DNA of 64,000 bases from Escherichia phage vB_EcoS_FFH_1. The notes beneath the pieces were generated by a model. That model was not told the origin of the DNA. It did no database searches and saw only the letters and a list, made by a program, of their open reading frames with translations. The stretch lies in the sequence record KJ190157. The stretch is one strand, 5' to 3'. Shown here piece after piece: positions 1 to 64,000 of the stretch. The translations under genes and the position numbers were made by a program. Numbering within the stretch: the first letter of the stretch is position 1; every line of letters begins with the position of its first letter.

Positions 1-322
1 TAACTGCTTTCTCGTAATCTTTCATGGCCATGCCATTACGAGGGAACAATTCTGCTCCAGCATTGAAACTCAGTGCTACTGGAACAGATTTGTGACCATA
101 ACCCTGTACATAGGTCACAAGGCGGGCTACAGAACGAGTGGCATTCTTAGCCTTCGGCTTTTGACGAATCGGAGCCGGATTATTCAGTGCTTGAGCAGCC
201 TGAGCATCAGTAGGGTGCTTGCGCAGGTGGCGTTCCAGACGAGCTTTGCGGTTAGCCTCAGTCTGCGGGAAAGTTTTAACTGTAGTAGCTGCTTGAGTTT
301 TTGCGTTTTTCTGCTTAGCCAT
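1..322 (-). CDS. hypothetical basic protein, N-terminal 107 codons only; CDS runs off the window start
   Basis: ATG at 322-320 (minus); frame stays open to position 1; translation begins MAKQKNAKTQAATTVKTF; codon usage strongly biased to ctg/cgt/gct/ccg, unlike the AT-rich neighbours. Confidence 0.45.
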   Translation of the reverse strand, partial: MAKQKNAKTQAATTVKTFPQTEANRKARLERHLRKHPTDAQAAQALNNPAPIRQKPKAKNATRSVARLVTYVQGYGHKSVPVALSFNAGAELFPRNGMAMKDYEKAV

Positions 323-405
323 TATTTGTTTTCCTTTTTGTTTATCAATTTATGAAGTATATTATACAAGAATTTGAAGCGTTTAGCAAATGAATTTTTT
401 AAAAA

Positions 406-684
406 TTATCTACCAACCATCTTGGCTTGTTCTGCATCGGAAACATATTGATACGCTCCTTTATTATACGCTGGAGCAGTACACATTTTCTTACGCTCAA
501 TCTCTTCTTGAGCTTTTCTTTCGCGTTCAGCTAATTCTTCATCCAGATAAACTAAACGTTGTTCTGGAGGAGGTGGAAGACGTGTTTCTGGCTCACCAAT
601 ATTAGCCTTTCTTATTTGACGAGGTGATTGTGCACGTTTTCTCAACGGTTTAAATCCTAATGAATTTGAGTTATAAATTCGCAT
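406..684 (-). CDS. hypothetical protein (92 aa), Arg/Pro-rich with charged helical C-terminal part
   Basis: ORF preceded on minus strand by TTGCTT-N17-TATAAT promoter and GAGGAG Shine-Dalgarno; overlapping plus-strand ORF 390..605 has no such signals. Confidence 0.45.
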   Translation of the reverse strand: MRIYNSNSLGFKPLRKRAQSPRQIRKANIGEPETRLPPPPEQRLVYLDEELAERERKAQEEIERKKMCTAPAYNKGAYQYVSDAEQAKMVGR

Positions 685-711
685 AAAGCCCTCCTCACTT
701 TCAATACGAAT

Positions 712-740
712 ATTATACTAAATTAGAGGGCTTTAAGCAA
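712..740 (-). promoter_or_regulatory. sigma70-type promoter (TTGCTT-N17-TATAAT) for the 406..684 gene
   Basis: minus-strand -35 at 740-735, -10 at 717-712, 17-nt spacer. Confidence 0.5.
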
Positions 741-760
741 GAAGATTTTTAATTTATTTA

Positions 761-1237
761 TCACATCTCGGCAAGTTCTTGCTCAGTAATAACTGTGTTA
801 CACAATGCATCTACAGCTTCATTACCACTAATACCAGAATGTCCTTTAACCTTAATAAAGGTAGGATTAGTATTATGAAAGTTGATATACTGCTGTGTTA
901 ATTTAAATGCTTCCTGCCAAAGTTCTAGATTAAGAGGAACTTCACCATCTGCTTTCTTCCAGCCTTTCCTTTGCCAAGAAAACATCCAACTTTCCATACC
1001 ATTTTTGCAATAAGCAGAGTCAGTATAGATAGCAATTGGTCTATTATCTTTTTTAACAGACCAACGTAGAGCTTCTACAATAGCTGTGAGTTCCATCTCA
1101 TTATTTGTAGTTTTAGGATTATAACCAGATTTAGAACCTAAACGATCGTCGTTATCATCATAGACAATAAAACCCCAAGCACCTGGACCTGGGTTAGACT
1201 TACAAGCACCATCTGTGTAAATGTGGAAAACCGACAT
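761..1237 (-). CDS. rnh: ribonuclease H (RNase HI family)
   Basis: MSVFHIYTDGACKSNPGPGAWG N-terminus typical of RNase HI; start ATG overlaps upstream stop as TAATG with GGAGG SD; the ORF-track start at 1249 lies inside the upstream gene. Confidence 0.85.
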   Translation of the reverse strand: MSVFHIYTDGACKSNPGPGAWGFIVYDDNDDRLGSKSGYNPKTTNNEMELTAIVEALRWSVKKDNRPIAIYTDSAYCKNGMESWMFSWQRKGWKKADGEVPLNLELWQEAFKLTQQYINFHNTNPTFIKVKGHSGISGNEAVDALCNTVITEQELAEM

Positions 1238-1518
1238 TATACCTCCCAACTAATTTTAAGACCCATGTCTACAAAGGCGGCTTCTCGGTAGTATTGTGAG
1301 AGATGATACCCCTTATCCGATAAGGTTTTTAGTACCGATTTAGCTGCTCCTGGCATTTCTCTAGGATTATATAGCCACCTAGCGTAAGGATTATCTCGAA
1401 TAATTACTTCTGTATTTCCAGACTTAGCAGCTTCTACAATCTTTTCTTCTATAAACTTTAGAAATGCGGGTACTTCTGTTAATCCTGCAAGTTCTTGGGC
1501 TTCTTTGGCTGAAATCAT
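1237..1518 (-). CDS. hypothetical protein (93 aa)
   Basis: ORF with own promoter (plus coords 1544..1572) and GGAGG SD; translationally coupled to rnh. Confidence 0.5.
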   Translation of the reverse strand: MISAKEAQELAGLTEVPAFLKFIEEKIVEAAKSGNTEVIIRDNPYARWLYNPREMPGAAKSVLKTLSDKGYHLSQYYREAAFVDMGLKISWEV

Positions 1519-1543
1519 TGTATACCTCCAATTTATAAAATAT

Positions 1544-1572
1544 ATTATATTTAAATTTCACTAAATAAGCAA
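1544..1572 (-). promoter_or_regulatory. early promoter TTGCTT-N17-TATAAT with downstream ATAAATTGGAGG box
   Basis: minus-strand -35 at 1572-1567, -10 at 1549-1544; just downstream of thyA terminator. Confidence 0.55.
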
Positions 1573-1580
1573 ATGAAATT

Positions 1581-1608
1581 TAAATATAATAGCCCCCGAA
1601 AGGGCTAT
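1581..1608 (-). terminator. intrinsic terminator after thyA
   Basis: hairpin TAGCCC-CCGAAA-GGGCTA (1590-1607) followed on minus strand by U-rich tract. Confidence 0.55.
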
Positions 1609-1613
1609 TTGAG

Positions 1614-2453
1614 TTAAGAAGACATCTTAGCTTTAAGAGCTGGGTGAGGATCGTACCCCTCTAAATGGAATGACCAAGCTGCCGTATTATTTTCTAGTAA
1701 GTCGTAAAGATCTACAAACTCTGGCATTACTAGAGTTGGTAAAGGACGAGGTTTACGTTTTACCTGTTCTTCTACCTGTTCCATGTGGTCATTATAGATA
1801 TGAGTATCACCGCCACTAAAGATAAGATAACGAGGTTTTAATCCTGTCAGTTTTGCTAATATATGCGTTAATAAAGCATAACTAGCAATATTGAAAGGTA
1901 AACCGAGGAAACAATCCACAGAGCGTTGTGTCCATTTAAGATCTAGGTATCCATCGTTACTTACATAGCACTGGAAGCCGTAGTGACAGGGTGGTAATGC
2001 CATTTTATCAAGTTCAGCTACGTTCCATGCAGAAACTAGATGTCTGCGGCCATGAGGATTATTCTTGAGTCCTTCAATAAGTTCTAGAATCTGATCTCGC
2101 CCACCAAAGTTGCGCCACTGTTTACCATATACTGGTCCTAGATTACCCTTATCATACCCCATACTTATAGCTTGGTCTTCATAATTTGGAGTCCAGATGG
2201 TCCACTGTCCTTCGTCACGACCAAATGTGAATACACGTAGATCATGGAGATTTGTGGAACCAGACAAGAACCATAAGAGTTCTCCTACTACGGATTTCCA
2301 AGCTAGACGTTTGGTAGTTACAGCCGGGAACCCTTCACGTAGGTCGAACTTAGCATAGGAATCAAAAATTGAAACTGTGCCTGTTCCTGTACGGTCATTA
2401 CGGGGTTCACCTAGTAAAATTACATCTGTCAAAATTTTTAAGTATTGTTGCAT
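1614..2453 (-). CDS. thyA: thymidylate synthase
   Basis: 279 aa; conserved LPPCHYGFQCYV active-site Cys-His motif and RNDRTGTGT N-terminal region. Confidence 0.9.
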   Translation of the reverse strand: MQQYLKILTDVILLGEPRNDRTGTGTVSIFDSYAKFDLREGFPAVTTKRLAWKSVVGELLWFLSGSTNLHDLRVFTFGRDEGQWTIWTPNYEDQAISMGYDKGNLGPVYGKQWRNFGGRDQILELIEGLKNNPHGRRHLVSAWNVAELDKMALPPCHYGFQCYVSNDGYLDLKWTQRSVDCFLGLPFNIASYALLTHILAKLTGLKPRYLIFSGGDTHIYNDHMEQVEEQVKRKPRPLPTLVMPEFVDLYDLLENNTAAWSFHLEGYDPHPALKAKMSS

Positions 2454-2986
2454 TAATAAGTAACCAATTCCTGTACAAATCGCAGGCTGTTATCACTGTT
2501 TGCGCCAACTGCATAGACTAATCGAGTGGATTCATAGTTATAATCCAGTATCATACTATCTAGGTGTATATCTGCCTCTAGCTTCTGTTCGCTAAAGATT
2601 GTAGATACAAAAGCACTTTCAATATGCCCATGTTGGTACATTTCTAGAAGAAGATTAGCTCCACCTAGAACTACTGTTTGCTGATCTTTTAGAAAAGTAG
2701 GTAATGTATCACCTATCATTGATATGGGAGTGTAAATATCATGTGTAATATCATCTGGCAGTGGACGATCAGCACGAATAAATAGGTCAGAAGCTCCAAT
2801 CATACGTTCCCTAACGGCGTATGGAAGAGCTAAATAAGTACCAGCACCAATGATGATGTTATCTGGATTCAACACGTCCAGTTGAGAATAGAAAGCATTC
2901 AGTTCTTCTTTGAAAGAGCCCCAAGGGAGCTTACCTCGGAGGCCGAACTCCCCATTCGGCCCAACTGCGTACATTGCTGTAATCAT
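2453..2986 (-). CDS. frd: dihydrofolate reductase
   Basis: 177 aa; MITAMYAVGPNGEFG N-terminus typical of DHFR; ATGA overlap with nrdB upstream and overlapping start/stop with thyA downstream (frd-td arrangement as in T4). Confidence 0.8.
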   Translation of the reverse strand: MITAMYAVGPNGEFGLRGKLPWGSFKEELNAFYSQLDVLNPDNIIIGAGTYLALPYAVRERMIGASDLFIRADRPLPDDITHDIYTPISMIGDTLPTFLKDQQTVVLGGANLLLEMYQHGHIESAFVSTIFSEQKLEADIHLDSMILDYNYESTRLVYAVGANSDNSLRFVQELVTY

Positions 2987-4128
2987 AAGAAATCTCCAAA
3001 TTCATTACCCAGATCTTTCAGAGTATCAGTAGAGGTCTCAGTTACCTGACCTACACGGTAGGCTGCACCAATCTGGATTTCTTGTGGAGCAGGCTGTAGA
3101 GAAGTAGTATCCAACCAGTTCATAATCCACGGAATAGGGTTTTTAGTGATTACTGGTAAGTGACTAGGCCATTCTACACCAATGTGCATAAATGCATTAC
3201 GCCCTACAAAGTACAAGTATTCTTCTAGAAGTTCTGCATTCAAACCAATCAGACTACGACCTTTGAAAATGAAATGACCCCATTCAATTTCAGTTTTCAG
3301 AGTTTTCAGGAGCTGTGCTGGTGCTTTAGCCACTGCTTCGTCTACCAGATCTTTGTCAAACTGCTGGAACATAATCTGGATGATTGCTTTGGACATCTGA
3401 GTGTGCAGAGCTTCATCTTTAGCGATTAATTGCAGATTTTTAGCAATACCTTGCAGAATATCGTTCTCTGCTAATGCAAAGGTACATGCAAAGGATGCGT
3501 AGAACTGCATTGCTTCCAGACCGTAGATTGCAAAATAAGCATCTAACAGTTTAGCCTGAGTTTCACGCTTAACTTCAGGGAACTCCGTTTCTGGGTATGT
3601 ATTGTCACCACGATGATCACGTACTGCGATGAAATACTGACCTAACTGGTACAGTTCATCGAATAGTTCAACAGAATCAGCGATGCGTGCGAATGCTTCT
3701 TGGTTTTTGGTTACAGAATCAATAAATTCTGCTGGATCAGTTAGCACATTACGAATAATATTGCTATAAGCACGACTGTGCAGATCTTCGAAGTAGCTCC
3801 ACTGCTTGAGCATACCTTCCAATTCTGGACGACTTACAAGCGGCATAATAGCTGCTTCAGGAGCACGACTGATGAAGGAATCTGTTTGAGTCTGCCATGC
3901 TAAGTTCAGGAGTGTAATTTCCTGAATTTCTCGTGGGAGATTAGGCCATTGTTTCTTATCTGCTTCCAGACTGATTTCAGTTTCAGTCCAAAATTGAGAG
4001 CGTTGCAGAAGTGCCAGACGTTCTAGTTCTGGATGTGCTACACGTACATAATCTGCGATACCTAGAGAATCTCCCAGGAAAAGGTCAGCGTTAGTATGAT
4101 CCCAATTCAGGTTTAGTAAAGTAGTCAT
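2983..4128 (-). CDS. nrdB: class I ribonucleotide reductase beta subunit (R2)
   Basis: 381 aa; ferritin-like R2 motifs (EAMQFYASFACTFALAEND); own TTGCTA-N17-TATAAT promoter and AGAGGA SD upstream. Confidence 0.9.
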   Translation of the reverse strand: MTTLLNLNWDHTNADLFLGDSLGIADYVRVAHPELERLALLQRSQFWTETEISLEADKKQWPNLPREIQEITLLNLAWQTQTDSFISRAPEAAIMPLVSRPELEGMLKQWSYFEDLHSRAYSNIIRNVLTDPAEFIDSVTKNQEAFARIADSVELFDELYQLGQYFIAVRDHRGDNTYPETEFPEVKRETQAKLLDAYFAIYGLEAMQFYASFACTFALAENDILQGIAKNLQLIAKDEALHTQMSKAIIQIMFQQFDKDLVDEAVAKAPAQLLKTLKTEIEWGHFIFKGRSLIGLNAELLEEYLYFVGRNAFMHIGVEWPSHLPVITKNPIPWIMNWLDTTSLQPAPQEIQIGAAYRVGQVTETSTDTLKDLGNEFGDFL

Positions 4129-4159
4129 TGATTTTCCTCTTTCTCACTATTTCAGGAAT

Positions 4160-4188
4160 ATTATAGCAAATCTGGTAGCGATTAGCAA
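4160..4188 (-). promoter_or_regulatory. sigma70-type promoter TTGCTA-N17-TATAAT for nrdB
   Basis: minus-strand -35 at 4188-4183, -10 at 4165-4160; lies at the 3' edge of the HNH gene. Confidence 0.55.
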
Positions 4189-4194
4189 ATAAAA

Positions 4195-4677
4195 TTATAA
4201 ACTATCAAGCTCCAATAGTTTAGCATCGCGCCATTCTATAGCATCCTCTAATTCTTTGAATGTTTTAGTATGTTTTACACCTTTTCTAGCAATCTGGACT
4301 TGGTAAGATCCGCTTGCTTTTTGGTGTATATTTTTAATACCTAACTTATTGTCTTTGTGCGCTCCGACATTCTTTCCATTGTTAAATCTATCAGATGCTA
4401 ATAAATTAATTGCTCTATTATCATGACGTATTCTGTTGTCATGGTCTACTTCTTTTGGAATGTATCCATGGGTGATATAGAATGCTAAGATATGTGCATA
4501 GTATTTTTTACCCCTTACTTGCATTACTATGTATCCTGAACATTTTTCTAGAGAACCTGCTTCTTTGTCAGCAAACTTAGTATTAAAGGATTTATCTTCT
4601 CTAGGTCTGTGGGTAAAGATTCCGGTTTCTGGATTATAGTCAAATAACTCAGCTATTTCTTTGTATTTTTCTTCCAT
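4195..4677 (-). CDS. free-standing HNH homing endonuclease with C-terminal AP2-like DNA-binding domain
   Basis: HNH_3-type motif VDHDNRIRHDNRAINL; C-terminal GSYQVQIARKGVKHTKTFKELEDAIEWRDAKL resembles AP2; sits between nrdA terminator and nrdB promoter. Confidence 0.75.
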   Translation of the reverse strand: MEEKYKEIAELFDYNPETGIFTHRPREDKSFNTKFADKEAGSLEKCSGYIVMQVRGKKYYAHILAFYITHGYIPKEVDHDNRIRHDNRAINLLASDRFNNGKNVGAHKDNKLGIKNIHQKASGSYQVQIARKGVKHTKTFKELEDAIEWRDAKLLELDSL

Positions 4678-4707
4678 AATCTAAAATTACAGCCGTTATA
4701 GGCCTAA

Positions 4708-4728
4708 TAAAAGGGGCTTTCGCCCCCT
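4708..4728 (-). terminator. intrinsic terminator after nrdA (hairpin usable on both strands)
   Basis: GGGGC-TTTC-GCCCC stem flanked by A4 and T-rich runs. Confidence 0.6.
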
Positions 4729-4734
4729 TATTTA

Positions 4735-7068
4735 TTATAATTGGCAACCACCTGATGCGCATCCAGCAGCAGCTTCCTCTCCTGCACCTCCACCGTTTGC
4801 GGTGTTGAAGTTAGCATAATAGAAAGTTTTCCACCCGTACTTAACAGCAGTCATGAAATCACGAACTACTACTGGGCCAGGAATAATTTCATTCTCAAAC
4901 TTGGTGTAGTCGTAGTACATATTAGTACTGATAGACTGGCTGAAGAATTTCTGCATAGTTGCTACCCATTTGATCCACTCGATACGATCTACATCATAAG
5001 CCAATTTATAGCTCATTAACGTTTCCCAATCGGTTGCACCTGGAGCAATTGCAATTACTTTATTTACTGCACTACCCTTGATAGATACAATCTTACGTGG
5101 TGGTTCGATAGAGTTAGTAACACCTAACAGAACAGAAGAACTTTCTCCCGGCATCTGAGCAGTCAGAACAGAGTTACGCATACCATATTTCAGAATATCT
5201 GCACGTAGAGACTCCCAATCCATTTCTAGACCTATGGATACCAGTTCATCAACAGTTTTCTTGTACGTGTCGATTACCAAAATTCCCTTAGATGGTTTAG
5301 TACGATCAAACCACTCACATGCACCCTGTTCTTTAGCTAGGCGTACAGAGGCTTTATGCAGGAAGTAAGACAGTTTTTCAGCCTCACGGTGAATCCAGTT
5401 ACGTGCTTCAATACCTTCATAAGCCAGACCTTCTGCGGCCATTGCACCTGCTGCGTTCATTAGGCCAATACCAACATTACGACGTTTCTTAGCCGTATAT
5501 TCCATAGTTGGGAACGGATAATCCTGAATTTCGATAATTGTATCAATGAATTTCAGAAGGATGTAGCAAGTTTTTTCCCACTCAGCCAGAGATTCCATGC
5601 GTCCAAGTACAACACCACCTAAGTTACACAGAGATACTTCACCAATATCCTCCGGCTTCATTTGATCAAGCTGCTCTTTTGTCTTATACAGCTCTGTGAT
5701 ATGATGGAACGGGCGTGTAGGCTGAGTAATCTCAACACAAAGGTTTGTCATACGGATCGGATCAAGGAAATTACCATGACGATTAGACTCCCCAATGTGA
5801 TGAGCATACATACGTCCTGTTTCCATTCGGATACGTAGCCAAGTATCTAGGATTTCTTTTGCAGAGACTTTAGGAGCTGCTGGAACTGTTTTTCCTTTGT
5901 GGTCGATCTTTGTAAGAGATGCCACACGTTTCTCCGCTGCCACATAGATTTCTTCAAATTTAGCCTCGTCATCACTATAAAACGCTTCATGAACTTCTGG
6001 AGCATAGAAGTATGACATTAGCGTAATATCTTCATTTTTCAGATAACGTTTTAACAAAAGATTGTTGAAGCTCAGAGAATAATCCATCTTATCGATTTTA
6101 TTCTCATCTGTAGCACGTTGTTGCTTAACCTGCATCAATTGAATGATTTCAGGGTCAAAGTATGGATAAGACACTGTAGCAGAACCACCACGAGTTTGCT
6201 GAGTATTGGCCTTTACTGAGCGGTCAATGTGTCGATAATATGGCAGTTTTCCGGAATGCGGGAATGCCCCATTTCGCACCGGATCAGCAATTGATCTGCT
6301 CTCAAGATGATACCCGATTCCCGCTCTGGCTGCGACCATTTTGAAGACGATGTGCTCGGCGGTGTCGATTGAATCCAACGTGTCAGTGGAATCCACGAGG
6401 CAGCAACTAGCAAATCCACGGTCACTAGAGCGCAGACCAACCAGTGGCGGCGTAGGAACGTTGATTTTGTGGAGCGACATTGCGTTGTAGAGGTCGATTG
6501 CATCTAGAATTGTCCAGTTAGGTTGAGATAACATCGCCATTGCCATACCCATGTAGGCAAACTGCGGGGTTTCATAAATTTCACCAGTGGCTATGTTACG
6601 ACGGGAATACTTATCAAAGAACTGCTTCAGCCCACCACTAGTAAAAAGACGGTCACGATCATGGTCGATAACCTGATTCAGAGCTTCAAATTGCTCATCG
6701 GTAATCCATGCACTCATGTCTTCCCATGCACCTACGCTAACCATGTGGTCATGGAAGAAACGTAGAGAAGGTGGTTCGAAGGAGTCATAAAGGCGCTTAC
6801 GCATTTGCGCAAGACGTAATTCCTTTGCTGGCACATCGTATGCTGGGTTATCTTTGATAAGACTTTCAGCAGCTTTAATTAATGCGTCCATCAGAGTGTC
6901 GGAATCTACAACCCCTTTAGGTAGAGTTTTTTGAGCAGCCATAGTAATGGCTGACCAACTTACATCAACTGTTTTGCAACCATACTCTGCCCAACCATTG
7001 AGTTTTTCAGGAGCAAAGTCTTCTACAGTACCGTCACGTTTAATTACTTTTTCAATGCGATGGCTCAT
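4735..7068 (-). CDS. nrdA: class I ribonucleotide reductase alpha subunit (R1)
   Basis: ATP-cone-like N-terminus (VIKRDGTVEDF), NLCVEIT active-site loop, C-terminal Cys pair CASGGCQL; start placed at internal ATG 7068 (AAGGAAA SD); the longest ORF extends to 7173. Confidence 0.88.
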   Translation of the reverse strand: MSHRIEKVIKRDGTVEDFAPEKLNGWAEYGCKTVDVSWSAITMAAQKTLPKGVVDSDTLMDALIKAAESLIKDNPAYDVPAKELRLAQMRKRLYDSFEPPSLRFFHDHMVSVGAWEDMSAWITDEQFEALNQVIDHDRDRLFTSGGLKQFFDKYSRRNIATGEIYETPQFAYMGMAMAMLSQPNWTILDAIDLYNAMSLHKINVPTPPLVGLRSSDRGFASCCLVDSTDTLDSIDTAEHIVFKMVAARAGIGYHLESRSIADPVRNGAFPHSGKLPYYRHIDRSVKANTQQTRGGSATVSYPYFDPEIIQLMQVKQQRATDENKIDKMDYSLSFNNLLLKRYLKNEDITLMSYFYAPEVHEAFYSDDEAKFEEIYVAAEKRVASLTKIDHKGKTVPAAPKVSAKEILDTWLRIRMETGRMYAHHIGESNRHGNFLDPIRMTNLCVEITQPTRPFHHITELYKTKEQLDQMKPEDIGEVSLCNLGGVVLGRMESLAEWEKTCYILLKFIDTIIEIQDYPFPTMEYTAKKRRNVGIGLMNAAGAMAAEGLAYEGIEARNWIHREAEKLSYFLHKASVRLAKEQGACEWFDRTKPSKGILVIDTYKKTVDELVSIGLEMDWESLRADILKYGMRNSVLTAQMPGESSSVLLGVTNSIEPPRKIVSIKGSAVNKVIAIAPGATDWETLMSYKLAYDVDRIEWIKWVATMQKFFSQSISTNMYYDYTKFENEIIPGPVVVRDFMTAVKYGWKTFYYANFNTANGGGAGEEAAAGCASGGCQL

Positions 7069-7106
7069 TTGGCTTTCCTTTTTATAGTTATCAGGATTTA
7101 AGGAAT

Positions 7107-7135
7107 ATTCTACTTTATTATCGGTCATTAGGCAA
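7107..7135 (-). promoter_or_regulatory. putative promoter TTGCCT-N17-TAGAAT for nrdA
   Basis: minus-strand hexamers with 17-nt spacer in the 7069..7209 intergenic region. Confidence 0.4.
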
Positions 7136-7209
7136 ATAAAATTTTCTGATAGAAAAGGCCCGAGTATTTTCATACCCAGGCCTGTATATTACCAGTCTAG
7201 CTTTTTAGC

Positions 7210-7431
7210 TTATTCAATTACTTTAGCTCTAGCTACTTCTTTTAATAGAATATCTATAGAGGTGCTCAGCTCATTATAATTGAATGGTTTATTTGGATTT
7301 GAGGTTACAATTTTCCACGCTAGGGTTGTCTTAGGACTTTCTTCCCCTTCCTTACGTGTAATCATATTAGCAGCACTCAGTGAAGTACGATGTATTTTAG
7401 TTTTACGGCTCAGATGAACGACGTTTCCCAT
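7210..7431 (-). CDS. hypothetical protein (~73 aa), translationally coupled to phoH
   Basis: ATG one nucleotide after phoH stop (TAATATG); longer ORF-track version (to 7500) would overlap phoH by 68 nt. Confidence 0.4.
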   Translation of the reverse strand: MGNVVHLSRKTKIHRTSLSAANMITRKEGEESPKTTLAWKIVTSNPNKPFNYNELSTSIDILLKEVARAKVIE

Positions 7432-7432
7432 A

Positions 7433-8194
7433 TTACACCTTCCCCATGTCTTTAAAAATGTCATAGAATGCTTTAGACTCAACAGAACGAACGTTATCAA
7501 TCAATTCGATCATTGAGAAGGGGGCATTTTCGTATTTCTCATAGACTTCCATAAGGAGTGCTAGACCTGAGTCACCTTTAATGTCTTTCTGAGCTATATC
7601 TCCGCAGATAATTAAACGGCAGTCTTGTCCTACACGGGTTAGGAGACAAATCATTGCCTCAACGGAAATATTCTGAGCTTCATCGACAATTACATAGGAG
7701 TTGTTGAAAGTTCTGCCACGAGCATGTTCGATAGCCAAAAATTTAATTTTCTGACGTTCGACATATCCTTTATATGCATGATCGCCGATGGCCCATTTCA
7801 TACCATCAGCTATTGGCTCCAACCAAGGCTCTAGCTTTTCCGCTAGATCACCAGGAAGCATACCAAGAGACTTACCTAGAGGTTCATTAGGACGTACGAG
7901 AATCACTTGCTCAATATCTGAGTGAATGTCTACTAGTTCCTGAGCTGCAAGAACGGACGGAATAAAGGTTTTACCAGTACCTGGCTCACCGATACCCACA
8001 GTCACTGTGTTGTTCTTGATCATATTGATATATGATTTTTGCTCGCGGTTTTTACCTACTAGGGATTTAGCAACTGGGTTAGCGTAATCATTAGAAAAAT
8101 CAGCCTGAATTACGTTATTCTCATATTTGTTGCCACGCTTTCTTGAACCATTGCGGTTCTCTCTTTTTTGACGTGCTTTTCCCATAAATAACAC
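7433..8194 (-). CDS. phoH: PhoH-like ATPase
   Basis: Walker A GEPGTGKTF and Walker B VIVDEAQN; 253 aa. Confidence 0.85.
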   Translation of the reverse strand: MLFMGKARQKRENRNGSRKRGNKYENNVIQADFSNDYANPVAKSLVGKNREQKSYINMIKNNTVTVGIGEPGTGKTFIPSVLAAQELVDIHSDIEQVILVRPNEPLGKSLGMLPGDLAEKLEPWLEPIADGMKWAIGDHAYKGYVERQKIKFLAIEHARGRTFNNSYVIVDEAQNISVEAMICLLTRVGQDCRLIICGDIAQKDIKGDSGLALLMEVYEKYENAPFSMIELIDNVRSVESKAFYDIFKDMGKV

Positions 8195-8261
8195 TCCTAT
8201 AGTGTACTTCGCTTCTAACAGAGGATCAACAAAGAGATCTTGTTTATCAACTTACAAATAT

Positions 8262-8290
8262 ATTATAACAAGGTTTACAGCAAAAAGCAA
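8262..8290 (-). promoter_or_regulatory. sigma70-type promoter TTGCTT-N17-TATAAT for phoH operon
   Basis: minus-strand -35 at 8290-8285, -10 at 8267-8262. Confidence 0.55.
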
Positions 8291-8482
8291 GTATAATTTT
8301 AAATAAACCTATGATATTGCTTTTAAGTAAAAAATTTACTTGCTTTTAACGTGAGATGTACGATACTAGATAATCATTTTATATCGCGTGCACGAGTGCG
8401 TGATTATACAATTTTTAATAGAGGTTGGCAAATAAAATTTTTTGACTCAGATCATGTTACAGAACTTTATAGTAAAATATTA

Positions 8483-8511
8483 TTGACATCCGCCCTCGAA
8501 TGAGTTATAAT
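8483..8511 (+). promoter_or_regulatory. consensus sigma70 promoter TTGACA-N17-TATAAT for nrdD
   Basis: perfect -35 (8483-8488) and -10 (8506-8511) hexamers, 17-nt spacer, ~30 nt upstream of SD. Confidence 0.65.
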
Positions 8512-8540
8512 AGTAGTCTTAGTTAGAGAAGGAGGGTGTA

Positions 8541-10415
8541 ATGAATCGTAATGAAGAACTAAAATATAAAGAAATGCAGGCGTTAATTAGAAACTGCAAA
8601 GAGATTATCGAAGGGTCAGCAGATGAAGAGCTGCTGTTTAATAATGCTAATAAACCCTCAGAACGTTTCCCTACACAAAGGGATATGCTTGCAGGTGAAT
8701 TGAGTAAGTATCTAATTCTAGAAGAAATGCCTATCCAGATTCGAAATGCTCATATGATTGGGGATATTCATTTCCACGATGCTGATTATGCTGCATTAGG
8801 CATGACTAACTGTTGTCTGGTAGCTTTGGAAGATATGTTGAAGAATGGTATGAAGGTTGGTAATGCTGAAATTAGCACTCCAAACTCTATCACTACTGCG
8901 GCGGCTATTACTGCTCAGATTATCACTCAGGTTAGCTCCCATCAGTATGGCGGTACTTCTGTAGATCGCCTTGATGAAGTATTAGCCCCTTATGTTCGTA
9001 AATCCTATGACAAAAATCATGCGTTTGCAAAACGTTGGACTAAGGATGAAGCCAAAGCATCAGTAATGGCTACGGAGATGACTGAAAAAGAAGTCTATGA
9101 CGCTTGTCAGGGTTTAGAATATGAAATCAATACCATGTTCAACTCTAATGGTCAGAGTCCATTTATTACCTTTGGTTTTGGTCTAGGAACTTCCTGGGAA
9201 GCACGTCTAGTACAGAAAGCAGTACTGAAAGTACGCATGGATGGTTTAGGTATCAATAAACGTACAGCTATCTTCCCGAAACTGGTATTTGTACTTCGCG
9301 ATGGCGTAAATATGAAACCAGGAGATGTTAATTATGACATCAAGAAGTTAGCTATGAAATGTACTGCTGAACGTATGTATCCAGATTATATCAGCTATGA
9401 CAAGGTTGTAGAAGTTACTGGAGACTATAAAGTTTCTATGGGCTGCCGTTCATTCCTAGCTGCTGCAGAAGATGGTGAAACTGCTGGCCGTAATAACTTA
9501 GGTGTTGTTTCTGTAAACTTGCCTAGAATTGCTATCGAAGCTGAAGGAAATATTGATCTATTCTTTGATTTGCTTGAGCTACGTGTGGATACAGCGTTAA
9601 AAGCATTGGAGTGGAGAGTTGATCGCTTAAAATACATCCAAGCTAAAGCTGCACCCATCCTCTATATGTCAGGAGCCTTTGGGTTACGCTTGGAGCCTGA
9701 TGAATATGTATTCGATCATTTCTATAACCGTGCTTCTGTATCTCTAGGGTATATTGGTTGCCATGAAATGCTACAGTTCATGTTCGGCAAAGATGTAGAC
9801 ACAATGTCAGAGACCTGCATCAAGTTTGTTCAGCGTGTATTGCAGTACATGCGAGATAGAGTCGATCAGAAGAAGGAAGAGACTAAGTTAGGTTATAGCC
9901 TGTATGCTACACCGTCAGAGTCCCTATGTGATAGGTTTTGCCGTTTAGACCGTGAATATTTCCCAGAGCATGAAGATATTCTGTCTAAAGGATACTACAC
10001 TAACTCGCACCACCTTGATGTAGAGCGTAAAGTTGCTCCTAACGTGAAATTTGATTATGAATCTAACTTTACGCCTATTGCTTCTGGTGGGTGCATTTCC
10101 TATGTAGAACTACCGGATATGAAACGATTCCCAGATGCACTGGAATGGGTTATTAATTATGCTGCTAGTAAGGTTCATTACTTCGGTATTAATACCCCAG
10201 TGGATTCTTGTGGTAAATGTGGATTCTTAGGTGAAACAATAGCATCCGAAGATGGATTCAAGTGCCCTATCTGTGGTAATCATGACCCCGAAACTCTTGA
10301 AGTAACTCGTCGAGTTTGTGGGTATCTTGGAAATCCAGGTGCTCGTCCGTTTAACCCAGGAAAACAACATGAGGTTATGGGCAGGGTGAAACATCAGGAT
10401 ATTCGAGCTAAGTAA
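8541..10415 (+). CDS. nrdD: anaerobic (class III) ribonucleotide reductase catalytic subunit
   Basis: C-terminal glycyl-radical motif RVCGYLG and Zn cluster CGKCGF...CPICG; consensus TTGACA-N17-TATAAT promoter and GGAGGG SD upstream. Confidence 0.9.
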   Translation: MNRNEELKYKEMQALIRNCKEIIEGSADEELLFNNANKPSERFPTQRDMLAGELSKYLILEEMPIQIRNAHMIGDIHFHDADYAALGMTNCCLVALEDMLKNGMKVGNAEISTPNSITTAAAITAQIITQVSSHQYGGTSVDRLDEVLAPYVRKSYDKNHAFAKRWTKDEAKASVMATEMTEKEVYDACQGLEYEINTMFNSNGQSPFITFGFGLGTSWEARLVQKAVLKVRMDGLGINKRTAIFPKLVFVLRDGVNMKPGDVNYDIKKLAMKCTAERMYPDYISYDKVVEVTGDYKVSMGCRSFLAAAEDGETAGRNNLGVVSVNLPRIAIEAEGNIDLFFDLLELRVDTALKALEWRVDRLKYIQAKAAPILYMSGAFGLRLEPDEYVFDHFYNRASVSLGYIGCHEMLQFMFGKDVDTMSETCIKFVQRVLQYMRDRVDQKKEETKLGYSLYATPSESLCDRFCRLDREYFPEHEDILSKGYYTNSHHLDVERKVAPNVKFDYESNFTPIASGGCISYVELPDMKRFPDALEWVINYAASKVHYFGINTPVDSCGKCGFLGETIASEDGFKCPICGNHDPETLEVTRRVCGYLGNPGARPFNPGKQHEVMGRVKHQDIRAK

Positions 10416-10422
10416 GCTAATC

Positions 10423-10456
10423 AGCCGGGTTGCTAGTCGACCTGGCTTTTATTTTA
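10423..10456 (+). terminator. putative intrinsic terminator after nrdD
   Basis: imperfect hairpin AGCCGGGTTGCTAGTCGACCTGGCT followed by TTTTATTTTATTT. Confidence 0.45.
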
Positions 10457-10457
10457 T

Positions 10458-10486
10458 TTGCTTTCAGCCAAAAATTTATATATAAT
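10458..10486 (+). promoter_or_regulatory. early promoter, PN25-like (TTGCTT-N17-TATAAT + ATAAATTTGAGGAGG)
   Basis: -35 10458-10463, -10 10481-10486; AT-rich upstream tract. Confidence 0.6.
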
Positions 10487-10515
10487 AGATTTATAAATTT
10501 GAGGAGGTAGGAATT

Positions 10516-10896
10516 ATGACTTTAAAACCGTATATAGTGGAGTCTACGTGTGGCAGTTTCCACCTGGGTGTGGATGATATTGCTGAGGCTGTCTTTGCTG
10601 CCACAGGTGATTACTCTCATATAGGGGGTGCTGGGTACCCCACCGTTATTGGCGATTGGGTGGAAACAAATCTAGATGTGTCGCCTTATAACCCGTATTG
10701 CTTGTTTGATGAAGACAGAGATGAGGTAAAGTGTAATCTTGAATTTGTGTATAATAGAGTATTAAAAGTATACCAACGTAGTCCCGAGGGGTACGGAGAT
10801 ATTACTTGTAGTATTAAACAGTATCTTAAAGATGTATACTCTAGTTTTTCTGACGAAGGCCTAGAAACAGTTGCAGTGGAGTTTAATAATGACTAA
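10516..10896 (+). CDS. hypothetical protein (126 aa)
   Basis: ORF preceded by PN25-like early promoter and GAGGAGG SD. Confidence 0.5.
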   Translation: MTLKPYIVESTCGSFHLGVDDIAEAVFAATGDYSHIGGAGYPTVIGDWVETNLDVSPYNPYCLFDEDRDEVKCNLEFVYNRVLKVYQRSPEGYGDITCSIKQYLKDVYSSFSDEGLETVAVEFNND

Positions 10897-11095
10897 GAAT
10901 GTGAAACACCTTAAATATCGCTTAATCTATAACGGACGTATGGAAACAGAAGATCTGGCCCAATTAGCTATTAATTCTAATGAGGTTATGGTGCGTGCGC
11001 TAGCAATTGAAAAGTTGCGTGCTTCTTATGAAAATCGTGTTATGGAACTAGAGGAGAAACTGTATGGACTTCTTGAATCAGAGTCTAAAAAGTAA
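10871..11095 (+). CDS. hypothetical protein (74 aa)
   Basis: ORF in operon context, overlaps neighbours by a few codons. Confidence 0.35.
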   Translation: MQWSLIMTKNVKHLKYRLIYNGRMETEDLAQLAINSNEVMVRALAIEKLRASYENRVMELEEKLYGLLESESKK

Positions 11096-11258
11096 TCCAG
11101 AAAACATGCTTATTGAGCAATGGAACTTTGGTTATAATGCCGGTATAGCTACTTGTATTGCTAGATTGGATATGCTTATTAAGCAAGAAAAGGTACGCCC
11201 GGAGGAAGCAATTTTACTCCGAAATATTATCGAAGGATTTAAGCAAGGAATCGTATAG
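11064..11258 (+). CDS. hypothetical protein (64 aa)
   Basis: ORF in operon context. Confidence 0.35.
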   Translation: MDFLNQSLKSNPENMLIEQWNFGYNAGIATCIARLDMLIKQEKVRPEEAILLRNIIEGFKQGIV

Positions 11259-12082
11259 TGCGTAGACTAATTATTATTAGCGGTGCGGGTTTGAGTGTTG
11301 AAAGTGGTGTACGAGCTTTTCGTACTGATACTGCTAGTGGTAAAGCATTGTGGGATGATTATAATCTAGAAGAAGTATGTAATATTCATGCCTTTCGTGG
11401 TAATTTTTATCATAAAACCCATATGTTTTACAACAAGCGACGTGAAGAGTTAGAAACTGTTGAACCTAACCTTGCGCATCTTCGTATTGGTGAGTGGTAT
11501 AAGAAATATCCGGGTCAAGTAGTAAATTTGACTACTAACATTGATGACCTTATTGAGCGTGCTGGTGTTCCACATAATGATATTCTCCACATTCATGGAT
11601 ACTTAAAGGAGGTTGTTGTAGCTGATAGCTACAATAGTAGTAATAAACGAATTATTGATGTTGGGTATAACTCTATTGACCCAGAGGATTATAAATGGGT
11701 TAAACCTAACGTTATCTTCTTTGGTGAGCATGCTCCAGCATATACAGAAATGTACAATGTTTTTGATGGTATTACCAGTCAAGATATGATCATTGTGGTT
11801 GGTTGCTCTAACCAAGTAATTAACTTCTACTGGGAATTATTTCCTGTTCTTAATTTGACTGCTGCCAAATTAATGGTAGTTAACTACTACGATAGTGCCC
11901 TAGCGGCAGAACCAGGCTATCAAGGTATGACTCGTAGTGAGATGTACCAGTTGGAAGATCGTGGTATTCCTTACTGGAGTAAAGGTGCGGTAGATGCTTT
12001 TAGTGACCCTGATTTTATTGCTCGTGTGGAAGCCCATTTAGAGGGTAGACCTTACGTGCCAGGGAAACAAATATGTCCATAA
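11258..12082 (+). CDS. Sir2-family (sirtuin-like) NAD-dependent enzyme, lacking the Zn-ribbon cysteines
   Basis: Sirtuin motifs in order: GAGLSVESGVRAFR, TTNIDDL, catalytic LHIHGYL, PNVIFFGEHAP, VVGCSNQV; no CxxC...CxxC; GTG start overlapping upstream stop. Confidence 0.75.
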   Translation: MRRLIIISGAGLSVESGVRAFRTDTASGKALWDDYNLEEVCNIHAFRGNFYHKTHMFYNKRREELETVEPNLAHLRIGEWYKKYPGQVVNLTTNIDDLIERAGVPHNDILHIHGYLKEVVVADSYNSSNKRIIDVGYNSIDPEDYKWVKPNVIFFGEHAPAYTEMYNVFDGITSQDMIIVVGCSNQVINFYWELFPVLNLTAAKLMVVNYYDSALAAEPGYQGMTRSEMYQLEDRGIPYWSKGAVDAFSDPDFIARVEAHLEGRPYVPGKQICP

Positions 12083-12255
12083 TTAAATCTGTGTATACAC
12101 ACCCTGATGATATATTTGTATGGGCGGACGGTAGTTGGTGCTATCGCTGTGAACTGTGGGAAATGGACTATAAATCCGATGACTATGGTGTCATATATGT
12201 TGATACGGCTGAGTATGATACGTTCTTAGAAAGGAACAAAAATGGAAATAAGTAA
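12073..12255 (+). CDS. hypothetical protein (60 aa)
   Basis: short ORF overlapping both neighbours; no motif. Confidence 0.3.
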   Translation: MSIIKSVYTHPDDIFVWADGSWCYRCELWEMDYKSDDYGVIYVDTAEYDTFLERNKNGNK

Positions 12256-12748
12256 TACTCCAATTATTTTTCTAGACATTGATGGGGTGCTCAATTCGAG
12301 CATCTCCCACCATCATGCACCTGATGATGAAAAGATTTTCTTTGGAAGTGACTGGGTTTTCAAACCGCTTCTCAAGGCTTTTCAGGACTTTATTCGTCCT
12401 TCTCCGATAATGATTGTTGGGGTATCCTCATGGTTCTCTGTCAGGAATGAGATGGAGAACGTTCAGATTATGACCGGATTAGGTCTTATCGATCGTTTTC
12501 TTGGTACAACGGATTTTACTGGTGGTGGGCTATCTAGGGGTAATTCTGTTCTTCGCTTCGTTGAAAAGCATAAGCTCAAACATTGGTGTGTACTGGATGA
12601 CGCTGGTGCTATGATGTATCAGTATCCAACGGTTATAGTCAATGGTAGAACTGGAATAAATCTTCAAGATTTAAAAGCTGTTAGCTATATGCTAGAATTT
12701 AGCCCAGATCTTGAAATGTGTAAATCCTTACAACAATTTAAGGTGTAA
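12242..12748 (+). CDS. HAD-superfamily hydrolase-like protein (putative phosphatase/nucleotidase)
   Basis: HAD motif I FLDIDGVLN near N-terminus and motif IV-like WCVLDD; 168 aa. Confidence 0.55.
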   Translation: MEISNTPIIFLDIDGVLNSSISHHHAPDDEKIFFGSDWVFKPLLKAFQDFIRPSPIMIVGVSSWFSVRNEMENVQIMTGLGLIDRFLGTTDFTGGGLSRGNSVLRFVEKHKLKHWCVLDDAGAMMYQYPTVIVNGRTGINLQDLKAVSYMLEFSPDLEMCKSLQQFKV

Positions 12749-12750
12749 AT

Positions 12751-13179
12751 ATGTTCAATAATGTATTCTCTAAAGAAGCTAACCCAATTTTGGTTAACTT
12801 TTGGCGTACTCTCCCAGCTAGCCTGTATAATGAGGCTATTAACTCTTTGAAAATATGGTGTGAGAATAACGAAATCTCCTTTGCTTTTAAAGATGATATT
12901 GATGAGGCTCCCTGTATTGTTTTAATTGTGCAGGTAGAGGAGGGTCTTGAAGAGATTGTGGGCTGGAAAGAGTTAGACGAAATGGGCTTAGTTTTTGCGT
13001 TAAATTATAAACTGTTTATGCCTGCTAAGCATCGCCTTGTTGTTAACTATAAAACTAGTGAATCTCCTGGTTTTCAGGTTAATGAACGTTATGGTTGGTC
13101 TTACTCACCGGAAGAAGTAAATGAGGGGATTCAGAAACTTCGACGTTTCGGGTATATGATCCCGGGTTTAACTGCTTAA
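12751..13179 (+). CDS. hypothetical protein, paralog A of tandem pair
   Basis: 142 aa; shares conserved blocks (SF.F...PCI, MGL..ALN..LF.P, L.R.G..PGL) with the next ORF. Confidence 0.5.
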   Translation: MFNNVFSKEANPILVNFWRTLPASLYNEAINSLKIWCENNEISFAFKDDIDEAPCIVLIVQVEEGLEEIVGWKELDEMGLVFALNYKLFMPAKHRLVVNYKTSESPGFQVNERYGWSYSPEEVNEGIQKLRRFGYMIPGLTA

Positions 13180-13188
13180 GGAGGCAGG

Positions 13189-13581
13189 ATGGAACAAGTA
13201 TATTGGCGTCAGATTGACCCTAGTTTGGTGAAACGTGCGGAGAAGCTGCTACAACGTTGGTTGGGGGTAAGGCAAGCCTCCTTCTCTTTTCCGGAGCAGC
13301 AAACGGATGATCCATGCATTGGCGTTTTCCTGTCTGGATATGCCGGGGAATGGGAGATGGATTGGAATGAATTGTCCGCTATGGGTTTAATTGTTGCCCT
13401 AAATTTCTCTTTGTTCCATCCACGTGGTTTGGCCATATGTCGTGTGCCTGATGACGGTTGTTCGCCCCATCTTTTACAGGTGGAAGATGATATTTGGGAG
13501 TACACTCCAGATATTCTCAAAGAAGCTAAAGAACAATTAAACCGTGTTGGGATTTATGTTCCAGGCCTAAATGATGAATGA
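13189..13581 (+). CDS. hypothetical protein, paralog B of tandem pair
   Basis: 130 aa; AGGAGG SD; homologous to 12751..13179; followed by intrinsic terminator. Confidence 0.5.
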   Translation: MEQVYWRQIDPSLVKRAEKLLQRWLGVRQASFSFPEQQTDDPCIGVFLSGYAGEWEMDWNELSAMGLIVALNFSLFHPRGLAICRVPDDGCSPHLLQVEDDIWEYTPDILKEAKEQLNRVGIYVPGLNDE

Positions 13582-13605
13582 TTTTTACTAGCTGAACTCT
13601 GATTA

Positions 13606-13628
13606 CCGAGTCAAAATGACTCGGTTTT
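13606..13628 (+). terminator. intrinsic terminator after paralog B
   Basis: CCGAGTCA-AAA-TGACTCGG 8-bp stem followed by TTTT. Confidence 0.65.
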
Positions 13629-13672
13629 ATCCGTACTCAAGACCAATGATAGCACCATCCGGAAAATTTTAC

Positions 13673-13701
13673 TTGCAGGATGCCCAAAATCTTGATATAA
13701 T
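13673..13701 (+). promoter_or_regulatory. strong sigma70-type promoter TTGCAG-N17-TATAAT with TGn extended -10, no ORF downstream
   Basis: -35 13673-13678, TGA 13693-13695, -10 13696-13701. Confidence 0.5.
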
Positions 13702-14193
13702 ATTTATATTGAGAGACATTAGTAAAAATTGATTTTGCTAATTTTTCTTGTTTACAATCCGCGATACGGAACAGTTAGGCTGCCCCATTAAGGGTTGTTT
13801 TAACTATTACTAGTGTTTATATTGCATTAGTTAATCTTCAATTAAGTGATCTGTGTACCCTGAATTCGGAAAGGTAAATCCAAACCGTGCATATTTAGCT
13901 CGTTATATAGGCAGAGCTTTATATGGGGGTGCGAACGAAAAGAGCAGCGAATGGCGGCACGTACAGTAGTCACCTACCAATAGGATAGTGAGGACAAATA
14001 GAATCGGCTTAGCGGCCAATGACCTAGGTTCTATTCTGTATATGAGCGAAGAGAGCACAGCACTGAGATATGATAACTTATTCATATTGTTTGATGATAA
14101 TTGATGTTTACGTAAATAGTAGTAATAGTTGTTCTATTCTTTCTGAATAGTCCTAAAGAAAAGATTTCTATTAATCAACACAGGAGTATTGTT

Positions 14194-16983
14194 GTGTTTT
14201 CTATCCTCCAAGGTCACGCCGGTTTTTCTCGTGATTTAGCAACAGGTATTTGGCGAGAAATCAAAGCGGAAGATTATACCTTTGCCAAACGATTCTCGAA
14301 AGAGCATCCAGAAGGTAAACCAGCTTCTATGCCCTTCAAATTTGATGTAATAGAAGAGCACGACCCACAAAGCCTTGCCGAAATGTTACCACTTATGAGA
14401 CGTTTAACGTCTGACCCTCATATCGTTGCGGTACGAGGTCGATGTCTTGCACCTAAAAATAATGTGCGACGTAAGAAAGGTAACTTTAATGTATCCAACC
14501 CTAGCAATATTATTGCTATGGACGTGGATGGTATCCTAGATACCGGTGGGTATGACAAGTTTAATCTTGTAGGTATGGCTCGCCACATTATTAAGATGTT
14601 GAATAGTATTAGTGAGGATATGTTTCCTCTTGATGCAGGGTTTATTGCTCATGCATCGTCTTCGGCTGGCCTAAAACCAGGTATCCGAATGCACTTAATG
14701 CTAGAATCTAACGTCAAGGTAACTCAAGGTCAGTTAAAGTTCTTATTTACGTCTATCAATGATAGTAGTAAGCAAAAATTCGGTTTTGATATTGCCGACT
14801 TAGCTTATTACTCATCTGTCCAGCTTCACTATTTTGCCGACCCTTTATTTAGCGATGGTATTGTTGATCCGTTTAAAGCGGAGAGTAAGCCACGTCTGGT
14901 ATATGTTAAAGGTTCGAAGGTAAATTTGCCCAATAATCTGGTTGACTATGAAACAACTAGAGGGGAATTTAAGGAAGAGTTTTATTCTTTACTTGATCAA
15001 ATTAAAGGCAAAAAGATTGCTTCTGATAAAGTAGAAGAAACCATCAGCGAATTGGAAGAAGCCGAGGATGGGGTGTACTTGCGTATTATCCCCAAACTCT
15101 ACCATAGAGCATTAGAGGATGGTGTTGATTTCGCATGGCTAGAACGCGAGATTAAACCCGCTTTATCTGAATATATTGCAACTAAAGATAACAGTCGTAA
15201 TATTCAAGATTACTTTAATAACGGTCGTAAGCAGGCTCTCAAAGCGTTTGTTAATAATTCTAAACGTGAGATCCCATTAAATCTGAAGGGTGTTCCACTC
15301 AAGAAATTAGAAGTGGATTCTCCACCAGAAGTTCCGTACCTGAAGATTAACATTGTGCCTCCAAAAGGCCATATAACATTTGTTAAGGCAAGTCTTGGTA
15401 CTGGTAAGACTACGGCAGTAACTAAATGGCTGGACGCAGGTGTTCTTCCTGGCAACTTTTTAGCAGTTACAAATACTAGAGCACTGGTATCTTCAAACGC
15501 TAAGAAATTTAGCGCAGGACAATATGATAAGTCTGTAGATATGCTCAACTTTAAACGTGGAGCTATTGATCGTATGTCTACAACTATCCACTCTTTGCAT
15601 AAGTTCAAAAGTTTTATTGGTCAAATAGATACCATTTTTATTGATGAATGTGATGCTGTAATGAATGATCTATTATTCGCACCTGTTGTTAAGCAACGTC
15701 GCGAATGTATTCAAGTTCTACGTGACATCCTCATGACAGCTAAAACTGTAATTCTATCAGATGGTGATATTAGTGCCGAAACTATTGAAGCATATGGTTC
15801 TCTAATTGATTTTGATAAACCAGTAGCATTTTATAATCATCACCGTAAGATGCTGTCAAAAGCTCATGCTTATGAGTTCCCGGATGAATCCAGTATTTGG
15901 GTTGCACTTCAGACCTCTCTAGAGATGGGTGAGAAATCTATCCTAGTATCTGATTGTGGGCCGGATGAACTGAATGAGAAGGGCATGGCATTGCGTCGTA
16001 ATACGGGTGCGCTAGTTAAGGAAATCCACTCAAACTCCACTTCAGATGTGGATATTAGACGTATTCTGGATTATACGACTAATGAGTTAATTGATCAACA
16101 AATTGACTGCTTATTATGTAGTCCATCCGTAACGAGTGGCGTTGATTTCAACTATTTTGATAACGTATTTGTTATTACTAGAACTAGTAATCAAGCGCCA
16201 AACATGCGTTTCCAAGCAATTAGGCGCGACCGTGGTGCTCAGAATATCTATTATTTTATTGATAAATCTACGAGTGGATTCTCCGCAGGTTCTGAACAAT
16301 ATAATATTGATGAGGGTTGGCTGGAGTTAGCACAGCAATTATACGCACGTCGCAGAGAGCTAGAATCTAGGAACTATACTAGTACTTTACGTTATTACTT
16401 GCTTGATCAGGGTGCAACTATTGATATTTTCAGTGAAAGTTGGGGAACTATTGAAGGTGCTGGTAAAGAGTACACAGAAGAGCGAATTAAAGCTATTCTA
16501 CATTCAACTCCTGATTATTGTGCTCCACGTCATGCGGATGCGTATGAAGCTAAACTACTTCTTGTCCGCTATTATCATCTTGAGTCTATTAAAGATGTAA
16601 CAGTTGAGCATGTTGAACAATATATCAAAGATAAACCGAATGATCGAGCTGCATTCTTCCATAAGATGCACGAGATGTTCTGGGAAGATATTAAGAAGTG
16701 TTCAAATGTGACCATTAAACCATTCATAGAGGCTCTGAAAGGTAAGAAGAAAGACTTCTTCCTTAAAACAGGTCAGAGTGCTAACCCAAAATATGCTAGA
16801 ATGTATCTTGGTATGATGGGTATTGGTAAGGATATGAACACTGAAAATATTGTAGACTGGTACAGAACCTATTGTAAAATCGAGTGTATGCCAATCCCAT
16901 ATAAGTTTATGACTGATGAGGAGAAACATATGCATGATGAAGCAATGGCAGAGCTAGGTGCTAGAAATGACAGTGAAGAATAA
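14194..16983 (+). CDS. large P-loop NTPase (929 aa), putative replication initiator / origin-binding helicase-like protein
   Basis: GTG start with AGGAG SD; central Walker A LGTGKTT and Walker B FIDECDAV; ~380-aa N-terminal domain of unknown fold. Confidence 0.55.
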   Translation: MFSILQGHAGFSRDLATGIWREIKAEDYTFAKRFSKEHPEGKPASMPFKFDVIEEHDPQSLAEMLPLMRRLTSDPHIVAVRGRCLAPKNNVRRKKGNFNVSNPSNIIAMDVDGILDTGGYDKFNLVGMARHIIKMLNSISEDMFPLDAGFIAHASSSAGLKPGIRMHLMLESNVKVTQGQLKFLFTSINDSSKQKFGFDIADLAYYSSVQLHYFADPLFSDGIVDPFKAESKPRLVYVKGSKVNLPNNLVDYETTRGEFKEEFYSLLDQIKGKKIASDKVEETISELEEAEDGVYLRIIPKLYHRALEDGVDFAWLEREIKPALSEYIATKDNSRNIQDYFNNGRKQALKAFVNNSKREIPLNLKGVPLKKLEVDSPPEVPYLKINIVPPKGHITFVKASLGTGKTTAVTKWLDAGVLPGNFLAVTNTRALVSSNAKKFSAGQYDKSVDMLNFKRGAIDRMSTTIHSLHKFKSFIGQIDTIFIDECDAVMNDLLFAPVVKQRRECIQVLRDILMTAKTVILSDGDISAETIEAYGSLIDFDKPVAFYNHHRKMLSKAHAYEFPDESSIWVALQTSLEMGEKSILVSDCGPDELNEKGMALRRNTGALVKEIHSNSTSDVDIRRILDYTTNELIDQQIDCLLCSPSVTSGVDFNYFDNVFVITRTSNQAPNMRFQAIRRDRGAQNIYYFIDKSTSGFSAGSEQYNIDEGWLELAQQLYARRRELESRNYTSTLRYYLLDQGATIDIFSESWGTIEGAGKEYTEERIKAILHSTPDYCAPRHADAYEAKLLLVRYYHLESIKDVTVEHVEQYIKDKPNDRAAFFHKMHEMFWEDIKKCSNVTIKPFIEALKGKKKDFFLKTGQSANPKYARMYLGMMGIGKDMNTENIVDWYRTYCKIECMPIPYKFMTDEEKHMHDEAMAELGARNDSEE

Positions 16984-17200
16984 AAAATGGGAAACAAGGA
17001 AGTTCCCAGTAAAAGAACGTAAAGTTCCTGTTTATGATACTTCGGAAAAGCTATGTAGGGTGGTACCGCATAGATTAGCTGGTATCCCTAACATATCCGA
17101 ATGGTTACTTAAACAACGGAAAACAAACGTGTCTCTTCGCATCGGCTTTGAGTTAGATAAAGTCTATGCTGAACTTGCTTCTTTGCTCAAGGAATCGTAA
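16958..17200 (+). CDS. hypothetical protein (80 aa)
   Basis: ORF overlapping the end of the 929-aa gene; no motif. Confidence 0.3.
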   Translation: MLEMTVKNKKWETRKFPVKERKVPVYDTSEKLCRVVPHRLAGIPNISEWLLKQRKTNVSLRIGFELDKVYAELASLLKES

Positions 17201-17208
17201 AAATTTAT

Positions 17209-17237
17209 TTGCATAGTTCAAAAAATTTCTGTATAAT
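17209..17237 (+). promoter_or_regulatory. early promoter nearly identical to T5 PN25 as remembered
   Basis: AAAATTTATTTGCAT...TTCTGTATAATAGATTCATAAATTTGAGAGAGGAGTT; -10 17232-17237. Confidence 0.7.
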
Positions 17238-17268
17238 AGATTCATAAATTTGAGAGAGGAGTTTAAAT

Positions 17269-17973
17269 ATGGCTGGTTCTCGCAGAAAGAAACATATCCA
17301 TGAAATCCCGGATGAAGTCTTTAAAAAAGTTATAGAGCATCTGGAGAACGGTGGTACTAAGAAAGCAGCATGTGAAATGCTTGGCGTATCATCCAACCCA
17401 ACTATGGAAAGGATGATAGAAGAGTGGCAAGATCGCCAAATTCAAGTTGCCGAGATGAAGAAAAAGAAACGTGGCACACTCATTGAAGGCATTGAGTTGG
17501 CCAACGTTATTGAACAGTATCTATCTGGCGATTCTTTTGAAGAGATTGCCGATCGTAATTACCGCTCTGTAGCAATGGTTAAATCTGTTCTGGAACGCTA
17601 TGGTGCTCTGCTTCGTTTGAACGATATTGTAGATCCATTGAATCCACCAATTATTCCTGATGATGCTGTAGCAGAAGAATTTGAGGTAGGTGAGCTTGTT
17701 TGGGTTCCTGGATACCAGTGTATCGGTGAAATCAAAAAAGCAATGGATACCCCTGTTGGTTGTTACCGTGTATGGCTTCTATCAGAAGGCAAACAACAGA
17801 ACGTTCATTATATGAATTATGAGTTGGCTTCTGTTAAACATCTGGAAAAGCTAGGGGTTGATGTAAAATCTCTAGGGTATAAGTGGACTCGTGAAGAAGT
17901 TATTACGTTGATTAACGAAGCTGTTAAGGCTGCCTTGAAACTTGATAAAGAAAAAGGAAAACGCCGTGAGTAG
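17269..17973 (+). CDS. helix-turn-helix protein, putative early regulator
   Basis: Downstream of near-PN25 promoter and GAGAGGAG SD; HTH-like segment TKKAACEMLGVS near N-terminus. Confidence 0.55.
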   Translation: MAGSRRKKHIHEIPDEVFKKVIEHLENGGTKKAACEMLGVSSNPTMERMIEEWQDRQIQVAEMKKKKRGTLIEGIELANVIEQYLSGDSFEEIADRNYRSVAMVKSVLERYGALLRLNDIVDPLNPPIIPDDAVAEEFEVGELVWVPGYQCIGEIKKAMDTPVGCYRVWLLSEGKQQNVHYMNYELASVKHLEKLGVDVKSLGYKWTREEVITLINEAVKAALKLDKEKGKRRE

Positions 17974-18217
17974 ACTAACTGATTTACTTAAAGATGGGGA
18001 AATAAAAACACTATATCGTAGAAGCTGGGATAACGATAATAACGGCTTAGTGTTACTAACTTTAGATGCTGACTCGGATGTAGCTACTCAGCATACCTGG
18101 GTAGCCGGTAACTATCCATATAGCGAGGTTGTTTCATTAACAGTATGCGAAGCTATTGCAGATGATTGGGAGGTTGCCAGCATCGAGGATATGCTCGCTG
18201 TTGGCCTGGTGGAGTAA
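17942..18217 (+). CDS. hypothetical protein (~83-91 aa)
   Basis: ORF; alternative GTG start at 17966 overlapping upstream stop. Confidence 0.35.
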   Translation: MIKKKENAVSRLTDLLKDGEIKTLYRRSWDNDNNGLVLLTLDADSDVATQHTWVAGNYPYSEVVSLTVCEAIADDWEVASIEDMLAVGLVE

Positions 18218-18234
18218 CTACTTAAAAATTTCAG

Positions 18235-18263
18235 TTGCTTAATCCTACAATTCTTGATATAAT
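18235..18263 (+). promoter_or_regulatory. early promoter TTGCTT-N17-TATAAT with TG extended -10
   Basis: -35 18235-18240, -10 18258-18263. Confidence 0.6.
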
Positions 18264-18320
18264 ATTCTCATAGTTTGAAAGAACTATTCTGTTTAATTCT
18301 TAATTAAGGAAATATAAAAT

Positions 18321-18731
18321 ATGACTACTCCAACTCAGTGGACTGATGAACTGTTCGAAAAAATGTCTTCCGAATACGTTGCTCGTATGGAGCAATTCCC
18401 AGAGGATGAACGTCCGGGTGTTAGCATGGAAATTGTTAGCGAAATTGCCCAGGAAAACGGTGTAACTCCGAACGGTTTTCGTATGAAGCTGACTAAAGCA
18501 GGTTTGTATATTAAGAAAGCTGCTGGTTCTACTTCTAAATCTAGCGCATCTACTGGAGAAAAAGCTTCTGGTGGTTCTCGTACCTCCAAAGCTCAAGCCC
18601 ATGCCGACCTTCGCGCAGCATTCTCTGACGCTGGCTTAGCACCAGATTTTCTGGATGATGCAATTATCGACAAACTGACCGGTAAAGCGGCTGCTCATCT
18701 GGCAGAAGCAATCCGAGCTATCACTAAGTAA
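18321..18731 (+). CDS. hypothetical protein (136 aa), probably highly expressed
   Basis: TTGCTT-N17-TATAAT promoter with TG extension upstream; E. coli-optimal codon bias; Ser/Ala/Gly-rich linker. Confidence 0.55.
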   Translation: MTTPTQWTDELFEKMSSEYVARMEQFPEDERPGVSMEIVSEIAQENGVTPNGFRMKLTKAGLYIKKAAGSTSKSSASTGEKASGGSRTSKAQAHADLRAAFSDAGLAPDFLDDAIIDKLTGKAAAHLAEAIRAITK

Positions 18732-18767
18732 TTTTTAGATAAATCCACCAACAAAAGGAACACAGTT

Positions 18768-19064
18768 ATGACCAAAGCTGAAATTATCGCACAATGTGAA
18801 AAATTTGGTGAGTTTTATCTTCATTACGAGAAACTTCGTCAGAAAGGAACCACGTACCTTCAGGGTACGATGGAATTTGATCCAGCCCAAGATAAATATC
18901 TGGCTGAGCGTATTAAACGTGAACGTATTCGTAAAGCGAAAGATGATGAGATCCTTGTCTTCTCTCGTACTAATGATAGCTTCCGTTTTATTCCTGTTGA
19001 GAAAGTCCGTCGTGTGACTAGCCTCCAATCAGAGTTAGATCGTGCTTCTCCAGTAGGCCGATAA
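18768..19064 (+). CDS. hypothetical protein (98 aa)
   Basis: ORF with AAAGGAA SD followed by intrinsic terminator; overlapping alternative-frame ORFs judged spurious. Confidence 0.5.
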   Translation: MTKAEIIAQCEKFGEFYLHYEKLRQKGTTYLQGTMEFDPAQDKYLAERIKRERIRKAKDDEILVFSRTNDSFRFIPVEKVRRVTSLQSELDRASPVGR

Positions 19065-19074
19065 GAAACCAATT

Positions 19075-19096
19075 AGCCCCTATATGGGGCTTTTTG
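19075..19096 (+). terminator. intrinsic terminator
   Basis: AGCCCC-TATAT-GGGGCT hairpin followed by TTTTTGTG. Confidence 0.6.
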
Positions 19097-19114
19097 TGTA
19101 TTTGGGATATGTAA

Positions 19115-19423
19115 ATGAGCGAACAGGTAAATCAAAACTATGAAGGACACGTTGATGACCAGTCCATCATACTTTGGGAGAAGGAGGGGGAACAAGTAAG
19201 ATTAACAGTATCGGAATTTCGTGGGAATCTATACATGGGTATTCGTTACTGGCTTCTTGATATTAATGATGAATGGTTTCCAACGAAATCTGGCTTCTCT
19301 TTTCCTTACACCCTAGAAACAACATCACAGCTTTTCTACGCGTTTACACAGATTCTTAGTGAATCTGAGGTTTTACATGAGGTACAGAAACGAGCTGAAG
19401 AACTCAAAGCCAAGAATGCCTAG
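19115..19423 (+). CDS. hypothetical protein (102 aa)
   Basis: ORF whose stop lies within an intrinsic terminator hairpin. Confidence 0.5.
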   Translation: MSEQVNQNYEGHVDDQSIILWEKEGEQVRLTVSEFRGNLYMGIRYWLLDINDEWFPTKSGFSFPYTLETTSQLFYAFTQILSESEVLHEVQKRAEELKAKNA

Positions 19424-19440
19424 TTCTTGGCTTTTTCTTT
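19408..19440 (+). terminator. intrinsic terminator overlapping stop codon of 19115..19423
   Basis: AGCCAAGAA / TTCTTGGCT 9-bp stem followed by TTTTCTTT. Confidence 0.6.
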
Positions 19441-19450
19441 ATAAATGTAT

Positions 19451-19479
19451 TTGCTTTCAACTCAGTTTTGTTATATAAT
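19451..19479 (+). promoter_or_regulatory. early promoter TTGCTT-N17-TATAAT + ATTTATATAAATTGATGAGAG box (ligase A)
   Basis: -35 19451-19456, -10 19474-19479. Confidence 0.6.
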
Positions 19480-19510
19480 ATTTATATAAATTGATGAGAG
19501 ATACAAATAA

Positions 19511-20482
19511 ATGACTAATGTAAAAAACTTTATTAAACGTTGCCAAGAAGCGTACTACCAGGGAATGTCTTTAATCTCTGACGAAGAATATGATCGTCTG
19601 ATTAAAAGATTTCCGTTAGAAGAAGAGATCGGTCCTAAGGGCGATATTCCACATCTGTATCGTATGTATTCTTTACAGAAAGTTTATTATAATCGTGGAG
19701 ATAAACCTCCGTTTAACCCATTAGGTCAGGTAGAAACTGATAAGTTAGATGGTTGTGCGATTTCTCTGCTATATATTAATGGCGAATTTGTTCAAGCACT
19801 AACTCGTGGTAATGGTATTCTAGGGAATGATGTCACAAGCAACGTAAGATTGCTGAACATTCCTAAAAAGATTTCCCAAAAAGTACCTACTCAAATCACT
19901 GGTGAAGTTCTAATTACAAAAGAAGTAGAAAATAAACGTAACTTTGCCTCTGGTGCTATTAACCTCAAAGATAGTGATGATTTCGTACAACGTATCGGGG
20001 AAGGTGGTTTAATCTTTGTTGCATATGGTATCCAGTGTTCTGCTGAATCTGTAGGTATTACAGAAGCATATTTAAAAGATATGCTTTGGCTAGAGAATGA
20101 GAACTTCTTAACAGTTGTTAATGTACGTTCCTTCTTTAAATGGATTCCGACGGACGGTAAAGTTGTTCGTATTAATGACAACAACAAATTCTTCCGCGAA
20201 GGCTGGACTAATAAATTCCCTCGCGGGGCGTTCGCTATTAAAGAGGATGAAGAAGGCGAGATTACAACTCTTACTAAAGTTGAATGGCAGGTAGGGGCTT
20301 CTGGTAAAGTAACTCCAGTTGGTTATTTCGAACCGGTAATTATTGATGATGCTACAATTGTTAAAGCGACTCTTAATAACGTTGATTATATTAACTCTCT
20401 CTATCTAGAGATCGGTTGCCAGATTCGAGTGATTCGTGCTGGTGGTGTAATCCCGTGTATAGTAGAGCGAGTATACGATTAA
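19511..20482 (+). CDS. lig: NAD-dependent DNA ligase, adenylation-domain subunit (N-terminal half of a split LigA)
   Basis: KxDG adenylation motif TDKLDGCA; 323 aa ending before Zn-finger/HhH/BRCT region; PN25-like promoter upstream. Confidence 0.8.
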   Translation: MTNVKNFIKRCQEAYYQGMSLISDEEYDRLIKRFPLEEEIGPKGDIPHLYRMYSLQKVYYNRGDKPPFNPLGQVETDKLDGCAISLLYINGEFVQALTRGNGILGNDVTSNVRLLNIPKKISQKVPTQITGEVLITKEVENKRNFASGAINLKDSDDFVQRIGEGGLIFVAYGIQCSAESVGITEAYLKDMLWLENENFLTVVNVRSFFKWIPTDGKVVRINDNNKFFREGWTNKFPRGAFAIKEDEEGEITTLTKVEWQVGASGKVTPVGYFEPVIIDDATIVKATLNNVDYINSLYLEIGCQIRVIRAGGVIPCIVERVYD

Positions 20483-20532
20483 TACATAACCCTTTGCTAC
20501 CCATCTACCATATCGGAATTATAAAGTGGTTA

Positions 20533-20561
20533 TTGACATTTTCGCCGCTTAGGTATATACT
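20533..20561 (+). promoter_or_regulatory. sigma70-type promoter TTGACA-N17-TATATA in inter-ligase spacer
   Basis: -35 20533-20538, -10 20556-20561. Confidence 0.45.
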
Positions 20562-20625
20562 ATTATCATTCAGTTGAGGGATAGAAAGTTATGGCGAGGG
20601 TAAGCAAAGTTAGTTAAAATTGTAG

Positions 20626-20654
20626 TTGCTAAATGCTTAAATACTTGCTATAAT
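20626..20654 (+). promoter_or_regulatory. early promoter TTGCTA-N17-TATAAT + ATTTATATAAATTGATAAGGAAG box (ligase B)
   Basis: -35 20626-20631, -10 20649-20654. Confidence 0.6.
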
Positions 20655-20684
20655 ATTTATATAAATTGATAAGGAAGAAATTTG

Positions 20685-21464
20685 ATGAAAATCGAAATTC
20701 CAACACAATGTCCCTCTTGTGGTTCTAAGCTAGATCTTGTCAACGGACAATTATTCTGTCGTAATAAGTCCAACTGTCCAGCGCAATCAAGCAAGTTAAT
20801 TGAGAACTTCTGTTCAAAAATGAAGTTAAAGGGCTTTGGCCCAAAAACTATTGAGAAGCTGGAGCTGACGAAGATTTCAGAACTATTTTACCTAACCGAA
20901 GAAGATTTGGTTAGAGTCGTGGGTAGCAAGGTTGCCGCTAAGTTAATTAGCGAATTAAATACTAAAGTTCGCGGAGACATTGACTTTGGTTCAGTTCTCG
21001 GTTCTTTAGGAATCCCTCTAATTGGAGAGGTTGCAGCAAAGAAATTATCCCAAAATTGCACTAGCTTCCACGATGTGAAGGCTGACGGCAAGGCTGGAGA
21101 AAATTACAAAGCCTGGCTAAATTCCCCACAAGGCAAGGATGTTATTGAACTACCGTGGAAATTTTCAACTGGTATTAAGGGCACTAAAGCTGACGTCATC
21201 ATTACAGATGAATTAGTTGCCCAGCCAAATGGAATCGCGGTATGTATTACCGGATCTTTGCAAGATTTTGCAAATCGAACGGATGCAACAAACTATTTAG
21301 AAGGTCTAGGGTATACGGTTAAGAAATCCGTTACTAAAGACGTCAAATACCTAATCTGTGAGGATGAATCAAAACGTTCTTCCTCATCTTATAAGAAAGC
21401 CGAAACGAATGGGATAGAAATCCTGTCGATTAAAGAACTATTGGAGAAAAATAATAATGTCTAA
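20685..21464 (+). CDS. lig: NAD-dependent DNA ligase, C-terminal subunit (Zn finger, HhH, BRCT-like)
   Basis: Four-Cys finger CPSCGSKL...CRNKSNCP, helix-hairpin-helix-like GFGPKTIEKL, BRCT-like C-terminus; own promoters in the 200-bp spacer. Confidence 0.75.
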   Translation: MKIEIPTQCPSCGSKLDLVNGQLFCRNKSNCPAQSSKLIENFCSKMKLKGFGPKTIEKLELTKISELFYLTEEDLVRVVGSKVAAKLISELNTKVRGDIDFGSVLGSLGIPLIGEVAAKKLSQNCTSFHDVKADGKAGENYKAWLNSPQGKDVIELPWKFSTGIKGTKADVIITDELVAQPNGIAVCITGSLQDFANRTDATNYLEGLGYTVKKSVTKDVKYLICEDESKRSSSSYKKAETNGIEILSIKELLEKNNNV

Positions 21465-22224
21465 ACTGAACTGGAACGTAGAAGGTGTAACCGAGTCTCT
21501 GAAAGCAAAAGCCACTGCTCTGGGTGTTGCTGTAATCTCTCAAGAACAAGTAGCTGCTATCGCTGCTGAACTGGCTGCTGAAACTGGTAAAGACGTTACA
21601 GCTCGCTCTGTTGGCTCTAAACTGCGTAAAGAAGGTTTTGAAGTACAGAAAGCTAACGAAGTACAGAAATCCCCGTGGACTCCTGAGCAGGAAGCTGAAC
21701 TGGTTGATTTCCTGAACGCTCATGCTGGTCAGTATACCTATGCTGAAATCGCTGCTGCTGTAGCTGGTGGTCAGTTCGGTGCTAAACAGGTACAGGGTAA
21801 GATCCTGAGTCTGGAAATGACCGCTTCTGTTAAACCAACTGAAAAAGCTGCTGCTGTTCGTTCCTTCACTCCTGATGAAGAAACTGATTTTGTTAATCAG
21901 GTTGTTGCTGGTGCTACTATTGAAGCTATCGCTGCTCACTTCGGTCGTAATATCAAGCAGATCCGTGGTAAAGCTCTGAGCCTGCTTCGTGAAGGTCGTA
22001 TCGCTGCTATGCCGGTACAGGAAACCTCAAGTGCTAAAACTCGTGAAGATCTGTTAGAAGGTCTGGATCTGGCTAACATGACTGTTGCTGAGATCGCTGA
22101 GAAAACTGGTAAATCTGAGCGCGGTGTTAAATCTATGCTGTCTCGTCGTGGTCTGGTTGCTAAGGACTATGATGGTGCTGCTAAGCGTGCTAAACTGGAT
22201 GCAAAAGCTGCGGCTGCTGAATAA
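21457..22224 (+). CDS. abundant repeat-containing HTH-like protein, putative DNA-binding protein
   Basis: Four ~60-aa internal repeats each ending in an HTH-like segment (e.g. TVAEIAEKTGKSERGVKSMLSRRGL); extreme codon bias; followed by strong terminator. Confidence 0.55.
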   Translation: MSKLNWNVEGVTESLKAKATALGVAVISQEQVAAIAAELAAETGKDVTARSVGSKLRKEGFEVQKANEVQKSPWTPEQEAELVDFLNAHAGQYTYAEIAAAVAGGQFGAKQVQGKILSLEMTASVKPTEKAAAVRSFTPDEETDFVNQVVAGATIEAIAAHFGRNIKQIRGKALSLLREGRIAAMPVQETSSAKTREDLLEGLDLANMTVAEIAEKTGKSERGVKSMLSRRGLVAKDYDGAAKRAKLDAKAAAAE

Positions 22225-22241
22225 TCTGGTAAATTAAACCT

Positions 22242-22276
22242 AAGGGGAGGGGGCTATGCTCCTTCCCCTTTTTGCA
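22242..22276 (+). terminator. intrinsic terminator after the HTH-repeat protein gene
   Basis: AAGGGGAGG ... CCTTCCCCTT hairpin followed by TTTTGC. Confidence 0.65.
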
Positions 22277-22306
22277 TTTAGAAGGCACGAAAGCGTGCAA
22301 AGGAGA

Positions 22307-23779
22307 ATGACCTTGTTTAACGTGCAAGCTGTAGTGTTGAAGATGCTTCTAGCTTCCGAACAGAAGCAGATAGCATTGGAAACATTCTCAAAACTGCATA
22401 AAGATCATTTTAATGACGCTTTCTCCTCAATTTACCAAGCCGTCCAGAATTATTATAAAAAATATAACACAATGCCGTCCATTGACGCACTGATGCTTGA
22501 GGCTAATAGGAACGCCCGCCTTTCTCAAGCTCTAGTCGTTTTAGCTAACACTCAAATTCCAGAAGTTAGCATGGAACAGGCACTTGAAGTCCTAGAGGCC
22601 GAGTATACACAGGATTTATTCCTGAAGCTTCTAGAAACAGACGTGCTTCAAGATTTAACAATGCTGGATCAGGGAGAAATTCTTAACCGAGTTGCCTCCC
22701 TTCACTTAAAATTAGAAGAGAAAGTAACGAATACTGGAAAAGTATTCAACGCAGATAACATGCGTATTTTCCAGAGAGAAGAAGATACCAAACTGAACTT
22801 AATCGCTCTTGGTATTTGTAATGAGTTCGACGCTCAAATTGGTTTAGCTCGCACAGAAACGTTACTGCTTGGTGGTTGGCGTGGTACTGGTAAATCCATT
22901 ATCTGTTCAAACATACAGGTTCAGCAATATTTGAATGGAGATATTGCTCCATACTTCTCAATTGAGATGAAAGAACATGAAGTATTTAGACGTAATCTAG
23001 CCATGTTAGCTGGTGTATCCGCACTAGCAATGCGTAATAATACTCTAGAAGGTGCAGCTCTGTTGAGATTAGCCAGAACTAGAGCTAGGATGTTTAACGG
23101 TGGTGAAGAGCTTTTCGATAACTTCGTTAAACAGTACACAATGGCTAAGATGAGTGATTTCTACGATATGGAGAGTAAGCTAATAGAAGGATATGAGCTA
23201 CATACTCCTATGATTATTGTTTATGATCCTGAGCTGTCTATTACAACAGTTGACGTAGAATTAAATAAATTAGTTGCTAGATATGGAGATAAAGTTACAG
23301 TAGCTTTACTGGACTATATTAACCAAACCCGACTTCCAGACTCTAAAACCATTGATATGTATGACTGGAAAGAACAGATGGTTGTTAGCTCGTCTTTCAA
23401 ATCTATCTGCCAGAAACATAACGTGGCTGGTGTAGCTCCTTACCAGATCGATCAAGATGGTAGAACACGTATGTCAAAGGGGATTCTTGATTCCGCAGAC
23501 ATGGCTGCTAATCTTAATGCTGCAAAAGCTGATAATGGTCAAGGTGCTATTATGTTTGACTTCGTTAAGACTCGTTCTTCTGATAGCGTGAAGTTTATGC
23601 CTAAGATGAACTGGGAAACTCTGCGAATGGATAATACAACTAACCTAGCAATGGAAGATATATCTCAAATGGAAGCTGAGTTCGTTATCCCTATTGAGAA
23701 GGATAAGCCGGCTCAACCTAAACGTGCTAAGAAAGACAAAACTGAAAATTCAACAGGTGAACAGGCCAGCGATATATGA
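22307..23779 (+). CDS. DnaB-like replicative DNA helicase
   Basis: Walker A GGWRGTGKS, LLDYINQ (H2-like) and downstream H3/H4-like blocks; start at ATG 22307 with AAAGGAG SD (the upstream ATG at 22256 sits in a terminator loop). Confidence 0.7.
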   Translation: MTLFNVQAVVLKMLLASEQKQIALETFSKLHKDHFNDAFSSIYQAVQNYYKKYNTMPSIDALMLEANRNARLSQALVVLANTQIPEVSMEQALEVLEAEYTQDLFLKLLETDVLQDLTMLDQGEILNRVASLHLKLEEKVTNTGKVFNADNMRIFQREEDTKLNLIALGICNEFDAQIGLARTETLLLGGWRGTGKSIICSNIQVQQYLNGDIAPYFSIEMKEHEVFRRNLAMLAGVSALAMRNNTLEGAALLRLARTRARMFNGGEELFDNFVKQYTMAKMSDFYDMESKLIEGYELHTPMIIVYDPELSITTVDVELNKLVARYGDKVTVALLDYINQTRLPDSKTIDMYDWKEQMVVSSSFKSICQKHNVAGVAPYQIDQDGRTRMSKGILDSADMAANLNAAKADNGQGAIMFDFVKTRSSDSVKFMPKMNWETLRMDNTTNLAMEDISQMEAEFVIPIEKDKPAQPKRAKKDKTENSTGEQASDI

Positions 23780-24666
23780 GTAGAATAACAGAACTACTTG
23801 ATCTGAAAGGCATTGAATATAAAGACACAGGTGGGGACATCCTCATCTGTTGTCTCAATCCAGATCATGACGATAAACACCCAAGTTTGCGTATTGATCC
23901 TGAAACAGGTATTATGCACTGCTTGAGTTGTGGCTTCGGTAAAGGTATACCGAGCATTTACCATTATTTTAATGAGACTCAGTACCGACAGTCTCCAAGA
24001 CTATCACAGGTACGTAAAAAGATTTCAGAGATTAGGAATGGATCAACGAATCTTGCAATTCCTGAATCTGCTTACCTTTTCGAAGGTGATTTCCGAGGTA
24101 TAAGTTCTAAGACCTTGAAGAAATATTTTGCTTTCCAACACCAAGCAGACTGGGAAGGCAGAATTGTATTCCCAATCACAGATGCTGTTGGACGCAATAT
24201 CCTATTTTTGGGTCGTTCTATAAACAGTTCTGCCCCTCCTAAATACTTAGTAAAACCAAAACAAGTTTCACCGCCAATTTTTCCTGTACGATATAATACT
24301 CCAGTTCTTATTCTAGTTGAAGGCATCTTTGATATGCTGAACCTAGAGGATAATGGTATAGACTATGCTTCTTGCTGCTTTGGTACACATCAGTTTACTT
24401 CGGATAACATTGCAGATAAGTTCAGTCCTTATATTATTGCTGGGGTAAAAGTTGTTGTTATCTTACTAGATAATGATGCTTCTGGTAATAAAGCTGCACA
24501 AGCATTGGCTAAGCTAATTCGTACAAAAACGCGTTTAACACCTGTAGTTGCTAACTTCCTCCTGCCTGAAGGCAAAGATCCAGGTGATTTAAACAAAGAT
24601 GAAATTGATATGTTAGCAAAACGTATTGAAATTTTAGTTGCTGAATCGCTTAAAGATTTGGTATAA
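23776..24666 (+). CDS. DNA primase (DnaG-like, zinc-binding + Toprim)
   Basis: Zn motif CCLNPDHDDKHP...HCLSCG and Toprim motifs EGIFDMLNL / LLDNDASGNKAA; ATGA overlap with helicase. Confidence 0.8.
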   Translation: MSRITELLDLKGIEYKDTGGDILICCLNPDHDDKHPSLRIDPETGIMHCLSCGFGKGIPSIYHYFNETQYRQSPRLSQVRKKISEIRNGSTNLAIPESAYLFEGDFRGISSKTLKKYFAFQHQADWEGRIVFPITDAVGRNILFLGRSINSSAPPKYLVKPKQVSPPIFPVRYNTPVLILVEGIFDMLNLEDNGIDYASCCFGTHQFTSDNIADKFSPYIIAGVKVVVILLDNDASGNKAAQALAKLIRTKTRLTPVVANFLLPEGKDPGDLNKDEIDMLAKRIEILVAESLKDLV

Positions 24667-24728
24667 TATATTGGTAAGTTAGAGAAGAAACACTGAAGTT
24701 ATACTTACTTACCAAGAGGAGATTAAAT

Positions 24729-27296
24729 TTGAAAATCGCAGTAGTTGATAAAGCTCTAAATAACACTCGTTACGATAAACATTTCCAGCTATACGGCGAG
24801 GAAGTTGATGTATTCCATATGTGTAACGAGAAGTTATCTGGTCGTTTGCTTAAAAAGCACATTACTATTGGAACACCAGAAAACCCATTTGATCCGAATG
24901 ATTATGATTTTGTTATACTAGTAGGTGCTGAACCTTTCCTGTATTTCGCAGGTAAGAAAGGCATTGGTGACTATACTGGTAAACGTGTAGAGTATAATGG
25001 ATATGCTAACTGGATTGCGAGTATCAGCCCAGCCCAGTTACACTTTAAGCCTGAAATGAAACCAGTTTTCGATGCAACAGTAGAGAATATCCACGATATT
25101 ATCAATGGTCGTGAGAAGATTGCAAAAGCTGGTGATTACCGTCCTATTACTGACCCTGACGAGGCGGAAGAATATATCAAGATGGTGTATAATATGGTTA
25201 TCGGACCTGTCGCATTCGACTCCGAAACCTCAGCACTATACTGTCGAGATGGTTATCTGCTTGGTGTTTCTATATCTCACCAAGAGTATCAGGGTGTATA
25301 TATCGATTCTGATTGTCTCACAGAGGTTGCAGTATATTATCTCCAGAAAATTCTGGATAGTGAAAACCACACTATTGTTTTTCACAACTTGAAGTTTGAT
25401 ATGCACTTTTATAAGTACCATCTGGGACTTACTTTTGATAAGGCACATAAAGAACGTAGGCTCCACGATACCATGTTGCAGCACTACGTTCTAGATGAAC
25501 GTCGTGGTACTCATGGCTTGAAATCTCTAGCAATGAAGTATACCGATATGGGTGACTATGACTTTGAACTAGATAAGTTCAAGGAGGATTACTGCAAAGC
25601 ACATAAAATCAAGAAAGAAGATTTCACATATGATTTAATTCCGTTTGATATTATGTGGCCTTACGCTGCAAAAGATACCGATGCCACCATACGTTTGCAC
25701 AATTTCTTCTTACCAAAAATTGAGAAGAATGAAAAACTTTGCAGTCTGTATTATGATGTTCTAATGCCTGGTTGTGTATTTCTCCAGCGTGTTGAGGATC
25801 GTGGTGTACCTATTTCTATTGATCGTTTAAAAGAAGCTCAGTACCAGTTAACCCATAATCTGAATAAAGCTCGTGAAAAGCTGTATACTTATCCAGAAGT
25901 CGTTCAGCTAGAGAAAGATCAGAACGAAGCGTTTAACCCAAACTCTGTTAAGCAGCTACGTGTTCTTCTGTTTGATTATGTTGGCTTAACTCCAACAGGT
26001 AAATTGACGGATACTGGAGCAGACTCTACAGATGCAGAAGCTCTGAACGAACTGTCTACGCAGCATCCAATTGCTAAAACTCTGCTAGAGATTCGTAAGC
26101 TAACTAAGCTGATCTCTACTTACGTTGAGAAGATTCTTCTGAGCATTGATGCTGATGGTTGCATTCGTACTGGCTTCCATGAACACATGACTACTTCTGG
26201 TCGTCTGAGTTCTTCTGGTAAACTGAACCTGCAACAGTTACCTCGTGATGAATCTATTATCAAGGGTTGTGTAGTAGCTCCTCCAGGGTATCGTGTAATC
26301 GCATGGGACTTAACAACTGCGGAAGTTTATTATGCTGCTGTTCTATCTGGTGATAGAAATATGCAACAAGTATTTATCAACATGAGAAATGAACCTGATA
26401 AATACCCTGACTTCCACTCTAACATCGCCCACATGGTATTTAAACTGCAATGTGAACCTCGTGATGTTAAGAAGCTGTTCCCAGCTCTACGTCAAGCAGC
26501 TAAGGCAATTACCTTTGGTATTTTGTATGGTTCTGGCCCGGCTAAAGTAGCACATTCTGTTAACGAAGCATTGCTAGAACAAGCAGCCAAAACTGGTGAA
26601 CCGTTTGTTGAATGTACTGTTGCAGATGCTAAAGAGTACATTGAAACTTACTTCGGTCAGTTCCCGCAGCTTAAGCGTTGGATTGATAAGTGCCACGATC
26701 AGATCAAGAATCATGGATTTATCTATAGTCACTTTGGTCGTAAGCGTCGTCTGCACAATATCCACTCCGAAGACCGTGGTGTTCAGGGTGAAGAAATTCG
26801 TTCTGGATTTAACGCAATCATTCAGTCTGCTTCCTCTGATAGCCTTCTTTTAGGTGCTGTAGATGCAGATAATGAGATCATTTCTCTTGGCCTGGAACAA
26901 GAGATGAAGATTGTTATGCTAGTTCACGACTCCGTAGTTGCTATTGTTCGTGAAGACTTGATTGATCAATACAATGAAATCCTGATTCGTAATATTCAGA
27001 AAGACCGTGGTATCAGTATTCCTGGCTGTCCGATTGGTATTGATTCAGATTCTGAAGCTGGAGGTTCTCGTGACTACTCTTGTGGTAAGATGAAGAAACA
27101 GCACCCATCAATCGCTTGTATTGATGATGATGAATATACTCATTATGTCAAGGGTGTATTACTTGATGCAGAATTCGAGTATAAGAAACTAGCTGCAATG
27201 GATAAAGAGCATCCAGATCATAGCAAATACAAGGATGATAAGTTTATTGCTGTATGTAAAGATTTGGATAACGTGAGAAGGATTCTCGGTGCTTGA
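24729..27296 (+). CDS. DNA polymerase, family A, with 3'-5' exonuclease domain
   Basis: 855 aa; Exo I FDSETSAL; pol motifs A (DLTTAEVYYAA), B (RQAAKAITFGILYGSG), C (LVHDSVV); TTG start with AAGAGGAG SD. Confidence 0.95.
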   Translation: MKIAVVDKALNNTRYDKHFQLYGEEVDVFHMCNEKLSGRLLKKHITIGTPENPFDPNDYDFVILVGAEPFLYFAGKKGIGDYTGKRVEYNGYANWIASISPAQLHFKPEMKPVFDATVENIHDIINGREKIAKAGDYRPITDPDEAEEYIKMVYNMVIGPVAFDSETSALYCRDGYLLGVSISHQEYQGVYIDSDCLTEVAVYYLQKILDSENHTIVFHNLKFDMHFYKYHLGLTFDKAHKERRLHDTMLQHYVLDERRGTHGLKSLAMKYTDMGDYDFELDKFKEDYCKAHKIKKEDFTYDLIPFDIMWPYAAKDTDATIRLHNFFLPKIEKNEKLCSLYYDVLMPGCVFLQRVEDRGVPISIDRLKEAQYQLTHNLNKAREKLYTYPEVVQLEKDQNEAFNPNSVKQLRVLLFDYVGLTPTGKLTDTGADSTDAEALNELSTQHPIAKTLLEIRKLTKLISTYVEKILLSIDADGCIRTGFHEHMTTSGRLSSSGKLNLQQLPRDESIIKGCVVAPPGYRVIAWDLTTAEVYYAAVLSGDRNMQQVFINMRNEPDKYPDFHSNIAHMVFKLQCEPRDVKKLFPALRQAAKAITFGILYGSGPAKVAHSVNEALLEQAAKTGEPFVECTVADAKEYIETYFGQFPQLKRWIDKCHDQIKNHGFIYSHFGRKRRLHNIHSEDRGVQGEEIRSGFNAIIQSASSDSLLLGAVDADNEIISLGLEQEMKIVMLVHDSVVAIVREDLIDQYNEILIRNIQKDRGISIPGCPIGIDSDSEAGGSRDYSCGKMKKQHPSIACIDDDEYTHYVKGVLLDAEFEYKKLAAMDKEHPDHSKYKDDKFIAVCKDLDNVRRILGA

Positions 27297-27786
27297 TTTC
27301 AAATTGCCCGTATATGCTTTACGGGCTTTTGTATCAATTGAGCAAGAAGGTGATTATTCCGTAATTACAACAAGATATAATAAATATGTGCTAGATAACA
27401 GGAAGTTGCCTGGCACGTTTTCTCAACGTAGGCTTATTCTATTTGAGAAACGGAAAGAATTACCATACAAGCTCTATCCTATTAGGGGTAGAATATCAAT
27501 GTTGTCTCAATTAGTTGGGTCAAAGCGTAACCAATTTATAGATTCTGATGGAAATCTTATTAATTGGAAGAAAACTACGTTCTATGATGTTGTCACCTCT
27601 AAAGTTTTGCATTCAGCTAGAATTTATAATGGAAAGTACCAATGCTATGTGGCTAAAGTTCCTTATCCATTTGTACTATCCTATGTTCCAGCTTATATAA
27701 GCTATATTCTGGTAAATAATAGCCCTGTTATTTATCAAGTCCATCAAGAGGAGCCTGAAATTCCTAGACTTAGAATAAAATTATGA
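27289..27786 (+). CDS. hypothetical protein (165 aa)
   Basis: ORF between polymerase and helicase, overlapping both ends. Confidence 0.4.
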   Translation: MLDFKLPVYALRAFVSIEQEGDYSVITTRYNKYVLDNRKLPGTFSQRRLILFEKRKELPYKLYPIRGRISMLSQLVGSKRNQFIDSDGNLINWKKTTFYDVVTSKVLHSARIYNGKYQCYVAKVPYPFVLSYVPAYISYILVNNSPVIYQVHQEEPEIPRLRIKL

Positions 27787-29135
27787 AGGTTGTTATATCT
27801 AATAAAGCCTATTTCAAGCCCGATGATGAACTTTGGGATTATTGTAGTAAGCAAACCACTTATCATATAGAGACAATGACTAGTAAATACCCTATTATGT
27901 ATAAGAATAGTGGTGTTGTTGCCAAAGAGATTAAGTGGATTCCTATTACGCGTCTGGACTTACTGGATGCTAAAGGAGTAAAATACGAATTAGTCGATAA
28001 ACGCACATTAGCTCCGGTAGGTATACCAAAACCTAAGTTCAAGCTGCGTGAAGAAGATCAGCTTCCAATATACGAAGAATGCGATGATACCTGTATTATT
28101 AATGGTAAGCCTGGATTTGGTAAAACTATCCTAGCCCTTGCACTTGCGTATAAATTTGGCCAGAAAACTTTGGTAATTTGTACCAACACATCTATTCGTG
28201 AAATGTGGGCGGCAGAAGTTCGTAAATGGTTTGGGTTTGAACCAGGTATCATAGGTTCTGGGAAATACAATATTGATCCACCAATTGTGGTCAGTAATAT
28301 TCAAACAGTGAATAAACATGCGAATAATCTTTCTAAAGTATTCGGTACTGTTATAGTTGATGAAGTTCACCATTGTGTGGCTACAACTTTCACTAACTTC
28401 CTAGAAATATCATGTGCTCGCTATAAGATTGGGCTATCTGGAACATTAAAACGTAAAGATGGTCTACAAGTTATGTTCAAAGATTTCTTTGGATATAAGA
28501 TATTTAGCCCACCGGTTAATAATACTGTTGCACCTACAATCCATAGATACTCCGTACCTGTTGAGTTATCAGGGAACCAAAACGTACCATGGGCATTACG
28601 TGCTAACGATGTATATAATCATCCTGAATATCGAGAGAATATTATAAATCTAGCACATTTATATGTGAATATGGGGCATAAAGTACTCATTGTAAGTGAC
28701 AGAACAGAGTTAATCCAAACAGTACTAGAAGCTCTTGCGCAGCGTGGTGTTACAACATATGAAATTATAGGGGCAACTCACTTAGATGACCGATTAAAAA
28801 TTCAGGAAGATATAGCAAAAGGTGGACCTTGTGTACTTGCAGCAGCTCAAAGTATCTTCTCTGAAGGTATTTCCCTTAATGAGCTATCTTGTTTAATAAT
28901 GGGAAGCCTCATTAATAATGAATCTCTCATTGAACAGCTTGCAGGCCGTGTTCAACGTATTGTCGATGGTAAACTCGACCCTATTGTTGTGGATCTGATT
29001 ATGAAAGGTGGCACTGGACTAAGACAGGCTTCTGGACGTATGGCAGTATATCGTAACAACGGGTGGAAAACTATTACTATGACTCCAGAGAAAGCAGTTC
29101 AATTAGCTAAAATTGCATTTGGCAACAGCTTATAA
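27783..29135 (+). CDS. SF2 DNA helicase (DExH-box)
   Basis: Walker A GKPGFGKT, DEVHH box, C-terminal helicase motifs; 450 aa. Confidence 0.8.
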   Translation: MKVVISNKAYFKPDDELWDYCSKQTTYHIETMTSKYPIMYKNSGVVAKEIKWIPITRLDLLDAKGVKYELVDKRTLAPVGIPKPKFKLREEDQLPIYEECDDTCIINGKPGFGKTILALALAYKFGQKTLVICTNTSIREMWAAEVRKWFGFEPGIIGSGKYNIDPPIVVSNIQTVNKHANNLSKVFGTVIVDEVHHCVATTFTNFLEISCARYKIGLSGTLKRKDGLQVMFKDFFGYKIFSPPVNNTVAPTIHRYSVPVELSGNQNVPWALRANDVYNHPEYRENIINLAHLYVNMGHKVLIVSDRTELIQTVLEALAQRGVTTYEIIGATHLDDRLKIQEDIAKGGPCVLAAAQSIFSEGISLNELSCLIMGSLINNESLIEQLAGRVQRIVDGKLDPIVVDLIMKGGTGLRQASGRMAVYRNNGWKTITMTPEKAVQLAKIAFGNSL

Positions 29136-29147
29136 ATGATGTATAAT
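29119..29147 (+). promoter_or_regulatory. early promoter (TTGGCA-N17-TATAAT + ACATAAATTTGAGAGAG box), first of tandem pair
   Basis: -10 29142-29147; conserved downstream box. Confidence 0.55.
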
Positions 29148-29218
29148 ATATACATAAATTTGAGAGAGAAAGTTTCGGATTGATAAGAAAGTCCAAAGCA
29201 GAAAAATAAAAATTTTAG

Positions 29219-29248
29219 TTGCTAAATTCTCTCGAAATATAGTATAAT
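29219..29248 (+). promoter_or_regulatory. early promoter (TTGCTA-N18-TATAAT + ACATAAATTCGAGGAG box), second of tandem pair
   Basis: -10 29243-29248; ~100 bp after the first copy. Confidence 0.55.
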
Positions 29249-29631
29249 ATATACATAAATTCGAGGAGAAAACAAAATTAAATTCTTCAATTATGAAAAG
29301 CTATACTTATTAGCTAGAGGAAATTCCGACCTAATTATTAAGCTATTCAAAAGAATGCTTACAGAGCCTGATGCTCACCAATTATTGGTAGGTTCCTCAT
29401 TCATTTTGAATGAATCAACAATAGTTGATAATCCAAATAAATTGTCTAATAGACAACTGGCAGAATATCTAGGAATTTTAAGTCTACGAAATTATGCCGA
29501 ATACAAGTTTACAAACGATCCTAGTTTGGACATACAATATGTTCCAGTATGGATACCACGTTTAGTAATCGACACTAACCCACTAATCGCAATTAACAAA
29601 TCGAAATTAATCTTTAAAGAGGAAATAAAAT

Positions 29632-30405
29632 ATGGCTAAGTCTTGGGGCGAAACTACTGGCGGTTCTAACGATAAAATCGAATTCCTGAAGTTCAACAAC
29701 GGTATCACTCGTGTTCGTATCGTTTCTGGTGTTCTTCCACGTTATGTCTATTGGCTGACTAATAAAGAGGGTAGCGTAGCTCCTTTCGAATGTCTTCGTT
29801 TCAACCGTGACAAAGAGAGCTTTGTTCGTGGTAAAGCTGATCCGGTTCATGAGATGGGCTTCTTTGAGAAGGAGCTGGATAAAGATGGTAATCGGGTTCC
29901 GCTGAAACCGAAGAAAAACTATATCGCTTTTGTTATTGACCGTTCTGATAACAAACTGAAAGTAATGGAAGTCAAGGCTACTATTCTGAAAGGCATCCAG
30001 TCTATCATGAAGCAGTTGAACCTGGCAACTCCGTTTGATATTGATATTTCTATCGAGAAAAAAGGTAAAGGTTTCGATACTGAGTATGATGTACAGCAGA
30101 TTGCTGCTATGCAGTTCCAGATTAAGCTGCAAGATCCTAACAGTGCGGAATCTAAGCAATATGCTGCGGATGTAGATCTGATCGGTGAAGCTATGTGTGA
30201 TGAAGATGGCGACATCATTAAGTTCGAAAAAGTTCCTTCTCTGGAACAAACCTATCCGGTTCCTACCTATGAAGAGCAGAAAGAAGCAATTCTAGCCTTC
30301 ATGGAAGGTCGTGAGAATAAAGATGATGATGCCAAATCTGGTAATAGCAATGCAGGTTCCCAGAAAGGTATTGACTCAGAAGCTGCAAGCGATCTGGACG
30401 ACTAA
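29632..30405 (+). CDS. abundant early protein with acidic C-terminal tail, candidate ssDNA-binding protein
   Basis: Strong codon bias, AGAGGA SD, tandem upstream promoters, terminator downstream; acidic tail ...EAASDLDD. Confidence 0.45.
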   Translation: MAKSWGETTGGSNDKIEFLKFNNGITRVRIVSGVLPRYVYWLTNKEGSVAPFECLRFNRDKESFVRGKADPVHEMGFFEKELDKDGNRVPLKPKKNYIAFVIDRSDNKLKVMEVKATILKGIQSIMKQLNLATPFDIDISIEKKGKGFDTEYDVQQIAAMQFQIKLQDPNSAESKQYAADVDLIGEAMCDEDGDIIKFEKVPSLEQTYPVPTYEEQKEAILAFMEGRENKDDDAKSGNSNAGSQKGIDSEAASDLDD

Positions 30406-30412
30406 TAAATAG

Positions 30413-30436
30413 AGGGGCTTCGGCCCCTTTCTTTTT
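30413..30436 (+). terminator. intrinsic terminator after SSB-like gene
   Basis: AGGGGC-TTCG-GCCCCT hairpin followed by TTCTTTTT. Confidence 0.7.
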
Positions 30437-30441
30437 AACCA

Positions 30442-31419
30442 ATGAGAATATTATTTAGTGCTGATCATCATATCAAACTAGGACAAGATAAAGTTCCAAA
30501 GGAATGGCAGAAGCGTCGTTTCCTGATGCTAGGAGAACGGTTAAATGATATATTCCATAATCATAACTGTGATCTTCATATTGCTGGTGGTGATATACTT
30601 GATGTTGCCGACCCGTCGTCAGAAGAAATAGAACTGCTTGAACAGTTCATGTCAAGACTCGACCATCCAGGAAAAATCTTTACTGGAAATCATGAAATGC
30701 TAACTAAAACCATTTCATGTCTATATCATTATGCAGGAGTTATTAATAAAGTAACTAGTGGGAAGTGGGAAGTAATTACCAAACCATATCGTTCCCCTGA
30801 ATTTGATATTGTTCCGTATGATGAGATTCATAAACCTAAGTGGAAACCATCTGAATCAAAACTATGTTTCACGCATGTTCGTGGTGAAATCCCTCCGCAT
30901 GTAAAACCAGAAATTGATCTAACTAAGTATAACTGTTATGATACTGTAATTGCTGGCGATTTACATTCTTATACTAATAGTCAGACTATCGGATCTACTA
31001 GACTTCTCTACCCAGGGTCTCCATTAACTACATCGTTCCATAGAGAACGCACAAAAGGTACAAATGGTTGCTTTATCGTTGATACCGACACATTAAAAGT
31101 AGAATGGATTGAACTAGGTGATTTACCACAACTGATTCGTAGAACAATCGGAGCCGGTGAAGAGATGGAACCTAGTGATTATGATCGTGTAGTCTATGAA
31201 GTTACTGGTGACGTTGTTCAATTAAAGTCTATCAAAGACTCTGATTTATTAGATAAGAAGATTAACCATCGAGTTACTAAAGACGCTAAGTTAAATCTTG
31301 TTGATCTTGATATGTTAGGTGAACTTGAACTTTACTTCCGTGAAGTCGAGAAGCTATCTCAAGGCGACATTGATAGAATCTTGGCTAGAGCTGCGAAATA
31401 TGTCAAAGATTACAATTAA
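30442..31419 (+). CDS. SbcD/Mre11-like nuclease (calcineurin-like phosphoesterase)
   Basis: Phosphoesterase motifs SADHH, GGDILDV, GNHE in order; 325 aa. Confidence 0.8.
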   Translation: MRILFSADHHIKLGQDKVPKEWQKRRFLMLGERLNDIFHNHNCDLHIAGGDILDVADPSSEEIELLEQFMSRLDHPGKIFTGNHEMLTKTISCLYHYAGVINKVTSGKWEVITKPYRSPEFDIVPYDEIHKPKWKPSESKLCFTHVRGEIPPHVKPEIDLTKYNCYDTVIAGDLHSYTNSQTIGSTRLLYPGSPLTTSFHRERTKGTNGCFIVDTDTLKVEWIELGDLPQLIRRTIGAGEEMEPSDYDRVVYEVTGDVVQLKSIKDSDLLDKKINHRVTKDAKLNLVDLDMLGELELYFREVEKLSQGDIDRILARAAKYVKDYN

Positions 31420-33238
31420 GACACTAAAATTTAGTAACGTTATGTCTTACGGTAAAGACATCGTAATTCATTTCGATAAGAATCCAGTTACTCAACTAAT
31501 TGGTGGCAATGGGCTAGGGAAATCTACTATCGCCACGGTTATAGAAGAGCTATTCTATAATAAAAATTCTCGCGGTATTAAAAAGGATGCATTGTTCTCT
31601 TGGAATGCCCCTAAGAAAGAATATGATATGCACGCTTATTTCTCGAAAGATGATGATGAGTATGAGCTGCATAAAGTAGTTAAGTCAACTGCTAAAGTAA
31701 CGTTGATTAAGAATGGGGAAGATATTAGTGGACACACTGCAACCCAAACATACAAGATGATTGAAGAGATTATGGGTGGTGACTTTCAAACATTCACCAA
31801 ACTGATTTATCAATCAGTGGGTTCCAACCTAGATTTTCTAAAAGCAACGGATGCAACACGTAAGGCTTTTCTTGTTAACTTGTTCAATCAAGAGCAATAC
31901 AAAGAAATGTCGGAAACTGTTAAGGCTGACCGTAAAGAAATAGCAAATACCTTAAATAATTTGCAGGGCCAGATGGCTGTAATTACGAAAATCCTTAATG
32001 GGAAAAATAATCTAGGAACTTTGCAGGAACCTGTAGAAGTACCGGAGTTTGATGAAGAACCATTAGCACAAGAACTTACTGAATCGAAAATTAAGGCGGC
32101 ATTAGCCAAGTCTCAAGAGGCTAATATTACTAAATTGCGTAATTTGGACAAAGCTGTACAAGTTGCCGAACAATCTTTCGAGCCTTTCAAAAATTTGCCT
32201 GCGCCCACTGACCAAAATGAAGAGATCTCGAGTGTTACGCGTGACCTAACGATTGTGACCTCACGTGCGAGCGAAGTTAAGAAACGTTATCAGAAGTTCA
32301 AGCAAGAGGCTTCAAATACTGAATGCCCTACTTGCGGTACTCACCTGGATACAACTGCTGCTAAAAAAGCAATGGATATGGCTAGAGTAGAATATGATCC
32401 TCTGTTCAAAGAGAAGCAATCTCTTGAAGCTAAGCTAGAACAGTTGAAGAAAGAACAACTTGAGTACGTTGCGTATACTAGAGCAAAGGATGCTTTGGAT
32501 AAAGCAGTGGTAGCTAGAGACGAGTTCAAAAATTCAATGAGTGATGCTTCTTTTGAAGAACTCAATGTGCAAATCCTACAGGTGCAAATCCGACAATTAG
32601 AACAGGAAATCGCTGATGGCCGCTCTAAAGTTGCAATTGCCAAAGAGCATAATGCAAATGTTGAATTAGCCAATGCAAAATATAAAGCGAAACTAGAACA
32701 GATTGAGAAAGCTGAGGCAGAAATGTCTGAGATTACTTCCAAACTGGATGGAGTATCAGAGGCTGTTGCTGATCTGGATATTCTGATCGCCGCATTGAAA
32801 AATCTGGTAGGGTATAAACTAGAACATAGTGTGAAAGTATTTGAAGAGCTTATCAATAAATACCTTTCCATTATGACTGGCGGTAAGTTCGCACTTGGAT
32901 TTGAGCTTGATGAAACAAAATTACAAGTAGTAATCTTCAATGATGGAAACCGTACCAGTATGGAGAACTGCTCTACTGGCCAGCAAAGTCGAATCAACCT
33001 AGCAACTCTGTTAGCTATTCGAATGCTACTAACATCTATTAGTAAAGTTAATATTAATCTTCTATTCCTTGATGAAGTAATTAGCTTTATTGATACTAAA
33101 GGACTTGACACTCTTGTTGAACTATTAAATGAGGAAGAAAGTCTAAACTCTATCATTGTTTCTCATGGGCATACGCATCCATTAGCTCATAAGATTACTG
33201 TCAAAAAAGATGCAGAAGGATTTTCCTACTTAGAATAA
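31400..33238 (+). CDS. SbcC/Rad50-like ATPase with zinc hook
   Basis: N-terminal Walker A GGNGLGKST, central coiled coil with CPTCG zinc hook, C-terminal Walker B LLFLDEV; start at ATG 31400 (MSKITIKTLKF), not the upstream in-frame ATG at 31319. Confidence 0.8.
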   Translation: MSKITIKTLKFSNVMSYGKDIVIHFDKNPVTQLIGGNGLGKSTIATVIEELFYNKNSRGIKKDALFSWNAPKKEYDMHAYFSKDDDEYELHKVVKSTAKVTLIKNGEDISGHTATQTYKMIEEIMGGDFQTFTKLIYQSVGSNLDFLKATDATRKAFLVNLFNQEQYKEMSETVKADRKEIANTLNNLQGQMAVITKILNGKNNLGTLQEPVEVPEFDEEPLAQELTESKIKAALAKSQEANITKLRNLDKAVQVAEQSFEPFKNLPAPTDQNEEISSVTRDLTIVTSRASEVKKRYQKFKQEASNTECPTCGTHLDTTAAKKAMDMARVEYDPLFKEKQSLEAKLEQLKKEQLEYVAYTRAKDALDKAVVARDEFKNSMSDASFEELNVQILQVQIRQLEQEIADGRSKVAIAKEHNANVELANAKYKAKLEQIEKAEAEMSEITSKLDGVSEAVADLDILIAALKNLVGYKLEHSVKVFEELINKYLSIMTGGKFALGFELDETKLQVVIFNDGNRTSMENCSTGQQSRINLATLLAIRMLLTSISKVNINLLFLDEVISFIDTKGLDTLVELLNEEESLNSIIVSHGHTHPLAHKITVKKDAEGFSYLE

Positions 33239-33241
33239 AAC

Positions 33242-33724
33242 ATGGCTGTAGATAGTAGAGAGAAAGGTAAACGTGGTGAATATCAGGTAAGAGATATTTT
33301 ACGTGAACGTACGGGTCTTGAGTGGGAACGTGTTCCTGGTTCTGGTGCTTTTGGCCAGAGCCACGGATTGAAGGGTGACATCTACCTTCCACCACAAAGC
33401 GGACACATTAGTAAATACTGCTTCGAAGTTAAGTGGTATAAAGATGATAATATATCAAGTAATTTATTTAATGTTGGTGAATCCACTCTAGAGAAATGGT
33501 GGCAGCAGTGCTCACGTGAAGGTGAGCAGATGAACTCTAAACCTGCATTAATATTCAAAAAAGACAGAGGACAGTGGTTAATAGCTTTGGATAGCTCAGA
33601 CCCGATGGTTGACAACTTAATGAGTCGTACCCATATGGTGTTAAATAAGAAAGACATGGAAATCGTAATTGGTTTATTTGAGCCGTGGCTACATCATGCA
33701 TCTGTTGAGGACTTAGTTAAATAA
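33242..33724 (+). CDS. putative junction-resolving nuclease-like protein (160 aa)
   Basis: Position between SbcC-like and flap endonuclease genes; N-terminal REKGKRGEY...GSGAFGQSHGLKGD reminiscent of small resolvases; weak. Confidence 0.4.
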   Translation: MAVDSREKGKRGEYQVRDILRERTGLEWERVPGSGAFGQSHGLKGDIYLPPQSGHISKYCFEVKWYKDDNISSNLFNVGESTLEKWWQQCSREGEQMNSKPALIFKKDRGQWLIALDSSDPMVDNLMSRTHMVLNKKDMEIVIGLFEPWLHHASVEDLVK

Positions 33725-34599
33725 TGAGTAAATCCTGGGGAAAATTTATTGAAGAAGAGGAAGCTGAAATGGCTTCCCGTCGTAACCTAATGATTGTCGA
33801 TGGAACTAACTTAGGCTTTCGCTTCAAACATAACAATAGTAAAAAACCATTTGCCTCAAGTTATGTTTCCACTATTCAGTCTCTAGCAAAATCTTATTCT
33901 GCTAGAACTACAATAGTTTTAGGGGATAAAGGGAAGTCTGCATTTCGCCTAGAACATCTTCCAGAGTATAAGGGGAATCGAGATGAGAAATACTCTCAGC
34001 GTACGGAAGAGGAGAAAGCGTTAGATGAGCAGTTCTTCGAGTATTTGAAAGATGCTTTCGAACTATGTGAAACTACATTCCCAACCTTCACTATTCGTGG
34101 CGTAGAAGCAGATGATATGGCAGCTTATATTGTTAAGCTGATTGGGCATCTATATGATCATGTTTGGCTAATTTCTACCGATGGTGACTGGGATACTTTA
34201 TTAACTGATAAAGTTTCTCGCTTCTCTTTCACAACACGTCGTGAATATCATCTTCGTGATATGTATGAGCATCATAATGTTGACGATGTAGAGCAGTTCA
34301 TCTCCCTGAAAGCAATTATGGGTGATCTAGGGGATAATATCCGAGGTGTTGAAGGTATTGGGGCAAAACGCGGATATAATATTATTCGTGAATTTGGTAA
34401 CGTTCTGGATATTATTGATCAGCTTCCACTGCCTGGAAAACAGAAATATATACAGAATTTAAATGCTTCGGAAGAATTGCTTTATCGAAACCTAATTCTG
34501 GTTGATTTACCTACCTACTGTGTGGATGCTATTGCTGCTGTAGGTCAAGATGTATTAGATAAGTTTACAAAAGATATTTTGGAGATTGCAGAACAATGA
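33724..34599 (+). CDS. D15: 5'-3' exonuclease / flap endonuclease
   Basis: 291 aa; FEN-family acidic clusters (VDGTNL, EADD, DGDWD) and H3TH-like GIGAKRG; size matches T5 exonuclease from memory. Confidence 0.85.
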   Translation: MSKSWGKFIEEEEAEMASRRNLMIVDGTNLGFRFKHNNSKKPFASSYVSTIQSLAKSYSARTTIVLGDKGKSAFRLEHLPEYKGNRDEKYSQRTEEEKALDEQFFEYLKDAFELCETTFPTFTIRGVEADDMAAYIVKLIGHLYDHVWLISTDGDWDTLLTDKVSRFSFTTRREYHLRDMYEHHNVDDVEQFISLKAIMGDLGDNIRGVEGIGAKRGYNIIREFGNVLDIIDQLPLPGKQKYIQNLNASEELLYRNLILVDLPTYCVDAIAAVGQDVLDKFTKDILEIAEQ

Positions 34600-35042
34600 T
34601 TAAAATTAAACTAACCCATCCAGATTGTATGCCTAAGATTGGTTCCGAAAATGCTGCAGGTATGGATCTGCGAGCATTCTTTGGTACTAACCCTGCTGCA
34701 GATTTACGTGCTATTGCACCAGGCAAATCCTTAATGATTGACACCGGTGTCGCGGTGGAAATTCCGCGAGGTTGGTTCGGTTTGGTAGTTCCACGTAGTT
34801 CTTTAGGTAAACGCCATCTGATGATTGCAAATACCGCAGGTGTGATCGACTCAGATTATCGTGGGACTATTAAGATGAACCTGTTTAACTACGGTTCTGA
34901 AATTCAAACTCTGGAAAATTTTGAAAGACTTTGTCAGTTGGTAGTAGTACCACACTACTCAACACATAATTTTGAAATTGTTGATGAACTAGGGGAAACT
35001 GATCGTGGTGAAGGCGGGTTTGGAAGCTCCGGAAGCAGATAA
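34596..35042 (+). CDS. dut: dUTPase
   Basis: 148 aa; dUTPase motifs AAGMDLRA, PRSSLG, GVIDSDYRG, C-terminal GGFGSSG. Confidence 0.9.
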   Translation: MIKIKLTHPDCMPKIGSENAAGMDLRAFFGTNPAADLRAIAPGKSLMIDTGVAVEIPRGWFGLVVPRSSLGKRHLMIANTAGVIDSDYRGTIKMNLFNYGSEIQTLENFERLCQLVVVPHYSTHNFEIVDELGETDRGEGGFGSSGSR

Positions 35043-35268
35043 TTTTAGTGATCCTAATATGGTAGGTATTGATACTAGTATGTCAGCTTATCAGATTAAA
35101 ACTACTAAACCAGAAACGTTTGTGCTAAAAACAGATAAAGAAGGTAATGTTACTTTCTGGGATCCTGAAGGTTTTGTAGAGTTTTGTACTAATACTAATA
35201 ATGAGCATTTAAAAATACTATTAACTATCTATAATCTTGGTATTATAGAAGGTTGTAGAAGCAAGTAA
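35005..35268 (+). CDS. hypothetical protein (87 aa or shorter)
   Basis: last plus-strand ORF before bidirectional terminator; start uncertain. Confidence 0.3.
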   Translation: MVKAGLEAPEADNFSDPNMVGIDTSMSAYQIKTTKPETFVLKTDKEGNVTFWDPEGFVEFCTNTNNEHLKILLTIYNLGIIEGCRSK

Positions 35269-35272
35269 TATA

Positions 35273-35310
35273 AAAACCCCAGCGGACAAAATCCGCTGGG
35301 GTTTCTTTTT
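35273..35310. terminator. bidirectional intrinsic terminator at the early/late convergence point
   Basis: AAAAA-CCCCAGCGGA-CAAAA-TCCGCTGGGG-TTTCTTTTT; U-tracts available on both strands. Confidence 0.75.
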
Positions 35311-35391
35311 ACTATGCGTATATAATTATCTATCTGGATTATTGAGCTGGTTCACAAGTTTTTCAGTTCGATTAATTCTTGCTCAAATTTG

Positions 35392-37134
35392 TTAGGAACC
35401 ATTCGCTTCTTTTAATGCAGCTAATTCTGCTTCTAGGTTTTCCACCTTTTCCATCAAAGCAAGTATCGCCTCGTGGTGCAGTGCAGCTGCTACACCTGGC
35501 GTATTAACAGATTTTATGTTATCCAACGTCGAACCGTCGCGCAGAGTAACAGGTGATGACTGAGTTTCAGATACTGCTTCAGGAAAGTCTTTCTCTACAT
35601 CCTGAGCAATAAATCCATACCCAACTGAGCCGTTTGTTTCTAGCACCCATTTAACCCCTTTAATGTTTCGCATCTTAGATAGTGGATCGTTTATACGCTC
35701 AATATTACTTTTAATGCGTTTGTCGGATAAGTTTCTCCATTCTTGACCTTTTGCTATACCATCCGTCCCAAAAAGATAAGATGCAGCTCCTCCGATTCCG
35801 TTATAGACATTAAGCTGTACTCTATCTAACAACGTATTACCGGAGCGAATACCACCAAACATCCAGTTTCCATCGTACCAATCGCCGCTTATAGTGTTTA
35901 CATAATACCCTTCTGACACATTCGCGTAGTTAATCATTCTGATGGCGTTTCTTTCTATAGCGGCAACTCCAACAGAGTTTAATGGCTGTGCAACGAAGTC
36001 TTTTGCTCGTATGTATGCGTTAACCTGTAGCTCGCCATCAGACCTTAGCGTGCCAATTTGAGTTTCTGCGCTTGGGAAGTACAAAGTCCCAGCTTGATTA
36101 AATGACCACTCTTGAACCCCGTTTGATATAACTGCACCTTGTTCAGACGTCAATCCATCAATCTTTCCGTAAGATTGCAGATATGCTTGATGCGTAGTAG
36201 TTGTGCCAATCTTGTATTCTGACTTCACACTACCACCCCTTACAACTGTCCCAGTAGGAGGTTTGACAGCATCAGCGTTTATTACACTCCATGATGTATT
36301 TGCCGCAACGAAACCACCGGACGCCCGTATTACCCACACCCCGACAAAGTTTCGTGTAAGAATCTCGTCGGTTGATGCTCCGTAAATCGGACTTGACATT
36401 GAGGCATTGAAGTCGCAGGTATTATAACGCCCGGCGAGCGCCGCTGTGCCTGGGGGTATACCGTCTCCTTTTCCTTCCGGAAATACATTATTACTTGCGG
36501 TAAAAGAACCGCCTGTCATACCTAATACCTGGCCGTAAGTTTGAGCGGAATATGTGGTGAAAAAGCCTGTAATATTAGGCGCAGCAGATTCGAACAGTTG
36601 CCCATTTGCACCACTATTCCCGCCATCTCCACGGCCATAAAGAGCACGTATTGATCCCTCCTGCACCCCATTCTTATCTGGAACACGAAAAGTTGTTGCT
36701 CCGTCACCATTAGAGTATTTGCCACGCTGGAATTTATCCGCTAACCATACGGAATCCTCTATAACACCAACCATTTGAGCGTATGCCCAAAGCTCCGGCC
36801 AGTCAGCCCTGTTAAGAAGCTGCCCATCAGAAACTACTTCATAAGGTTGAATATACGCACGGCTATCGCGAAGGTGGAAATCACCAACACCGTAATTCAT
36901 AACACCATTCATAGTGGGACCGACTGTACCGGTGTTAATCTTATTCTCTACCCAACGTTTAGTTGCGGCATCATAGTCCCCAACAGGATCTCCCGCAAGA
37001 GGGGTGGACCCAATAGGACGCACATTTAACCATGCTGCTGCACGGTCTGCAAGATCGGATAAATTGTTGTTTTTATCCATCTTTTCGTCTTTAAGTTTTG
37101 TAATATCCTGGGGGATATTAGTATAAGTAGTCAT
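35392..37134 (-). CDS. tail fibre protein with tail-collar-like domain and C-terminal S74-type intramolecular chaperone
   Basis: Collar-like segment (WPELWAYA...GDGATTFRVPD); C-terminal SDKRIKS...GYGFIAQDVEKDFPE...LEAELAALK typical of auto-cleaving chaperone domains. Confidence 0.75.
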   Translation of the reverse strand: MTTYTNIPQDITKLKDEKMDKNNNLSDLADRAAAWLNVRPIGSTPLAGDPVGDYDAATKRWVENKINTGTVGPTMNGVMNYGVGDFHLRDSRAYIQPYEVVSDGQLLNRADWPELWAYAQMVGVIEDSVWLADKFQRGKYSNGDGATTFRVPDKNGVQEGSIRALYGRGDGGNSGANGQLFESAAPNITGFFTTYSAQTYGQVLGMTGGSFTASNNVFPEGKGDGIPPGTAALAGRYNTCDFNASMSSPIYGASTDEILTRNFVGVWVIRASGGFVAANTSWSVINADAVKPPTGTVVRGGSVKSEYKIGTTTTHQAYLQSYGKIDGLTSEQGAVISNGVQEWSFNQAGTLYFPSAETQIGTLRSDGELQVNAYIRAKDFVAQPLNSVGVAAIERNAIRMINYANVSEGYYVNTISGDWYDGNWMFGGIRSGNTLLDRVQLNVYNGIGGAASYLFGTDGIAKGQEWRNLSDKRIKSNIERINDPLSKMRNIKGVKWVLETNGSVGYGFIAQDVEKDFPEAVSETQSSPVTLRDGSTLDNIKSVNTPGVAAALHHEAILALMEKVENLEAELAALKEANGS

Positions 37135-37144
37135 TAATCACCTC

Positions 37145-37411
37145 TTATGCCCATTTGCGTACACCGGGATTCTCAATAATGAATTGTTCGATGTCTGACA
37201 AGTCTATATTATCTCCTACTATCCTTATATTTATGTAATAACCTTCTTTACCAATAATAGCAGGGGTTTTACTTTTAGGGTCGTCTACCACAGGGATAAA
37301 ACCAATTTCATCTATAAACACGTTACCGTAGTTTGTCTTAAGCCACCCACTATCAACGACAACATCCAGATAATGTTTTTCATCCTTGAATTGTAAATTA
37401 ATATCTTTCAC
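37145..37411 (-). CDS. small hypothetical protein between the two fibre genes (88 aa)
   Basis: ORF filling the gap between fibre genes; stop/start adjacency with both. Confidence 0.45.
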   Translation of the reverse strand: MKDINLQFKDEKHYLDVVVDSGWLKTNYGNVFIDEIGFIPVVDDPKSKTPAIIGKEGYYINIRIVGDNIDLSDIEQFIIENPGVRKWA

Positions 37412-39862
37412 TTAAACTTTCTCCCGCATTTGACTATCTGTTAATACTCTATTCCATATTCTAAGGTTTCGCACATGACCATATAATTTAGTTGAATCGG
37501 AGGGTCTTCCTCCTATCTCCAGCAAGGAATCCGGAGGTAGCCCTTCCCACGTTGAACCGGAGGATGTTATATTCTTAAGACCATTCAAAAACGATGTTAC
37601 ATCTCCATCTTTTGTATGAATGAACCCCCATATAGACGGGACACCTACCCCACTAAATGAAGATCCGTTCGATCCTATGGAGGTTCCAGTTTCTTTATTT
37701 AAAAAGTAAACGCTGGGAACCCTTGTACCTATGACAACTTCGGATACAAAAGATTCACCAGCAGTATTGTAACGGTTGTTATCAATTATCATCGGGTATG
37801 TATTATCCAATTGAAAGCTATCCCAGTTAGTGCTTACCTCAACAAGGAATGAAATGTTCAACCCTGAGAAATTATTTCTTGCGGGTATAGTAACATAATC
37901 TAGAGCCCTTGTTGCAGGAGTGCTTCCCGTAATAATGAAGGAGGATGCACAAAAACCCTTTTCAAATTGTGGAGTACAAAATGATATCGTGTCCCCAACT
38001 TGCACAGGTTGATCATTATTCCGACAATAATTTACAGATCCAATAGAACTACCTCCACGTTCTACAAATTTACACATAGCTTCAACTTTCAACCATCCGT
38101 TGTCTTCTCTATATATTCTATGTGCTATAGTCCCTCTCCCTTCTACTATAGAAGAAACTTCGCCGGTTTCGCAATTTATGAAAGATCTAGCGCCGAGAAT
38201 AAGACCCCCATCCTCACCTACTAAATAAAATTGTGGGGTGATATAGATATCCAAGTTTGCCTTTACTCGTATAGATAAAGAAACGTATTCATTTTGCTGA
38301 CAGTTGATTGCATTTACTGTTTCACAATAAAATAATGGGGGATACTCACCTTGTGACTTTTCGTTTGCTGTCGCCGTTGCATATGCAAAACCATACTTAT
38401 CGACATTATAAGTAACATCACTACGGTATTTATCTGTATTTAATGAAGCGGGGTCATTACTGAAAGTAATGTGATTTGTCCTCTGGCCCTCAATCAAGAG
38501 TCCTTGCTTTTCAAATCTAGGTTCATCGATATTAGCAATGCAAAATTCACCATGCTTATTTATGTATGTTGCATTTGACGCACGTGAGAAACTAACAACC
38601 TTATCAGAAGGCATTGTAATAACATCTGCACCAACTGTTATTTTCTTATAGCCGGGTGAGTAACCTGCTAGCATATCAAGCGAGTCATTAAATGGAATCC
38701 ATACGTCAGGGAATGGTTGAAGATCCGGAGCCCTGTTAGCTGCAATTTCCGCACGGTCTGCTTCTGCTTTTGCACGGTCTGCTTCTGCTTTAGAGCTGTT
38801 TGCACTACCAGCAGCATTGCTAGCTTGTTGCCCGGCCTCAATAGCACTATTACCAGCTTGTGTAGCAGAAGCAGCAGCTTGGTTTTTTAAAGCTGTTGTA
38901 TCAGATACCGCGCTATCCTTAATACCTTGTGTATCCGTTTTTAATTGCTCAACATCTGCTTTTAAAGTTGTTATCTCGGATACCGCGCTATTTTTAATGG
39001 CCTGGGTATCAGATTTTAACTGTTCTACATCCGCTTTTAAAGCTGTTGTCTCTGTTACAGCACTATTTTTAATGGCCTGGGTATCAGATTTTAACTGTTC
39101 GACATCTGATTTAAGTCCTTGAATAGCAGCTACAGATTGGCTGGCAGAAGTTGCAGATCCCGCAGCATTAGTTTCACTAGCCTTAGCTTTTGTTTCCGAG
39201 GTTTTTGCATTGGTTTCAGAGATTTTTGCCGCAGATGCCGATGCAGCAGCTTGCCCAGAAAATATTTCCGCCTCATTCCTAAAACCGCTAGAATCATCCG
39301 CTGATTGAGCTGCATTAGTCTCACTGACCTTTGCGTTACCCTCGCTAAGTTTTGCATCAGCCGCTGATTGAGCTGCATTAGTCTCACTTGCCTTTGCATT
39401 AGTCTCACTAATTTTTGCAGCAGCAGCTGATGCGTCAGCGTTAGTTTCACTAGTCTTTGCATTAGTTTCACTAGTCTTCGCATTAGCTTCACTAGTCTTC
39501 GAGTTAGTCTCGGATGTTTTAGCTGCGGCAGCGGATTCTGCAGACTTATTGGCTGATGCTGCAGACTGAGTAGCAGAAGTAGCTGATTGAGTAGCAGAAG
39601 CTTCTGAAGCTCCAGCGGAAATAGCAGCATCATTTTCAGATTCTTTAGCATTAAGTTCTGAGGTTTTAGCAGCTACTTCAGAATCTTTTGCAGCCGCAGC
39701 AGATTTAGCGGCGGCCTCTATAGAAGATACTAACTCATTAGCAGTAATAGAGCTAATAGAATTTCCAAGAGTTACTGTGTATCTAGGAAATTTACTAGCA
39801 GTAGTTTTAGTATCATCAATATTTAATATTTGTTGTACAATAATCTTAGTAGTTATTGCCAT
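37412..39862 (-). CDS. ltf: L-shaped tail fibre-like protein (proximal part) with fibre repeats and C-terminal LamG-like domain
   Basis: 816 aa; N-terminal repetitive SETNAK(T/A)SETN units, three 25-aa tandem repeats, C-terminal jelly-roll-like segment ending HVRNLRIWNRVLTDSQM. Confidence 0.7.
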   Translation of the reverse strand: MAITTKIIVQQILNIDDTKTTASKFPRYTVTLGNSISSITANELVSSIEAAAKSAAAAKDSEVAAKTSELNAKESENDAAISAGASEASATQSATSATQSAASANKSAESAAAAKTSETNSKTSEANAKTSETNAKTSETNADASAAAAKISETNAKASETNAAQSAADAKLSEGNAKVSETNAAQSADDSSGFRNEAEIFSGQAAASASAAKISETNAKTSETKAKASETNAAGSATSASQSVAAIQGLKSDVEQLKSDTQAIKNSAVTETTALKADVEQLKSDTQAIKNSAVSEITTLKADVEQLKTDTQGIKDSAVSDTTALKNQAAASATQAGNSAIEAGQQASNAAGSANSSKAEADRAKAEADRAEIAANRAPDLQPFPDVWIPFNDSLDMLAGYSPGYKKITVGADVITMPSDKVVSFSRASNATYINKHGEFCIANIDEPRFEKQGLLIEGQRTNHITFSNDPASLNTDKYRSDVTYNVDKYGFAYATATANEKSQGEYPPLFYCETVNAINCQQNEYVSLSIRVKANLDIYITPQFYLVGEDGGLILGARSFINCETGEVSSIVEGRGTIAHRIYREDNGWLKVEAMCKFVERGGSSIGSVNYCRNNDQPVQVGDTISFCTPQFEKGFCASSFIITGSTPATRALDYVTIPARNNFSGLNISFLVEVSTNWDSFQLDNTYPMIIDNNRYNTAGESFVSEVVIGTRVPSVYFLNKETGTSIGSNGSSFSGVGVPSIWGFIHTKDGDVTSFLNGLKNITSSGSTWEGLPPDSLLEIGGRPSDSTKLYGHVRNLRIWNRVLTDSQMREKV
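38885..39109 (-). repeat. three tandem 75-bp direct repeats inside the tail fibre gene
   Basis: units start at 38885, 38960, 39035; each encodes a 25-aa repeat (..DVEQLKSDTQAIKNSAV..TALKA). Confidence 0.8.
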
Positions 39863-40284
39863 TATCTAGTTACCCCATCACTGATAAATACTTTACCCTC
39901 CATTATACGAAAAGAGCTAATAGCTGATCCTATGACATCTCGTGTCATAATTATATCATAGTATCCTGCAAAACGTTGGCGAGGGTTATACTTATCTCTC
40001 TCTTTGGTAGCTTTTTCGCCGATATTATCTACCGCCTCTACAGGTAAACTTATAGCTATAGCACCTTGAGCAGCATCAATAATTTTAGTAGTAAAAGATG
40101 CCAAAGTTTCCGCGTCCTCATCAAGCCCGGCCTTTATAGTACCCCTTAGGGAATACCCTGTTAAGTTAACAGGGGTATTTGTAGGTGGATAAGTACTATC
40201 ATCAACATCTAAGAATTGCATCATTAGACCATAAGGTACTTTCTCATCTATCACTAAGTCTATAACTCTATTTTCAGTACTCAT
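39862..40284 (-). CDS. small tail (collar-like) protein (140 aa)
   Basis: Position between fibre and baseplate genes; size matches T5 p132 from memory. Confidence 0.45.
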
Positions 40285-40290
40285 TATTTA

Positions 40291-42348
40291 TTACCTTATA
40301 TGGATATACCCACTATTTAGGTCTATCTTCATCTTGTAGTATGCCTCAGGGTTTCCGGATAATGCAGCGTTCCTATCATAAATGATGTTAACACCGATCT
40401 GGGATAAAAAAGCATTTCCTGCTACAATTTTATCTGCCGTCACCGTTCCGTTAACAATCATGTTTCCGTGGAGAACCATTGCAGGGTTAACCCACCCAGA
40501 TCCATTCCATTGTCTGGTAAATGCTGATTGGGGGGCATTACTATTAAATTCAGTTAATACATCGTATTTAACTGGTGGAGAACCGAAGTTACTTTGAAAG
40601 AAGGAATTAGCTTGTCCATCATCCCAACCACCTAAACCTGCTATACCTACAGAATACATCCCAGGACCACGTTGTCCATCATGCCCTATAGTACCTTCAG
40701 TACCACTCCACTGAACTACATCCGACCAGCTAGTACCCTCTAATAACCTATTAGTAACTGGATCAAGCGTACCTGTAGTGGCATAGATATTTTGTGCCAT
40801 ATCTGTACGGTTAGGCGGAGTTTTTGACCAACCAGGAGGCGGATAATCTTGTTCTAGTGGTTTAGCAGGTAGAGATGTTGCTAACTTATAAACAAATACT
40901 GTTTGCTTACCTTGCATACCAGTACCCAGATCTACATCGCCATTAGGAGTTCCAATTACTACACCACTAGAGATACGCAAAGTAGTACCATCATAACGTA
41001 TCCATTGTGTAGCGTTACCAATGTCTAGTTTAGCTTTGGCAGAAGTATTATCCATACCCATCCAAATACCGGAGTTATTATCACCCCAAGATTTACCTTG
41101 AGTGTAAATTGCTGGATTATCCTTACCAGATAAGTTAGTCATGATAAAGCTCGCAGCATTAATATCTCTAGTAATTACTTTACCATCAACGTTAACAACA
41201 CGGTTTATAGGGTCAAAAGAAATAGGTGCTTTTCCTTCTTCATCTAGCAGACCAATGTTAATAGCACCAGTAGCTGCGTCGATTAAGAATGTCTGTCTCC
41301 AGATTTCTCCATCTTTCATGCTGCCCTTAATAAAGGCATAGTTAACATCAATACCAGTCTCATTGACAAAGCTGTTGTCTAGAGGAGTATCTTCATTTAA
41401 TATAAATGTTACAGGAGCTGATTCTGTTATATCTTGCTTATTTGGTCCCCAGGCAATTGATGATACCTTAAAAGTATGCTCAACTTTCCACGGGAATGAT
41501 ATAATCGTTGCAGCTCTAGCAGCCCCAACGTTTATCTTTTGAGCTTTAGCCCAGCCAGTCTTAGCGTATTCTTCAGAGTTTATATAAGTAACCAGAAATT
41601 CACGGACATTAGCACCCGCACCACGTTCCCAGTCCCACTCTATTCTGACATCATATCGTTCCTTACCATCTGCAATTCGTGCAGCTTTAAAGGCAATGTT
41701 AGTAGGTGCAGTAGGTGGTACAAAATTATAAGCTACAGTGAAAATGCTAGGATATTCATAATAACCAGATGAGTCAACTGTAACACCATCTGGCATCGTA
41801 ATTTGACCAGATATTCTGATCTTATAGTCGCCAACAGGAACACCACCAAATTTGATAGTAGGTCCCAGTGCGCCTATATAATATTTAACCCATTCACTAT
41901 CTTCTGATGCAGTACTTTTTAATTCAATAGTGCAGTAACTAGCTTCACCAGCAGTCTCTACAACAACTATTGGAGCACCAACACCAACGTCAACGGGTTC
42001 TGATTCAGATCTTGCTGCAGTAATTATTGGCTTTTCCTTTGTTCTAAAGTTAGTTTCATTAGAGAGGTTGATACCAATCTTAGCTTCCAGTAACTCTGAG
42101 TCAATAATTGAGTCATAGAAAGCCCCCTGAATCTCATAGGAGGTAGAGGGGGTTAGATTATTAATCATTACGAAGAAAGTATCTATACCGGTGTAATCAC
42201 GTCTATCTATACTTTCTCCTATTTTTAACCAAAAAGATCTACCAATAACATCATAATCAGTATAAATGGAGTGCTGGACATAAGCCAAAGTATATCCAGT
42301 CATTATACTATTTAAGACCATTTTGGCTGGTGCATTATTTGAAATCAT
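40291..42348 (-). CDS. tail tip / baseplate protein (pb4-like)
   Basis: ~685 aa in tail module; ATG overlaps upstream stop (TAATG); ORF-track GTG start at 42363 is the alternative. Confidence 0.55.
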   Translation of the reverse strand: MISNNAPAKMVLNSIMTGYTLAYVQHSIYTDYDVIGRSFWLKIGESIDRRDYTGIDTFFVMINNLTPSTSYEIQGAFYDSIIDSELLEAKIGINLSNETNFRTKEKPIITAARSESEPVDVGVGAPIVVVETAGEASYCTIELKSTASEDSEWVKYYIGALGPTIKFGGVPVGDYKIRISGQITMPDGVTVDSSGYYEYPSIFTVAYNFVPPTAPTNIAFKAARIADGKERYDVRIEWDWERGAGANVREFLVTYINSEEYAKTGWAKAQKINVGAARAATIISFPWKVEHTFKVSSIAWGPNKQDITESAPVTFILNEDTPLDNSFVNETGIDVNYAFIKGSMKDGEIWRQTFLIDAATGAINIGLLDEEGKAPISFDPINRVVNVDGKVITRDINAASFIMTNLSGKDNPAIYTQGKSWGDNNSGIWMGMDNTSAKAKLDIGNATQWIRYDGTTLRISSGVVIGTPNGDVDLGTGMQGKQTVFVYKLATSLPAKPLEQDYPPPGWSKTPPNRTDMAQNIYATTGTLDPVTNRLLEGTSWSDVVQWSGTEGTIGHDGQRGPGMYSVGIAGLGGWDDGQANSFFQSNFGSPPVKYDVLTEFNSNAPQSAFTRQWNGSGWVNPAMVLHGNMIVNGTVTADKIVAGNAFLSQIGVNIIYDRNAALSGNPEAYYKMKIDLNSGYIHIR

Positions 42349-45197
42349 TAAATGGATGCCCACTCCACAGACTGTTCTCCATCATCCCCTTCAGCCCTAA
42401 TACGAAAATACAATTTTCTATTTATACCTAGAGCACCACTGTTCTGGAGAGCAAAGTCTGCCTTATTATACGTTAATAAATAGTCATAAGTATACTGATT
42501 TTCAATACGTACACTTCTTAACATCCTATTTTGTGAATCGTGTATTTCAAGGGTATAAAATATACTCTCTATTATATCTTCTTCAGGTATTCTATCCCAG
42601 GCTAGTTTCACATCTGGGCCAACAAACTCAGTTACATCTCCGGAAGCAGTATTAGTTACCCTAAAATTAGATACTACACTAAGGTTTTTAGCAGAGTTAA
42701 GTTCTATAGACAGAGTCACCGGGGAACTTCTTCTACCATTAATATCTACTGCCCTTATCTCAAATATAGCCAGACCTGCTGGTTCTCCAATTATTTCTTG
42801 GATCATACGTTCGTTAGGGTTGGTCTCTAACTGTTGTACTATGTAAGGTTCGGCATGGCCTGAGTGCACGATAGAGTAATAAACTACATTATTGGTTAGA
42901 CTCGGAAGCCAGGATAACTCACCATTTTTACCTATAGAACCAACTAAGCCACCGGGTGTAGGAGTATACTTAAAATCTCTAGGAGGAAGAACATTGTTAC
43001 TAATATCTGGTATATCATTACCGCTATTATCAACCTGCTCAGAGTTAATGAATACATCTTCTCCATACTCCTGTAGAGTAACATTTATCTTACCCTCTCT
43101 AGAGTTTTCAACCTCATCAACTAGGAAATACTTTTTGTCCCATCCATAACGATCATATGTGAATGCAATAGCATCATTAGGCTCAATACCAATGAATTGA
43201 TATGGCAATGAGAAAGAAAGTGTTCTTGAGTATCTGGATTTCTTAAGTTCTCTATCCGCAAAACTTCTTGCAGTATAGTAATTAGTAATATTAGCAAAAG
43301 ATAGTTGTAATTTTTTATCCAGGTTCTTGTCCTGTTCCTTATACTTGGAGTTATAGAATGTAATGGAATTAGTTTTCCAGCTAAGGGCTGGGTCTACGAT
43401 AGATGCTTGAACTGAGTTGAATTTATTTCTACCAGTAGTATCTGATAGCTCCAAATCACCATAAGTATCTAGAAAATTAATCTCTAATGGAGTATTAGAG
43501 TATTTTTCTACAGTAACCCTGTACTGGCCAGATAAGTTGTTAATAGCCCCACCGTAGGACTCTAATAAACCTTGCACATTTTTAAATACTGATTCAGATG
43601 TATCCAGAATAGTATTCATTTGTACTATTTGTCTATTTTCTGCTAGTGGATCAGTCCACCCAACGTATCTCCAATATGGCTGCCAAGATACCTGATAGGA
43701 TTCATCTATAATATCTAAAATAGCTGCTTCCTGTATTAATTGCTGAAGGGGGAACTGATCAATGGTAATATTAGCGCCATATCTATCAGAGGTTAAGTAA
43801 TCAAGTGTTTGCCAAATACCATTTAAACTAGTACTATTAGCAGTTACTCTACCATCAGAATGATAGACTTTTACTTTTTTACCTTGAATTTCAGCACTAA
43901 CTTCAGGAATCTCAGTCCTATTTTCATTAATAGTGAAGCGCACCACTGCGTATGCAGTATCTAATAGTTTATACCTAGCATCCCAGTACTCCGGTCCATT
44001 GCCATTCATATTCTGAAGGTAGAACCCACGTTCTTTAGCTATATCTACTAGTACTTCAGAAGCCGTTTGATCAGATTTTCCATGATACGTCCAAATTCTT
44101 ATGTCACCATTACCATCATTATACTTATATTCCTGCCCATGCACGGAAGGACTACTAGAAGGTGTTCCTGACGCTATTCTTTGCATGGTGTCCCCAGCCA
44201 CTTTTTTAGTACCAAAGCAGGTTCTAGCGGAGCTATCATTAGCATCTACGCAGATCATAGGGTTATCACCAAAGGAGAAATCAAGAAAACCATCAATCTC
44301 CCCCTCAGCAAAGGCATATACGACATAAACTATGTTGGGATTGTGTAGTTCTGTATCAGCAAAAATGGGTATTCCAGGAATTTTTTGAACTCCATAAACC
44401 ACCGGTATGTATTTAGCAGCAAGGTTAAAATCTATATCCACTTCCTTAGTGACAGTTTCATAGTATTTTTTAAGGCTGTAGCTTCTAGATAAACCAAATA
44501 GCTTTTTCTTAGACTTTAGCTTGTATCTTTCTTCCTGTACCTGATATTTTGCTAGAATAGAGATACTTTTATTGGCATGAAAGAACCCATAATCTTCTTG
44601 GTATTCAAGTCTTTTAGCCCCGTTAGATGGAACTAACTGCCCTGCTACAACCTCAAGCCCTCTATGAGAAGCATCATCAGTAAATCTACCATTAACCCTA
44701 TCAAAATCATAGAACTGGTTAGAACAATTCCAAGTAATTGTGGATGTTCCAACCCCAGAAGTACTAATGTTGTCCTTAATACCACCACCGGTAATTCTTC
44801 CTCTAAAGTATAATAAAGGGCCATTTGTGTCTGGGTCTACCGGTAAAATAGAACCATCTTCTGTAATAATTGCTTGGTGGATTGATACTATTCTATCTAA
44901 AAAGGACACACCATTCTGCACTAATTTAAGTACTTCATCCTGCGCTGTACCTGTAATAGTAAAAGATAGACTGCCAATAGATAAATCTCTATTTTGTTTA
45001 TGTGTGCTAATGGACTTAACCTTACCGGCCTGGTACAAAATACCATTATATAGTACATCTCTAAAATAATCAGTTAAATAAATAAAAGCAGTACTAGTAC
45101 CAGTAGAGCCAGGTAATTCTAGGGAAATTAGACTAGCAGTTTTTATTCTGCTATTATTTTTTAAGTAGTTTCTAGCACTATCTAGTATTTTCTTCAT
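42348..45197 (-). CDS. baseplate hub protein (pb3-like)
   Basis: 949 aa, downstream of Dit-like gene with ATGA overlap; size equals T5 pb3 from memory. Confidence 0.6.
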   Translation of the reverse strand: MKKILDSARNYLKNNSRIKTASLISLELPGSTGTSTAFIYLTDYFRDVLYNGILYQAGKVKSISTHKQNRDLSIGSLSFTITGTAQDEVLKLVQNGVSFLDRIVSIHQAIITEDGSILPVDPDTNGPLLYFRGRITGGGIKDNISTSGVGTSTITWNCSNQFYDFDRVNGRFTDDASHRGLEVVAGQLVPSNGAKRLEYQEDYGFFHANKSISILAKYQVQEERYKLKSKKKLFGLSRSYSLKKYYETVTKEVDIDFNLAAKYIPVVYGVQKIPGIPIFADTELHNPNIVYVVYAFAEGEIDGFLDFSFGDNPMICVDANDSSARTCFGTKKVAGDTMQRIASGTPSSSPSVHGQEYKYNDGNGDIRIWTYHGKSDQTASEVLVDIAKERGFYLQNMNGNGPEYWDARYKLLDTAYAVVRFTINENRTEIPEVSAEIQGKKVKVYHSDGRVTANSTSLNGIWQTLDYLTSDRYGANITIDQFPLQQLIQEAAILDIIDESYQVSWQPYWRYVGWTDPLAENRQIVQMNTILDTSESVFKNVQGLLESYGGAINNLSGQYRVTVEKYSNTPLEINFLDTYGDLELSDTTGRNKFNSVQASIVDPALSWKTNSITFYNSKYKEQDKNLDKKLQLSFANITNYYTARSFADRELKKSRYSRTLSFSLPYQFIGIEPNDAIAFTYDRYGWDKKYFLVDEVENSREGKINVTLQEYGEDVFINSEQVDNSGNDIPDISNNVLPPRDFKYTPTPGGLVGSIGKNGELSWLPSLTNNVVYYSIVHSGHAEPYIVQQLETNPNERMIQEIIGEPAGLAIFEIRAVDINGRRSSPVTLSIELNSAKNLSVVSNFRVTNTASGDVTEFVGPDVKLAWDRIPEEDIIESIFYTLEIHDSQNRMLRSVRIENQYTYDYLLTYNKADFALQNSGALGINRKLYFRIRAEGDDGEQSVEWASI

Positions 45198-45808
45198 AAA
45201 CTTTCCCGTAAATTTAATGAGATGCCGGAATATGTTCCGTTATTATTTAATGTAGATCCGAAAGCATCACCATTCATGAGTTTTGTTCTAAATAGTATTC
45301 CGTTAAATACGGGTTTCTCAGCCCCAGTAGTAGTTATAAATAAATCAGGATATAAGTTTATAGACCACGTATTACCTGATTTATTGAATGATGTTATTTT
45401 ATATACTTTTGGATGGTTAGATAGCTTAAATAGATCCCCTGGTTTTGGAGTACCGATAAGAAGTCCTTTTGTATCCATAGTTATATTAGAACCCTTCTGT
45501 CCAGCAGGTATATTTACTAGACTAGTATTACCTCTAACTCTAAAAGCTTCGTATTGTGGTAATATAACATCTATATAACTACCAGTCCTTTTGTATTCTA
45601 GAATAAAAGCATCTAGAACATTATATTCATCTGGAAATAATTCTGGATAAGAAATATTTATACCCCAGTATTGAGCAGATACCTTAACTTCGTTAACTTT
45701 ACCATTTGGTAACTCATCACGAATTACTGGGTCATTATCAATCAGGTTAACACTTTCGAATCCTAATCCTGAAAGTTCTGGATTCGTGTATGGGTCTGGT
45801 AATCTCAT
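45194..45808 (-). CDS. distal tail protein (Dit, pb9-like)
   Basis: 204 aa immediately after tape measure gene; TTGATA-N17-TATAAT promoter upstream. Confidence 0.55.
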   Translation of the reverse strand: MRLPDPYTNPELSGLGFESVNLIDNDPVIRDELPNGKVNEVKVSAQYWGINISYPELFPDEYNVLDAFILEYKRTGSYIDVILPQYEAFRVRGNTSLVNIPAGQKGSNITMDTKGLLIGTPKPGDLFKLSNHPKVYKITSFNKSGNTWSINLYPDLFITTTGAEKPVFNGILFRTKLMNGDAFGSTLNNNGTYSGISLNLRESL

Positions 45809-45835
45809 AGTTAATTTCTCCTCTTTAATAACAAT

Positions 45836-45864
45836 ATTATAATAGTATTAGAAAATTTTATCAA
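45836..45864 (-). promoter_or_regulatory. sigma70-type promoter TTGATA-N17-TATAAT upstream of Dit/baseplate genes
   Basis: minus-strand -35 at 45864-45859, -10 at 45841-45836; just after tape-measure terminator. Confidence 0.45.
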
Positions 45865-45883
45865 GAAATTTTTATTTTTCCAT

Positions 45884-45911
45884 AAAGAAAAGGAGGACTC
45901 AAAGTCCTCCT
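45884..45911 (-). terminator. intrinsic terminator after tape measure gene
   Basis: GGAGGAC-TTTGA-GTCCTCC on minus strand followed by TTTTCTTT. Confidence 0.65.
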
Positions 45912-45917
45912 CCAGTT

Positions 45918-48900
45918 TTAAGAATTTCCTAATGTTTTCAGACTAGCACCGTTCTCATTCAGAGCTAATTCTACTGCGTCTCTTAGAGCACCACTATTAC
46001 TAGAAGCAAACTCTCTAAAACTTGCAGCATCCATAGCACTAATATTCAGGATGATAGGTCTTCCTGAAGTTGAGTTAGACGAGGTTTTTAGCTCATCATT
46101 AGGTGTAGCTTTCATAGGAACCATAGGGGTAACTACTTCTGTACCATGCTCACCCATTTGATAGCTAACCCCTGGATACATATTACCACCCTCAGCACGA
46201 GGAACGAAAGAGTTGGCACTACCTATACCTTGATCGCCACGAATATAAGATAGTTCACCTGCATTAGCAGACATGGACACATCTATATTCTTCTGACGCT
46301 CTCCTAAGGTTAAGTAACTAGTTGTATCCGCCCCAGAATCAGCAATACTTGACATACCAGATGCAGAAGATGCTTGTGCTAATGCCAATGCACCCGCTAA
46401 ACCTGCCGCAACCATTAAAGGAATAGAGAACGGGTATGGTACAGCTGTTGCCGCTTGCATTACAGCTACTGCAGTTTGGATGATAATCTGCTTCTTAGCT
46501 GCGTCTTGTTGAATCTTCAGCTTTTCAGCTTCCAACTTCTTCAACTTAGCTTTAGATGCTTCTGATTTACCATCACGTTTCTGTTCTGCTGCGATAGCTG
46601 CATCAATAGCACTAACCTGTTGACTAGTACTATACTGAATCATAGAAGATACAGTTTGCATGCCAGAAGCAATCAAGGAGGTAGTATCTAGGGATCCCTG
46701 AGAGAACTGGATCATAGCGTTAGTTAAGTTACCCATACTTTGAGCCACAGCGGTTGCTTCAGAATTTAATTCAGATAGCTTAGAGATTGCCTGATCATAA
46801 GAAGCCATTCTATTTTGCATATCTGCAAAATCTTTGTCTTCCCCCGATAGTCCAGTTGTAGGAGTGTACACAGCACCCACAGAAGATCCTACCTGTTGCT
46901 GCATTTGGCCTTCTCTTTGCTTTCTAAGTTGCTCTAGAGCAGCAGCAGTTTTATAGATCTCATTACGATACTTGATCTCTTCTTCGGTATTGCCCTTAGA
47001 TAGTTCTAGCTGTTCTTGCAAAACAGATAATCTTTCCGTAAGAATCTGAGCTTGGCCAGTAACATTTCTTTGTGTTTGGCTGACTTCTAGTGCATCCATG
47101 AGAGCTGATACATGTGAGGCAGTTGCCTGCTTCTCCGTTTCCCATAGTTCCCTACTTATTTGTGCTTGAGCACGTCTAGACTGTTCCGCCTCTTTCTGTT
47201 TGTCCGCTTGTTTTGTATACCATTCGTACTTCTCTTTCTCTACAGTTAGTTCTAGTTTTAGCTGAGCTAATCTATATTGAGTAGTAGTCATAGTACGGTC
47301 ATTCAGAAGAGCTATCTCACGATCTACACCAAGAATTTTATCTGTGTAATCCTTGACCTTCTTCTGAGCTTCCATACCCTGATTGGTAAGTTTAAGTTTC
47401 TCCAGCTGAATTTTTTCAATTTCTTTCTCAACAGCTTTATTCCCCTGGTTTGTTTGAAGAACACGGCGTAAAGCAGCTTCTTGCTCTTCTAACTGTTGCA
47501 ACTCTAAACGTCTACCAGCTTCCTGAGCCTTTTCCTTATCCTTAGTTTGAGTGTATACATCAGCTATCTTCTGTTGAACTGCTAACTGATTTTTAGTTTC
47601 ATTACCAGTTAGTTTAACATACTCAGATAGAGCCTGAGATGCAGTTTTCATTTCAGACAGGGTGTTATAACCCAGGTTAAGGTTTTTAACATACTCATCG
47701 GCACTCTTACCGGTACCTAAGGATAGAGATTCTATATTTTTTATAGCATCAGCTAAAGTGGCACTAGTTTTAGCCGCAGTATCTGTATTCTGAGCAACGT
47801 TCTGTATATCATTAGCTAAGTCACTAGCAGTTTTCTTAGTTTGATTATACGCTTTCTGTTGTTCAGTTAGTCCTTTTAATACTGTGGAGTTAAAGTCATA
47901 TACAGCACCAGGATCAGTAGTATCCCTCTGTAGATTAATTTGCTTCTGAAACTCTGGACTAGCCTTTGCAGCAGCGGCCCCAGCAGCTTGATACGCTGAT
48001 TTCCAAGCATTGAGATTCTCTGTAGAATCCTCTACTTCCTTACCAAGTCTAGTTACTTGTAGACCCATAGCTGCAGTTTCTGCTACAAATTGCTTATTGG
48101 CCTCCGAAGCACCTGCTGCTGCAAGACCAACAGGAATACCTTCACCAACTTGACGTATAGCTAGTTTTGTATAGAAATCTGCTTGTTCCATTCGTTTATC
48201 GAACTCAGATTTTAGCTTATTACGCTTATCAAGAGATTCCTTATACATATCTAGAGCTTTATTATACCCTTCTTCAGAAGCGGCTAAACTTAAAGCAACA
48301 GCACCAACGTTGGTAGGATCTATCTGTCTATTAGTTTTTTCTTGAGCTCTAGCTGCTTCAGCAGATACAGAAGCCTGAGAAGTATAAAATACTGTGTTGA
48401 TAGCATCAATTACGGGCCCTAAGTATTTAGCAGCAGCCTGCTGAATCTTTCTCAGTGCGGCATCAGCATTAGCGGCAAATTGCTCCCACGGAGTAGCACG
48501 TAAAACTTCATCTAAGTAGCCAAAACGTTTAGTAGACTCTGCTATAACAGCATTAGCATACGCCTGCTGTTTCTGGAAAGTAGTAAGGCTGTTAATATTA
48601 TATGTTATACCTGTGTTTGCAGCATTTAACTGCTTAACGTAATCAGCATAAGCATCATTAAGACGAATAGTAACACCAAGTTCATCCAGAAGTTCGATTT
48701 CTTGTTTAGATACACCCTTAATTACACGGTTAAGTGCATCAGTCATATCAACGCCAAGAACAGCAGCAGCACGACGAGCTACTAAACCAAATTTATTAAG
48801 TTGTTCGGCGTCAAATCCATAAGCGGACGCTGAGGATGCTTGCCTCATAGCTTCTTCAAAAGAGATTGCATAGCCAGCTGCCTCTTGTAGTGATCTAGCA

Positions 48901-49598
48901 AGGGACTGAACAGGAGTACCTGTCTGAGTACCTACTATAACACCAAATTTTTCTAGACGATTTAGCTGATCACCTAGTTTAAGTTGCTCGAATGCAGATT
49001 GCAAAACGAAGATGTTGGAAGCAAGAGCTGCGTACATAATAGGTAAACTACCACCGATCTTAGCCATTGCTGCAAAATCACGAGTTGCACCGCGTGCCGA
49101 ACCAGAAGTATTACCGATAGCTCTGGAAGCTCTTCCAGCAGCACCAGTAGTATCATTAAAGCCCTTAGCTGTACCACCTAAAGCTCTATTAGTATCGTAT
49201 AACCTATCTTGAACTTTCTCTGTTGCAGCTGCAACATCATTGCCCATTGTTTTAACAGATCTAGAAACTCCATCGAATCCAACTTCTAGTTTATCTGCTA
49301 CTTCAATCATTGTAATAGCTAGGTCATCCAGCTTAGTCCCTATATCATTAATAGATTTAGTAATACTAAGCATGCCCCTACTAGCCTGCATTTTAGTAAG
49401 ACTTTTCGCTGCTCTATCTGCTGCCCTCTCAATGGAATAAAGAGTTCTGGGCATTTTACCTAACTGCTCATTTGTCAGTTCGGAAGCAGCAGCAGCATTT
49501 TCCAACGCATCAGATACGTTTTCAATAGACTTTGCAGTACGAGTTGCCCCCTTCTGTTTAACGTCTATTAGTAATTCTCGTATTAGCTTATCAGTCAT
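45918..49598 (-). CDS. tail tape measure protein (pb2-like)
   Basis: 1226 aa, long helical/coiled-coil stretches, Ala/Gln-rich, hydrophobic segment near C-terminal third; between chaperone-sized ORFs and Dit. Confidence 0.85.
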   Translation of the reverse strand: MTDKLIRELLIDVKQKGATRTAKSIENVSDALENAAAASELTNEQLGKMPRTLYSIERAADRAAKSLTKMQASRGMLSITKSINDIGTKLDDLAITMIEVADKLEVGFDGVSRSVKTMGNDVAAATEKVQDRLYDTNRALGGTAKGFNDTTGAAGRASRAIGNTSGSARGATRDFAAMAKIGGSLPIMYAALASNIFVLQSAFEQLKLGDQLNRLEKFGVIVGTQTGTPVQSLARSLQEAAGYAISFEEAMRQASSASAYGFDAEQLNKFGLVARRAAAVLGVDMTDALNRVIKGVSKQEIELLDELGVTIRLNDAYADYVKQLNAANTGITYNINSLTTFQKQQAYANAVIAESTKRFGYLDEVLRATPWEQFAANADAALRKIQQAAAKYLGPVIDAINTVFYTSQASVSAEAARAQEKTNRQIDPTNVGAVALSLAASEEGYNKALDMYKESLDKRNKLKSEFDKRMEQADFYTKLAIRQVGEGIPVGLAAAGASEANKQFVAETAAMGLQVTRLGKEVEDSTENLNAWKSAYQAAGAAAAKASPEFQKQINLQRDTTDPGAVYDFNSTVLKGLTEQQKAYNQTKKTASDLANDIQNVAQNTDTAAKTSATLADAIKNIESLSLGTGKSADEYVKNLNLGYNTLSEMKTASQALSEYVKLTGNETKNQLAVQQKIADVYTQTKDKEKAQEAGRRLELQQLEEQEAALRRVLQTNQGNKAVEKEIEKIQLEKLKLTNQGMEAQKKVKDYTDKILGVDREIALLNDRTMTTTQYRLAQLKLELTVEKEKYEWYTKQADKQKEAEQSRRAQAQISRELWETEKQATASHVSALMDALEVSQTQRNVTGQAQILTERLSVLQEQLELSKGNTEEEIKYRNEIYKTAAALEQLRKQREGQMQQQVGSSVGAVYTPTTGLSGEDKDFADMQNRMASYDQAISKLSELNSEATAVAQSMGNLTNAMIQFSQGSLDTTSLIASGMQTVSSMIQYSTSQQVSAIDAAIAAEQKRDGKSEASKAKLKKLEAEKLKIQQDAAKKQIIIQTAVAVMQAATAVPYPFSIPLMVAAGLAGALALAQASSASGMSSIADSGADTTSYLTLGERQKNIDVSMSANAGELSYIRGDQGIGSANSFVPRAEGGNMYPGVSYQMGEHGTEVVTPMVPMKATPNDELKTSSNSTSGRPIILNISAMDAASFREFASSNSGALRDAVELALNENGASLKTLGNS

Positions 49599-49612
49599 GT
49601 TTTATTTTTCCC

Positions 49613-49646
49613 AATAAAAAAGGCTCTGGGCAAATCACCCAGAGCC
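49613..49646 (-). terminator. intrinsic terminator immediately upstream of tape measure start
   Basis: GGCTCTGGG-TGATTTG-CCCAGAGCC on minus strand followed by TTTTTTATT. Confidence 0.65.
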
Positions 49647-49681
49647 AAGCCTCATCGTGGAACGCCCATTGGAGGAAACTT

Positions 49682-50050
49682 TTACCGTGCACGAGATCTA
49701 GCATGTGGCTTAACGTTAGGAATCCTTCCGTTTTGCGGTTTATGCTTCTCAGCACGTTTACGTGCAGCATCTACAGCTTTAGCATCAAATATATTGATAA
49801 TGTGTAGAACAAATTCTTTCTCTATAGGATCAGTAATCCCATAAATATCAAATAAAACACCTAGAGCAGCCTTATCTTTACCTATAAAGATAGGAAAGTC
49901 ACCTGGTATGAAGCAGTCAATTAGACTGTTATAAATATTCATACTAGTAGCTACAATAGGTGGAAAGTCTTCAAGTTCAACAGGCATGGCCTTAGGATCA
50001 GGCTCTATACCCATTGATTCACAAAGTATTAAATATTGTTGTTTAGTCAT
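49682..50050 (-). CDS. hypothetical tail-module protein (122 aa), possible tail assembly chaperone
   Basis: Position directly upstream of tape measure gene; basic C-terminus. Confidence 0.4.
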   Translation of the reverse strand: MTKQQYLILCESMGIEPDPKAMPVELEDFPPIVATSMNIYNSLIDCFIPGDFPIFIGKDKAALGVLFDIYGITDPIEKEFVLHIINIFDAKAVDAARKRAEKHKPQNGRIPNVKPHARSRAR

Positions 50051-50111
50051 TTTAGATGCTGAGCTTTTAATACACTTATCTGCAAAATCAGCAACAGCAT
50101 CTAGGAGTTCT

Positions 50112-50531
50112 TTACGCTTTTGGGCTACGAAAAGTGTCTAAGTGGAACACTGTCTGGTTGATCCAAGAATCAAACGCAGCAGAGTTCTGCATGAGCATTA
50201 TAGCATTATCGCGGCTAAAAGGAACTTCAGTAGCAGGATCAGCATCTGTTTCAATCAGCATCAGTTTTTCAACGTCACCTACAGTCAAACCGGTCCAACC
50301 TTTAATAGCTGCGTCAACGAAGGCTTCAATGAACTTATCATCATCCTGTACCTGAATCAAAGTACCATTAACCCATTCATCGCGTTTAGCAGAAGAAATA
50401 ACACGTTTAGAGGTAGCACGAGACATATAGTTAAGTTCTAATTTAAAGTTCGGCATACCTGGGTAGGAAAGAGTAATAGTACGAGTATCAAGAGTAATAT
50501 CTTTTAAATTAATCATTTTTAATTTCTCCAA
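50112..50531 (-). CDS. hypothetical tail-module protein (139 aa)
   Basis: ORF between tail tube and tape measure genes. Confidence 0.4.
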   Translation of the reverse strand: MEKLKMINLKDITLDTRTITLSYPGMPNFKLELNYMSRATSKRVISSAKRDEWVNGTLIQVQDDDKFIEAFVDAAIKGWTGLTVGDVEKLMLIETDADPATEVPFSRDNAIMLMQNSAAFDSWINQTVFHLDTFRSPKA

Positions 50532-51411
50532 AGAAATCTATTCTCACTGGGTCTGAAGAAGCAGTAGGTATAATATCCCACTCAACTCTATACACATCTG
50601 AGAAATCTAGGCGTTTTGTAATACGTGCTGAAGGAAAATCTATAGAAATATTATTATTTCTTATATTTAAAGGTACATCTGTCTCCGGTTCGATATTGTA
50701 AACCATACCTCCTGCAAAACGTTTTAAGTAATATAGAGAAATGGTTGCCGAAGCATTCATTTCATTTACATAAGCTCTTTTATTATTATAAATTTTATTT
50801 ATATCAAAAACACTCTTATCCTCTCTCCAGGAGCACTGCTGTTGGAAAGATAAAGAGGCAGAAATAAGACCGGGTAAGATGCTGCCATTAGTAGAAGCTA
50901 TTACTGGGCTGTAAGACATTACTTCACCCTGTATAATAGAAGCTGCTTCTCTATAGGTAGATACTTCTGAGAATTTCCCAGACTCAATACCAACATTAAG
51001 AATTGGTATGTTCTTATCTAAAGAAAAATCTACCGTAGATACATAACAGTTTTCAAAATATACACAGTTATTATCTTTATTTACTATATAGATATTGAAC
51101 ATAATAGGTTCAATATTACTACTATATAGTGGGAGTAAGAAAGTATTACCTTTTCTATCAAAACCTAACCATTCAAAGAAGTTAGCCTCTGTAAGAGTAT
51201 TACTGAAATTTATTGCTAGAGAGATAGAAGAGGGGGTTTGAGCATTTATAATAGAGTCTGCATAGTTAGTTCTACGATGAACAGTCCTACGAAGAGTCTT
51301 GAATTCCTCGTAGGAAGTCTGTATATCATAGTTTGATAGGGCATCAAAATGAAATGCCCTACCATCATACTCAACTATAACTTTTGACTCTCGCATTAGA
51401 GAGTAGTACAT
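50509..51411 (-). CDS. hypothetical tail protein (300 aa)
   Basis: ORF immediately after tail tube gene. Confidence 0.4.
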   Translation of the reverse strand: MYYSLMRESKVIVEYDGRAFHFDALSNYDIQTSYEEFKTLRRTVHRRTNYADSIINAQTPSSISLAINFSNTLTEANFFEWLGFDRKGNTFLLPLYSSNIEPIMFNIYIVNKDNNCVYFENCYVSTVDFSLDKNIPILNVGIESGKFSEVSTYREAASIIQGEVMSYSPVIASTNGSILPGLISASLSFQQQCSWREDKSVFDINKIYNNKRAYVNEMNASATISLYYLKRFAGGMVYNIEPETDVPLNIRNNNISIDFPSARITKRLDFSDVYRVEWDIIPTASSDPVRIDFFGEIKND

Positions 51412-51415
51412 TTAT

Positions 51416-52822
51416 TTAACCACCAGCACTAACTGTGATAGTTTTAGTACCTTCTACACCAGAACCGTCTTTAGCTACAGCCTTCACAGTAACTGCACCA
51501 GTTTTAGAAACATCAGCAGTTAATAGTCCAGATTCTGCGTCAATCGTAGCTGCGTTACCACTAGAAATAGACCAAGTTACAGCCTTATTAGTAGCTTCTG
51601 GAGGTGTTACCTCAACAGACATCTGTAAAGTATTACTATTTGTTACAGAAACAGCTTCACCTGCTGATTTAACTGTAATGGATTTAACGGGAACTGGAGG
51701 AGTTTTAGCACCATCCCCCGTAGCAATCAGATTAGCTACAGTAGTTTTTGTATACTTATTAGAAAATCCAAGATAACCTTCGTCACCAGTATCCAAATCA
51801 GTAGGAATAGCTTTAAACTCTACTGAAGTACCAAGTACATCATCAGTCTCAATAGTAGGGATATTAACGTGCGCCTGTTTAGCAACTAACACAGCTGCCG
51901 GACGTTCCTCGTCATATTCTCCACCCAAAATAAGTGCGATTTCAAAACGGTTAACTACCTTAAGGGTTTTAATCAGATCTTTGTACAGTTCCATAGAACC
52001 AAGAGACTTATCATTAAGGTATGCTGTCAAAGAACCCGTTAACTCAAACGCACCCGTAAATGAGCCGATTGGAATATTTACACGTGACATAATATTCGGG
52101 GTTAGGTACGTGATGTTGTTATTAATGGTAAAAGTACCACCAGTAATAGGAATATCATATGCCTTATCAGAATCCATATCCTTAATTTTTAGGATAGTTA
52201 ACTTGTTCTTAATGTAAGAACTCTGAATAGTCATATAAGTTTCATCATCAATACCTAATGCATCAGGGTCAAATGGTTGGCTATCTAACGGAATGAGCTG
52301 ATTACCGTTACCAGACCAAGTTACACGACCAATATCTTCAATATCAACGTTAACTTCTGCCTGGTTGATCTGGCAAGAGTCAATGTAACTCCACGCATTG
52401 TCAGTTAGAATGTAAATATGCAGCATAGCCAGTTCGTGATATGCGTTATCTTTGAAGTTAACCATGAAGTTAGTAGCATTATTATGTGCTCCAGTATTTC
52501 CCTCAAGATTAATAGCTTTACCACTAGAAAGTGCATGCCATAACATATAGTCAGGAACAATTTGTTTGCTAGTAGTTTTATCCTTGTAGGGCAGGATATA
52601 GGTGGAGAAGCTCCACTCAGCCGCATTCAAGGAATCGTTAAAACGTTTAGAACCACGAGTAGGACGCGGACCAGCTTCATTAACAGTAATATCTGTTGAG
52701 TTACTGTCCTGACCCCAAGAAATATCATCCTGAACTAGAATCTCTTGCGTGTTGGTCTTATTATGACCAGTCTTAACCGTAGACACGAAGATTCGAGTAT
52801 TACGTAATAGTTGTAAAGACAT
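51416..52822 (-). CDS. major tail tube protein with C-terminal Ig-like (Big_2-type) domain (pb6-like)
   Basis: 468 aa; AGGAG SD; C-terminal ~90 aa VKSITVKSAGEAVSV...KAVTWSISSGNAATIDAESGLLTA...TVKAVAKDGSG typical of Big_2 Ig-like domains. Confidence 0.7.
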   Translation of the reverse strand: MSLQLLRNTRIFVSTVKTGHNKTNTQEILVQDDISWGQDSNSTDITVNEAGPRPTRGSKRFNDSLNAAEWSFSTYILPYKDKTTSKQIVPDYMLWHALSSGKAINLEGNTGAHNNATNFMVNFKDNAYHELAMLHIYILTDNAWSYIDSCQINQAEVNVDIEDIGRVTWSGNGNQLIPLDSQPFDPDALGIDDETYMTIQSSYIKNKLTILKIKDMDSDKAYDIPITGGTFTINNNITYLTPNIMSRVNIPIGSFTGAFELTGSLTAYLNDKSLGSMELYKDLIKTLKVVNRFEIALILGGEYDEERPAAVLVAKQAHVNIPTIETDDVLGTSVEFKAIPTDLDTGDEGYLGFSNKYTKTTVANLIATGDGAKTPPVPVKSITVKSAGEAVSVTNSNTLQMSVEVTPPEATNKAVTWSISSGNAATIDAESGLLTADVSKTGAVTVKAVAKDGSGVEGTKTITVSAGG

Positions 52823-52848
52823 TTAATTATTTTCTCCTAATCTGTAAC

Positions 52849-53334
52849 TTATCTGCGAAGTGACCTACGTGGAGGCTGATACCTCACTGTTACATTTATT
52901 TCTGCTAAACCATATGGGGCCAGTAGACCCTCATCTGTACTAACTGATGTAATGCTCATATCAGTCGCCTCACATGGGAAGGTCGATCCATTAGGTTTAC
53001 TAACAGTATATTCTAAATTTCCACCTGTGTCAATAACGGTTTTTATATCCGCTACGAGTTTTTCAAGTTGCTCTTGAATGTCTGTTTTCTCTTTATCGTA
53101 TACCAGGATAGGAAGTTCTAAAAACATCCACTGTTGACCTGAGGGAAGATACTGCCCAGTTTCAGTTCCGATATGAACTGCAACATAAGGAAACTCTCGT
53201 ATCTCCTCAAACTTATAAGTTTGACGTGAGACGTTTCCATACAAGTTATTAAAATATTCATCTGGTTGGGAGCCATCCATTTGTTTGGCTATTCGATCAA
53301 CCAGAGCTTGTGCTATACTTGTTCTGTGATCCAT
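52849..53334 (-). CDS. head-tail joining / tail completion protein (161 aa)
   Basis: Position between capsid and tail tube genes. Confidence 0.4.
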   Translation of the reverse strand: MDHRTSIAQALVDRIAKQMDGSQPDEYFNNLYGNVSRQTYKFEEIREFPYVAVHIGTETGQYLPSGQQWMFLELPILVYDKEKTDIQEQLEKLVADIKTVIDTGGNLEYTVSKPNGSTFPCEATDMSITSVSTDEGLLAPYGLAEINVTVRYQPPRRSLRR

Positions 53335-53337
53335 TTA

Positions 53338-54105
53338 TTAGGTTCCTTGATTAACCTTAATTTTGTATCTGGAGTGAATTAAGTCTCTTGCAGCTTTAGC
53401 TATCGCCTCTCCAATTAGTCTTTGAGGGTTTCTAGCACCTGGGTAGGGTCGTAATGACAATCTTCGATATGTGGATACTGCAGGATTAAATACTGAATAT
53501 GGACGTACCATATAATTATATGTAACATTTAATTCAGGAGCACCTTTGCTAGTTCCAGCATCTCTAAGCATAACATCTTTAACTTTTAGAGAATTTGCAA
53601 AACGACCTGTTCTAAATTTAAGTGGAGCTCCTGCTTTTTTCATATCCTTTATTAAGTATTCTTTAGCAACCAATTCCAGAATAACCTTCATATTACTATT
53701 TGATACAAAACGACCAGAAGCACCTGTTACTGCACCAGAATATCCGTCTTCTACGTCTCTAGGATCCCCAAAGTTTACTTGAACCCTACCAGTAGAACGT
53801 TTTTTACCTACAGAGGATTTTTTACCAGCGGTTGCTTGAATAAGACTTTCTAAAGCACCTAAATCTCCAGAAAGATCTAAACTAGAGGATACAGCTTTTA
53901 ATATAGAAGCTGTTCTAATGTTAAGTAGATCTTGTGATACAGGTTTTGAGAATTTAAAAGATACCTGAGCAACAGTACCATCTCTAGTAGGATCTTTCAG
54001 TCCTGTTTCAACAAAGTATACAACAGTATTCTTATTGTTCTCGGAACGCCCAACATTATCTAGCTGCTCCTTAATAATTTGTGTAGCTAAATCAGAAAGA
54101 GACAT
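53338..54105 (-). CDS. head-tail joining protein (255 aa)
   Basis: Position in neck-gene block. Confidence 0.4.
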   Translation of the reverse strand: MSLSDLATQIIKEQLDNVGRSENNKNTVVYFVETGLKDPTRDGTVAQVSFKFSKPVSQDLLNIRTASILKAVSSSLDLSGDLGALESLIQATAGKKSSVGKKRSTGRVQVNFGDPRDVEDGYSGAVTGASGRFVSNSNMKVILELVAKEYLIKDMKKAGAPLKFRTGRFANSLKVKDVMLRDAGTSKGAPELNVTYNYMVRPYSVFNPAVSTYRRLSLRPYPGARNPQRLIGEAIAKAARDLIHSRYKIKVNQGT

Positions 54106-54617
54106 TATACTCTCCTGTAAACTTCAATAATAGTACGAATATGCTCTGGAATACCAGACTTAGTATTATTAAAAGTAACTGTTTCTCCGCCAATTGTTTT
54201 AGCTTGACGGTAATCCTGTTTGTGCCAATGATCTACTAGCATACATGCTGCAAGTTTGAGATCCTCAGGTATTGGATTAAATCCACCTTGTGTGTATTCT
54301 ATATCCATATAACCTTCTGGAGGGTTAAATTTAAGAAGTATAACCCCATCAGAATACAACCTATACTGTTCGGGATCTATCTCCTTGTCGTTAATAGTCA
54401 TTTTGGTTACTGAAGTAGCCGAGGGAGAACTTAAGAAGTATTTTTTACGAGTAGGTTTTGTATTGATTAACTGGTCTACCGCATCAGCATCATCCATACC
54501 TAAAAGGCTAGTAATCAGCGCATTGGCAGCAGTAATCATCATCTCTACTCCCGATTCTAGTTCAGGTCGTTTTAACCCGCCATATAATCTATAGTCTTCA
54601 GCTGTGATTATTTGCAT
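54105..54617 (-). CDS. head completion / connector protein (170 aa)
   Basis: First gene after capsid-gene terminator; ATGA-type overlap with next gene. Confidence 0.45.
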   Translation of the reverse strand: MQIITAEDYRLYGGLKRPELESGVEMMITAANALITSLLGMDDADAVDQLINTKPTRKKYFLSSPSATSVTKMTINDKEIDPEQYRLYSDGVILLKFNPPEGYMDIEYTQGGFNPIPEDLKLAACMLVDHWHKQDYRQAKTIGGETVTFNNTKSGIPEHIRTIIEVYRRV

Positions 54618-54628
54618 TTATTTTTCCC

Positions 54629-54657
54629 AATAAAAAAGGAGAGCCGAAGCTCTCCTT
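54629..54657 (-). terminator. intrinsic terminator after major capsid gene
   Basis: AGGAGAGC-TTCG-GCTCTCCT on minus strand followed by TTTTTTATT. Confidence 0.7.
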
Positions 54658-54676
54658 ATCGGCTGAAAAGCCTGTA

Positions 54677-56053
54677 TTAAGATGCAGCGTAAGCACCAGA
54701 TACAACACCATTACTAAAGTAACGTTGCAGGTTAACACGCTGAGTAACATAGTATGCATCACGCTGTTTACCAGCTTGACGCTCACGTTCAACAGTAACA
54801 GCACGCTGACGTGGCATTACGAAGTTATCTTTATAAACGATAACTGCGAACTCTTTATCAGCAGCTTTAGCTGGGAAGTACTCAGAAACTACAACCGGCA
54901 GACCGTAAATACGACCAACCTGACCCTGTAGTTTAACAGCATCATTACCAACCTGGGCAACATCCTGCCATTCTTCATCTTCCAGCAGATCGTAGTAAGC
55001 ATCCATAGATACGATCAGTACTAGTTTGCTCAATTTCAGACCATGACGGCCCAGTTTACGACGCAGTTTAGAGATAGTTTTAGCAGTTACCAGTACGGAA
55101 CCATCAGCTTTAGCTTCAGTAGTAACTTTAGCACTATCTTCACTAGCCAGAGTCAACAGACCTTTCGGCTGACCCGTACCATTACCAGTCATAAACGCTT
55201 CTTCGATAGAAACAGCATGTGCTTCGATCAGACGCTTACGCAGCAGAGGCAGCAGGGAGAAGATTGCATCTTCTTCAGTTTCGTCAGTGATGAAGGACTT
55301 AGCAGCCAGCTTGTAAGTTTTGAAGCTGATTTCAGTCAGGGCACCTTTAACTTCGTCACCAACAGTTTCGTCAGTACCAAATTTGGAAGCATCTACCCAA
55401 GTAGCTTTTCCAGCTTCTGGTTCAACGAGCATAGTAAGAATTTTGCTGGACATTGGCAGTTCATCGAACAGTGCACCAACTACTAATTCTTTCTGCAGAT
55501 CACGGATAATACGGGTGGAGAAGATAGTTTCGTATGCTTCGCTAGACATAGAAACGGAAGAAGAACCATTGACAGCCTTAACGTGGGCTTTACCATGTTC
55601 AGTTTCGAATACGTCCTTCTCCATCATATAAGACAGAAGAACTAGTTTTTCAACTTCATCTTCAAAAGCTTCCTGAGTACCGTATAGTGCTTTAGCTACG
55701 CTATCACCGACGAAGGAACGTCCTTCACGAGCTGCCAGCAGAGATTTGATTTCGTCCTGAAGACCAACAATAGTTTCCTGCTGCTTTTCTACAGTCTGTG
55801 CGAACAGTTCTGCACTCTTTTTAGATTTTTCATCCAGGGACTTAACCAGTTCCAGAGCTTCTTCTAGCTTCTGACGATCTTCGCCAACTGCTTTAGAAAC
55901 CAGATCATTCATACGAGCCAGTTCTTTTTCTTCCTGCTCTTTGCGCATACGTTCAGCTTCAGCAGCTTTCTGAGCAGCGGTCAGACCTTCCAGAGATTTA
56001 GCCAGATCACCCAGACCAAGTTCTTCTTTCAGCTTATTAATATCAATAGTCAT
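54677..56053 (-). CDS. major capsid protein with N-terminal scaffolding (delta) domain (pb8-like)
   Basis: 458 aa; first ~150 aa is a charged coiled coil (KLKEELGLGDLAKSLEGLTAAQKAAEAERMRKEQEEKE...), then globular domain; follows prohead protease gene; strong terminator downstream. Confidence 0.85.
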   Translation of the reverse strand: MTIDINKLKEELGLGDLAKSLEGLTAAQKAAEAERMRKEQEEKELARMNDLVSKAVGEDRQKLEEALELVKSLDEKSKKSAELFAQTVEKQQETIVGLQDEIKSLLAAREGRSFVGDSVAKALYGTQEAFEDEVEKLVLLSYMMEKDVFETEHGKAHVKAVNGSSSVSMSSEAYETIFSTRIIRDLQKELVVGALFDELPMSSKILTMLVEPEAGKATWVDASKFGTDETVGDEVKGALTEISFKTYKLAAKSFITDETEEDAIFSLLPLLRKRLIEAHAVSIEEAFMTGNGTGQPKGLLTLASEDSAKVTTEAKADGSVLVTAKTISKLRRKLGRHGLKLSKLVLIVSMDAYYDLLEDEEWQDVAQVGNDAVKLQGQVGRIYGLPVVVSEYFPAKAADKEFAVIVYKDNFVMPRQRAVTVERERQAGKQRDAYYVTQRVNLQRYFSNGVVSGAYAAS

Positions 56054-56070
56054 TTTTAAATAATTCTCCG

Positions 56071-56703
56071 TTATTCTTTAACGTAGCCTAAAGCTATCGC
56101 AAGTTTTTCTAGTTCAGAAAGATTACGTTCTTGAGCTGGGACAGCTTTAGAACTTATTGCAGTAAAAGATTTACGCCATTCAGTATAATCATGACCATTC
56201 ATGCTCTTAGCGAGATTGAACGTTGAGTCCTGATTACAAGGTACAGAAACTACCGAAACTTCGTATAGCTCTAAATCTTTAATAATAAATATATCAGTAG
56301 CTTCATCCCACTCTGCATCCAGGCAGCGGAATCCGATACTAAAAGTTTTCAGTACACCGTTTTTAATTAGTGAAAAGATAGCCGGGTCAGAACTTTCATA
56401 GATCTCGCATTCGATTTCGAGACCCATTTCAGTAGGGTTAAGATCAATACACTTACCGATTGGACGACGATGATCGTGTCCGAAAAGAATAATCGGGTTT
56501 TTCATATAGTTAGTAAGTGCATTAGATGTTTTCCATGCGGAAGCAGGGATTACATCGCCAGCGCGATCTTTACTAATTGTATTAGCGAATCCACGTATTT
56601 TTACAACGCCCTCTTTGGATTCACTATCAATAGATTTAATATAAGCATCTAAATGAACGGGTGCTGATTTTAACTTGTTATAGTCAATAGCAGCTTGTGT
56701 CAT
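56071..56703 (-). CDS. prohead maturation protease (pb11-like)
   Basis: 210 aa between portal/decoration genes and capsid gene. Confidence 0.65.
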   Translation of the reverse strand: MTQAAIDYNKLKSAPVHLDAYIKSIDSESKEGVVKIRGFANTISKDRAGDVIPASAWKTSNALTNYMKNPIILFGHDHRRPIGKCIDLNPTEMGLEIECEIYESSDPAIFSLIKNGVLKTFSIGFRCLDAEWDEATDIFIIKDLELYEVSVVSVPCNQDSTFNLAKSMNGHDYTEWRKSFTAISSKAVPAQERNLSELEKLAIALGYVKE

Positions 56704-56706
56704 TTA

Positions 56707-57201
56707 TTAGCCTCCAGGAACAGTAGGATTAACTGTCACAGCACATGCAGTAGAATCCTTACTTACTTGCTTACTATCTGTTACAGTTACTTTATAGGCT
56801 CCAGAATCCTCCGTAGCTGCTGCAGGCTTAGTATAGGTAGCTCCTGAAGCTTCCGGAATAGGAGAACCATCTTTAGTCCATGCATAAGTATATGGACTAG
56901 TACCACCAGTTGCAGTAACAGAAAGTGTTAATGCTGCTCCCTCTTCAACTGACATGCTAGTAGTTAAATCTTTAGAAAGAGTTAACGGTGGGGCCGGTGG
57001 AGCAGGAGGAACTGCTTTACCATAAGCCTCTACAAATTTCTTCCATACTTTACGGTTAGTATGCGCAGATGAAAGTCCTAGTTCTCTACGCAGAAAAGCA
57101 TAGCTAGGAACATATTTATGCGCAGCGACCGTAGCAAAGAAGATATGAGATTCTGGCAGTTTTTCACCAAAAATGGTCTTTAGACCATTATAATCAATCA
57201 T
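56707..57201 (-). CDS. capsid decoration protein with Ig-like domain (pb10-like)
   Basis: 164 aa; C-terminal Ig-like segment TLSVTATGGTSPYTYAWTKDGSPIPEASGATYTK...YKVTVTD. Confidence 0.6.
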   Translation of the reverse strand: MIDYNGLKTIFGEKLPESHIFFATVAAHKYVPSYAFLRRELGLSSAHTNRKVWKKFVEAYGKAVPPAPPAPPLTLSKDLTTSMSVEEGAALTLSVTATGGTSPYTYAWTKDGSPIPEASGATYTKPAAATEDSGAYKVTVTDSKQVSKDSTACAVTVNPTVPGG

Positions 57202-58415
57202 TCTTTATCTCCCTCGGTGGAACCTTGAGGTCTACCACCTTCTTGACCAGATACACCTGTTGCAGAACCAGCAACGTTAGCAGGAATACGAATCCTATCC
57301 ATCTGCTCATCATCTAAAGGTTCAAGGTTCAGCTCTAAACGAGCTTCGTTACCAGTCATAATACCATTATTAACCAATGAGGTTAAATGTTTAGCCTCAG
57401 CTTCTTTATCTGGTGTTAATGCAGCTACCTCCTTAGTATTAGGAGTAATCTTATAACCAAAAAAGAAAGTAAGAGAACTAGTCAGTTTGTTCAGCATAGG
57501 AATGATAGTCATATAATAGAACAATTCGATGTTTGGTCGAATATTCGCATTATTACCACCATCAAGCAGTACTTGCGGAACTCCAAAGGCTAGACAAATA
57601 GATTTATTAAATCCTTCGATGTCTTCCTTAAAGTCTAGATCTTTAAAAGAGGATATTTGGGAGTACGGTTTAGCTTTCATACCACCATCTAGAATCAGGA
57701 CAGAAGACTGACCAGTACTAGGATTATAATCGAGTTGTAATTCTTCTTGTTTACGCTCACGCAATTTCTTGTTCAGGATTTCATCCGTTTCAAGAATAAG
57801 ACCAATCACGGTTCCATTATCTAGGAATTTCTCTTTAAAGTTAAGCATCTTAGAACGCTTCTCAAGAGAATCAATAACAGTAGCAACACGAGATTGTCCA
57901 GAAATTTGAGAGTTTGTGCCGCACACGTAACTGTTATCCTTTATAAAGATAATCTCATCTACGCGATAGTCTATCTGATTATTAAATATAAATTTTTTGA
58001 TAAACTTATTGGCATCTGCCTCGACCTGCATAAGAGCAGCCGGGACATGGTAAAGCGATGTGCCATCCCAATAGATGTATGCACAACCTTCAAAAAGTAG
58101 GTCAGTGACTACAAGTCTACGGAATGTGCTTATATCCATGAATGGATTAGGTCGTACATTTAAGAGAGTGTCTAGAGTCTTTGTTTTGACGCCATTAGCG
58201 TACGTAACAATATTATATTTATCTCCGACAGTATAAGAACACTCCGCCGCACTATCTATAACCATATTGGCAGTTCGATTGAGAATCTCAATCTTGCTAT
58301 AGGCTTGTCCAGTGGTAAAAGGCTTACGGTTAGTGCGATGACTAACTGGTTCCATGTCTCTTATAATACGTTGACCCGGATTTAACTTTTCAGTAATCCA
58401 GCTTTTTAAACCCAT
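57198..58415 (-). CDS. portal protein (pb7-like)
   Basis: 405 aa downstream of terminase/HNH; overlaps neighbours (TAATG, ATGA). Confidence 0.75.
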   Translation of the reverse strand: MGLKSWITEKLNPGQRIIRDMEPVSHRTNRKPFTTGQAYSKIEILNRTANMVIDSAAECSYTVGDKYNIVTYANGVKTKTLDTLLNVRPNPFMDISTFRRLVVTDLLFEGCAYIYWDGTSLYHVPAALMQVEADANKFIKKFIFNNQIDYRVDEIIFIKDNSYVCGTNSQISGQSRVATVIDSLEKRSKMLNFKEKFLDNGTVIGLILETDEILNKKLRERKQEELQLDYNPSTGQSSVLILDGGMKAKPYSQISSFKDLDFKEDIEGFNKSICLAFGVPQVLLDGGNNANIRPNIELFYYMTIIPMLNKLTSSLTFFFGYKITPNTKEVAALTPDKEAEAKHLTSLVNNGIMTGNEARLELNLEPLDDEQMDRIRIPANVAGSATGVSGQEGGRPQGSTEGDKE

Positions 58416-58852
58416 TATAAGAACCTTGCGAATCCTGATTTTATTTCAGTCTTGACTTGTGTCTTTTCTTGAGGATTCTGTAATTTGTCTTTCTGCTTTT
58501 GAACCCACACTTTTTGCTTATTAGCAGAAAATAAAGGAGGTTCTTTTGTGTAAACCTTATGTAATAATTGGTGATGGTGTACACAAAGGGTAACAGTGTC
58601 TTCTACTAGCTCATGCCTATATCGATCATAGAATGCCGTCCTATTTGAAAGGACTATTTCTTCGTCAGTGAAATCCAATTGGAGTTCTTTAGCAAATTTT
58701 TTAACTAGTAGAGACACCGTATGGTAATGATGAAGCTCTAATTCTTCAGCACAACCGCAGATAGCACATTGAGAGTCTTTTTTATATTGACTTTTTATTC
58801 CGTCTCTCATAAGGGATATAGCATCGCGTTTATATTTTATATTGCTTGCCAT
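58415..58852 (-). CDS. HNH endonuclease (terminase-associated type)
   Basis: Cys/His-rich HNH-like motifs CAICGCAEELELHHYH ... LCVHHHQLLH; start at ATG 58852 with GAGGAG SD (ORF track extends to 58939). Confidence 0.7.
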   Translation of the reverse strand: MASNIKYKRDAISLMRDGIKSQYKKDSQCAICGCAEELELHHYHTVSLLVKKFAKELQLDFTDEEIVLSNRTAFYDRYRHELVEDTVTLCVHHHQLLHKVYTKEPPLFSANKQKVWVQKQKDKLQNPQEKTQVKTEIKSGFARFL

Positions 58853-58966
58853 AGTGTTCTCCTCAACTGTATGAATATAGTATACATAATCGTATCGAAT
58901 TTGTAAAGGGGATTTTAAAATACAGGAATGGGATACCAACTGAGTAGTATCCCATCCTATACTTAT

Positions 58967-60283
58967 TTATTTACCACGGGAAATAGAATAAATTCCATAG
59001 CGGAGCGCATCACAAAGGTGAGAGTTAGCATCATGACGTGGTTTTTCACGTGATAATTTCTCTTCACCTTCTTGGAAATCCCACTTATAGTTCTGCAGTG
59101 CATGGATTAAGGAGGAACATGAGGCATCCACAATAATCTTACCCTGCTGGAATAGCGCTTGTAGGCATGCTAGACCATCCAGGACAGATTTTTTAGCTGG
59201 AGCTGATGCAATTTCATGCTCATAAGCTAAATCCTGGCGGAACTGAGCAGCGGCAGAGTCAACAAAAATACGATCAACTTTATAACGATCTATACAGTGC
59301 TGAATATAAGCAGCATGCTGAGCTGTGGTTTTCTCCGCCTGCTGGTACTCTTCTAATACATAGTAAGTATCCGTATCATAGTGATATTTAATAGTAAGAA
59401 CTGCTGTAGGATCACGATAACCAACGTCAATACCAAGCAATGTTTCGAATGCTTCATCATCTTTAAAGAAGTGACGCATACCTTTGAGGTCTTTAACATG
59501 ATCAATAGCATTAAAGGTATCAAAGATCTGGCCTTCGAATACAGAGAAGTCAGCCTCGTATTCCTGGCGGAAATAGTTTTTACTAACCGTACGACGTGCT
59601 TCCTCAATGTCATTCAAATCAGCACGCGGGTTATCACGATATGTACCATGAATAGACACCCAATTAGGCAACGTATCATCAAATCCGTAGGCGTAAAACT
59701 CTTTAAACCAGTTACCTCCACGAGGGGTGGAAATAAATAGAGCCTTAGAATTAGGTTTATCTAGGGTAGGACGCAGCTGAACCCTGAAGGCATCACCACC
59801 CACATCGGAAATTGCCGCCTCGTCAAAGATGATAAAATCATATGAACGTCCAACCGCGGAGTCAGCCTGAGCCGCGGAAGCTAGTTTAAATAGAGAACCA
59901 TTAGCTAACTCAATCTCTTTATCTTTAGCGTTTTCACGTTCGGTTTGTAGGCCGTACTTCTTAATAAGACCACGAATCTGAGACCATCCGATATTAGCTA
60001 GTGAATAGTTAGGGGCAACTACTAGCACCTTCACATTAGGTTCCAGCAATTTTAGGAACCCAAGTGTATACGCTATAAAAGATTTACCTACACGGCGTGA
60101 TACACACGCCGTTACAAAACGATGTCTAGGGTCTTCTAGGGCATTGATAATTGCTATTTGAGGGCCATTAGGCGTGATACCTTCTTGCGCTAGTATTCCG
60201 GAAACTGGTAAACGAAAGAAACGCTTATCTATTCCGAAATCAATAACATCTACTGTGTTAACATAGGGTCTTGATACTTCCAT
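58967..60283 (-). CDS. terminase large subunit
   Basis: 438 aa; Walker A SRRVGKSF, Walker B FIIFDEAA, C-terminal nuclease-like acidic residues. Confidence 0.9.
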   Translation of the reverse strand: MEVSRPYVNTVDVIDFGIDKRFFRLPVSGILAQEGITPNGPQIAIINALEDPRHRFVTACVSRRVGKSFIAYTLGFLKLLEPNVKVLVVAPNYSLANIGWSQIRGLIKKYGLQTERENAKDKEIELANGSLFKLASAAQADSAVGRSYDFIIFDEAAISDVGGDAFRVQLRPTLDKPNSKALFISTPRGGNWFKEFYAYGFDDTLPNWVSIHGTYRDNPRADLNDIEEARRTVSKNYFRQEYEADFSVFEGQIFDTFNAIDHVKDLKGMRHFFKDDEAFETLLGIDVGYRDPTAVLTIKYHYDTDTYYVLEEYQQAEKTTAQHAAYIQHCIDRYKVDRIFVDSAAAQFRQDLAYEHEIASAPAKKSVLDGLACLQALFQQGKIIVDASCSSLIHALQNYKWDFQEGEEKLSREKPRHDANSHLCDALRYGIYSISRGK

Positions 60284-60765
60284 TACTTCTTACCTCCAGT
60301 AGCTAGGGAAGTAATTAAATCCATGTAGTTTTGATCCCCAGCTCCAGCAATAATGTTATTCTGGATATTAGTCTGATTAGCAGGAGCTCGAACGGCAGCT
60401 TTAGCTTTTTCTAACTCTACCATCATCTTCATTTCTTCCATCTTCATTTTGTGTGCTTTCCAGAGAATATCCATAATATCTTGGTCAGAACCCATGCCGG
60501 TTTCTTCCAGTTCCTCTAGTTTACGCTTGATAACTTCATCCAGAACACCAAATAAACGATCCCTATTACGGAAACCACTCTCCATAAAAATATCATTTAA
60601 GTAGTTCTTAACTTCACTACGATTCATAATATCTCGGAAAGCAATTTCGGACATTCCAAGACTACGTGCGGCAGAAGGCACATCGCTGCCGCACTGTAAA
60701 TAAGCTTCAATTACATCCATCCCTTCAGGGGACATAAGATCTGGTACTAATACATCATTTGCCAT
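60283..60765 (-). CDS. terminase small subunit (putative)
   Basis: 160 aa directly upstream of and overlapping the large subunit gene; N-terminal HTH-like [17 protein letters not shown]. Confidence 0.55.
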
Positions 60766-60775
60766 ATTTCCTCCT

Positions 60776-62698
60776 TTAGGTAAGGCGTTGAATTATAAGT
60801 TTAATATTTGGTAAGCATGCTTTCATGCCAATTATATTGCTCATAGAGGATTCTAACCAAATAGAGATATTATTATTTCCATCATTTCTCATATAGTATG
60901 TTAGAGTATAGTAACCCGTTTGACCTACGGATCCTGGCAACCCAGATACCCAGTACGGAGTTGGAGTATACCCAGCAGCCTGTAATTTACAAGCATTTAC
61001 TACAGTACCTTTAATAGTAAAAAATGGTACATATTCTCCTGCAGGTAGGGACAATATTTGGTGAAGTTTTTTATCAATAGTATTGCCACCCATTCTAAAC
61101 CTACTATCGCCATATTCAGCGCCTTTAGATAGCATTTCCGTAGGATTAAAGCAGCCAATACCTCCTGCAGACAACCATGTGTCATCTAGGAACTCCATAG
61201 TACATACAATTGCACCATTTCTGCTACTATTAAGATCTAGTCCCACGGTACCAACATGCACGGAACCATTACCCTGAAATACTATGTTACCAGATAGTAC
61301 AGTACTTCCGCTACCACCTAGAAGTCTTAAAGGTAGAAGATTTTCACTCCAAACGTCCCCATAATTACTCCCTATTTTTGGAGGATTACTAGAAACATAC
61401 CAAGATGCTGAAGGTAAAAAGTTATAAATACTAACTACATTAGTATTTAAACCACCAACGTTACCACCCTTAATACTTGGTGCGTTATTGCTTTCTGTGG
61501 TTGGTAGTCCAAATGTTGCTATGCCAGAGATCCCAGTAGAGGGGCCACCCATACTCAAGTTACACCCAACATCACGAAAATCAGCTCTGCTCCCTACATT
61601 AAAGTTTTTCTCAACAAAGTTGATAAACTTCCAAGATGTATTATTAACGTTAATACCTTTAATAATAAATTCAGTGGGGCTTAATTTTATATCATTACCT
61701 GTAAATAATCCAGCATCAATACTATAACCTGAACCATTATACACTAAGTTAGTAACATACCAGGTAATTTTAGATGGATAAATACCGAGGTGCTCACTAT
61801 ATATACCTATGGGCCCATTAGCAGCATCATTCGGATCACCCATACTTTCCCAATACGCATAGTTAGTGGGATCAGCACGTGCGAAACCTACAGAGTACTT
61901 AGGAGCCGAGGGATTGCTAGGATTAGACATAAAGTTAAGAGCCCCTGAACTCGACGCCCCATGTACAGCTCCAGCAGTGGTGTAGTTGGGCCCTTCCATA
62001 CCATAAAGAACTCTATTACAAGACCTACCACGAACATATATGGCGTTAAATCCAAAGTTTCTAGCTCCTGGATGCCTAACGTAGTCGCTAGGGATAGTTA
62101 GAGTTCCTGAATCCGGCACTACATATCCTGAACCATCCCAGGCAGATTTGTAAAGAGCGGCACCGCCTAAGTACATTGCACTAGATGCAAATCCTCTACG
62201 CCCACTAAAGGCTCCAAACATATGCTGACATCCAGTACCATCTCTAAGCTTCTGGGGGATCGTACCGCTAGTACCACTATTAAAATAGCCTACATCAAGA
62301 GATAGATCAGCACTAGCTGTTATTTGTGTTTTTAAACCACCTTGAGACATGACCTGCGGATTTATAATTCCATACGCTTTAGCTCCTACCCCCATAGACA
62401 TGCCAGATAGCATATGTCTAGAGCCATCTGAGAACTCAATTTCTGTTAGCACAACTCTATTGGGGTCATTATTATGTAGCTGTGTAATTCTACTAGGCAT
62501 CTCAGACCAGTAATAGTCACCAGCACCCTGATCCAACCTTAACCCAGTAGAATGAGTTTCCGTTATAATTACGTGCGGCATATCTGAGTGAAAGATGGTT
62601 TGGGAATCAGGGTTGATATGTTGGTTAGTATCCCCACCACTACCCCTTCGCAGTGAGAGTATAGATTTGTTATTTAGCTTACCAGCGAAAAAACTCAT
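60776..62698 (-). CDS. oad: receptor-binding tail protein (pb5-like)
   Basis: 640 aa, Gly/Ser/Asn-rich; first gene of the minus-strand late block, divergent from lipoprotein gene; size equals T5 pb5 from memory. Confidence 0.65.
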
Positions 62699-62717
62699 AA
62701 GTTCTCCAAAAATTTAG

Positions 62718-62746
62718 TTGCTTATACTGCCATAATTCTGTATAAT
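62718..62746 (+). promoter_or_regulatory. early promoter TTGCTT-N17-TATAAT for llp
   Basis: -35 62718-62723, -10 62741-62746, downstream TATTATAAATT box. Confidence 0.6.
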
Positions 62747-62777
62747 AGTATTATAAATTAAATAGAGGAGAATGTAA

Positions 62778-63011
62778 ATGAAAAAATTATTTTTAGCTCT
62801 GGCAGTGGTAATTCTTTCGGCTTGCTCTACTTTTGGGCCTAAAGATATTAAATGTGAGGCCTACTATATGCAGGATCATGTGAAATATAAGGCCAATGTT
62901 TTTGATAGGAAAGGGGATATGTTTCTGGTGTCACCAATCATGGCCTATGGATCTTTCTGGGCTCCAGTAAGCTACTTTACCGAGGGGAATACATGTGAAG
63001 GAGTTTTCTGA
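62778..63011 (+). CDS. llp: lytic-conversion lipoprotein (Llp-like), predicted receptor-blocking
   Basis: 77 aa; signal peptide with lipobox MKKLFLALAVVILSAC; TTGCTT-N17-TATAAT promoter and AGGAG SD; adjacent and divergent to receptor-binding protein gene. Confidence 0.75.
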   Translation: MKKLFLALAVVILSACSTFGPKDIKCEAYYMQDHVKYKANVFDRKGDMFLVSPIMAYGSFWAPVSYFTEGNTCEGVF

Positions 63012-63165
63012 GGAGAATCCCTCCCATAAACCCATACCACTTAGGGTGGATCCTAGGTCAAAACTAGTTCACAATGCAATTGAGGTCATTCAGAACACCA
63101 TATAAGATAAAATGTTATGACTCGTGCAATTGCTAGAATATTTCAAAAATCACAATTATAGGAGC

Positions 63166-63303
63166 ATGAAAGATATGTCAAACAAAAGAAAGAGCAGACG
63201 CGGAGAAGTGTACGAAGAGTGGATTAATATTTACGGATTTGGTTTTGTATTATTCCTAATCTTCGTAGGTTTTTGGTTAGCAGCTATGGCGGGGTGGATT
63301 TAA
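63166..63303 (+). CDS. small membrane protein (45 aa)
   Basis: Not in ORF track (too short); AGGAG SD; basic N-terminus then hydrophobic helix FGFVLFLIFVGFWLAAMAGW. Confidence 0.35.
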   Translation: MKDMSNKRKSRRGEVYEEWINIYGFGFVLFLIFVGFWLAAMAGWI

Positions 63304-63410
63304 TGGAATGGGTAATTATTGCATTACTAGGGATTGTGATTGTTGGGCAATGTATCTTAGATAATCACTTAGCTAGAATCGAAACCTTACTATCGGAGAA
63401 ATGTAAATGA
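63303..63410 (+). CDS. small membrane protein (35 aa)
   Basis: Not in ORF track; ATG overlaps upstream stop (TAATG); hydrophobic helix WVIIALLGIVIVGQCIL. Confidence 0.35.
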   Translation: MEWVIIALLGIVIVGQCILDNHLARIETLLSEKCK

Positions 63411-63598
63411 TGGAAGTAGTAGCTACACTAATAGTAATACTAGTCTGGGCAACTTTCATTGTTTCTTATAACGCGTATGTTCGCCTAAAAACTCTAGAGG
63501 CTCAGGTAAAACAACAATTTGCTCTAGAAAAATTAGTAGAACTCCAACGTTGTGATAGTACCCGTATTCTGCAAATTGAGAGGGAATTAGATGTTTAG
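63407..63598 (+). CDS. small membrane protein (63 aa)
   Basis: ATGA overlap with upstream gene; N-terminal TM helix VVATLIVILVWATFIVSY then amphipathic helix. Confidence 0.4.
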   Translation: MMEVVATLIVILVWATFIVSYNAYVRLKTLEAQVKQQFALEKLVELQRCDSTRILQIERELDV

Positions 63599-63836
63599 TA
63601 TTATAATTGCTTTTATTATCGGGGTACTTGCGGGAATTTTCGGAATGACCGCGGCAATCAACAAGCATCGTAAATATATTGTGGAAGTATCGCGGGAGAT
63701 TGCGGAAAGGGAGCGGAAGTTTGACGAGAAACGTGAGAAGTTTGAGCGGGAGTGGTCAGATGGATCTCGGGCGTCGCGGAAGAGATTTCGTGAGTTTAGA
63801 CCCGAACACCGGTTTGATGACCCTTCTATGCGCTAA
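63591..63836 (+). CDS. small membrane protein with charged C-terminal domain (81 aa)
   Basis: Overlaps upstream gene by 8 nt; N-terminal TM helix FSIIIAFIIGVLAGIFGMTAAI, Arg/Glu-rich tail. Confidence 0.4.
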   Translation: MFSIIIAFIIGVLAGIFGMTAAINKHRKYIVEVSREIAERERKFDEKREKFEREWSDGSRASRKRFREFRPEHRFDDPSMR

Positions 63837-64000
63837 TTAACTTTTTGCCAAATTTCATAAGATTACACATGAGGATGTGCTCACTGCCTCCGGCGAAAAT
63901 ACTTAGTCTGCTAACCGCCACCCCTGTTACTATTACCATGCTAACTGTTTCACCCTGCAACCATTTTAATTGCAAGGTGAAACAATTTCAACTTTAATTA

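Follow-up and report, generated by a model that had tools for sequence, protein, structure and literature searches.

[quoted passage not shown] 2005, Virology 332:45, as cited in PMC1684257), when it was described with the genome, and annotations of hundreds of phage genomes now list its subunits, A and B, as a matter of routine. In T5, ligA and ligB lie in that order, encode products of 323 and 259 amino acids, and are separated by a 202-nt spacer carrying the promoters P-K28b and P-K28a; a PC4-like gene stands upstream of the pair, and D5 and a DnaB-like helicase gene follow it. The ligase of Escherichia coli (LigA, PDB 2OWO) is, in contrast, one chain of 671 amino acids with the domain order Ia-NTase-OB-Zn-HhH-BRCT and four zinc-binding cysteines. 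The two-chain architecture recurs in PR1, a different T5-like phage, for which heterodimer-DNA structures have already been solved (PDB 9HU3 and 9I5I, released 2026; chain A, 339 amino acids; chain B, 248 amino acids). Both entries are titled [quoted passage not shown] and these titles are the sole source of the heterodimer evidence used here. A search of the literature for activity of the T5 and PR1 ligases found genome-level mentions and no biochemistry paper. Other phage genes are also found in pieces: in Aeh1, nrdA-a and nrdA-b are split by mobE, and the T4 topoisomerase is divided between gp39 and gp60. Like these, the locus described below encodes a replication enzyme as two adjacent ORFs whose products would reassemble noncovalently.

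A T5-type ligA/ligB locus

We analyzed a 64,000-nt stretch of sequence record KJ190157 from Escherichia phage vB_EcoS_FFH_1, hereafter the window. It very probably holds a T5-like (Tequintavirus) ligA/ligB locus, whose two products make up one NAD+-dependent DNA ligase and work together as a noncovalent heterodimer. The genes and flanking features are as follows.

19406 to 19434, + strand: terminator-like hairpin with a 12-pair stem, a 5-nt loop, and a T-rich tail, TTCTTTATAA
[quoted passage not shown]
20483 to 20684, + strand: intergenic spacer, 202 nt; stops in all three frames
20685 to 21464, + strand: ligB, NAD-dependent DNA ligase subunit B, 259 aa; zinc finger, HhH, and BRCT
21457 to 22224, + strand: D5-type gene downstream of ligB; labelled transcription factor in relatives

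Both ligase ORFs are present on the + strand where an earlier note, made from the sequence alone, had placed them; each begins with ATG, and ligB is in a different frame from ligA. The spacer that the note had put at about 200 bp measures 202 nt. Tequintavirus phages match the window at 98.7% DNA identity, with 446 phage records matching and Salmonella phage SPLA5b (98.7%) as the best DNA match. Gene order, product lengths, spacer, promoters, and flanking genes are all as in T5, from which the window differs by few substitutions (subunit A, 99% amino acid identity to T5 ligA, CDS AAU05253; subunit B, 97% to T5 ligB, AAU05254), as another Tequintavirus isolate. The split ligase in the window is the T5-type LigA/LigB already known, and is not new.

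Upstream of ligA, the PC4-like gene ends at 19423, and the hairpin by its end marks the close of the preceding transcription unit. A ribosome-binding site for ligB, AAGGA, lies at 20671 to 20675, and an in-frame TTG at 20682 stands just 5' of the ligB ATG. At the other end of ligB, the ATG of the D5-type gene overlaps the coding sequence by 8 nt; this gene therefore shares a transcription unit with ligB, and translational coupling between the two is probable.

The PR1 chains are homologous to those of the window over their full length (A, E = 3e-104; B, E = 3e-81). Subunit A is about 53 to 54% identical to its PR1 counterpart in a structure-based alignment, its AF2 model matches 9i5i_A with a TM score of 0.78, and small indels set the two ligases apart within the NTase domain and ahead of BRCT. 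Domain order and the four zinc-binding cysteines are also common to the window's pair and E. coli LigA, at about 25 to 27% identity in structure-based alignments. Compared with E. coli LigA, the ligase of the window has a shorter Ia/NTase part (323 versus about 393 amino acids), a shorter HhH region, and about six fewer linker residues. Where LigA family members are single polypeptides, the window has two ORFs 202 nt apart, and this two-ORF layout is what defines the T5-type ligase subfamily.

Two halves of one ligase

Pfam assigns both DNA_ligase_aden (PF01653, E = 2e-23) and DNA_ligase_OB (PF03120, E = 9e-21) to ORF A above cut-off. The KLDGCA motif occupies residues 78 to 83, and K78 aligns with K115 of E. 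coli LigA, the adenylation lysine. Residues 214 to 320 align with the OB part of the E. coli enzyme (284 to 390). The earlier note had the adenylation domain ending at 20482; the ORF does end there, but it also contains the whole OB domain. Among 15 subunit A homologues, down to 47% identity, K78, D80, G81, R99, E132, D215, and K244 are invariant, as are Y15, Y27, and D28 of domain Ia. In E. coli LigA, the NMN-binding residues Y22, D32, Y35, and D36 of domain Ia confer NAD+ specificity. Residues 20 to 34 of ORF A align with residues 28 to 42 of the E. coli protein (SDEEYDRL versus PDAEYDRL), with an insignificant domain score, and because this HMM match is weak, the assignment of NAD+ specificity to subunit A rests on a few conserved residues.

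ORF B supplies the remaining domains. Pfam places BRCT (PF00533) above cut-off (E = 1e-7), with HhH-type matches near or below gathering thresholds, and residues 3 to 122 align with the Zn/HhH part of E. coli LigA (402 to 529). The four-cysteine zinc finger (C9, C12, C25, C31) keeps its cysteine pattern in all 84 subunit B homologues. Alignment of both ORFs to full-length LigA, which the earlier note had suggested as a means of defining the split point, puts the break at about E. coli residues 393/400, in the OB/zinc-finger linker.

We propose a division of labor in which NAD+ would adenylate subunit A (Ia, NTase, OB), giving a Lys78-AMP intermediate, and DNA binding would be the part of subunit B (zinc finger, HhH, BRCT). 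The two subunits would then together encircle the nicked duplex, with AMP transfer and sealing to follow as in single-chain LigA; the linker in which the break between them lies is flexible. Judged by homology, the phage's own proteins would be expected to form the heterodimer, use NAD+, and seal nicks.

Promoters in the spacer

The spacer (31% GC) is 100% identical to that of T5 st0, and the two promoter-like elements that the earlier note had seen in it are P-K28b and P-K28a of the T5 annotation; we take these two to be classic strong promoters of the older T5 promoter literature. Three promoters bear on the locus.

19451 to 19495, + strand: putative ligA promoter; -35 TTGCTT at 19451 to 19456, 17-nt spacer, -10 TATAAT at 19474 to 19479
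20513 to 20587, + strand: P-K28b, mapped from the T5 st0 GenBank feature via identical alignment
20606 to 20680, + strand: P-K28a, mapped from the T5 st0 GenBank feature

In a sigma-70-like scan, P-K28b has 11 of 12 consensus matches (-35 TTGACA, 20533 to 20538; 17-nt spacing; -10 TATACT, 20556 to 20561) and P-K28a has 10 of 12 (-35 TTGCTA, 20626 to 20631; 17-nt spacing; TATAAT, 20649 to 20654), the latter with a TG-extended -10 (TGcTATAAT). The scan by itself proves nothing, because it returned five promoter-like matches in the region against 6.2 ± 3.1 in shuffles; both of its sites in the spacer coincide with promoters annotated in T5. Klebsiella phage Roth49 and Serratia phage Slocum keep the hexamers of P-K28b and P-K28a in spacers that have otherwise diverged. 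By analogy with T5, both promoters are probably active in the phage of the window, where they would add transcription of ligB, D5, and the DnaB-like helicase gene to read-through from the ligA promoter.

The putative ligA promoter is missing from the scan list because its -35 matches the consensus at just three of six positions; the T5 record has a "putative promoter" in the corresponding position. Its 22-nt core, TATAATATTTATATAAATTGAT (19474 to 19495), is identical to the core of P-K28a, and the window contains exactly two copies of this 22-mer, where 0.01 would be expected. More speculatively, the common -10/+1 core may coordinate expression of the two subunits.

The earlier note's view that the spacer has no intron-like structure or endonuclease ORF was borne out: Rfam gave no family match between 19300 and 21700 at E ≤ 1, and the spacer RNA fold shows no excess structure over shuffles (z = -0.78). 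An intron in the spacer was accordingly set aside as a candidate. The sole ATG ORF of at least seven codons in or around the spacer (20461 to 20700) has eight codons and lies between both promoters. We considered its product, MARVSKVS, as a leader peptide and rejected it; the ORF is taken to be a chance occurrence because it shows no conservation in the phages of Klebsiella or Serratia. The spacer is a remnant of nothing recognizable.

Conservation of the split

Subunits A and B are separate, and in the order A then B, in all 84 related loci that have both halves. The best 120 subunit A homologues all measure 240 to 337 amino acids, and none reaches full LigA length; the end points of A and B are alike in the 15 aligned homologues and in 84 of 84 loci. 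A protein search found the same split architecture in 1,016 records, and in a phage tblastn search identity falls from 44% (split ligases) to 23 to 28% (single-chain ligases of jumbo phages and others). Both halves evolve under purifying selection (dN/dS, 0.03 to 0.14). The whole clade shares the A/B split as a fixed and ancient feature. The earlier note had left two explanations standing, the scar of an excised mobile element and a genuine two-subunit ligase. The latter is strongly supported by the constancy of the split, by the selection on both halves, and by the homologous heterodimer deposited on nicked DNA.

The gap between ligA and ligB is a variable cargo site over the wider clade. Across the 84 loci it ranges from 60 to 4,586 nt, with variable relative frames, and in Vibrio phages and marine contigs it holds whole unrelated genes (DprA-like, NADAR, thioredoxin, and carbamoyltransferase). 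The extra 180 to 270 bp in EH7, HK6, and others was considered as a spacer insert and found to be located upstream of ligA instead; the small ORFs there match PHROGs of unknown function.

Origin of the split

An alternative account of how the two genes arose starts from a single-chain ancestor: a homing endonuclease, free-standing or intron-borne, would have inserted into its OB/zinc-finger linker and so cut the gene in two. The T5 lineage would later have lost the endonuclease, and promoters would have taken over the spacer. Such an origin is compatible with a working heterodimer today, and the divided genes of Aeh1 (nrdA/mobE) and T4 (gp39/gp60) provide a precedent. We consider it possible but unlikely. 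The gap does behave as a variable insertion site, at 60 nt to 4.6 kb in the 84 loci, and some of what it contains resembles endonucleases. A 123-aa ORF recurs in the gap of 11 marine IMG/VR loci and matches phrog_681 ("endonuclease") at E = 2e-12; a twelfth marine locus (L037) has the 123-aa ORF downstream of ligA, with ligB not found in the locus. Another locus (L072) has a 220-aa ORF directly after ligA that matches phrog_681 (E = 1e-38) and phrog_559 ("HNH endonuclease," E = 1e-23), as well as the Pfam treble-clef zinc finger DUF4379. The endonuclease-like ORFs also give sub-threshold matches to T5orf172 and to a URI-fold nuclease, while Pfam finds no HNH, GIY-YIG, or LAGLIDADG domain above threshold in the gap ORFs of relatives. 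The PHROG matches are a lead rather than proof.

Several observations weigh against this origin. The earlier note had suggested that the spacers of relatives be checked for remnants of an intron or homing endonuclease. We found no endonuclease ORF or remnant in the T5-like, Klebsiella, or Serratia spacers, nor any endonuclease or intron remnant in the spacer of the window; the endonuclease-like ORFs sit in the gap of a minority of marine relatives. Unlike the Aeh1 nrdA/mobE arrangement, the window and every examined Tequintavirus spacer lack an endonuclease gene, and their gap holds promoters. In 65 of the 84 loci the gap is shorter than 250 nt and contains no ORF. The endonuclease-like ORFs are confined to some of the distant marine contigs and may have arrived there secondarily, and homologues of the 220-aa ORF occur elsewhere, upstream of ligA (T5-like L011 and L014; L026) and downstream of ligB (L056). 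There is also no fused close relative by which to polarize the event, the nearest single-chain phage ligases being 23 to 28% identical. Somewhat speculatively, and with similar doubt, the ligA-ligB gap could be seen as an ancient, clade-wide insertion hotspot that arose from an endonuclease split and that Tequintavirus domesticated as a tandem strong-promoter cassette.

Alternatives to a heterodimeric ligase

A second alternative concerns function: subunit A alone might be a minimal ligase, with subunit B an independent DNA-binding or recruitment protein expressed more strongly from P-K28a/b. A LigA-type enzyme cut short after the OB domain retains self-adenylation with NAD+ (PMC1684257). The possession by ligB of two dedicated strong promoters, its cotranscription and overlap with D5, and the distances of up to kilobases between ligA and ligB in relatives would all suit such a division. 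We nevertheless hold this reading to be very improbable. From domain deletions of E. coli LigA by the Shuman laboratory, the zinc finger and HhH are reportedly needed for nick binding and sealing, and subunit A alone should therefore stall after self-adenylation. Co-occurrence and the A-then-B order are moreover conserved in 84 of 89 loci, and both chains are together on nicked DNA in the PR1 entries.

Still less credible is a single ligase polypeptide produced via an intron, an intein, or translational bypass. Group I introns, inteins, and the gene 60 bypass do occur in phage replication genes, and ORF A and ORF B are adjacent and co-oriented. Against an intron stand the empty Rfam search, the unremarkable fold, and a spacer of just 202 nt with conserved promoter hexamers; an intein is opposed by the lack of extra junction residues, since A ends at about E. 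coli residue 393 and B starts at about 400. The PR1 homologues, too, are deposited as separate chains of 339 and 248 amino acids. Because the gaps of some relatives contain whole unrelated genes, an intron, an intein, and a sequencing error are excluded. The chance that the split reflects faulty sequencing or assembly, or a pseudogenizing mutation that arose recently in this isolate, is close to negligible, given the 446 near-identical phage records, the 1,016 found by protein search, the uniformity of the 84 loci, the presence of more than one stop in each frame of the spacer, and purifying selection on both halves.

Meaning of the locus

The heterodimeric T5-type ligase is thus the reading that we retain, and the locus is real but ordinary. 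The idea of an insertion hotspot, if true, would add a minor evolutionary and regulatory point about an enzyme already known and would leave the identity of the locus unchanged. For T5 specialists, the points of interest are the variable cargo site between the two genes and the identical core in the ligA promoter and P-K28a.

The split ligase locus

The locus is the split ligase of phage T5, real and already known. Its nearest DNA match is Salmonella phage SPLA5b (98.7% identity), and the 446 matching phage records belong, where taxonomy was retrieved, to the Demerecviridae, mostly Tequintavirus or Epseptimavirus. The T5 st0 record (AY692264) names the genes ligA (AAU05253) and ligB (AAU05254), which are listed by accession in PMC3632103, and PMC1684257 places the T5 split ligase in the literature of 2005. 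The window contains two co-oriented ORFs, as the earlier note had described, with the following features:

19406-19434, terminator-like hairpin closing the upstream unit
19474-19479, -10 of the putative ligA promoter (TTGCTT-17-TATAAT), 3' of the hairpin
19511-20482, + strand, ORF A (ligA), 323 aa
20483-20684, spacer, 202 nt, 31% GC
20513-20587, promoter P-K28b, mapped from T5, holding the scan match TTGACA-17-TATACT (20533-20561)
20606-20680, promoter P-K28a, mapped from T5, holding the scan match TTGCTA-17-TATAAT (20626-20654)
20685-21464, + strand, ORF B (ligB), 259 aa counted from the ATG, with an in-frame TTG at 20682

ORF A matches the Pfam NAD-dependent ligase adenylation (E 2e-23) and OB (E 9e-21) domains; the earlier statement that the adenylation domain ends at 20482 is slightly imprecise, since the ORF includes the complete OB fold as well. 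The reading of the part from 20685 as Zn-finger/HhH/BRCT agrees with BRCT and HhH-type Pfam matches in ORF B, whose product begins MKIEIPTQCPSCGS and whose cysteines C9, C12, C25 and C31 are retained in 84/84 homologues examined. Aligning both ORFs to full-length E. coli LigA (PDB 2OWO and 4GLX), a check proposed previously, pairs E. coli residues 284-390 with subunit A residues 214-320 and 402-529 with subunit B residues 3-122, so that subunit A ends near E. coli residue 393 and subunit B starts near 400. We take this interval, from the domain boundaries of 2OWO, to be the linker between OB fold and zinc finger. Relative to E. coli LigA, the phage pair is short of only ~6 linker residues at the break, and the alignment revealed no intein-like extra sequence at the junction. 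Across 15 aligned subunit A homologues (identity down to 47%), K78 (the adenylation lysine, E. coli K115), D80, G81, R99, E132, D215 and K244 are invariant, as are Y15, Y27 and D28 of domain Ia, and the C-terminal stop position is shared. Leaving aside domain Ia, whose match is weak, the LigA-family features are all present but for a single polypeptide, and all the sequence features that define the T5-type LigA/LigB subfamily occur at this locus.

The window lacks detectable tRNA genes and Rfam families at gathering score over its 64 kb, and therefore covers the early replication region of a T5-like genome rather than the tRNA cluster; this region holds nrd genes, helicases and the ligase.

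Generality and origin of the split

None of the best 120 subunit A homologues in the database (240-337 aa; phages of Escherichia, Yersinia, Erwinia, Serratia, Pectobacterium and Vibrio) reaches full LigA length. Subunit B was found by tblastn in 1016 phage records, with identity of 44% in Vibrio phages, which are split, and a next level of 23-28%, mostly jumbo phages annotated with a single DNA ligase gene. Of 89 loci collected (9 from GenBank and 80 from IMG/VR), 84 yielded both halves; in every one of these the subunit A stop codon precedes subunit B on the same strand, across a gap of 60-4586 nt (median ~100) and in variable relative frame. Values of dN/dS of 0.03-0.14 for both halves against T5, an S124-like phage, Klebsiella phage Roth49 and Serratia phage Slocum (unsaturated dS only) indicate purifying selection. 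With a homologous complex in PDB 9HU3/9I5I, these results strongly support the genuine two-subunit ligase that the earlier note had offered as one of two readings.

The gap may contain other genes. In Vibrio phage River4 three genes, one DprA-like, separate the halves, and marine contigs may carry NADAR, thioredoxin, 2OG-Fe(II) oxygenase, carbamoyltransferase or radical-SAM genes. Gap cargo in relatives includes a NADAR-domain protein (L023, 5953-6606; E 2e-31), notable beside an NAD-consuming enzyme, and cassettes of 3.5-4.6 kb (L065, 5936-9423; L068, 5939-10526) with carbamoyltransferase, 2OG-Fe(II) oxygenase, radical-SAM/SPASM and QueC-like genes.

The other reading, that the split is the scar of an excised mobile element, concerns the history of the locus and appears unlikely. 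In 11 marine IMG/VR loci (L048, L056, L061, L065, L068, L072, L073, L075, L083, L085, L087), an ORF of about 123 aa recurs in the gap and matches phrog_681 "endonuclease" (E 2e-12), and a 220-aa ORF directly after ligA in L072 matches phrog_681 (E 1e-38) and phrog_559 "HNH endonuclease" (E 1e-23). In some lineages, therefore, endonuclease-type genes are drawn to the gap, much like the "genes in pieces" precedents of phage Aeh1 nrdA and T4 topoisomerase. However, such ORFs might just as well have arrived late, the 220-aa ORF has homologues beyond the gap on both flanks of the ligase genes, and nothing in the window spacer resembles a remnant. In marine T5-like contigs the 123-aa ORF (MASIGKYN.TYF.NHPEE...) immediately precedes ligB; in a twelfth locus, L037, it lies downstream of ligA and ligB was not found. 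One family member has a below-threshold T5orf172 match (E 0.007), and the 220-aa ORF also matches the DUF4379 treble-clef finger.

Sequencing error, pseudogene, intron, intein and translational bypass are excluded by homologue lengths, the 84/84 split loci, gap genes and purifying selection together; sequencing error, once named as what could overturn the split, falls to its conservation across relatives. Every spacer frame contains several stops and the two ORFs do not share a frame, so neither a single indel nor read-through could fuse them. The previously reported lack of an intron is consistent with the spacer matching no Rfam family at E <= 1 and folding no better than shuffles (z = -0.78).

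Promoters and expression

The ~200-bp spacer with two promoter-like elements seen earlier matches its T5 counterpart at 100% identity; there, AY692264 annotates "P-K 28b" and "P-K 28a". Promoter-like matches in the region are no more numerous than in shuffles, and by itself the scan carries little weight. Roth49 and Slocum, however, keep both -35/-10 pairs, and the stretch downstream of the P-K28a -10, within diverged spacers, which argues for selection on the promoters. Both are among the very strong T5 promoters reported by the Bujard laboratory in the 1980s. An 8-codon ORF between them (MARVSKVS, 20591-20617), with a Shine-Dalgarno-like GAGGGA, probably arose by chance, its ATG not being kept in the Klebsiella and Serratia phages.

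The T5 record also annotates a "putative promoter" at the place equivalent to the putative ligA promoter. Within its 64 kb the window has exactly two copies of the 22-mer TATAATATTTATATAAATTGAT, which covers the -10 and the start region (0.01 expected): one at 19474-19495 in this promoter and one at 20649-20670 in P-K28a, upstream of ligB. Every T5-like locus examined (L001-L005, L010-L021) retains both copies (<=2 mismatches), even where a small ORF stands between promoter and ligA; Roth49 and Slocum keep only the ligB copy. This shared core may serve to co-ordinate the expression of both subunits, or may stem from a promoter duplication. The -35 regions are also similar (TGTAnTTGCT). The extra ORFs (62-90 aa; L003, 1611-1883; L004, 1610-1798) occur between promoter core and ligA in some Tequintavirus and Epseptimavirus genomes, belong to PHROGs of unknown function and have no counterpart at window 19496-19510. 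A scan revealed no terminator-like site in the spacer, so that ligB transcripts could arise by read-through in addition to starting at P-K28b and P-K28a. The end of ligB overlaps the beginning of the D5-type gene (21457-22224) by 8 nt; that gene has a GC content of 0.46-0.47, clearly above its neighbours (0.36-0.40), and codon choice resembling a highly expressed gene.

Structure and putative mechanism

PDB 9HU3, whose title describes the heterodimeric DNA ligase of PR1 phage on a nicked 21-mer DNA, was released in early 2026 with 9I5I (this enzyme on a nick of random sequence) and contains homologues of both chains in one complex. Its chains A (339 aa) and B (248 aa) correspond to subunits A and B at E 3e-104 and E 3e-81, respectively. 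The AlphaFold prediction for subunit A of the window (pLDDT 85.7) superposes on 9i5i_A with a TM of 0.78. Homology predicts that subunit A self-adenylates at K78 with NAD+; PMC1684257 describes this reaction for a LigA-type enzyme cut off behind its OB domain and thus lacking the C-terminal half. Subunit B would likewise bring the Zn-finger and HhH half for DNA binding and so close the clamp on the nick. From these sequence relationships, we infer heterodimer formation, cofactor choice and sealing by the proteins of this phage.

Follow-up and report, generated by a model that had tools for sequence, protein, structure and literature searches.

The ligB-D5 transcription unit

The window analyzed here is the whole stretch of 64,000 nucleotides taken from Escherichia phage vB_EcoS_FFH_1 (sequence record KJ190157). 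The D5 gene, encoding an abundant dsDNA-binding protein of 255 aa (27 kDa, pI 6.8), starts with ATG and occupies positions 21457..22224 of the plus strand, between the window ORFs 20682..21464 (ligB) and 22256..23779 (D6, DnaB-like helicase). The ligB gene for the NAD-dependent DNA ligase subunit B was placed at 20685..21464 (plus strand), its ATG at 20685 being the start annotated in T5, and its stop codon lies in an 8-nt overlap with the start of D5. Tandem early promoters were found by a consensus scan at 20533..20654 (plus strand), namely P-K28b (TTGACA-17-TATACT) and P-K28a (TTGCTA-17-TATAAT, extended TG). The alignment of window positions 20500-20700 with the T5 region annotated as “promoter P-K 28b”/“P-K 28a” showed that every aligned base is identical over about 200 nt. 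A Shine-Dalgarno-like GGAG at 21443..21446 (plus strand), read from the sequence 10 nt 5′ of the D5 ATG, is the putative ribosome-binding site of the gene.

An intrinsic terminator was located downstream of D5 at 22242..22276 (plus strand). Its G+C-rich hairpin (22242..22270) closes a 3-nt loop with a stem of 13 bp, 8 of them G-C, and is followed by a T-run (TTTTTGCATTT). The centroid energy was −30 kcal/mol and 0 of 200 shuffled sequences folded equally well, confirming the strong terminator that an earlier note, made from the raw sequence, had placed after this gene. A terminator is also annotated at the corresponding place in phage BB1. The tandem early sigma-70 promoters P28b/P28a would drive ligB and D5 together, with the 22242..22270 hairpin as the end of their common transcript.

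Taken whole, the evidence is best explained by the gene at 21457..22224 being D5 of a T5-like phage (Tequintavirus), with a probability of roughly 0.9. The encoded protein is of equal length to T5.118 (T5 D5, YP_006946.1) and identical to it at 253 of 255 aa, the two substitutions relative to T5 being A25D and A206V. It matched phrog_323 “transcriptional regulator, D5-like” over residues 1-253 (E 1.9e-71), and D5 loci with 98.9% nucleotide identity to the window gene were found in 513 Tequintavirus records. The annotation “D5” is carried by hundreds of Tequintavirus records, and several records label the gene “transcription factor” or “transcriptional regulator”. No NCBIfam family was found for D5, D3 or D11. 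T5 D5 had been named in the earlier note as a speculative guess, which proved right on the T5.118, phrog_323 and annotation evidence. The gene order of T5 and BF23 (PC4-like, ligA, ligB, D5, D6 helicase, primase, polymerase) was matched in the window. T5 D5 and the BF23 orthologue (ORF135) have the same flanks, with ligB upstream and the D6 helicase downstream, and the P28b/P28a promoters and terminator position of the T5 locus are as in the window, whereas the window DNA lacks the homing-endonuclease genes hegI and hegJ of the T5 genome. The same replication-gene order is kept in the marine relative L003, whose D5 is 53% identical. The D5 gene, its DNA binding, phenotype, abundance and HTH fold are all already known.

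Recorded function and fold of D5

In the literature of 1979-83, D5 is said to bind dsDNA cooperatively and non-specifically. According to the RefSeq entry for T5.118, D5 binds DNA, is needed for both the replication of DNA and late transcription, and takes part in shut-off; this entry supports the DNA binding proposed from the sequence. The title of McCorquodale et al. 1979 (J Virol 29:322), as cited in PMC12630848, likewise bears on the dsDNA binding of D5 and its role in replication, early shut-off and late transcription. D5 was described as “very abundant in lysates” of BF23 and T5 (PMC10644984), and it was among the top spectral counts in phiR2-01 preparations (PMC8624392).

D5 was also reported as the HTH-fold trigger of retron-Kva2, a type IX retron (bioRxiv 10.64898/2026.07.11.737809). 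In the same work, mass photometry showed D5 to be monomeric (26 kDa) and to remodel the retron-Kva2 complex, AlphaFold3 predicted that it binds the retron msDNA, and D5 expressed by itself was toxic. A retron escaper with a W74* stop in D5 was reported as well, which sits oddly with an essential role of the protein. D5 was also considered as the trigger of DRT4 and rejected, as the “phage-encoded DNA-binding protein” in the paper on DRT4 is T5 ORF55.

The AlphaFold2 model of D5 contains four three-helix HTH units with a period of about 60 aa (pLDDT 92.6, pTM 0.50). These two scores fit confident modules whose mutual arrangement is loosely defined. None of the solved structures compared with the model superposes on more than about one module. 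The top structural match was the DNA-binding domain of GcrA (Caulobacter crescentus, PDB 5yiu), and Pfam GcrA gave no D5 match at E ≤ 1. GcrA, which binds both sigma-70 and DNA, carries a single domain of this type and a C-terminal domain that binds sigma-70. Searches of PDB-chain sequences gave nothing significant, whether the protein or a 38-sequence profile served as the query, the best hit being a designed engrailed homeodomain variant (E 0.019), and PDB Myb sequences matched D5 at E 0.57-1.7. The match to Pfam PF00249 Myb_DNA-binding was likewise not significant (17.6 bits against a cut-off of 24.4). D5 has the tandem three-helix fold with a recognition helix that is used to recognize Myb/SANT proteins, but, as read from the sequence, not the three evenly spaced tryptophans of a Myb repeat. 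Tandem Myb/SANT and bipartite HTH domains (c-Myb R1-R3, Cdc5/Cef1, Tc3/Mos1 transposase N-termini, paired domain) comprise two or three modules, whereas D5 has four, and they showed no significant sequence relationship to it (E at least 0.5).

Pfam PF08281 Sigma70_r4_2 matched residues 204-230 with 29.1 bits, above the curated cut-off of 25.7, and the match is limited to profile positions 23-49 of 54, that is, the HTH core. No Sigma70_r2 match was found by Pfam, and Sigma70_r3 and Sigma70_r4 stayed under their cut-offs. With its architecture of four HTH modules, D5 is not built as a sigma factor, and its likeness to sigma-70 region 4 is that of the common HTH fold only.

These comparisons bear on whether D5 is a bulk coat of DNA or a sequence-specific transcription factor or partner of RNAP/sigma-70, the modules of which would read early or late promoter sites or dock on RNAP in the manner of GcrA or sigma region 4. 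The above-threshold Sigma70_r4_2 match, the GcrA domain as top structural match, the “transcription factor” and “transcriptional regulator” labels of several records and the published statement that the means of the T5 early-to-late transcription switch is not known (PMC7472727) all speak for such a regulator. However, few specific regulators are needed in amounts like those of capsid proteins, and both the codon bias described below and lysate gels (PMC10644984) indicate very high abundance. We regard a specific regulator as rather unlikely, though a real possibility.

Module architecture of D5

All four modules of the AlphaFold2 model lie on the plus strand. R1 (21487..21630, residues 11-58) comprises helices 11-22, 29-43 and 49-58, with ARSVGSKLRK as third helix and R50, K55, L56 and R57 as invariant residues. 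R2 (21682..21810, residues 76-118) comprises helices 76-88, 95-101 and 109-118, with AKQVQGKILS as third helix and Q113, G114, K115 and L117 as invariant residues; its entry is Myb-like (“W-T-P-E-Q-E”). R3 (21871..21990, residues 139-178) comprises helices 139-150, 155-162 and 166-178, with IKQIRGKALSLLR as third helix and G171, K172 and S175 as invariant residues, and Pfam HTH_23 matched residues 151-184 of this area (E 1e-4, below the curated cut-off). R4 (22069..22149, residues 205-231) starts with a short helix (205-207), followed by helices 210-217 and 221-231, with ERGVKSMLSRR as third helix and G223, L228, R230 and R231 as invariant residues. A Lys/Ala-rich C-terminal helix (residues 240-254) follows R4.

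The profile-profile comparison with hhalign showed clear sequence homology between R2 and R3 (probability 96%, E 2.5e-9). At the nucleotide level, the 12-mer GCTATCGCTGCT and its variants recur with spacings of 189 and 180 nt. The R1-R2, R1-R4 and R3-R4 alignments were in register but weak (E 1e-3 to 1e-4; probabilities 19-55%), and R1-R3 and R2-R4 received no support (probabilities 6% and 4%). The R2/R3 profile found R1 in 11 of the 38 homologues and did not find R4 in them. As repeat units, R1 and R4 are therefore weakly supported by sequence and are suggested mainly by the AlphaFold2 model. The four HTH-like repeats of about 60 aa proposed in the earlier note are accordingly upheld by sequence for R2 and R3, and for R1 and R4 they depend on the weak in-register alignments and the model.

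Another reading of these data is that no four-fold repeat exists, and that a duplicated central pair, R2/R3, lies between two unrelated helical segments of a generic helical protein that has been over-read. It would account for the restriction of significance in the profile comparison to R2-R3 and for the complete escape of R4 from the R2/R3 profile. Against it, four helix-helix-turn-helix units, spaced about 60 aa apart, are seen in the model with pLDDT above 90, and the weak R1-R2, R1-R4 and R3-R4 alignments are nevertheless in register on helices 2 and 3. Moreover, the conserved motif x-[RQ]-x-[VI]-x-[GS]-K-x-L is common to all four third helices, and R4 matches a Pfam HTH family (Sigma70_r4_2) independently. 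On balance this alternative is unlikely, and the four units may, though need not, share a common origin.

Conservation is concentrated in the third helices: they make up 17% of the chain and hold 15 of the 23 invariant residues (P = 7e-8). All four are positively charged (net +2 to +4 per helix), and the whole protein is neutral (pI 6.8). An explicit description of the four modules and of the clustering of conserved residues in their recognition helices was not found in the D5 literature searched and is a modest addition to it.

Codon usage and a possible mode of action

Codon adaptation was calculated with the Sharp & Li E. coli weights; the effective number of codons (Nc), which is reference-free, and resampling against window usage are independent of this rare-codon weighting. 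The CAI of D5 was 0.733, the highest among the 69 window ORFs (median 0.24, mean 0.275, sd 0.106), and its two off-frame values were 0.14 and 0.22. Synonymous resampling from window usage with the amino-acid sequence held fixed gave a CAI of 0.325 ± 0.026 (maximum 0.442 in 20,000 trials; z = 15.7). The Nc of D5 (30.3) was the lowest among 56 genes (median 45.3). The preferred codons were CTG for 17/19 Leu, CGT for 10/12 Arg, GCT for 42/46 Ala and GGT for 18/19 Gly. The codon optimization suggested for this gene therefore held when CAI was compared across the window ORFs, and the highest CAI and lowest Nc in the window agree with the lysate (PMC10644984) and spectral-count (PMC8624392) data in bearing out the claim of an abundant protein. 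The proposed contrast with AT-rich neighbors is real (GC 0.47 in D5 against 0.39 in the window) but partly an amino-acid effect (18% Ala). As GC is 0.47 while GC3 is just 0.31, the composition shift of D5 reflects codon choice and Ala/Gly content and not GC3. No tRNA genes that could account for the codon usage were found within the window. In the marine relative, which has 33% GC, codon bias of D5 was not evident (Nc 41.5, neighbors 35-50). D5 uses E. coli high-expression codons almost exclusively, in keeping with a very high translational output, and ligB on the presumed shared transcript has ordinary codon usage (CAI 0.24).

It is very improbable that the bias stems from a recent acquisition from an enterobacterial host or is a by-product of an Ala-rich repetitive composition, as the near-E. 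coli GC of 0.47 (window average 0.39) and the 18% alanine with GCT runs might suggest, because z = 15.7 persists with the amino-acid sequence fixed, GC3 of 0.31 bears no host-like signature, the homologues found were D5-like and about 240-255 aa long, the long contigs (about 105-114 kb) and named records examined were all phage, with conserved replication-gene synteny and with Pectobacterium and Vibrio phages among them, the major head, SSB and D3 genes are biased likewise, and D5 abundance was seen experimentally (PMC10644984).

The other genes flagged as sharing the codon bias correspond to D3, D11 (SSB) and a minus-strand DUF7022 gene. The bias was confirmed for 18321..18731 (CAI 0.573) and 29632..30405 (CAI 0.538). 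The partial gene at 1..322 was real (CAI 0.469), though not on the plus strand that the earlier note implies: the DUF7022 gene lies on the minus strand with its ATG at 322, and the plus-strand reading was rejected as it yields no plausible protein. The major head protein gene at 54677..56053 (minus strand, CAI 0.631) had been missed. The products of the biased genes for the D3 DNA-binding protein, D11 SSB and the major head protein are required in stoichiometric amounts.

D5 may be viewed as a chain of four small three-helix HTH modules joined by flexible linkers, each of which appears to present a third (recognition) helix that is highly conserved and positively charged. A single monomer would touch a number of consecutive grooves of the DNA with low sequence specificity, and at high copy number the protein would coat replicating phage dsDNA. 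Such coating would alter template accessibility, so that replication proceeds, early promoters are shut off and late transcription starts; we infer multivalent coating as the means of the early-to-late switch, and the “nucleoid” protein of the earlier note is an inference of the same kind. The proposed action is like that of phi29 p6 and bacterial nucleoid-associated proteins (high copy, low specificity, effects on replication and a transcription switch), as judged from the abundance and phenotype of D5, and the folds are unrelated. D5 also differs from the basic classical nucleoid proteins in being neutral overall, and from DNA-coating proteins in being monomeric in mass photometry (bioRxiv 10.64898/2026.07.11.737809). 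A stronger version, which we regard as improbable though conceivable, is that D5 is a dedicated phage “chromatin” protein, a neutral monomer with four GcrA/Myb-like HTH modules that coats T5 DNA at capsid-protein copy number; coating itself would then be the early-to-late switch with no promoter-specific factor, might shield the DNA from host nucleases, and would be the feature sensed by retron-type defenses.

As a discovery, the D5 gene is of little weight, being ordinary and previously described. Its recovery serves as a calibration point: codon bias and a terminator in the raw sequence sufficed to single out, among the non-structural proteins of a T5-like phage, the most abundant one, and the codon-bias signal equally marks D3, the SSB D11 and the major head protein. 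The four-module view with conserved third helices provides concrete targets for mutagenesis, which bear on the T5 early-to-late switch and on the triggering of a type IX retron by D5.

The D5 gene and its surroundings

The 820-nt region at 21457-22276 was 98.9% identical to Tequintavirus genomes and matched 513 phage records, under which the annotations read 'D5 protein', 'transcription factor D5' or 'DNA-binding protein'. The encoded protein was identical to T5.118 of phage T5 (YP_006946.1) at 253 of 255 residues and matched phrog_323, 'transcriptional regulator, D5-like', over its full length (E = 1.9e-71). The gene order D2, D3, PC4-like, ligA, ligB, D5, D6 helicase, primase, polymerase, D10 and D11 is the same in T5 and BF23, and together these results bear out the suggestion of the earlier note, made from the sequence alone, of a protein possibly such as T5 D5. 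The object is thus the well-known T5 D5 gene, and already known as such; the observation is confirmed and its interpretation supported, and what is added here is descriptive and minor, namely the explicit layout in four modules and a map of conservation.

The D5 ORF (21457..22224, plus strand) runs for 255 codons from an ATG and begins 8 nt inside the end of the preceding ORF, ligB; a GGAG motif lies 10 nt 5' of the ATG. Just 3' of the stop, a hairpin at 22242..22270 with a 13-bp stem (8 G-C pairs) and a 3-nt loop is followed by TTTTTGCATTT, indicating that 21457..22276 comprises the gene plus an intrinsic terminator. The folding energy of the 86-nt terminator segment was -32.7 kcal/mol (centroid -30.1; z-score -3.6), and 0 of 200 dinucleotide shuffles were as stable, in agreement with the strong terminator proposed at the end of the gene. 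The 200 nt 5' of ligB were identical to a T5 segment annotated with the promoters P-K28b and P-K28a, which a consensus scan placed at 20533-20561 and 20626-20654, respectively. The scan found no plus-strand promoter-like site between them and D5, so that a single transcription unit comprising ligB and D5, and stopping at the D5 terminator, appears likely. Since codon usage is ordinary in ligB (CAI 0.24) and not in D5, a difference in output between the two should arise at translation.

Several features of the neighboring genes were also observed. The start codon of the D6 helicase in BF23, ATG 22256 (T5 uses the equivalent position), falls within the hairpin loop of the D5 terminator, which would put the first D6 codons inside the stem-loop. 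In-frame alternatives downstream are GTG 22295, ATG 22307 (1 nt after AGGAG) and TTG 22313 (6 nt after AAGGAGA), and the D6 start within 22256..22315 is uncertain. The segment 19115..19434, immediately before ligA, holds the gene of the PC4-like protein (phrog 'transcriptional regulator') and a 12-bp hairpin resembling a terminator (19406..19434) that overlaps the stop codon of this gene. The counterpart of the protein in a marine relative, L003, matches Pfam PC4. An ORF of 160 aa between nrdB and nrdA (4195..4677, minus strand; GC 0.335, CAI 0.22) carries an HNH_3 endonuclease domain and is probably a mobile homing endonuclease, because BF23, unlike the window, has no gene at that site. Two T5 genes are absent from the window: hegI, which in T5 separates the origin-binding protein gene from D2, and hegJ, which separates D6 from the primase gene.

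Codon usage of D5 and other biased genes

Codon adaptation was computed over all ORFs, as the earlier note had proposed, with the E. coli weights of Sharp & Li (1987). The CAI of D5, 0.733, was the highest among the 69 window ORFs (median 0.240, mean 0.275, SD 0.106), and the remaining two frames of the same DNA gave 0.14 and 0.22. When synonymous codons were redrawn according to the combined usage of the remaining 55 genes, with the amino-acid sequence fixed, the resampled CAI was 0.325 ± 0.026 and never exceeded 0.442 in 20,000 draws (z = 15.7). Wright's Nc, which uses no reference set, was also lowest for D5 (30.3; window median 45.3). The preferred codons were CTG (17/19 Leu), CGT (10/12 Arg), GCT (42/46 Ala), GGT (18/19 Gly), ATC (9/10 Ile), CAG (10/12 Gln), GAA and AAA, compared with 16% CTG among Leu codons and 23% ATC among Ile codons in the rest of the window. 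A compositional island was ruled out by a GC3 of just 0.31, indicating that specific codons were selected.

The further biased loci that had been pointed out held up: D3 (18321..18731, plus strand; phrog 'DNA binding protein') with a CAI of 0.573, the single-strand DNA-binding protein gene D11 (29632..30405, plus strand) with 0.538, and the partial gene at 1..322 with 0.469. The last lies on the minus strand with its ATG at 322 and encodes the N-terminal 107 aa (MAKQKNAKTQ...) of a DUF7022/phrog_4516 protein of roughly 171 aa without an assigned function; it is annotated 'putative virion structural protein' in one record, and its CAI suggests high expression. The same segment read on the plus strand yields no plausible protein and was rejected. 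Absent from the earlier list was the major head protein gene (54677..56053, minus strand), second in codon optimization within the window (CAI 0.631, Nc 31.7). The T5 record carries promoters named P-N25 and P-N26, and, going by gene position, D2 and D3 in the window are located 3' of them (region 17200..18320). Both promoters rank among the strongest sigma-70 promoters known.

Four helix-turn-helix modules in D5

The AlphaFold2 model built from an alignment of 38 D5 homologues (50-81% identity) had a mean pLDDT of 92.6 and a pTM of 0.50, values consistent with modules that are individually well defined but free to vary in their placement relative to one another. DSSP assigned four helix-helix-turn-helix units to the model: R1 (residues 11-22, 29-43 and 49-58), R2 (76-88, 95-101 and 109-118), R3 (139-150, 155-162 and 166-178) and R4 (205-207, 210-217 and 221-231), followed by a terminal helix at 240-254. 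The third helices, ARSVGSKLRK, AKQVQGKILS, IKQIRGKALSLLR and ERGVKSMLSRR, carry net charges of +4, +2, +4 and +3, respectively, in a protein that is neutral as a whole (34 K+R, 34 D+E, pI 6.8). These four helices make up 44 of the 255 residues and hold 15 of the 23 invariant columns of the 38-sequence alignment (hypergeometric P = 7e-8).

Profile-profile comparison matched R2 with R3 at a probability of 96% (E = 2.5e-9). R1-R2 (E = 1.3e-3), R1-R4 (2.6e-4) and R3-R4 (1.2e-4) aligned in register on helices 2 and 3 with low probability, and R1-R3 and R2-R4 had no support. An HMM built from R2 and R3 found R1 in 11 of the 38 family members (i-E < 0.01) and R4 in none of them. R4 passed the Pfam cut-off for Sigma70_r4_2 (29.1 vs 25.7 bits), and R3 came near, but fell short of, that for HTH_23. 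In the DNA, the helix-2 motif A-I-A-A recurs as GCTATCGCTGCT, at spacings of 189 and 180 nt. The earlier description of about four repeats of ~60 aa, each ending in an HTH-like segment, is thus right as architecture, but the sequence evidence for common descent is uneven and argues for duplication of the central pair, R2-R3, only.

Distribution and proposed role of D5

Foldseek of the D5 model against the PDB returned no match better than E = 0.08, and a PDB search by sequence found no related solved chain. In a viral structure library, D5 of a Vibrio phage ranked first (TM 0.72), ahead of various phage proteins with multiple HTHs (TM ~0.2). Scanned exhaustively with HMMER, 1.84 billion cluster representatives yielded only 168 clusters at E <= 1e-3 and 50 at <= 1e-30, the full-length matches being mostly 240-255 aa. 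A word-indexed search yielded 726 clusters at 90% identity; the largest contigs measured about 105-114 kb, and the members with names belong to Pectobacterium and Vibrio phages. A 53%-identical D5 occurs on 235 contigs, including marine (Tara) samples; this relative (L003) shares the block PC4, ligA, ligB, D5, DnaB, primase and polymerase, the ligB/D5 overlap and a hairpin downstream of D5. Its D5 codon usage does not appear distinctive. L003 also encodes a 121-aa SET-domain protein (7144..7509) between the DnaB-like helicase and primase, which is unusual inside a phage replication module.

In work of 1979-83, gpD5 was reportedly purified; it had a mass of about 29 kDa, bound double-stranded DNA cooperatively and was produced in large quantity. 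The founding paper on D5 is McCorquodale et al. 1979 (J Virol 29:322). According to the T5 RefSeq record, D5 binds DNA, is needed for both replication and late transcription, and also has a part in shutting off expression. D5 was very abundant in T5 and BF23 lysates (PMC10644984), and in phiR2-01 proteomics it was among the proteins with >100 spectral counts (PMC8624392), in line with the abundant DNA-binding protein envisaged earlier. In a July 2026 preprint, T5 D5 (255 residues, 26 kDa, monomer) is named as the trigger of the type IX retron-Kva2; its HTH is proposed to bind the msDNA stem-loop, and D5 expressed by itself is toxic. The passages covered refer to 'a helix-turn-helix motif', with no account of four modules. 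The preprint also reports a viable T5 escaper with D5 W74*, together with G53D, V149I and G232D. Positions W74, G53 and G232 hardly vary among the aligned family members, and a premature stop is at odds with D5 being on record as required for replication.

The mechanism by which T5 changes transcription class is still described as not known (PMC7472727). The identity, signals and architecture of D5 come from the present analysis, and its DNA binding, phenotype and abundance from the literature. The resemblances of D5 to GcrA and sigma-r4 hint at the main alternative, a specific regulator or a partner of RNA polymerase, a role that fits the abundance less well than coating of the phage DNA does. 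Coating, though inferred, is the best-supported account: the strong early P28 promoters would drive D5, and optimal codons would raise its output until it builds up to the levels of structural proteins. Each monomer, with four basic recognition helices on flexible linkers, may then bind duplex DNA over several helical turns with low specificity. Such coverage of the phage DNA would support replication and remodel promoter access, leading to early shut-off and late turn-on.

Follow-up and report, generated by a model that had tools for sequence, protein, structure and literature searches.

The interval between the D10 helicase gene and the D11 gene for an SSB-like protein in this T5-like phage (Tequintavirus; the window, i.e. 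the whole 64,000-nucleotide stretch analysed, is 98-99% identical to Tequintavirus genomes) is probably part of an ordinary early bicistronic operon, in which the tandem promoters P31A and P31B precede the small gene T5.125, with a probable AUU start, followed by D11 and a terminator. The T5 reference annotation (AY543070 / NC_005859) lists P31A, P31B, T5.125, D11 and the terminator in this order, and the arrangement is textbook phage gene organisation that, being already annotated in T5, by itself opens no new question. The promoters and operon layout were known already; what the analysis adds is a correction to the start of T5.125, which most likely begins at the non-canonical codon ATT 29277 and encodes 120 residues rather than 94, leaving the database versions 26 codons short. 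The features concerned are:

27783-29135, + strand: D10 SF2 helicase gene (open reading frame list; Pfam ResIII and Helicase_C; PHROG 16; T5.124/D10 in AY543070)
29119-29154, + strand: predicted distal promoter, T5 P31A (-35 TTGGCA at 29119-29124, 17-nt spacer, -10 TATAAT at 29142-29147)
29219-29255, + strand: predicted proximal promoter, T5 P31B (-35 TTGCTA at 29219-29224, 18-nt spacer, -10 TATAAT at 29243-29248)
29263-29269, + strand: Shine-Dalgarno (SD) sequence GAGGAGA for T5.125, 7 nt before ATT 29277
29277-29639, + strand: T5.125 family gene in its revised, most likely extent, 120 codons from ATT 29277 (database version 29355-29639, 94 aa)
29618-29625, + strand: D11 SD AAGAGGAA, inside the 3' end of T5.125 (anti-SD duplex -6.0 kcal/mol, 7 nt spacing)
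29632-30405, + strand: D11, SSB-like protein of 257 aa (PHROG 1607 'single strand DNA binding protein', E 7e-106)
30411-30437, + strand: intrinsic terminator (8-bp stem with 5 GC pairs, 4-nt loop, T-run), also annotated in T5 and HASG4

The first-pass annotation had described the sequence before D11 as a leader of ~400 nt holding only a weak 94-aa open reading frame. That frame is indeed in the open reading frame list at 29355-29639, and, as had been stated, its ATG lacks an SD and its stop overlaps the next start. It is, however, T5.125, a member of PHROG 4258 (profile match E 2.4e-48), and most of the supposed leader encodes a conserved protein, most likely of 120 residues from 29277. Searches with tblastn gave matches in 904 phage records, at identities down to 33-50%, and the family forms 277 representative clusters in a library of 1.8 billion proteins. 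The pN/pS ratio for codons 27-120 is 0.095, i.e. these codons are under purifying selection, and the T5.125-family gene always lies directly upstream of, or overlaps, the SSB-like gene. On this evolutionary evidence T5.125 is probably translated. The literature searched gave no proteomic or functional data for T5.125 or D11.

The T5.125 frame is open from 29259. From the annotated ATG it can be followed back for a further 26 codons, as far as ATT 29277, with no in-frame ATG, GTG or TTG between the upstream stop and Met27. Orthologues are 116-122 aa long (~120 aa outside Tequintavirus, including the 277 distant cluster representatives). They open with M-x-F-F-D/N-Y-E-K, and their ATG or GTG start falls at the position of ATT 29277 in the window; among the distant homologues listed, ~120/150 align from profile positions 1-11. 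ATT occupies the start position in 29/29 Tequintavirus sequences, an invariance that could reflect shared ancestry in such closely related genomes (95-99%), and Epseptimavirus has ATG there. Between genera, codons 2-26 show a pN/pS of 0.12; within the ATT clade they carry five synonymous changes against one non-synonymous (six substitutions in all). Just before ATT the sequences differ in the length of an A run (A4/A5/A6), whereas after it they have no indels, and the spacing from SD to ATT is 7-9 nt across the sequence variants. The anti-SD duplex predicted for GAGGAGA (-8.9 kcal/mol) is the strongest among 13 sites compared, whereas that at the annotated ATG 29355 is -0.9 kcal/mol, i.e. no SD; the lack of an SD noted earlier would thus have arisen because the start codon was called too far downstream. 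In an independent lineage (L088) ATT stands at the same codon behind the SD AAGGAG, and the nearest relatives of this lineage have a Met-start product (P0014) or TTG (L089). An AlphaFold model of the 120-residue protein has a pLDDT of 93.8, with residues 1-30 at 96-97 and one strand and two helices within residues 2-29. ATT 29277 lies ~22 nt after the probable P31B start site, so that the untranslated 5' region would be ~22 nt long in transcripts from P31B and ~123 nt long in those from P31A. All public Tequintavirus annotations use the 94-aa form, because gene callers ignore ATT as a start, and a collection of 15 billion proteins does not contain the 120-aa T5-type sequence. No ribosome-profiling or protein N-terminus data for the T5.125 locus were found in the literature searched.

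The putative initiation signals vary across the T5.125 family. AUU at the start position would have had at least two origins, one in Tequintavirus and one in the L088 lineage; AUA may serve in a metagenomic lineage, and GUG or UUG occurs in others. The putative non-AUG starts go with the strongest SDs. In Klebsiella-type phages and some metagenome lineages the start codon lies only 0-4 nt after the -10 box.

The two promoters about 100 bp apart that the first-pass annotation had placed before the SSB-like gene correspond to P31A and P31B, which are joined by a 31-nt direct repeat at a spacing of 101 bp and have in common an identical 20-mer, GTATAATATATACATAAATT. In a sigma-70 promoter scan they score 11/12 (P31A) and 10/12 (P31B) against consensus; from its spacing, P31A would start transcription at A29154, and P31B would do so at A29255. 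Within the last codons of D10 lie the distal promoter's UP-like and -35 elements, and the D10 stop TAA (29133-29135) falls between the -35 and -10 elements of this promoter. What makes the promoters believable is the 20-mer they have in common and the fact that they are kept in other genera, rather than the generic scan score: a generic scan of the window returned 23 sites against 18.6 +/- 4.8 in shuffles, i.e. not above chance, whilst the GTATAATATATACATAAATT pattern at <=3 mismatches occurs five times in the window where chance predicts 0.03. Three further copies of the early promoter family lie in the window, at 17231, 19473 and 20648. Early-class T5 promoters have an ATATT discriminator motif after the -10 element (Klimuk et al. 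2020, PMC7472727; the T5 promoters tested there were others than P31A/P31B). Both promoters here read TATAAT-ATATAC, their discriminator ATATA matching this motif at 4/5 positions (PMC7472727), and the copies at 19473 and 20648 carry ATATT itself. By their hexamers and spacers P31A and P31B are predicted sigma-70 (host RNA polymerase) promoters, probably of the T5 early class. The literature searched gave no transcription start-site data for either, in vivo or in vitro.

P31A is conserved in Epseptimavirus, Proteus PM135, Pectobacterium DU_PP_V and others. By scan, 11/14 tabulated lineages have a promoter with 0-35 nt between the end of its -10 and the T5.125-family start codon; in six of those a second promoter lies ~90-100 nt farther upstream, and in Klebsiella one lies at ~190 nt. 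The tandem pair, which recurs in several other genera of the family, is found by the scan in Epseptimavirus, Klebsiella, Proteus, Vibrio VCPH phages and one metagenome contig; another such contig has three promoters.

A hairpin can be drawn between the two promoters:

29172-29199, + strand: predicted hairpin GTTTCGGATT-N8-AGTCCAAAGC, followed by an A/T-rich tract (29200-29218) upstream of the proximal -35

In T5 and Epseptimavirus it has a fold energy of -14.0 kcal/mol; in the window, where a G-to-A change makes it less stable, the value is -8.0 kcal/mol. In Klebsiella phages the 3' arm is retained and the 5' arm differs. The hairpin sequence is conserved, but its substitutions break pairs, and no compensatory changes or covariation were found. 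It was rejected as a terminator, A-rich sequence coming after it. Two short reading frames were likewise set aside: the mini-ORF MKSYTY at 29293 lies in a different frame and owes its ATG, which Epseptimavirus lacks, to Tyr-Glu codons, and the frame of a TTG ORF after P31A is not conserved in Klebsiella phages.

Downstream, the last T5.125 codons (K-E-E) encode the D11 SD, and the T5.125 stop overlaps the D11 start (ATGGCTAA); in 6/6 lineages with an intact small gene, this gene and the SSB-like gene overlap or are separated by a gap of <=2 nt. No promoter or terminator was found between T5.125 and D11, and the terminator follows D11, a layout typical of two translationally coupled genes in one operon. 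The D11 product, whose gene T5 records name D11 (T5.126) or SSB, has an acidic C-terminus (...SDLDD) and gave no Pfam, NCBIfam or PDB sequence match. CTG serves for 11/15 of its Leu codons, against 1/18 in the upstream gene. High D11 expression is plausible from this codon bias and the gene's own SD, and to that extent the earlier suggestion of very high expression is retained, without the long regulatory leader with which it had been coupled.

These elements suggest the following scheme. The two sigma-70 promoters would fire in tandem, from ~29154 and ~29255, the proximal transcript having a 5'UTR of ~22 nt with the strong SD GAGGAGA. Translation of T5.125 would begin at AUU 29277 and give a 120-residue protein. 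With the D11 SD inside the last T5.125 codons and the T5.125 stop overlapping the D11 ATG, both proteins would be made from one mRNA that ends at the terminator. A weak T5.125 start, set against the canonical start and optimised codons of D11, may then keep the small protein scarce and the SSB-like protein abundant; IF3 may have a part in T5.125 control.

Other readings of the start codon have to be weighed against initiation at ATT 29277. The database model may be right, i.e. the ancestral ATG may have been lost, leaving 26 codons as an untranslated relic and a truncated 94-residue protein made from AUG 29355, a canonical start that is used in all public annotations and encodes a methionine (Met27) present in the T5, Epseptimavirus and Klebsiella lineages. 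Met27 is, however, not conserved family-wide, and the truncation would strip one strand and two helices from a compact predicted fold; moreover, the internal AUG is without an SD, yet a strong SD has been retained before ATT, and codons 2-26 hold no stop or frameshift and change mostly synonymously. We consider this model improbable. Production of both forms, with a minor 120-residue protein from AUU and a 94-residue protein from the internal AUG, would accord with the frequency of internal starts in phage genes, and sequence alone is compatible with either start, but the missing SD at that AUG and the many orthologues lacking Met at this position make such dual initiation highly improbable.

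The leader proposed by the first-pass annotation can be put in a stronger form, in which ~400 nt are an untranslated regulatory region through which the SSB-like protein regulates itself in the manner of T4 gp32, and the 94-aa frame is spurious. The annotated ATG without SD would fit this, as would the region just before the D11 start, which is rich in A and U and for the most part single-stranded in the predicted fold; shuffled sequences fold slightly less well than the whole transcript (z = -2.3). The value for the P31A leader is z = -2.9, partly due to pairing between the two promoter repeats, and both scores are weak. An Rfam scan of 28900-30500 at E <= 1 gave two chance-level matches only, neither in the promoter-to-gene region, and the one conserved hairpin shows no covariation. 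Coding conservation contradicts the idea of autoregulation through a leader, the upstream sequence being a conserved family under purifying selection whose product has a confident predicted fold, behind a probable 5'UTR of only ~22 nt. A regulatory leader of this length is in our view scarcely credible. The first-pass annotation had itself contrasted its leader with a conserved, translated frame in an ordinary two-gene operon, and it is the latter that is found, as far as sequence can tell. A separate question is whether one promoter alone is active, the other being a repeat left by duplication or gene conversion. AY587007 labels the distal copy merely 'repeat c copy 7' ('promoter P31A' in AY543070 and NC_005859) and the proximal copy 'putative early promoter T5P38' ('promoter P31B' in the T5 reference); the scan finds a single promoter in Pectobacterium phage DU_PP_V and in one further locus (L040), and the identical 20-mer could mean a recent duplication. 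Against this, in Tequintavirus and Epseptimavirus the -10 of both copies matches consensus, the -35 nearly does so and the spacing is right, the Proteus and Vibrio copies have diverged from each other and both still score as promoters, and where a homing endonuclease gene lies upstream, sequence homology picks up again at the distal copy's UP/-35. A single active promoter therefore appears unlikely, and two tandem early promoters remain the preferred reading.

The immediate consequence would be an annotation correction, as more than 300 public contigs carry the 94-aa product without 26 conserved residues. If AUU initiation is true, it would add a phage example to a very short list of AUU-started genes, and would offer a handle on how T5 sets the ratio of the T5.125 product to its SSB-like partner. 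Rather more speculatively, weak or unusual initiation in the T5.125 family may have been selected, possibly as an IF3-sensitive means of keeping the ratio of small to SSB-like protein low, and the small protein may be an accessory factor of replication or recombination whose fold differs from every solved structure; we offer this tentatively, and think it somewhat doubtful.

Several known systems invite comparison. T4 gene 32 is subject to translational autoregulation through its 5' leader, and resembles D11 as an SSB-type gene whose expression has to be high and balanced and whose start follows an AU-rich stretch; it differs in that the sequence upstream of D11 is coding and not leader, with no pseudoknot or conserved RNA structure found there by Rfam or folding. 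The closest parallel is the phage T5 locus itself, which has the same order (D10 helicase, two promoters, small ORF, D11, terminator) and in which the small ORF is given as 94 aa from the internal ATG, where the evidence here favours 120 codons from ATT. The promoters share with the T5 early promoter family the same TATAAT, a TTGC-type -35, an A/T-rich upstream tract and an AT-rich discriminator, together with the shared CATAAATT...purine-rich initial transcribed region. They also resemble PN25, 57/70 positions being identical to what we take to be its sequence. AUU is an inefficient initiator in E. coli, where infC (IF3) and pcnB are AUU-initiated genes. T5.125 differs from these in being a phage gene whose use of AUU is predicted from sequence, and is like them in having AUU where orthologues have AUG, a functional-looking SD before it, and an expected low or regulated level of translation.

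Nucleotide comparison of positions 28900-30500 of the window returned matches in 442 phage records, 205 of which were 95-99% identical to it; all of these were T5-like Tequintaviruses, with vB_EcoS_HASG4 (98.9% identity) the closest record. The locus is arranged as follows.

Features of the locus (window positions)
27783-29135, D10 SF2 helicase gene
29119-29147, distal promoter P31A (TTGGCA, 17-nt spacer, TATAAT; consensus score 11/12)
29136-29276, intergenic region with the flagged promoters
29172-29199, hairpin between P31A and P31B
29219-29248, proximal promoter P31B (TTGCTA, 18-nt spacer, TATAAT; consensus score 10/12)
29355-29639, small ORF (T5.125), annotated form
29632-30405, D11
30411-30430, hairpin terminator
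from 30442, SbcD-like D12

The first-pass annotation had treated the approximately 400 nt preceding D11, the gene for an SSB-like protein, as a leader containing only a weak ORF of 94 aa. This reading is wrong: the stretch holds a conserved gene, T5.125, under purifying selection (pN/pS 0.095 for codons 27-120, Tequintavirus versus Epseptimavirus) and, as far as sequence analysis can establish, the arrangement is that of an ordinary operon. The ORF matches PHROG 4258 (E 2.4e-48), with coverage limited to profile positions 27-120 of 120, and tblastn identified it in 904 phage records, with relatives in Klebsiella (68%), Pectobacterium (58%), Vibrio (46-54%) and Aeromonas (33%) phages. Searched in full with an HMM, a library of 1.8 billion representatives gave 277 clusters matching the family, nearly all of them stand-alone proteins of 100-140 aa. 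In all lineages inspected the SSB-like gene directly follows it, a constant linkage that does no more than suggest a part in replication or recombination; T5.125 had no relative in Pfam, NCBIfam or PDB, and no significant neighbour in a structure search. A distant homologue (L087, 44-1037 of an ENA ERZ27282971 contig; 139 aa, profile E 3e-13) overlaps by 14 nt a following gene that is homologous to D11 (E 1e-14; 45% identity over 64 aa), and the linkage therefore reaches well beyond the named Demerecviridae; upstream of this small gene are TTGACA and, after a 17-nt spacer, TATAAT, whose last T is where the ATG begins. The copy in Aeromonas phage TS3 (L010 1411-1587) ends after 58 aa, and that of L055 carries an A-run frameshift relative to the otherwise identical L046.

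Orthologues outside Tequintavirus are 116-122 aa long and begin M-x-F-F-D/N-Y-E-K. In the window the T5.125 frame is open from 29259, and the residues before the annotated Met (Met27) read I-K-F-F-N-Y-E-K-L-Y-L-L-A-R-G-N-S-D-L-I-I-K-L-F-K-R; the codon aligned with the orthologues' ATG is ATT, at 29277, and no in-frame ATG, GTG or TTG occurs in the window between the upstream stop and Met27. GAGGAGA, 7 nt before this ATT, gives an anti-SD duplex of -8.9 kcal/mol, the strongest among 13 sites compared; the annotated ATG, correctly described earlier as having no SD, gives only -0.9 kcal/mol. ATT was found in 29/29 Tequintavirus sequences examined (the window, 21 IMG/VR contigs and 7 metagenome contigs), and ATG in all Epseptimavirus sequences, in an otherwise identical context, ACAAAAAT(G/T)AAATTCTT.

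The A-run directly 5' of the ATT varies in length (A4, A5 or A6) and no indels occur after it, which marks the change from non-coding to coding sequence at this point. Codons 2-26 show a pN/pS of 0.12 between Tequintavirus and Epseptimavirus and, inside the ATT clade, five synonymous changes against one non-synonymous (p about 0.002 versus a neutral 21:79, by our own binomial estimate from site counts), the latter being D/N, both residues of which occur elsewhere in the family. The N-terminus was invariant in the seven extra metagenome sequences, several of which carried substitutions further on. In an AlphaFold2 model of the 120-residue protein (pLDDT 93.8, pTM 0.88) residues 1-30 form the most confident block and are predicted to contribute one strand and two helices to a compact domain. 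Of the 150 distant homologues listed, about 120 have alignments that begin within profile positions 1-11, in most cases at position 1 or 2 and within the first few residues of the homologue itself. A collection of 15 billion proteins lacks the 120-aa T5-type sequence, whether M or I is taken as its first residue; the 94-aa form is on record from several hundred contigs. The one new point to emerge here concerns the operon's first gene: because its start is probably AUU, its annotation is probably wrong across Tequintavirus.

An ATT also occupies the start-equivalent codon, 7 nt after AAGGAG, in L088, a distant and separate T5-like lineage (2993-3285 of a Logan SRR23015428 contig; protein 57% identical). 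The two ATT lineages lie apart in a neighbour-joining tree, and the nearest relatives of L088 have a Met-start product (P0014) and TTG (L089). Gene callers again shorten the L088 product to 94 aa; for Proteus phage PM135 (L058 1664-2020) the annotation gives 92 aa, despite an ORF of 118 aa that begins with ATG. In the distant homologue L053 (1201-1542, IMG/VR 3300028829_003282) the equivalent codon is ATA, after GAGGGGAAG, and the sole canonical in-frame upstream start (TTG) overlaps the predicted -10 region; ATA is a tentative candidate start, held at low confidence because the locus is a single short contig. Across lineages, non-AUG starts pair with strong SDs (-6.9 to -8.9 kcal/mol), and most AUG starts with weak ones (-1.4 to -3.2 kcal/mol, with two exceptions at -6.4 and -8.7). 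The start codon follows the proximal TATAAT by only 0-4 nt in some lineages, among them Klebsiella-type phages and two metagenome lineages (L006 1311, ATG, 4 nt; L048 1195, ATG, 0 nt; L089 ~101, TTG, 1 nt), such that proximal transcripts would be leaderless or begin inside the small gene; in the latter case this promoter would serve the SSB-like gene alone. These patterns suggest that the small gene tolerates, or has been selected for, weak or special initiation.

The D11 ATG overlaps the T5.125 stop, as the first-pass annotation had it, and its SD (-6.0 kcal/mol) lies within conserved K-E-E codons of T5.125. At 29600-29639 the conserved C-terminus (...LIFKEEIKYG) doubles as the D11 ribosome-binding site, since K-E-E is encoded by AAAGAGGAA, and its conservation may reflect protein and ribosome-binding constraints together. 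Codon use differs between the genes (Leu as CTG, 11/15 in D11 versus 1/18 upstream; Arg as CGT or CGC, 8/9 versus 1/5), consistent with D11 being expressed far more strongly from the mRNA that the two share.

RNA family scan and folding of the untranslated parts of the locus gave no RNA family and no convincing structure. The inter-promoter hairpin is weaker in the window (-8.0 kcal/mol, versus -14.0 in T5 and Epseptimavirus) because of a G-to-A change; its sequence is conserved, but no covariation or compensatory changes were found among the lineages compared. In Klebsiella phages the 3' arm (GTCCGAAGCAGAAAAATAAAAA) is retained and the 5' arm is new and lies closer to it; the hairpin found at this position in Vibrio VCPH is unrelated.

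Both of the promoter copies reported about 100 bp apart are present, joined by a 31-nt direct repeat at 101-bp spacing. The tandem feature is real, yet already annotated in T5 records: AY543070 and NC_005859 label 'promoter P31A' and 'promoter P31B', then T5.125 (hypothetical), T5.126 (D11; SSB in RefSeq) and a terminator, and in AY587007 the two are 'repeat c copy 7' (distal) and 'putative early promoter T5P38' (proximal). A generic promoter scan was by itself not above chance (23 sites versus 18.6 +/- 4.8), and the case rests on common motif and conservation. The two share an identical 20-mer, GTATAATATATACATAAATT, which has five occurrences in the window at <=3 mismatches where 0.03 would be expected; the remaining copies (17231, 19473 and 20648, all + strand) each have an ATG 19-21 nt downstream, preceded by a purine-rich stretch, and the repeat is therefore a promoter-family signature and not only a local duplication. 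A promoter with its -10 ending 0-35 nt before the T5.125-family gene was found by scan in 11 of 14 tabulated lineages. Tequintavirus, Epseptimavirus, Proteus PM135, Vibrio VCPH and a number of metagenome contigs have another promoter ~90-100 nt 5' of this one; in Klebsiella phages the distance is ~190 nt, and just one promoter is present in Pectobacterium DU_PP_V and L040. In several Epseptimaviruses (H71-H77; L031, L037, ~1000-1040) a homing or HNH endonuclease gene separates the D10 helicase from the pair, and window homology restarts exactly at AAAATTGCATTTGGCAAC (UP/-35 of the distal promoter).

The literature searched yielded no start-site data for P31A or P31B. With initiation placed at the A 7 nt past each -10, the inferred starts are 29154 and 29255; transcripts from these would carry T5.125 after 5'UTRs of about 123 nt (distal) and 22 nt (proximal), with D11 translated via its own SD. 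Positions 17181-17300, which include the 17231 copy, contain a further promoter of the family (GTATAATAGATTCATAAATTTGAGAGAGGAGTTTAAATATG), matching at 57 of 70 positions, and identical from the -10 box onward, what we take to be the PN25 sequence; the + strand copies at 19473-19492 and 20648-20667 are two more of the same class (TATAATATTTATATAAATTGAT...). The latter two, ~20 nt before their ATGs, have the ATATT discriminator common to T5 early promoters (Klimuk et al. 2020, PMC7472727), whereas P31A and P31B both read ATATA.
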